A stretch of DNA of 19,790 nt, taken from the IMG/VR virus record IMGVR_UViG_2872180393_000005, positions 1-19,790 of that record. One strand, written 5' to 3'. This document shows positions 1-19,790 of this stretch, piece by piece; the stretch's first letter is position 1; every line of letters begins with the position of its first letter. The notes beneath the pieces were generated by a model. It saw only the letters and a list, made by a program, of their open reading frames with translations. It had not been told where the DNA came from and did no database searches. The position numbers and the translations under genes were made by a program. The DNA is from a virus. Taxonomy: Duplodnaviria > Heunggongvirae > Uroviricota > Caudoviricetes.

Positions 1-7422: not shown

Positions 7423-7971
7423 ATGACCACTCAAATCTCTGTTGAAACTCTCTCCCCGATCGCCCATAACCAGATACCTGTTATTACCACTGAACTTTTG
7501 GCGCAGTTGTACGGCACAGAAGCGATTCGCATTCAGCAAAATCACGCCAGAAACGCTGAACGTTTTATTGAAGGTAAGCATTTTTATAAGTTAGTGGGCG
7601 ATGAGCTTAGAGGTATGAAGCACAGACTATCTTTAAGCGAGTCTGTGAAAATTGCCCGTAACGTTCGCTCCCTCATTCTCTGGACAGAACGCGGAGCAGC
7701 ACGTCACGCCAAAATGCTCGAAACCGATCAGGCGTGGGAAGTATTCGAAAAATTGGAAGACTGCTACTTCAACCAGTACGAGAAAGATCGGGCTACGGGG
7801 AAAATGAACATCGATATTCACCTGGCGATCCGTGATGATAAAACTGCCTTCATCCGAAGTTATGCGCCTGGTCAGCTGGTGACGGTTGAAGAAGCCCTGA
7901 TGTTGCTTAAATCGCGCGGATGGCTGGTAATGCCGCGAGATGAACTTGCCGGAAAATTAATGGAGCTTTAA
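7423..7971 (+). CDS. ORF6N/KilA-N-like DNA-binding domain protein (putative antirepressor-type regulator), paralog A, 182 aa
   Basis: ATG at 7423 with GGAG upstream; N-terminal about 105 aa roughly 75 percent identical to 10682..11239; product family is a pattern-based guess. Confidence 0.5.
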   Translation: MTTQISVETLSPIAHNQIPVITTELLAQLYGTEAIRIQQNHARNAERFIEGKHFYKLVGDELRGMKHRLSLSESVKIARNVRSLILWTERGAARHAKMLETDQAWEVFEKLEDCYFNQYEKDRATGKMNIDIHLAIRDDKTAFIRSYAPGQLVTVEEALMLLKSRGWLVMPRDELAGKLMEL

Positions 7972-7985
7972 CTGGTTAAATTAGC

Positions 7986-8011
7986 CCCGATATGGGAATT
8001 CCCATATCGGG
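7986..8011. promoter_or_regulatory. Perfect 26-bp palindrome cccgatatgggaattcccatatcggg
   Basis: Exact inverted repeat 15 nt after the 7971 stop; no downstream T-tract, so operator-like or a U-less stem-loop. Confidence 0.35.
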
Positions 8012-8183
8012 AGAACATTACCACCGGGGATAAAATGATTTGCGGTGAAAGGGAAGTTAAGTAGAATTGCTGCGGGTGCTTGAGGCTATCTGTCTCAGGC
8101 ATGAACACCAAAAGGCAGATGAGAAGCCCCAGTTAACATTACGCGTCCTGCAAGACGCTTAACATTAATCTGAGGCCAATTTC

Positions 8184-8396
8184 ATGCTAGACACATGTAG
8201 GTTAGCCTCTTACGTGCCGGAAGGCAAGGAGAAGCAGGCTATGAAGCAGCAAAAGGCGATGTTAGTCGCCCTGATCGTCATCTGTTTAACCGTCATAGTG
8301 ACGGCACTGGTAACGAGGAAAGACCTCTGTGAGGTACGAATCCGAACCGGCCAGACGGAGGTCGCTGTCTTCGTAGACTACGAATCCAGGAAGTAA
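8184..8396 (+). CDS. mok: Mok-like reading frame (in-frame N-terminal extension of hok) of a hok/sok type I toxin locus
   Basis: ORF ending at the same stop as hok and extending 19 codons upstream, the arrangement recalled for chromosomal mok/hok pairs. Confidence 0.5.
   Translation: MLDTCRLASYVPEGKEKQAMKQQKAMLVALIVICLTVIVTALVTRKDLCEVRIRTGQTEVAVFVDYESRK
8241..8396 (+). CDS. hok: Hok/Gef family membrane toxin, 51 aa
   Basis: MKQQKAMLVALIVICLTVIVTALVTRKDLCEVRIRTGQTEVAVFVDYESRK matches the Hok/Gef family closely; AAGGAG 9 nt upstream of the ATG. Confidence 0.8.
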   Translation: MKQQKAMLVALIVICLTVIVTALVTRKDLCEVRIRTGQTEVAVFVDYESRK

Positions 8397-8474
8397 GAGT
8401 GACCGGGCGGGGAGCTGATCCCATCCCCGCCCACCTCTGATGTGTCAGGCATCCTCAACGCACCCGCACTTAAC

Positions 8475-8516
8475 CCGCCCATCGCTGTGATCTCTCAGCG
8501 TTTCGGCGGGTTTTTT
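8475..8516 (+). terminator. Rho-independent terminator downstream of hok
   Basis: ccgcccatcgctg...cagcg...ggcggg stem followed by tttttt. Confidence 0.6.
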
Positions 8517-8536
8517 GTTGTTTATTTCCGGTGAAT

Positions 8537-8564
8537 TTGATTCGCGCACCTTCGCAGATAGAAT
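8537..8564 (+). promoter_or_regulatory. Sigma70-like promoter: -35 TTGATT, 16-bp spacer, -10 TAGAAT
   Basis: Good consensus match about 80 nt upstream of the 8646 ORF. Confidence 0.4.
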
Positions 8565-8645
8565 CGACTCACTTAAGTAGCGCGCAGGGAGAAGAGGGAT
8601 GGACCCCGAACAGGGGAGAGCTATTTATCTGGAAGGATTCTGAAG

Positions 8646-8933
8646 ATGAAAATCGAAGAATTGCGTGAAATTTTTAGTGAAAATGGCCTCTATGCTGTGC
8701 GCGTTGAGAATGGAGCGATTGTCAGCCATTGCCGCATTAGATGTTTGCAATCTCAACAAAGGAAGAGCGGTGCTGTGTTATTTTATTTTTGTAATGGACT
8801 TCTGACGGACGGTTTTATTTTGCGTGAGGACGAATTTGTCACATCATTACGGGTTTTGAAAGAGATTGGTTTTAAGGCTGGTTTTCTGCTTTTGCTGAAG
8901 AATAAACTCATCTACAATCTTGAGCAGGATTGA
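8646..8933 (+). CDS. Hypothetical protein, 95 aa
   Basis: ATG with AAGGA upstream; no family recognised. Confidence 0.35.
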   Translation: MKIEELREIFSENGLYAVRVENGAIVSHCRIRCLQSQQRKSGAVLFYFCNGLLTDGFILREDEFVTSLRVLKEIGFKAGFLLLLKNKLIYNLEQD

Positions 8934-8971
8934 ACTCCTGCTGTGTAACACCGTGCCACCGGAGAAAGCCG

Positions 8972-9571
8972 ATGGCACATATACAACTGGTCAAACAAAC
9001 CTCTTCCGGATTACTTCTCCCGGCGACGCCGGAGAGTTGCGATTTTCTGCATCAAATCAAAATAGGTGAGTGGATACACGCAGACTTTAAGCGTGTGCGT
9101 AACTACGCATTCCACAAGCGTTTTTTCAAACTCCTGCAACTGGGTTTCGATTACTGGACTCCGGTCGGTGGGGCGATCACGCCTCGCGAACGAAAACTGG
9201 TGTCCGGTTTCGTTGATTACCTGTGTGAATCAGTAGGCCGGGAACATACGCCAGCTCTGAGCGAAGCCGCAGAGCAATATCTGAATACAGTTGCGACACG
9301 CAGAACCCGTGATACGGCATTGCTAAAGTCGTTTGAGGCTTTCCGCGAGTGGGTAACCATTCAGGCCGGATTTTACACCGAGCATATTTATCCTGATGGT
9401 AGTCGTGGGCGCAGGGCAAAATCTATCGCATTTGCGAACATGGACGAAACCGAGTTTCAGCAGGTTTATAAATCTGTACTGAATGTGCTGTGGAACTGGA
9501 TCCTGTTCCGTAAATTCTCCTCTCCGGAGGAAGTCGAAAATGTGGCCGCGCAGCTACTGGAGTTTGCGTAA
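8972..9571 (+). CDS. DUF1367-like phage nin-region protein (YbcN-like), about 199 aa
   Basis: ATG at 8972 with GGAG 8 nt upstream; recalled DUF1367 motifs (FKRVRNYAFHKRFFKLLQLGFDYW, RAKSIAFANMDE). Confidence 0.55.
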   Translation: MAHIQLVKQTSSGLLLPATPESCDFLHQIKIGEWIHADFKRVRNYAFHKRFFKLLQLGFDYWTPVGGAITPRERKLVSGFVDYLCESVGREHTPALSEAAEQYLNTVATRRTRDTALLKSFEAFREWVTIQAGFYTEHIYPDGSRGRRAKSIAFANMDETEFQQVYKSVLNVLWNWILFRKFSSPEEVENVAAQLLEFA

Positions 9572-9861
9572 TGGTGGATTTACGTAAAGCGGCGCGGGGG
9601 CAGATGTGCACCGTCAGAATTCCTGGCTACTGCAATCACGATCCGGAAACGTCTGTGCTGGCGCATTACCGACTGGCGGGAACGTGCGGAACAGCGACAA
9701 AACCACACGATATGCAGGCGGCGATTGCCTGTAGCTCATGCCACGATTTAATCGACGGGCGGGTAAAAACAAGCGATTACACCAAAGAAGAATTACGCCT
9801 GATGCATGCAGAAGGTGTTTTTCGCACGCAAGAAATCTGGAGAAAGGAAGGTTATTTATGA
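9571..9861 (+). CDS. YbcO-like DUF1364 protein (putative metal-binding nuclease), 96 aa
   Basis: LRKAARGQMCTVRIPGYCN...TSVLAHYRL...ACSSCHD matches recalled YbcO of prophage DLP12; start overlaps upstream stop (TAATG). Confidence 0.65.
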   Translation: MVDLRKAARGQMCTVRIPGYCNHDPETSVLAHYRLAGTCGTATKPHDMQAAIACSSCHDLIDGRVKTSDYTKEELRLMHAEGVFRTQEIWRKEGYL

Positions 9862-10412
9862 TTTACCCAACAAATACAGGCAAAAGCGGGGAACACCTTC
9901 GTCTCACCACGCTGGAAAGTGTCTGGATTCAGGGAAAACTGCGCATGTGGGGGCGCTGGTCGTATATTGGCGGCGGTAAGACGGGGAATATGTTCAACCA
10001 GTTGTTGGCCTCTAAAAAGCTGACAAAAACGGCAATTAACGAGGCGCTCCGGAGGATGAAAAAAGCAGGTCTGGACAAACCTGAACTTGAGGCTTTTTTG
10101 CGGGATATGATCAACGGCAAGCAAAAAAGCTGGCTGGTGCATTGTACTGATGCAGAGGCGTTATGCATTGATCGGGTGATTAGTGAAGTGCTGGCAGAAC
10201 ACCCAGGATTGATTTGTATCCTCCGGCAACGATATGAAGGGAGGGGGATGACTAAGCGAAAAATGGCTGAATTGCTGAATGATTCACACCCTGAGTGGTG
10301 TTACGCCACGTGCCGTAATCGCATAGATGCGTGGTTGAAAATGGCAGAGTTTATGCTCTATCTGCCGATGCGTGATGCATTCTCTTCCGGGGATTTAAAA
10401 ACTGTCTGTTGA
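9858..10412 (+). CDS. Putative late-gene antiterminator Q (Q-like family), 184 aa
   Basis: ATG with AGGAAGG upstream and ATGA coupling to the preceding gene; WGRW motif recalled from Q homologs; stop codon overlaps the -35 of the downstream promoter, the classic Q-pR' arrangement. Confidence 0.55.
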   Translation: MIYPTNTGKSGEHLRLTTLESVWIQGKLRMWGRWSYIGGGKTGNMFNQLLASKKLTKTAINEALRRMKKAGLDKPELEAFLRDMINGKQKSWLVHCTDAEALCIDRVISEVLAEHPGLICILRQRYEGRGMTKRKMAELLNDSHPEWCYATCRNRIDAWLKMAEFMLYLPMRDAFSSGDLKTVC

Positions 10413-10438
10413 CTCAATCTGTTATCCGGGGCTATATT
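10409..10438 (+). promoter_or_regulatory. pR'-like late promoter (module B): -35 TTGACT overlapping the Q stop, 18-bp spacer, -10 TATATT
   Basis: Position directly after Q; core and initial transcribed region duplicated in module A. Confidence 0.55.
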
Positions 10439-10498
10439 CCTCACGCGCCAGCAAAATCTGGCGTCGGGATTGGCGTCCCGGATATCGAAACGGTGCAT

Positions 10499-10519
10499 AA
10501 CCGCGCTGGCGGTTTTTTT
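10499..10519 (+). terminator. tR'-like intrinsic terminator about 60 nt downstream of the pR'-like promoter
   Basis: aaccgc-gctg-gcggtt hairpin followed by a T run. Confidence 0.55.
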
Positions 10520-10681
10520 ATGCGCTAAGCACAGTCACATTCGCGATTTATGGTGGGCTGTGTGGGGGAGTTGAGAGACTCGCCGGATGTTTCGACCGGT
10601 TACGCCAACCCTGCACAGTTCACCACCCAGCGATTGGCGTCGCAGGTGGTGAGTTAAAAACCATCGAAACGCGAGGTCGTT

Positions 10682-11239
10682 ATGACTGTTCAGATTTCTG
10701 TCAAAAACCTTTCCCCTGTTACCTATAACCAGATTCCTGTTATTACCACCGAACTTTTGGCGCAGCTTTACGGCACTGAGCCGGTGCGTATTCGCCAGAA
10801 TCATTATGAGAACAAAGTACGCTTCGTTGAAGGGAAACACTTTTTCAAAGTTGTTGGTAATGACCTTAAAGAATTGCGGGTAGCTTTAAACTACTCACAA
10901 AATCCCATCTCTCCCAAAACCCGCTCCCTCATTCTCTGGACAGAACGCGGCGCAGCCCGCCACGCAAAAATGCTCGAAACCGATCAGGCGTGGGATGTGT
11001 TCGAAAAACTGGAAGACTGCTATTTCAGTCAAAAGGAGCCGTCAACGCCAGTTTCATGCCAGAAAAGTTACGACACGCGAGTTCTCTGTTATCAGCAAGG
11101 CGGTGTCACTGTTTCCACAATTCAGTTGCGGGATGATGATATTGTTATTTCCCTTGAGTCATGGCTGGAACTGGCGAGAGCCAATGGTTGGTTTGTTGTT
11201 CGCAGAGATAAACTGGTGGAAAGGCTGATGCAGCTTTAA
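10682..11239 (+). CDS. ORF6N/KilA-N-like DNA-binding domain protein, paralog B, 185 aa; first gene of the Q-dependent late transcript
   Basis: ATG with GAGG upstream; paralog of 7423..7971 with identical block RSLILWTERGAARHAKMLETDQAW. Confidence 0.5.
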   Translation: MTVQISVKNLSPVTYNQIPVITTELLAQLYGTEPVRIRQNHYENKVRFVEGKHFFKVVGNDLKELRVALNYSQNPISPKTRSLILWTERGAARHAKMLETDQAWDVFEKLEDCYFSQKEPSTPVSCQKSYDTRVLCYQQGGVTVSTIQLRDDDIVISLESWLELARANGWFVVRRDKLVERLMQL

Positions 11240-11333
11240 AAAGTTCTTGCAATTTTAGCCATAAACTGCTTCAATTCCGGTACGCTTCGCAAAGTTGTAC
11301 TGCGAGACGAATAGCAGACATGGACATTTGAAA

Positions 11334-11359
11334 GAGCCCGCTTTATGCGGGTTTTTTTA
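11334..11359 (+). terminator. Rho-independent terminator
   Basis: gcccgc-ttta-tgcggg hairpin followed by 7 T. Confidence 0.6.
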
Positions 11360-11408
11360 TACCTGAAAAACGGCACAGGACGTTAAACGTGCTGGTGGTC
11401 AGATGAGT

Positions 11409-11437
11409 TTGCAGATGTGATGACATATGGTTATTAT
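11409..11437 (+). promoter_or_regulatory. Candidate promoter for the tRNA cluster: -35 TTGCAG, 17-bp spacer, -10 TATTAT
   Basis: Located about 10 nt upstream of the first tRNA 5' end. Confidence 0.4.
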
Positions 11438-11446
11438 TCTGCCTCC

Positions 11447-11523
11447 GGCCCTTTAGCTCAGTTGGTCAGAGCGAGCGACTCATAATCGCCAGGTCGCTGG
11501 TTCAAGTCCAGCAAGGGCCACCA
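11447..11523 (+). tRNA. tRNA with CAT anticodon, Ile2 (lysidine) type rather than Met
   Basis: 77-nt cloverleaf folded by hand; anticodon loop ctCATaa; close to recalled E. coli ileX; encoded CCA. Confidence 0.8.
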
Positions 11524-11524
11524 A

Positions 11525-11601
11525 CCACCACTAGCTCATCCGGATAGAGCATCAACCTTCTAAGTTGACGGTGCGAGGTTCGAGTCCTCGGTGGTGGGCC
11601 A
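11525..11601 (+). tRNA. tRNA-Arg (TCT anticodon, reads AGA)
   Basis: 77-nt cloverleaf; anticodon stem tcaac/gttga with loop ctTCTaa; T-loop ttcgagt; encoded CCA. Confidence 0.8.
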
Positions 11602-11603
11602 GC

Positions 11604-11679
<76 letters not shown>

Positions 11680-11682
11680 TAT

Positions 11683-11757
<75 letters not shown>

Positions 11758-12369
11758 GCGAGATTTGAGACGAAGGTTGTTATTTGCACTGACACAATAT
11801 TGTGTGGGAATGTCTGACTCCTTACCATCTCCTGTTCTGTGATGTTGTTTTGTTGCAGTTCCAGTGCTCTTTTTTCAGCACCAGAATGGTGCATTGTCGG
11901 TCAGGTTACGTAGTGAACCTCTGGCAGGGGACTGATGATTCATCATTCTGGTGTTGTAAATATCTCTTCGGACAACTTACAAAATATTCTAAGCAAACCC
12001 CGGGAACACACTCTTAACTGCCTTGGTTGGCGGTTTTTTGTACAGTGCTCGGTATGTGTGAGCTGGAAATCATATTTTGCATGGACTGGAATCATGCTGT
12101 TATTTAGGGGCGAAGAACTGGCTTTTTCTTCCGCCTTCTCACCAGTAATGATTAGAAAAATAATGAAATGCCCCCTCCGGGGAGGAGGACCGTAGAAAAA
12201 GGACCCGCCAGCAAAAACATTGGGGATGAACAGCTTTCGCTACTCAGATTGCTGGCGGGTAAAGTTCCTCATGAATTAAGAATGCTACGCGATCTTTTTT
12301 AATGGAAATGAAAATTATTGTCAATTAGACGTGCGTGTTTTTTCATACAATATTGGTAAAGGTGATTCA

Positions 12370-12400
12370 GGCCATCAGAGTTTTGCTGATGGCCTTTTTT
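12370..12400 (+). terminator. Strong rho-independent terminator 36 nt upstream of the holin gene
   Basis: 9-bp stem ggccatcag / ctgatggcc, 7-nt loop, then tttttt. Confidence 0.7.
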
Positions 12401-12435
12401 CTTTCCGATAGCACAGGTCTGTCGGGGGGCGGGAT

Positions 12436-12651
12436 ATGTATCAGATGGAAAAAATATCAACAGGCATTGCCTACGGCACCTCCGCCGGCAGTGCCGGCTA
12501 CTGGTTTTTGCAGTGGTTGGATCAGGTCAGTCCGTCACAGTGGGCTGCGATTGGTGTGCTGGGAAGTCTGCTTCTGGGGCTTCTGACTTATCTGACGAAT
12601 CTGTATTTCAAAATAAGAGAAGATAAGCGTAAGGCTGCGAGAGGTGAATAA
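12436..12651 (+). CDS. Holin, phage 21 S-type (pinholin class), 71 aa
   Basis: [10 protein letters not shown]...[19 protein letters not shown] closely resembles S21; dual-start motif present; stop overlaps the endolysin start. Confidence 0.85.
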
Positions 12652-13148
12652 TGTCGCCATCATTACGCAAGGCTGTTGCAGTTGCTATTGGTGGCGGGGC
12701 TGTTGCTATAGCATCTGTGTTAATCACTGGCCCAGGTGGTAACGATGGTCTGGAAGGTGTCAGCTACATACCATACAAAGATATCATTGGTGTATGGACT
12801 GTATGTCACGGACACACCGGAAAAGACATCATGCCTGGTAAAACGTATACCGAAGCAGAATGCAAAGCTCTCCTGAATAAAGACCTTGCCACTGTCGCCA
12901 GACAAATTAACCCGTACATCAAAGTCGATATACCGGAAACAACGCGCGGCGCTCTTTACTCGTTCGTTTACAACGTGGGCGCTGGCAATTTCAGAACATC
13001 GACGCTTCTTCGCAAAATAAACCAGGGCGATATCAAAGGCGCATGTGACCAGCTACGTCGCTGGACATATGCTGGCGGTAAGCAATGGAAAGGGCTGATG
13101 ACCCGTCGTGAGATTGAGCGTGAAGTATGTTTGTGGGGGCAGCAATGA
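12651..13148 (+). CDS. SAR-type endolysin (lysozyme with N-terminal signal-anchor-release helix), 165 aa
   Basis: Hydrophobic Gly/Ala-rich N-terminus ([20 protein letters not shown]) followed by a lysozyme-like domain; canonical position after the holin. Confidence 0.85.
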
Positions 13149-13609
13149 GCAGAGTCACCGCGATTATCTCCGCTCTGGTTATCTGCATCATCGCCTGCCT
13201 GTCATTGGCTGCTAATCATTACCGTGATAACGCCATTACCTACAAAGAGCAGCGCGATAATGTGAAGGAAAAACTCAACCAGGCGACCGCAATCATTACT
13301 GACATGCAGATACGCCAGCGTGATGTTGCTGCACTCGATGCAAAATACCTGAAGGAGTTAGCTGATGCGAAAGCTGAAAATGATGCTCTACGTGATGATG
13401 TTGCCGCTGGTCGTCGTCGGTTGCACGTCAAAGCAGCCTGTCCGTCCGTGCGTGAAGCCACCATCGCCTCCAGCGTGGATAATGCAGTCTCCCCCAGACT
13501 GGCAGACACCGCTGAACGGGATTATTTCACCCTCCGGGAACGACTGGTAATGATGCAGGCCCAACTTGAAGGTGCTCAGCAATACATAACCGAACAGTGT
13601 TTAAAGTAA
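13145..13609 (+). CDS. Rz-like inner-membrane spanin, 154 aa
   Basis: [20 protein letters not shown]... near-identical in pattern to lambda Rz; ATGA overlap with the endolysin stop. Confidence 0.85.
13365..13550 (+). CDS. Rz1-like outer-membrane lipoprotein spanin, embedded in the +1 frame of Rz, 61 aa
   Basis: [20 protein letters not shown] lipobox and proline-rich body as in lambda Rz1. Confidence 0.8.
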
Positions 13610-13880
13610 AATCTTAACTACAATATGATTCATTTTGATGATTGTTTCATAAGGAACAGTGAAGTAAGATCTTAGAGGAGTTAAATTTTATACAGTATAA
13701 TCATAATGTTGCAGCAAGGTGGTTATAATTGAAAGAATATTTAGATATGAATACATCTCATGTAAGAGTTGTTACTCATATGTGTGGGTTCCTGGTTTGG
13801 CTCTATAGTCTTTCAATGTTGCCACCAATGGTTGTAGTGAGGTGTACTGGCAATAGCGGACACTACCATTTGTTCTTTTT

Positions 13881-14699
13881 TTAAGCAGCCATCTGATGAT
13901 ATTTTTCCCTGAAGGCTGCCGGGGAGATATTCCCCAGACGAGAGTGACGACGCTGACGATTGTAGAAAATCTCAATGTATTCCCGTATTACTGAGATGGC
14001 TTCATCCCGGTTATTAAAACGATAGTGGCTCAGGCTCTCATTTTTCAGCGTTCCCCAGAAGCTTTCCATCGGAGCGTTGTCGTAACAGTTACCTTTACGC
14101 GACATTGATGTTTTCAGACCAAACTGCTCCTGTATGACCCGGTAATCGTATGCGCAGTACTGTGAACCTCGATCAGAGTGGTGGATTAGCCCGGCAGGTG
14201 GGCGCTGGCTCCTGAGCGCCATAAACAGGGCTTTACCTGTCAGCTCTTTTGTCATGCGCTCTCCCATGGCGTAGCCGACAATTTCGCACGTATAAACATC
14301 TTTGATGCCAGCGAGGTACAACCATCCCTCCTGTGTGGCAACATACGTCAGGTCCGCCACCCAGACCTGATTTGGTGCTGTAGGAGCGAACGTCTGGTTC
14401 AGCAGATTTGGCGCAACTGGCAGATTGTGGTTCGGGTTCGTAGTCGCTCTGAACTTGCGTTTCTGCTTACAGCGTAGCCTTAGCTCCTTACGAAGACGTG
14501 CCAGTCGGTCACGACCAACGATGATGCCATTCTCTGCCAGCTCCGTCTGGAGCCGCCGGGTTCCATATGTTTCGCGAGTGCGGATATGTGCCACCTTAAT
14601 CTCCAGTTTTAGCCGCTCATCACTTTGTTTTCTGTCTGAGGGTTCATGCTGTACCCGGTTGTAATAACCGCTCCTGGATACACCAAATACCTGACACAT
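13881..14699 (-). CDS. IS600 transposase OrfB (one substitution, W to R, relative to copy 1)
   Basis: YYNRVQ here versus YYNWVQ in copies 1 and 2. Confidence 0.85.
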   Translation of the reverse strand: MCQVFGVSRSGYYNRVQHEPSDRKQSDERLKLEIKVAHIRTRETYGTRRLQTELAENGIIVGRDRLARLRKELRLRCKQKRKFRATTNPNHNLPVAPNLLNQTFAPTAPNQVWVADLTYVATQEGWLYLAGIKDVYTCEIVGYAMGERMTKELTGKALFMALRSQRPPAGLIHHSDRGSQYCAYDYRVIQEQFGLKTSMSRKGNCYDNAPMESFWGTLKNESLSHYRFNNRDEAISVIREYIEIFYNRQRRHSRLGNISPAAFREKYHQMAA

Positions 14700-14734
14700 C
14701 GCTTCAATGGGAAATTGTTGTCGCCATTGTTCGA

Positions 14735-15037
14735 TTAACGCGTATTTTTCAGCGACTCCTGTGCAAAATACGCTGTTGCTTTTTTTAATATATCTCGCTC
14801 AAGGCGAGCTTCATTTAACGCCTTACGCAGTTGCAGAATTTCAGATTCCAGTTCAGCCACCGTGCGGGAACCAGGAGTACCGAGCCCTTTTCTGGCGGCG
14901 GTAACCCATTGTCCTAAAGTGCCTTCAGGAAGGGATAATCGGGAAGCGCCTTCACTGATCGAAAGTTGATTTTCAAGAACCGTTCTGACAGCTTCGGCTT
15001 TGAACTCTTTAGAGTAACGTTGGGTTTTTCTGCTCAT
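14735..15037 (-). CDS. IS600 transposase OrfA
   Basis: Protein identical to copies 1 and 2. Confidence 0.9.
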   Translation of the reverse strand: MSRKTQRYSKEFKAEAVRTVLENQLSISEGASRLSLPEGTLGQWVTAARKGLGTPGSRTVAELESEILQLRKALNEARLERDILKKATAYFAQESLKNTR

Positions 15038-15101
15038 TATTAGCTCTTTCTGATGCCATTCTATTTCAGGAAGGAGTGTCCGTTAAACTCAGGCTACCTC
15101 A

Positions 15102-15657
15102 GTATTCCGTTGCTGGCCGCCAGGGCATCATACCCGACACACGGTTTGAAGGGGTGCTCAGCATCCGGTGGACTGATGCACACCCTGAGACAATAGAACC
15201 GCGGTACAGAGCCAAATCCCTTACTTTTTACGGCATTAACGGCCCCATTTATCACACCCGCTACTGCTACTGGCCCATATCCAGACTGACTGGGTGAAAA
15301 TAAATATAACCACAGAAGATATTATTTACAGAATCGTGGCGAGCTCTGTCTGCAACAGATGGGGAGACCCTGACATTGGCGGGCTGATTATTGCTGCGTA
15401 CCAGGGAGAAGCTGACGGTGATAAAGTCATCAGACTTGTCAGGGGGCAGTCATACAGAGGCTCACGACTGGGACCGGTGGGGATTTCAGTGCCCAGTACT
15501 CCCACCGGAACGCATATAGCATACCCACAATTTTTCATTACGGGATGTTCAGAGCATTCATTACCGGGGTCATATTGCGCCCTGTCCGGGGTGCCGGATG
15601 CACATGTCTCTGGCGCAATGCCCGGGCTTTTTATTCGCACATCGTGAGGAATGCACC
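15102..15657 (+). pseudogene. Possible 3' remnant of a tail-fibre gene, truncated by IS600 copy 3; frame unresolved
   Basis: Position immediately upstream of the putative tail-fibre assembly gene; Gly/Ser/Pro-rich frame at 15294..15647; weak evidence. Confidence 0.25.
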
Positions 15658-16221
15658 GTGGAAATTAAAAAAATCATTAATCCCCGTTATACCGAAAGTG
15701 GCGCAGTAGACTGTGACGTTTTTTTTGACGACAGGGACCAGGCAGTCCCCTACACAGCCACCGCTGATGATGTCGCACCGACGGGTCAGCAAATCTGGCA
15801 GGAACTGCAAAGTGGCAAATGGGGTGAGATAGCCCCATTCACTGTGACACCAGAAATGCTGGAAGCGGCCAGAGAGGCCAGACGTCAGGAAATTGAAGCA
15901 TGGCGCACAGAACAGGAGGCGAAGCCGTTCACGTTTGAATGGAACGGTCGTGTCTGGAATGCTGGCCCCGACTCACTGGGCCGCCTGTCCCCGGTAGTCA
16001 TGCTGGCAAAATCTGTCACAGCACAAACACATATGGCGTGGAGCGATGCCGATAATCAGCAGGTGAAACTGTCGATGCCGGAACTGGAAGAACTGGCGGC
16101 AGCAATGGTGCAGGCGCAGGTCGATCGCAACGATGAGATTTATCGCCGTCAGCGGGAGATGAAAGAGGAGCTGAGCAGTCTGGATGATTTGGCTTCAATT
16201 CGGGCGTTTGACGTCAAGTAA
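15658..16221 (+). CDS. Putative tail-fibre assembly/chaperone-like protein, 187 aa from the GTG start
   Basis: GTG at 15658 with GAGGA upstream (alternative ATG at 15598); the neighbourhood and composition suggest a tail-fibre accessory gene; family assignment uncertain. Confidence 0.4.
   Translation: MEIKKIINPRYTESGAVDCDVFFDDRDQAVPYTATADDVAPTGQQIWQELQSGKWGEIAPFTVTPEMLEAAREARRQEIEAWRTEQEAKPFTFEWNGRVWNAGPDSLGRLSPVVMLAKSVTAQTHMAWSDADNQQVKLSMPELEELAAAMVQAQVDRNDEIYRRQREMKEELSSLDDLASIRAFDVK

Positions 16222-19790: not shown

Follow-up and report, generated by a model that had tools for sequence, protein, structure and literature searches.

[quoted passage not shown] The small Hok-like reading frame at 8184-8396 of the window (the whole stretch of 19,790 nucleotides that was analysed), which belongs to the remnant of a Shigella prophage with ipaH and copies of IS600, raises the question of whether it is part of a complete cassette, how such a cassette would work and what it might do for its carrier. 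We find a structurally complete hok/mok/sok locus of the hokD/hokW clade, for which the canonical Hok/Sok mechanism is the most likely reading, with a probability of roughly 85%. The interval proposed by the first-pass annotation was right for the reading frame and too narrow for the functional unit, which spans about 8040-8516, i.e., some 145 bp more upstream and 120 bp more downstream (Table 1). The cassette is an ordinary, already-known system and adds little that is new, identical proteins being already annotated in Shigella genomes; its practical value lies in annotation, since mok, sok and the mRNA are unannotated in these genomes.

Genomic setting

The locus lies in the early-right (nin-type) region of the prophage; its neighbors share its strand, and a Q-like gene and the lysis genes lie downstream of it. 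In identical contigs, hok is followed by Rem (PF27490) and DUF1367, an order also seen in K-12. Most of the early region has given way to IS600, of which there are three copies, and Pfam scans together with the list of open reading frames revealed no repressor, replication or virion structural genes in the window. By exact protein look-up, the window matches records of the S. boydii/dysenteriae type; four Shigella assemblies contain the locus with 100% identity, and homologous cassettes are present in 4928 of 5426 complete E. coli genomes. A look-up through a related Mok protein, aimed at the cssrC locus of S. flexneri 301, led to other Shigella prophage remnants with the arrangement QueH-hok-rem and to no verifiable record of that strain. 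A strong isrK/C4/ORF6N promoter is found just upstream of the locus; it shares the strand of hok and is convergent with sok.

Table 1. Features of the hok/mok/sok locus (positions in the window)
Feature	Position	Strand	Basis or remark
hok promoter: -35 TTGCGG (8040-8045), 16-nt spacer, -10 TAGAAT (8062-8067)	8040-8067	+	sequence read
Full-length hok mRNA, predicted, ~440 nt	8074-8516	+	5' end at RF01794 position 1; 3' end at terminator
3'-trimmed hok mRNA, predicted, end near 8433, ~360 nt	8074-8433	+	
tac element, mRNA 5' end	8074-8085	+	pairs with fbi, or in local 5' hairpin with 8092-8102
Sok antisense RNA, predicted, +1 at 8192, ~71 nt by analogy with sokW	8122-8192	-	annotated sokW/sokC starts
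ucb (anti-SD box) AAGCCCC	8124-8130	+	pairs with mok SD; invariant in aligned hok loci
mok Shine-Dalgarno (SD) GAGG	8172-8175	+	sequence read; GAGGC invariant in aligned hok loci
mok reading frame, 70 aa, in frame with hok	8184-8396	+	list of open reading frames; geometry as mokC, mokW
sok promoter: -35 TTGCCT (8227 to 8222), 17-nt spacer, -10 TAACCT (8204 to 8199)	8199-8227	-	
hok Shine-Dalgarno AAGGAG	8226-8231	+	sequence read; CAAGGAGAA invariant in aligned hok loci
hok toxin gene, 51 aa, in-frame ATG at 8241	8241-8396	+	PF01848; HokW identity
TACG at Tyr47 codon, putative TadA A-to-I editing motif	8379-8382	+	codon read-out
3' stem-loop, expected 3'-trimming stop	8405-8432	+	fold -20.9 kcal/mol
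3' fold-back region	8440-8465	+	8440-8452 pairs with 8184-8196 (mok start/Sok target); 8453-8465 is fbi
Intrinsic terminator: stem 8474-8479/8505-8510, inner hairpin, T6 8511-8516	8474-8516	+	-22.8 kcal/mol, z -5.9

The Hok toxin and the Mok frame

The 51-aa protein read from the internal ATG (MKQQKAMLVALIVICLTVIVTALVTRKDLCEVRIRTGQTEVAVFVDYESRK) had been taken for a Hok/Gef toxin, and it matches the full Pfam HOK_GEF model (PF01848, positions 1-42) with 81.8 bits against a cut-off of 22 (E 2.6e-23). Its score for NCBIfam NF007279, a subfamily of the Hok family toxins, is below the cut-off (55.5 vs 73 bits), and the NCBIfam search returned only sub-threshold Hok and HokA matches. In public records, proteins identical or nearly identical to it are named "Hok/Gef family protein" and "HokD": the identical 51-aa protein is a "Hok/Gef family protein [Shigella]", and PGAP calls close relatives HokD. 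The alignment gives 49 of 51 residues identical to HokW, 45/51 to K-12 HokD and 40/50 to HokC. The N-terminal helix is hydrophobic, with a mean hydropathy over 19 residues that peaks at 2.9 around residues 7-25. The motif TRK.LCE, C30 and Y47 are invariant in the protein alignment, so that the periplasmic tail carries both the Cys and the editable Tyr. Y47 is encoded as TAC followed by G; the TACG at this codon is a TadA A-to-I editing motif (Tyr to Cys) in hokC, hokD and hokE (PMC5630033, PMC12214031), and by analogy the same codon may be edited here. In a survey, 42 of 45 tested Hok homologues were toxic (bioRxiv 10.1101/2025.08.07.668861).

The extended frame around hok, described in the first-pass annotation as mok-like, has the geometry of the annotated pairs mokC/hokC and mokW/hokW, and an identical 70-aa Mok protein was found in Shigella boydii records. 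A mok in a different frame, as in R1, was considered and rejected: of the listed plus-strand open reading frames (20 aa or more), none but the in-frame one extends across the hok start. The AAGGAG that had been assigned to the mok frame is indeed present, but it stands 9 nt before the hok ATG and is therefore the SD of hok, that of mok being GAGG, as in R1 (PMC9841398). The complement of the hok SD also contributes to the -35 region of sok, and in the full-length fold the hok SD is partly paired with 8385-8387.

Promoter, mRNA and folds

The promoters of hok and sok and the terminator all escaped a simple promoter and terminator scan, whose thresholds for hexamers and loops probably exclude them; the terminator was probably missed because of its 25-nt loop, the limit being 3-8 nt. 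Promoters and terminator were therefore placed by homology and folding. Across 9 aligned hok loci, K-12 hokC and R1-like plasmid loci among them, the -10 box of hok (TAnAAT) does not vary; it lies 6 nt upstream of where the Rfam leader match begins. This match, to RF01794, covers 8074-8246 on the plus strand with 96.3 bits (E 5.6e-21, gathering score 59); close relatives of hokD/hokW type score 106-115 and K-12 hokC 118, so the score is the lowest among close relatives, which we attribute to the leader deletion described below. The 397-nt mRNA folds with -163.3 kcal/mol (z -7.5) and, together with the Rfam match, this excludes a chance origin of the locus.

In the minimum-energy fold, the 5' end is closed by 12 pairs between tac and fbi (probability 0.97-1.0), a helix which is 99.2% paired in 51 relatives, and the U4-A pair found here is C4-G in the R1-like locus L017, a compensating change. 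The pairs of the whole 3' fold-back region, tac-fbi and mok start alike, have probabilities of 0.77-1.0 and an RNAduplex energy of -25.8 kcal/mol, and C8127, C8128 and C8130 of ucb pair with G8175, G8174 and G8172 of the mok SD (0.99 in the full-length fold). This closed structure is 92.5% paired in the 51 distinct relatives, against 33-42% when the partners are slid by 1-3 columns, and one pair of the upper tac stem alternates between A-U and G-C (31:17). Folded alone, the leader forms a local 5' hairpin; in the Rfam consensus and in constrained folds, ucb pairs with tac instead.

Downstream of the frame, the GC-rich inverted repeat noticed earlier proved to be a stable hairpin in which 8405-8413 pairs with 8424-8432 (z -3.9). 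The hairpin would protect the trimmed mRNA. It is kept in relatives by compensating changes (e.g., GGCGGGAGA/TCTCCCGCC vs GGCGAGGGA/TCCCTCGCC), and its R1 equivalent is required for mRNA stability (PMC9841398). The suggested intrinsic terminator also holds, with its T6 tract and the folding energy given in Table 1; at the same site, relatives carry a compact terminator, AACCCGC-TTCG-GCGGGTTTTT.

The predicted antisense RNA

Opposite the mok start, a tentative antisense promoter, TTGCCT-17-TAACCT, had been pointed out. It is present in the sequence, its -10 box coincides with that of sokW, and it aligns with TTGCCT-17-TATCCT of the R1-like plasmid locus; compared with 933W, only 1 of 35 bases differs, in the spacer. 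The -10 hexamer agrees with the consensus at only 3 of 6 positions. In sokW, changing the -10 box AGGTTA to CGGCTC (primer YO-421) abolished the protection (Takada et al., PMC8621323). The annotated starts of sokW and sokC are both 8 nt inside mok; given this and the promoter position, which is that of sokW and R1-like loci, 8192 is the likely start of Sok and about 8122 its end. The RNA so defined is predicted to fold into a 15-nt free 5' tail and a long hairpin (-28.7 kcal/mol, z -4.7).

Comparison with known loci

The nearest studied homologue is hokW-mokW-sokW of Stx2 phage 933W/Sakai prophage Sp5 (AF125520), which shares about 90% nucleotide identity with window positions 8032-8475, the same in-frame mok, the same start of sok relative to mok and the same -10 and -35 hexamers. 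HokW is toxic and located in the inner membrane, and sokW neutralises it when transcribed from the native sokW promoter (Takada et al. 2021, PMC8621323). The tac element is identical in 933W, and the fbi region differs at one base just 3' of the pairing (8468). The 71-nt Sok region has 8 differences, 6 of which fall in the 5' recognition tail and the mok start, and cross-neutralisation may therefore be limited. The 933W locus also has neither the 3-nt leader deletion nor a hairpin terminator after fbi, and it sits at the right end of the phage instead of the nin-type region.

hokD (relF) of the K-12 Qin prophage occupies the same position, hok being followed by rem and ydfU (DUF1367), with 80% nucleotide identity over 8227-8978. 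There, homology does not extend upstream of the hok SD (8227): relBE stands in place of the promoter, the leader, the mok start and sok, so that hokD is a third gene of the relBE operon without its own leader or sok, an arrangement not seen here. The window keeps all these elements and thus displays the locus that is truncated in K-12. K-12 hokC (gef) also has an in-frame mokC sharing the hok stop; it has an IS186 20 bp downstream of the frame and a shorter Sok hairpin, and the RNAduplex search in hokC found no fbi-type partner for the 5' end.

The R1 and R1-like IncF hok/mok/sok loci present the same order of elements, with conserved tac (GCTTGAGGC), ucb (AAGCCCC), mok SD (GAGGC), hok SD (CAAGGAGAA) and position of the sok promoter, although Hok is only about 23/51 identical. 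In L017, hok and mok use different frames, and mok is annotated as DUF5431. R1 further differs by its plasmid setting, in which the proven role is post-segregational killing.

Proposed mechanism

Transcription, processing, toxicity and neutralisation would follow those of the homologues, the mechanism having been defined for R1, where mutations also showed the importance of tac/ucb and of the 3' stem-loop (PMC9841398). From the weak promoter at 8040-8067, a stable mRNA of about 440 nt would start at 8074, and during its synthesis the 5' end would fold as the local hairpin. In the finished RNA, fbi (8453-8465) would clamp tac (8074-8085), while 8440-8452 would cover the mok start and the Sok target, and ucb (8124-8130) the mok SD; closed in this way, the RNA would be neither translated nor bound by Sok. 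Slow trimming of the 3' end down to the hairpin at 8405-8432 would then remove fbi, allowing tac to pair with ucb and exposing the mok SD and the Sok target. The short-lived Sok (minus strand, 8192 to about 8122) would pair with the mok start and block translation of mok, hence of hok, the duplex being degraded. Once the supply of Sok stops, Mok and Hok would be translated and the 51-aa Hok would damage the inner membrane.

The leader deletion and possible attenuation

The leader carries a net deletion of 3 nt at 8120/8121 that is absent from 67 IMG/VR relatives and from the other relatives fetched; the undeleted leader with the 3 nt restored reads GGCAGATAGAGAAAAGCCCC. The exact 46-nt pattern spanning the deletion had no match in the species-representative genome collection. 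With the deletion, the tac stem-loop of the active form has a predicted energy of -18.6 kcal/mol, compared with -24.1 to -30.3 in relatives (5.5-11.7 weaker), and as a consequence the local 5' hairpin becomes the minimum-energy fold of the leader. The U-rich stretch that follows the Sok hairpin becomes shorter as well.

These changes raise the question of whether the cassette, although complete, is attenuated or silent in function, in the way reported for the chromosomal hok loci of E. coli K-12, the deletion favoring the closed or metastable state so that Hok is rarely made and the locus is a passenger relic. Besides the confinement of the deletion to this Shigella allele and the weakened stem-loop, such a scenario is favored by the heavy degradation of the prophage, with its three IS600 copies and no recognisable immunity region, and by sister contigs in which an IS-type insertion lies at the mok start of the same allele, indicating that the host can do without the locus. 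In addition, E. coli chromosomal hok loci were reported as inactive for post-segregational killing (bioRxiv 10.1101/2025.08.07.668861). The predicted probability of tac-ucb pairing in the trimmed RNA, 0.00 here and 0.38 after in silico restoration of the 3 nt, seems to point the same way, but it is only 0.01-0.16 in functional relatives including hokW, so it does not discriminate and was not counted as evidence. Against attenuation, the outer tac/ucb pairs, positions at which single substitutions abolish the toxicity of R1 hok (PMC9841398), are intact, as are the Hok frame, both SD sites, the sok promoter, fbi and the 3' hairpin, and the locus is fully conserved in the four assemblies. We consider attenuation unlikely, if worth keeping in mind, and retain the canonical mechanism.

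A related and more doubtful proposal is that this Shigella-specific deletion, placed between the upper tac stem and ucb, weakens the active leader fold and shortens the Sok U tail, yielding a "locked" variant that would be tolerated in single copy and would help to retain the ipaH-carrying remnant. Read-through from the upstream isrK/C4/ORF6N promoter, rather than plasmid-style gene loss, could control the supply of Sok. If active, the cassette may aid in keeping this prophage remnant in the Shigella chromosome.

Possible roles in the phage cycle

The first-pass annotation suggested addiction or abortive infection as possible roles. The nearest studied homologue, hokW-sokW, instead speeds lysis and phage release upon prophage induction: sokW is lost in a RecA-dependent manner, HokW appears about 1 h before endolysin, and the phage yield is two-fold lower without the locus (Takada et al., PMC8621323). 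The present cassette could have the same role, Sok being lost upon induction and Hok acting before holin and endolysin, and its close identity to hokW-sokW at both nucleotide and protein levels as well as its position upstream of the Q-like and lysis genes are consistent with this. However, the prophage is a remnant with IS600 copies and none of the repressor, replication or virion genes searched for, which makes a productive induction unlikely, and hokW is located elsewhere in its phage. We therefore regard a lysis role as improbable, to about the same degree as attenuation.

Prophages commonly carry defence cargo, and this is also an argument for a role in phage exclusion: a lytic phage shuts down host transcription, Sok decays, and Hok would kill the cell before the burst. 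In figures cited in PMC8621323, R1 hok/sok on a high-copy plasmid lowered the plating efficiency of T4 by 42% and the plaque size by about 85%. That effect was nevertheless obtained from a multicopy plasmid, while the locus here is single-copy with weak promoters; Hok had no match in PADLOC, and a large survey describes hok as not enriched near defence systems (bioRxiv 10.1101/2025.08.07.668861). Exclusion appears less probable than the lysis role.

The Rfam match and cssrC

An Rfam search had been recommended to find the sok RNA and, while RF01794 was indeed matched, the match lies on the hok-sense strand and represents the mRNA leader, not the antitoxin; its name, "sok antitoxin (CssrC)", marks the wrong strand for the latter. 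Taken literally, the name would make the plus-strand RNA at 8074-8246 (96 bits) the Sok antitoxin sRNA, a reading we reject as having next to no chance of being right, since the match runs on the hok strand into the hok ATG, the model falls in the K-12 control on the hokC strand with the annotated sokC opposite, and cssrC matches a trimmed hok mRNA in size rather than a Sok of 60-70 nt. Northern blotting in S. flexneri 301 showed cssrC, a chromosome-encoded sRNA, at about 340 nt (Peng et al. 2011, PMC3071730); it may derive from the orthologous locus, and its length fits the trimmed mRNA predicted here (360 nt). A CssrB Rfam match is found downstream of the hok leader and on the same strand as the leader, both RNAs sharing a strand in strain 301 too, at a distance of 10.2 kb compared with about 17.8 kb between cssrB and cssrC in that strain.

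Identity of the Locus and Its Reading Frames

The locus is a hok/mok/sok system, as the first-pass annotation had proposed, and an ordinary one of an already known kind: the sequence and structure features that define the family are found in its sequence and predicted folds, the tac/ucb alternative being a possible rather than a favoured structure. The 51-residue Hok/Gef toxin was confirmed by Pfam, the peptide covering the entire HOK_GEF model (81.8 bits against a cut-off of 22, E 2.6e-23), and the surrounding mok frame does hold the hok start codon in frame. That frame is real, but the interval 8184-8396 proposed for the locus spans the reading frame only. Similarly, the AAGGAG attributed to mok is present but serves hok: lying 9 nt ahead of the hok ATG, it is therefore the hok ribosome-binding site, and the mok site is GAGG. 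Codon 47 of Hok (Tyr) reads TAC followed by G (8379-8382), which is a TadA editing motif; editing at the equivalent site changes Tyr to Cys in K-12 hokC, hokD and hokE mRNAs and, by analogy, could create here a second periplasmic cysteine in addition to Cys30.

Features of the locus and of its surroundings (window coordinates)
Feature	Position	Strand	Remarks
yebY with ryeA/ryeB	1-607
integrase	735-1811	-
IS600 (three copies)	~2028-3184, 4082-5238, 13881-15037
RalA	3440-3618
hok -35 box TTGCGG	8040-8045	+	upstream of leader start 8074
hok -10 box TAGAAT	8062-8067	+	upstream of leader start 8074
mok SD GAGG	8172-8175	+	sequence
mok, 70 aa	8184-8396	+	ORF list
Sok RNA (predicted)	8192 to ~8122	-	start from sokW/sokC position; end from 71-nt sokW
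sok -10 TAACCT	8204->8199	-	sequence; six nt upstream of Sok start
sok -35 TTGCCT	8227->8222	-	sequence; spacer of 17 nt to -10
hok SD AAGGAG	8226-8231	+	sequence
hok, 51 aa, MKQQKAMLVALIVICLTVIVTALVTRKDLCEVRIRTGQTEVAVFVDYESRK	ATG 8241	+	translation; in frame within mok
GC-rich 3' stem-loop	8405-8413 with 8424-8432	+	fold -20.9 kcal/mol
terminator hairpin, then T6	8474-8516	+	fold -22.8 kcal/mol, z -5.9
four tRNAs	11447-11754
ipaH E3 ligase gene	16401-18116	-
CssrB match	18245-18427
pphA	18855-19514

Hok is identical at 49 of 51 residues to HokW, from the homologous hokW-mokW-sokW locus of the Stx2 phage 933W, at 45/51 to K-12 HokD, at 40/50 to HokC and at about 23/51 to the Hok of an R1-like plasmid. 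The cassette (~8032-8478) shares ~90% DNA identity with 933W, and homologous DNA occurs in 4928 of 5426 complete E. coli genomes, with an identity never above 97%. Public Shigella records (dysenteriae, boydii) contain proteins identical to this Hok and Mok as "Hok/Gef family protein", and four assemblies match the 501-bp locus at 100% identity. Its hok-rem-DUF1367-ybcO-Q-like order is that of hokD-rem-ydfU in Qin, the K-12 cryptic prophage, except that in Qin relBE stands in place of the promoter, leader, mok start and sok, which is why K-12 homology starts only at 8227. The window thus preserves a hokD-type locus in full, with the regulatory half that K-12 hokD lacks; unlike the R1-like mok, its mok is in frame with hok. 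The enrichment of hok in prophages is already documented in a preprint (bioRxiv 10.1101/2025.08.07.668861).

Leader and Antisense Gene

An Rfam search returned RF01794, named "sok antitoxin (CssrC)", with 96.3 bits (gathering score 59) at 8074-8246 on the plus strand, which is the hok strand, the match ending in the hok ATG. Run on K-12 as a control, the same search placed RF01794 on the hokC strand (502-654 of the fetched locus), the annotated sokC being on the opposite strand. The family therefore models the leader of the hok mRNA, and Sok corresponds to the reverse complement of a portion of that leader; the plus-strand match as the antitoxin itself was ruled out by this control. Annotating such matches as the antitoxin puts Sok on the wrong strand and makes it ~100 nt too long.

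In the annotations of 933W (mokW, hokW, sokW) and K-12 (mokC, hokC, sokC), mok is in frame with hok, ending at the same stop codon, and the start of Sok lies 8 nt within the mok frame. The antisense promoter tentatively suggested at first pass, TTGCCT-17-TAACCT, lies exactly where these starts predict. Its reading as the sok promoter rests on its near-identity with 933W (one spacer base different over 35 bp), its alignment with TTGCCT-17-TATCCT of the R1-like locus and the finding by Takada et al. that changing the sokW -10 from AGGTTA to CGGCTC (primer YO-421) abolished protection from HokW, which sokW in trans partially recovered (PMC8621323). The predicted Sok fold is a long hairpin with a 15-nt free 5' tail (-28.7 kcal/mol, z -4.7).

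The hok -10 box is unchanged across nine aligned hok loci. A simple consensus scan detected neither the promoters nor the 8474-8516 terminator; its sole sigma-70-type match within 7950-8650 was TTGATT-16-TAGAAT at 8537-8564 (9/12 matches), between the hok terminator and rem (8646-8933). The sequence CCCGATATGGGAATTCCCATATCGGG (7986-8011), a palindrome without mismatch over 26 nt, lies 15 nt past the stop of an ORF6N gene and ~30 nt before the hok -35; no T-run follows it. It might act as a block to transcription or as a site of protein binding.

Predicted mRNA Fold and Its Conservation

The RNA 8074-8470 (397 nt) folds at -163.3 kcal/mol (z -7.5). In this predicted fold, the 5'-end element tac (8074-8085) pairs with its 3' partner fbi (8453-8465), 8440-8452 with the mok start and Sok-target region (8184-8196), and the anti-SD box ucb (8126-8130) with the mok SD; pair probabilities were 0.77-1.0, terminator included or not. 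As modelled, this is the closed, untranslatable conformation reported for plasmid R1 (PMC9841398). The GC-rich inverted repeat and the intrinsic terminator of the first-pass annotation were both recovered; compensating changes preserve the former among relatives, and the equivalent R1 stem-loop is required to protect the trimmed mRNA (PMC9841398). In relatives, a compact terminator, AACCCGC-TTCG-GCGGGTTTTT, immediately follows fbi (alignment columns 400-437); the window and E. coli FDAARGOS_944 have a loop insertion of ~24 nt with an inner hairpin.

From 80 relatives gathered from viral contigs, 51 distinct mRNAs were aligned. The window-derived structure was 92.5% paired over them, against 33-42% with partners slid by 1-3 columns; the 92.5% is inflated by deriving the structure from one alignment member, and most pairs are invariant. 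The tac-fbi helix was 99.2% paired; its position 4 goes from U-A in the window's clade to C-G in the R1-like locus, and one upper tac stem pair alternates between A-U and G-C (31:17). The mok start/Sok 5'-tail segment (columns 107-128, window ~8176-8197) is hypervariable, with at least 10 alleles among the 51 relatives, the cassette outside it being conserved at ~90% or more; selection against cross-talk between co-resident hok/sok loci would be expected to leave such a pattern.

A Deletion in the Leader

In the segment that separates the upper tac stem from ucb, the window carries a net 3-nt deletion at 8120/8121 (with G8123 and T8093), reading GGCAGAT/GAGAAGCCCC against GGCAGATAGAGAAAAGCCCC. 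It is shared by four identical Shigella assemblies and absent from 67 IMG/VR viral-contig relatives and the other fetched E. coli and plasmid loci. With it, the RF01794 score falls below that of close hokD/hokW-type relatives, the predicted tac stem-loop drops to -18.6 kcal/mol (-24.1 to -30.3 in relatives), so that a local 5' hairpin becomes the minimum-energy fold of the leader, and the U-rich segment following the Sok hairpin is predicted to be shorter. One possible reading, given a weaker predicted active leader fold and a shorter U-rich tail of Sok, is an attenuated allele. We hold this as a minority view, because the outer tac/ucb pairs, in which single substitutions abolish R1 toxicity (PMC9841398), are intact and folding predictions for the trimmed RNA fail to distinguish the window allele from functional ones.

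Function and Prophage Setting

The canonical hok/sok mechanism is most likely, and by analogy with hokW-sokW and R1 the locus would be transcribed, trimmed, toxic and neutralised. hokW-sokW brings growth arrest and lysis earlier after induction and raises phage release about two-fold (PMC8621323); for R1 hok/sok, plasmid addiction and partial T4 exclusion are mentioned, by citation, in the same article. The yebY-pphA span, with its integrase, three IS600 copies, RalA, ipaH and CssrB match, marks the window as a decayed lambdoid prophage of Shigella, and no complete E. coli genome had more than 37% of the window matched in one place. Since this prophage looks non-inducible, retention of the remnant by addiction, or mere persistence, seems more plausible than help in lysis.

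Two IMG/VR sister contigs (L028, L031) carry the same allele (100% identity over 8187-8600) with IS-family transposase sequence (DDE_Tnp_1/DUF4096-type, likewise in L004 and L006) abutting the mok start at 8186/8187. It takes the place of everything upstream of the mok start, so that the hok promoter and leader are gone and almost nothing of sok is left; inactivation of the locus is thus tolerated without loss of the host. Finally, two modules (7141-7971 and 10403-11239; 78-90% identical, on the hok strand), each with an isrK-like RNA, a C4-type antisense RNA (a1/b1 targets) and an ORF6N-domain gene, flank the hok-to-Q-like segment.
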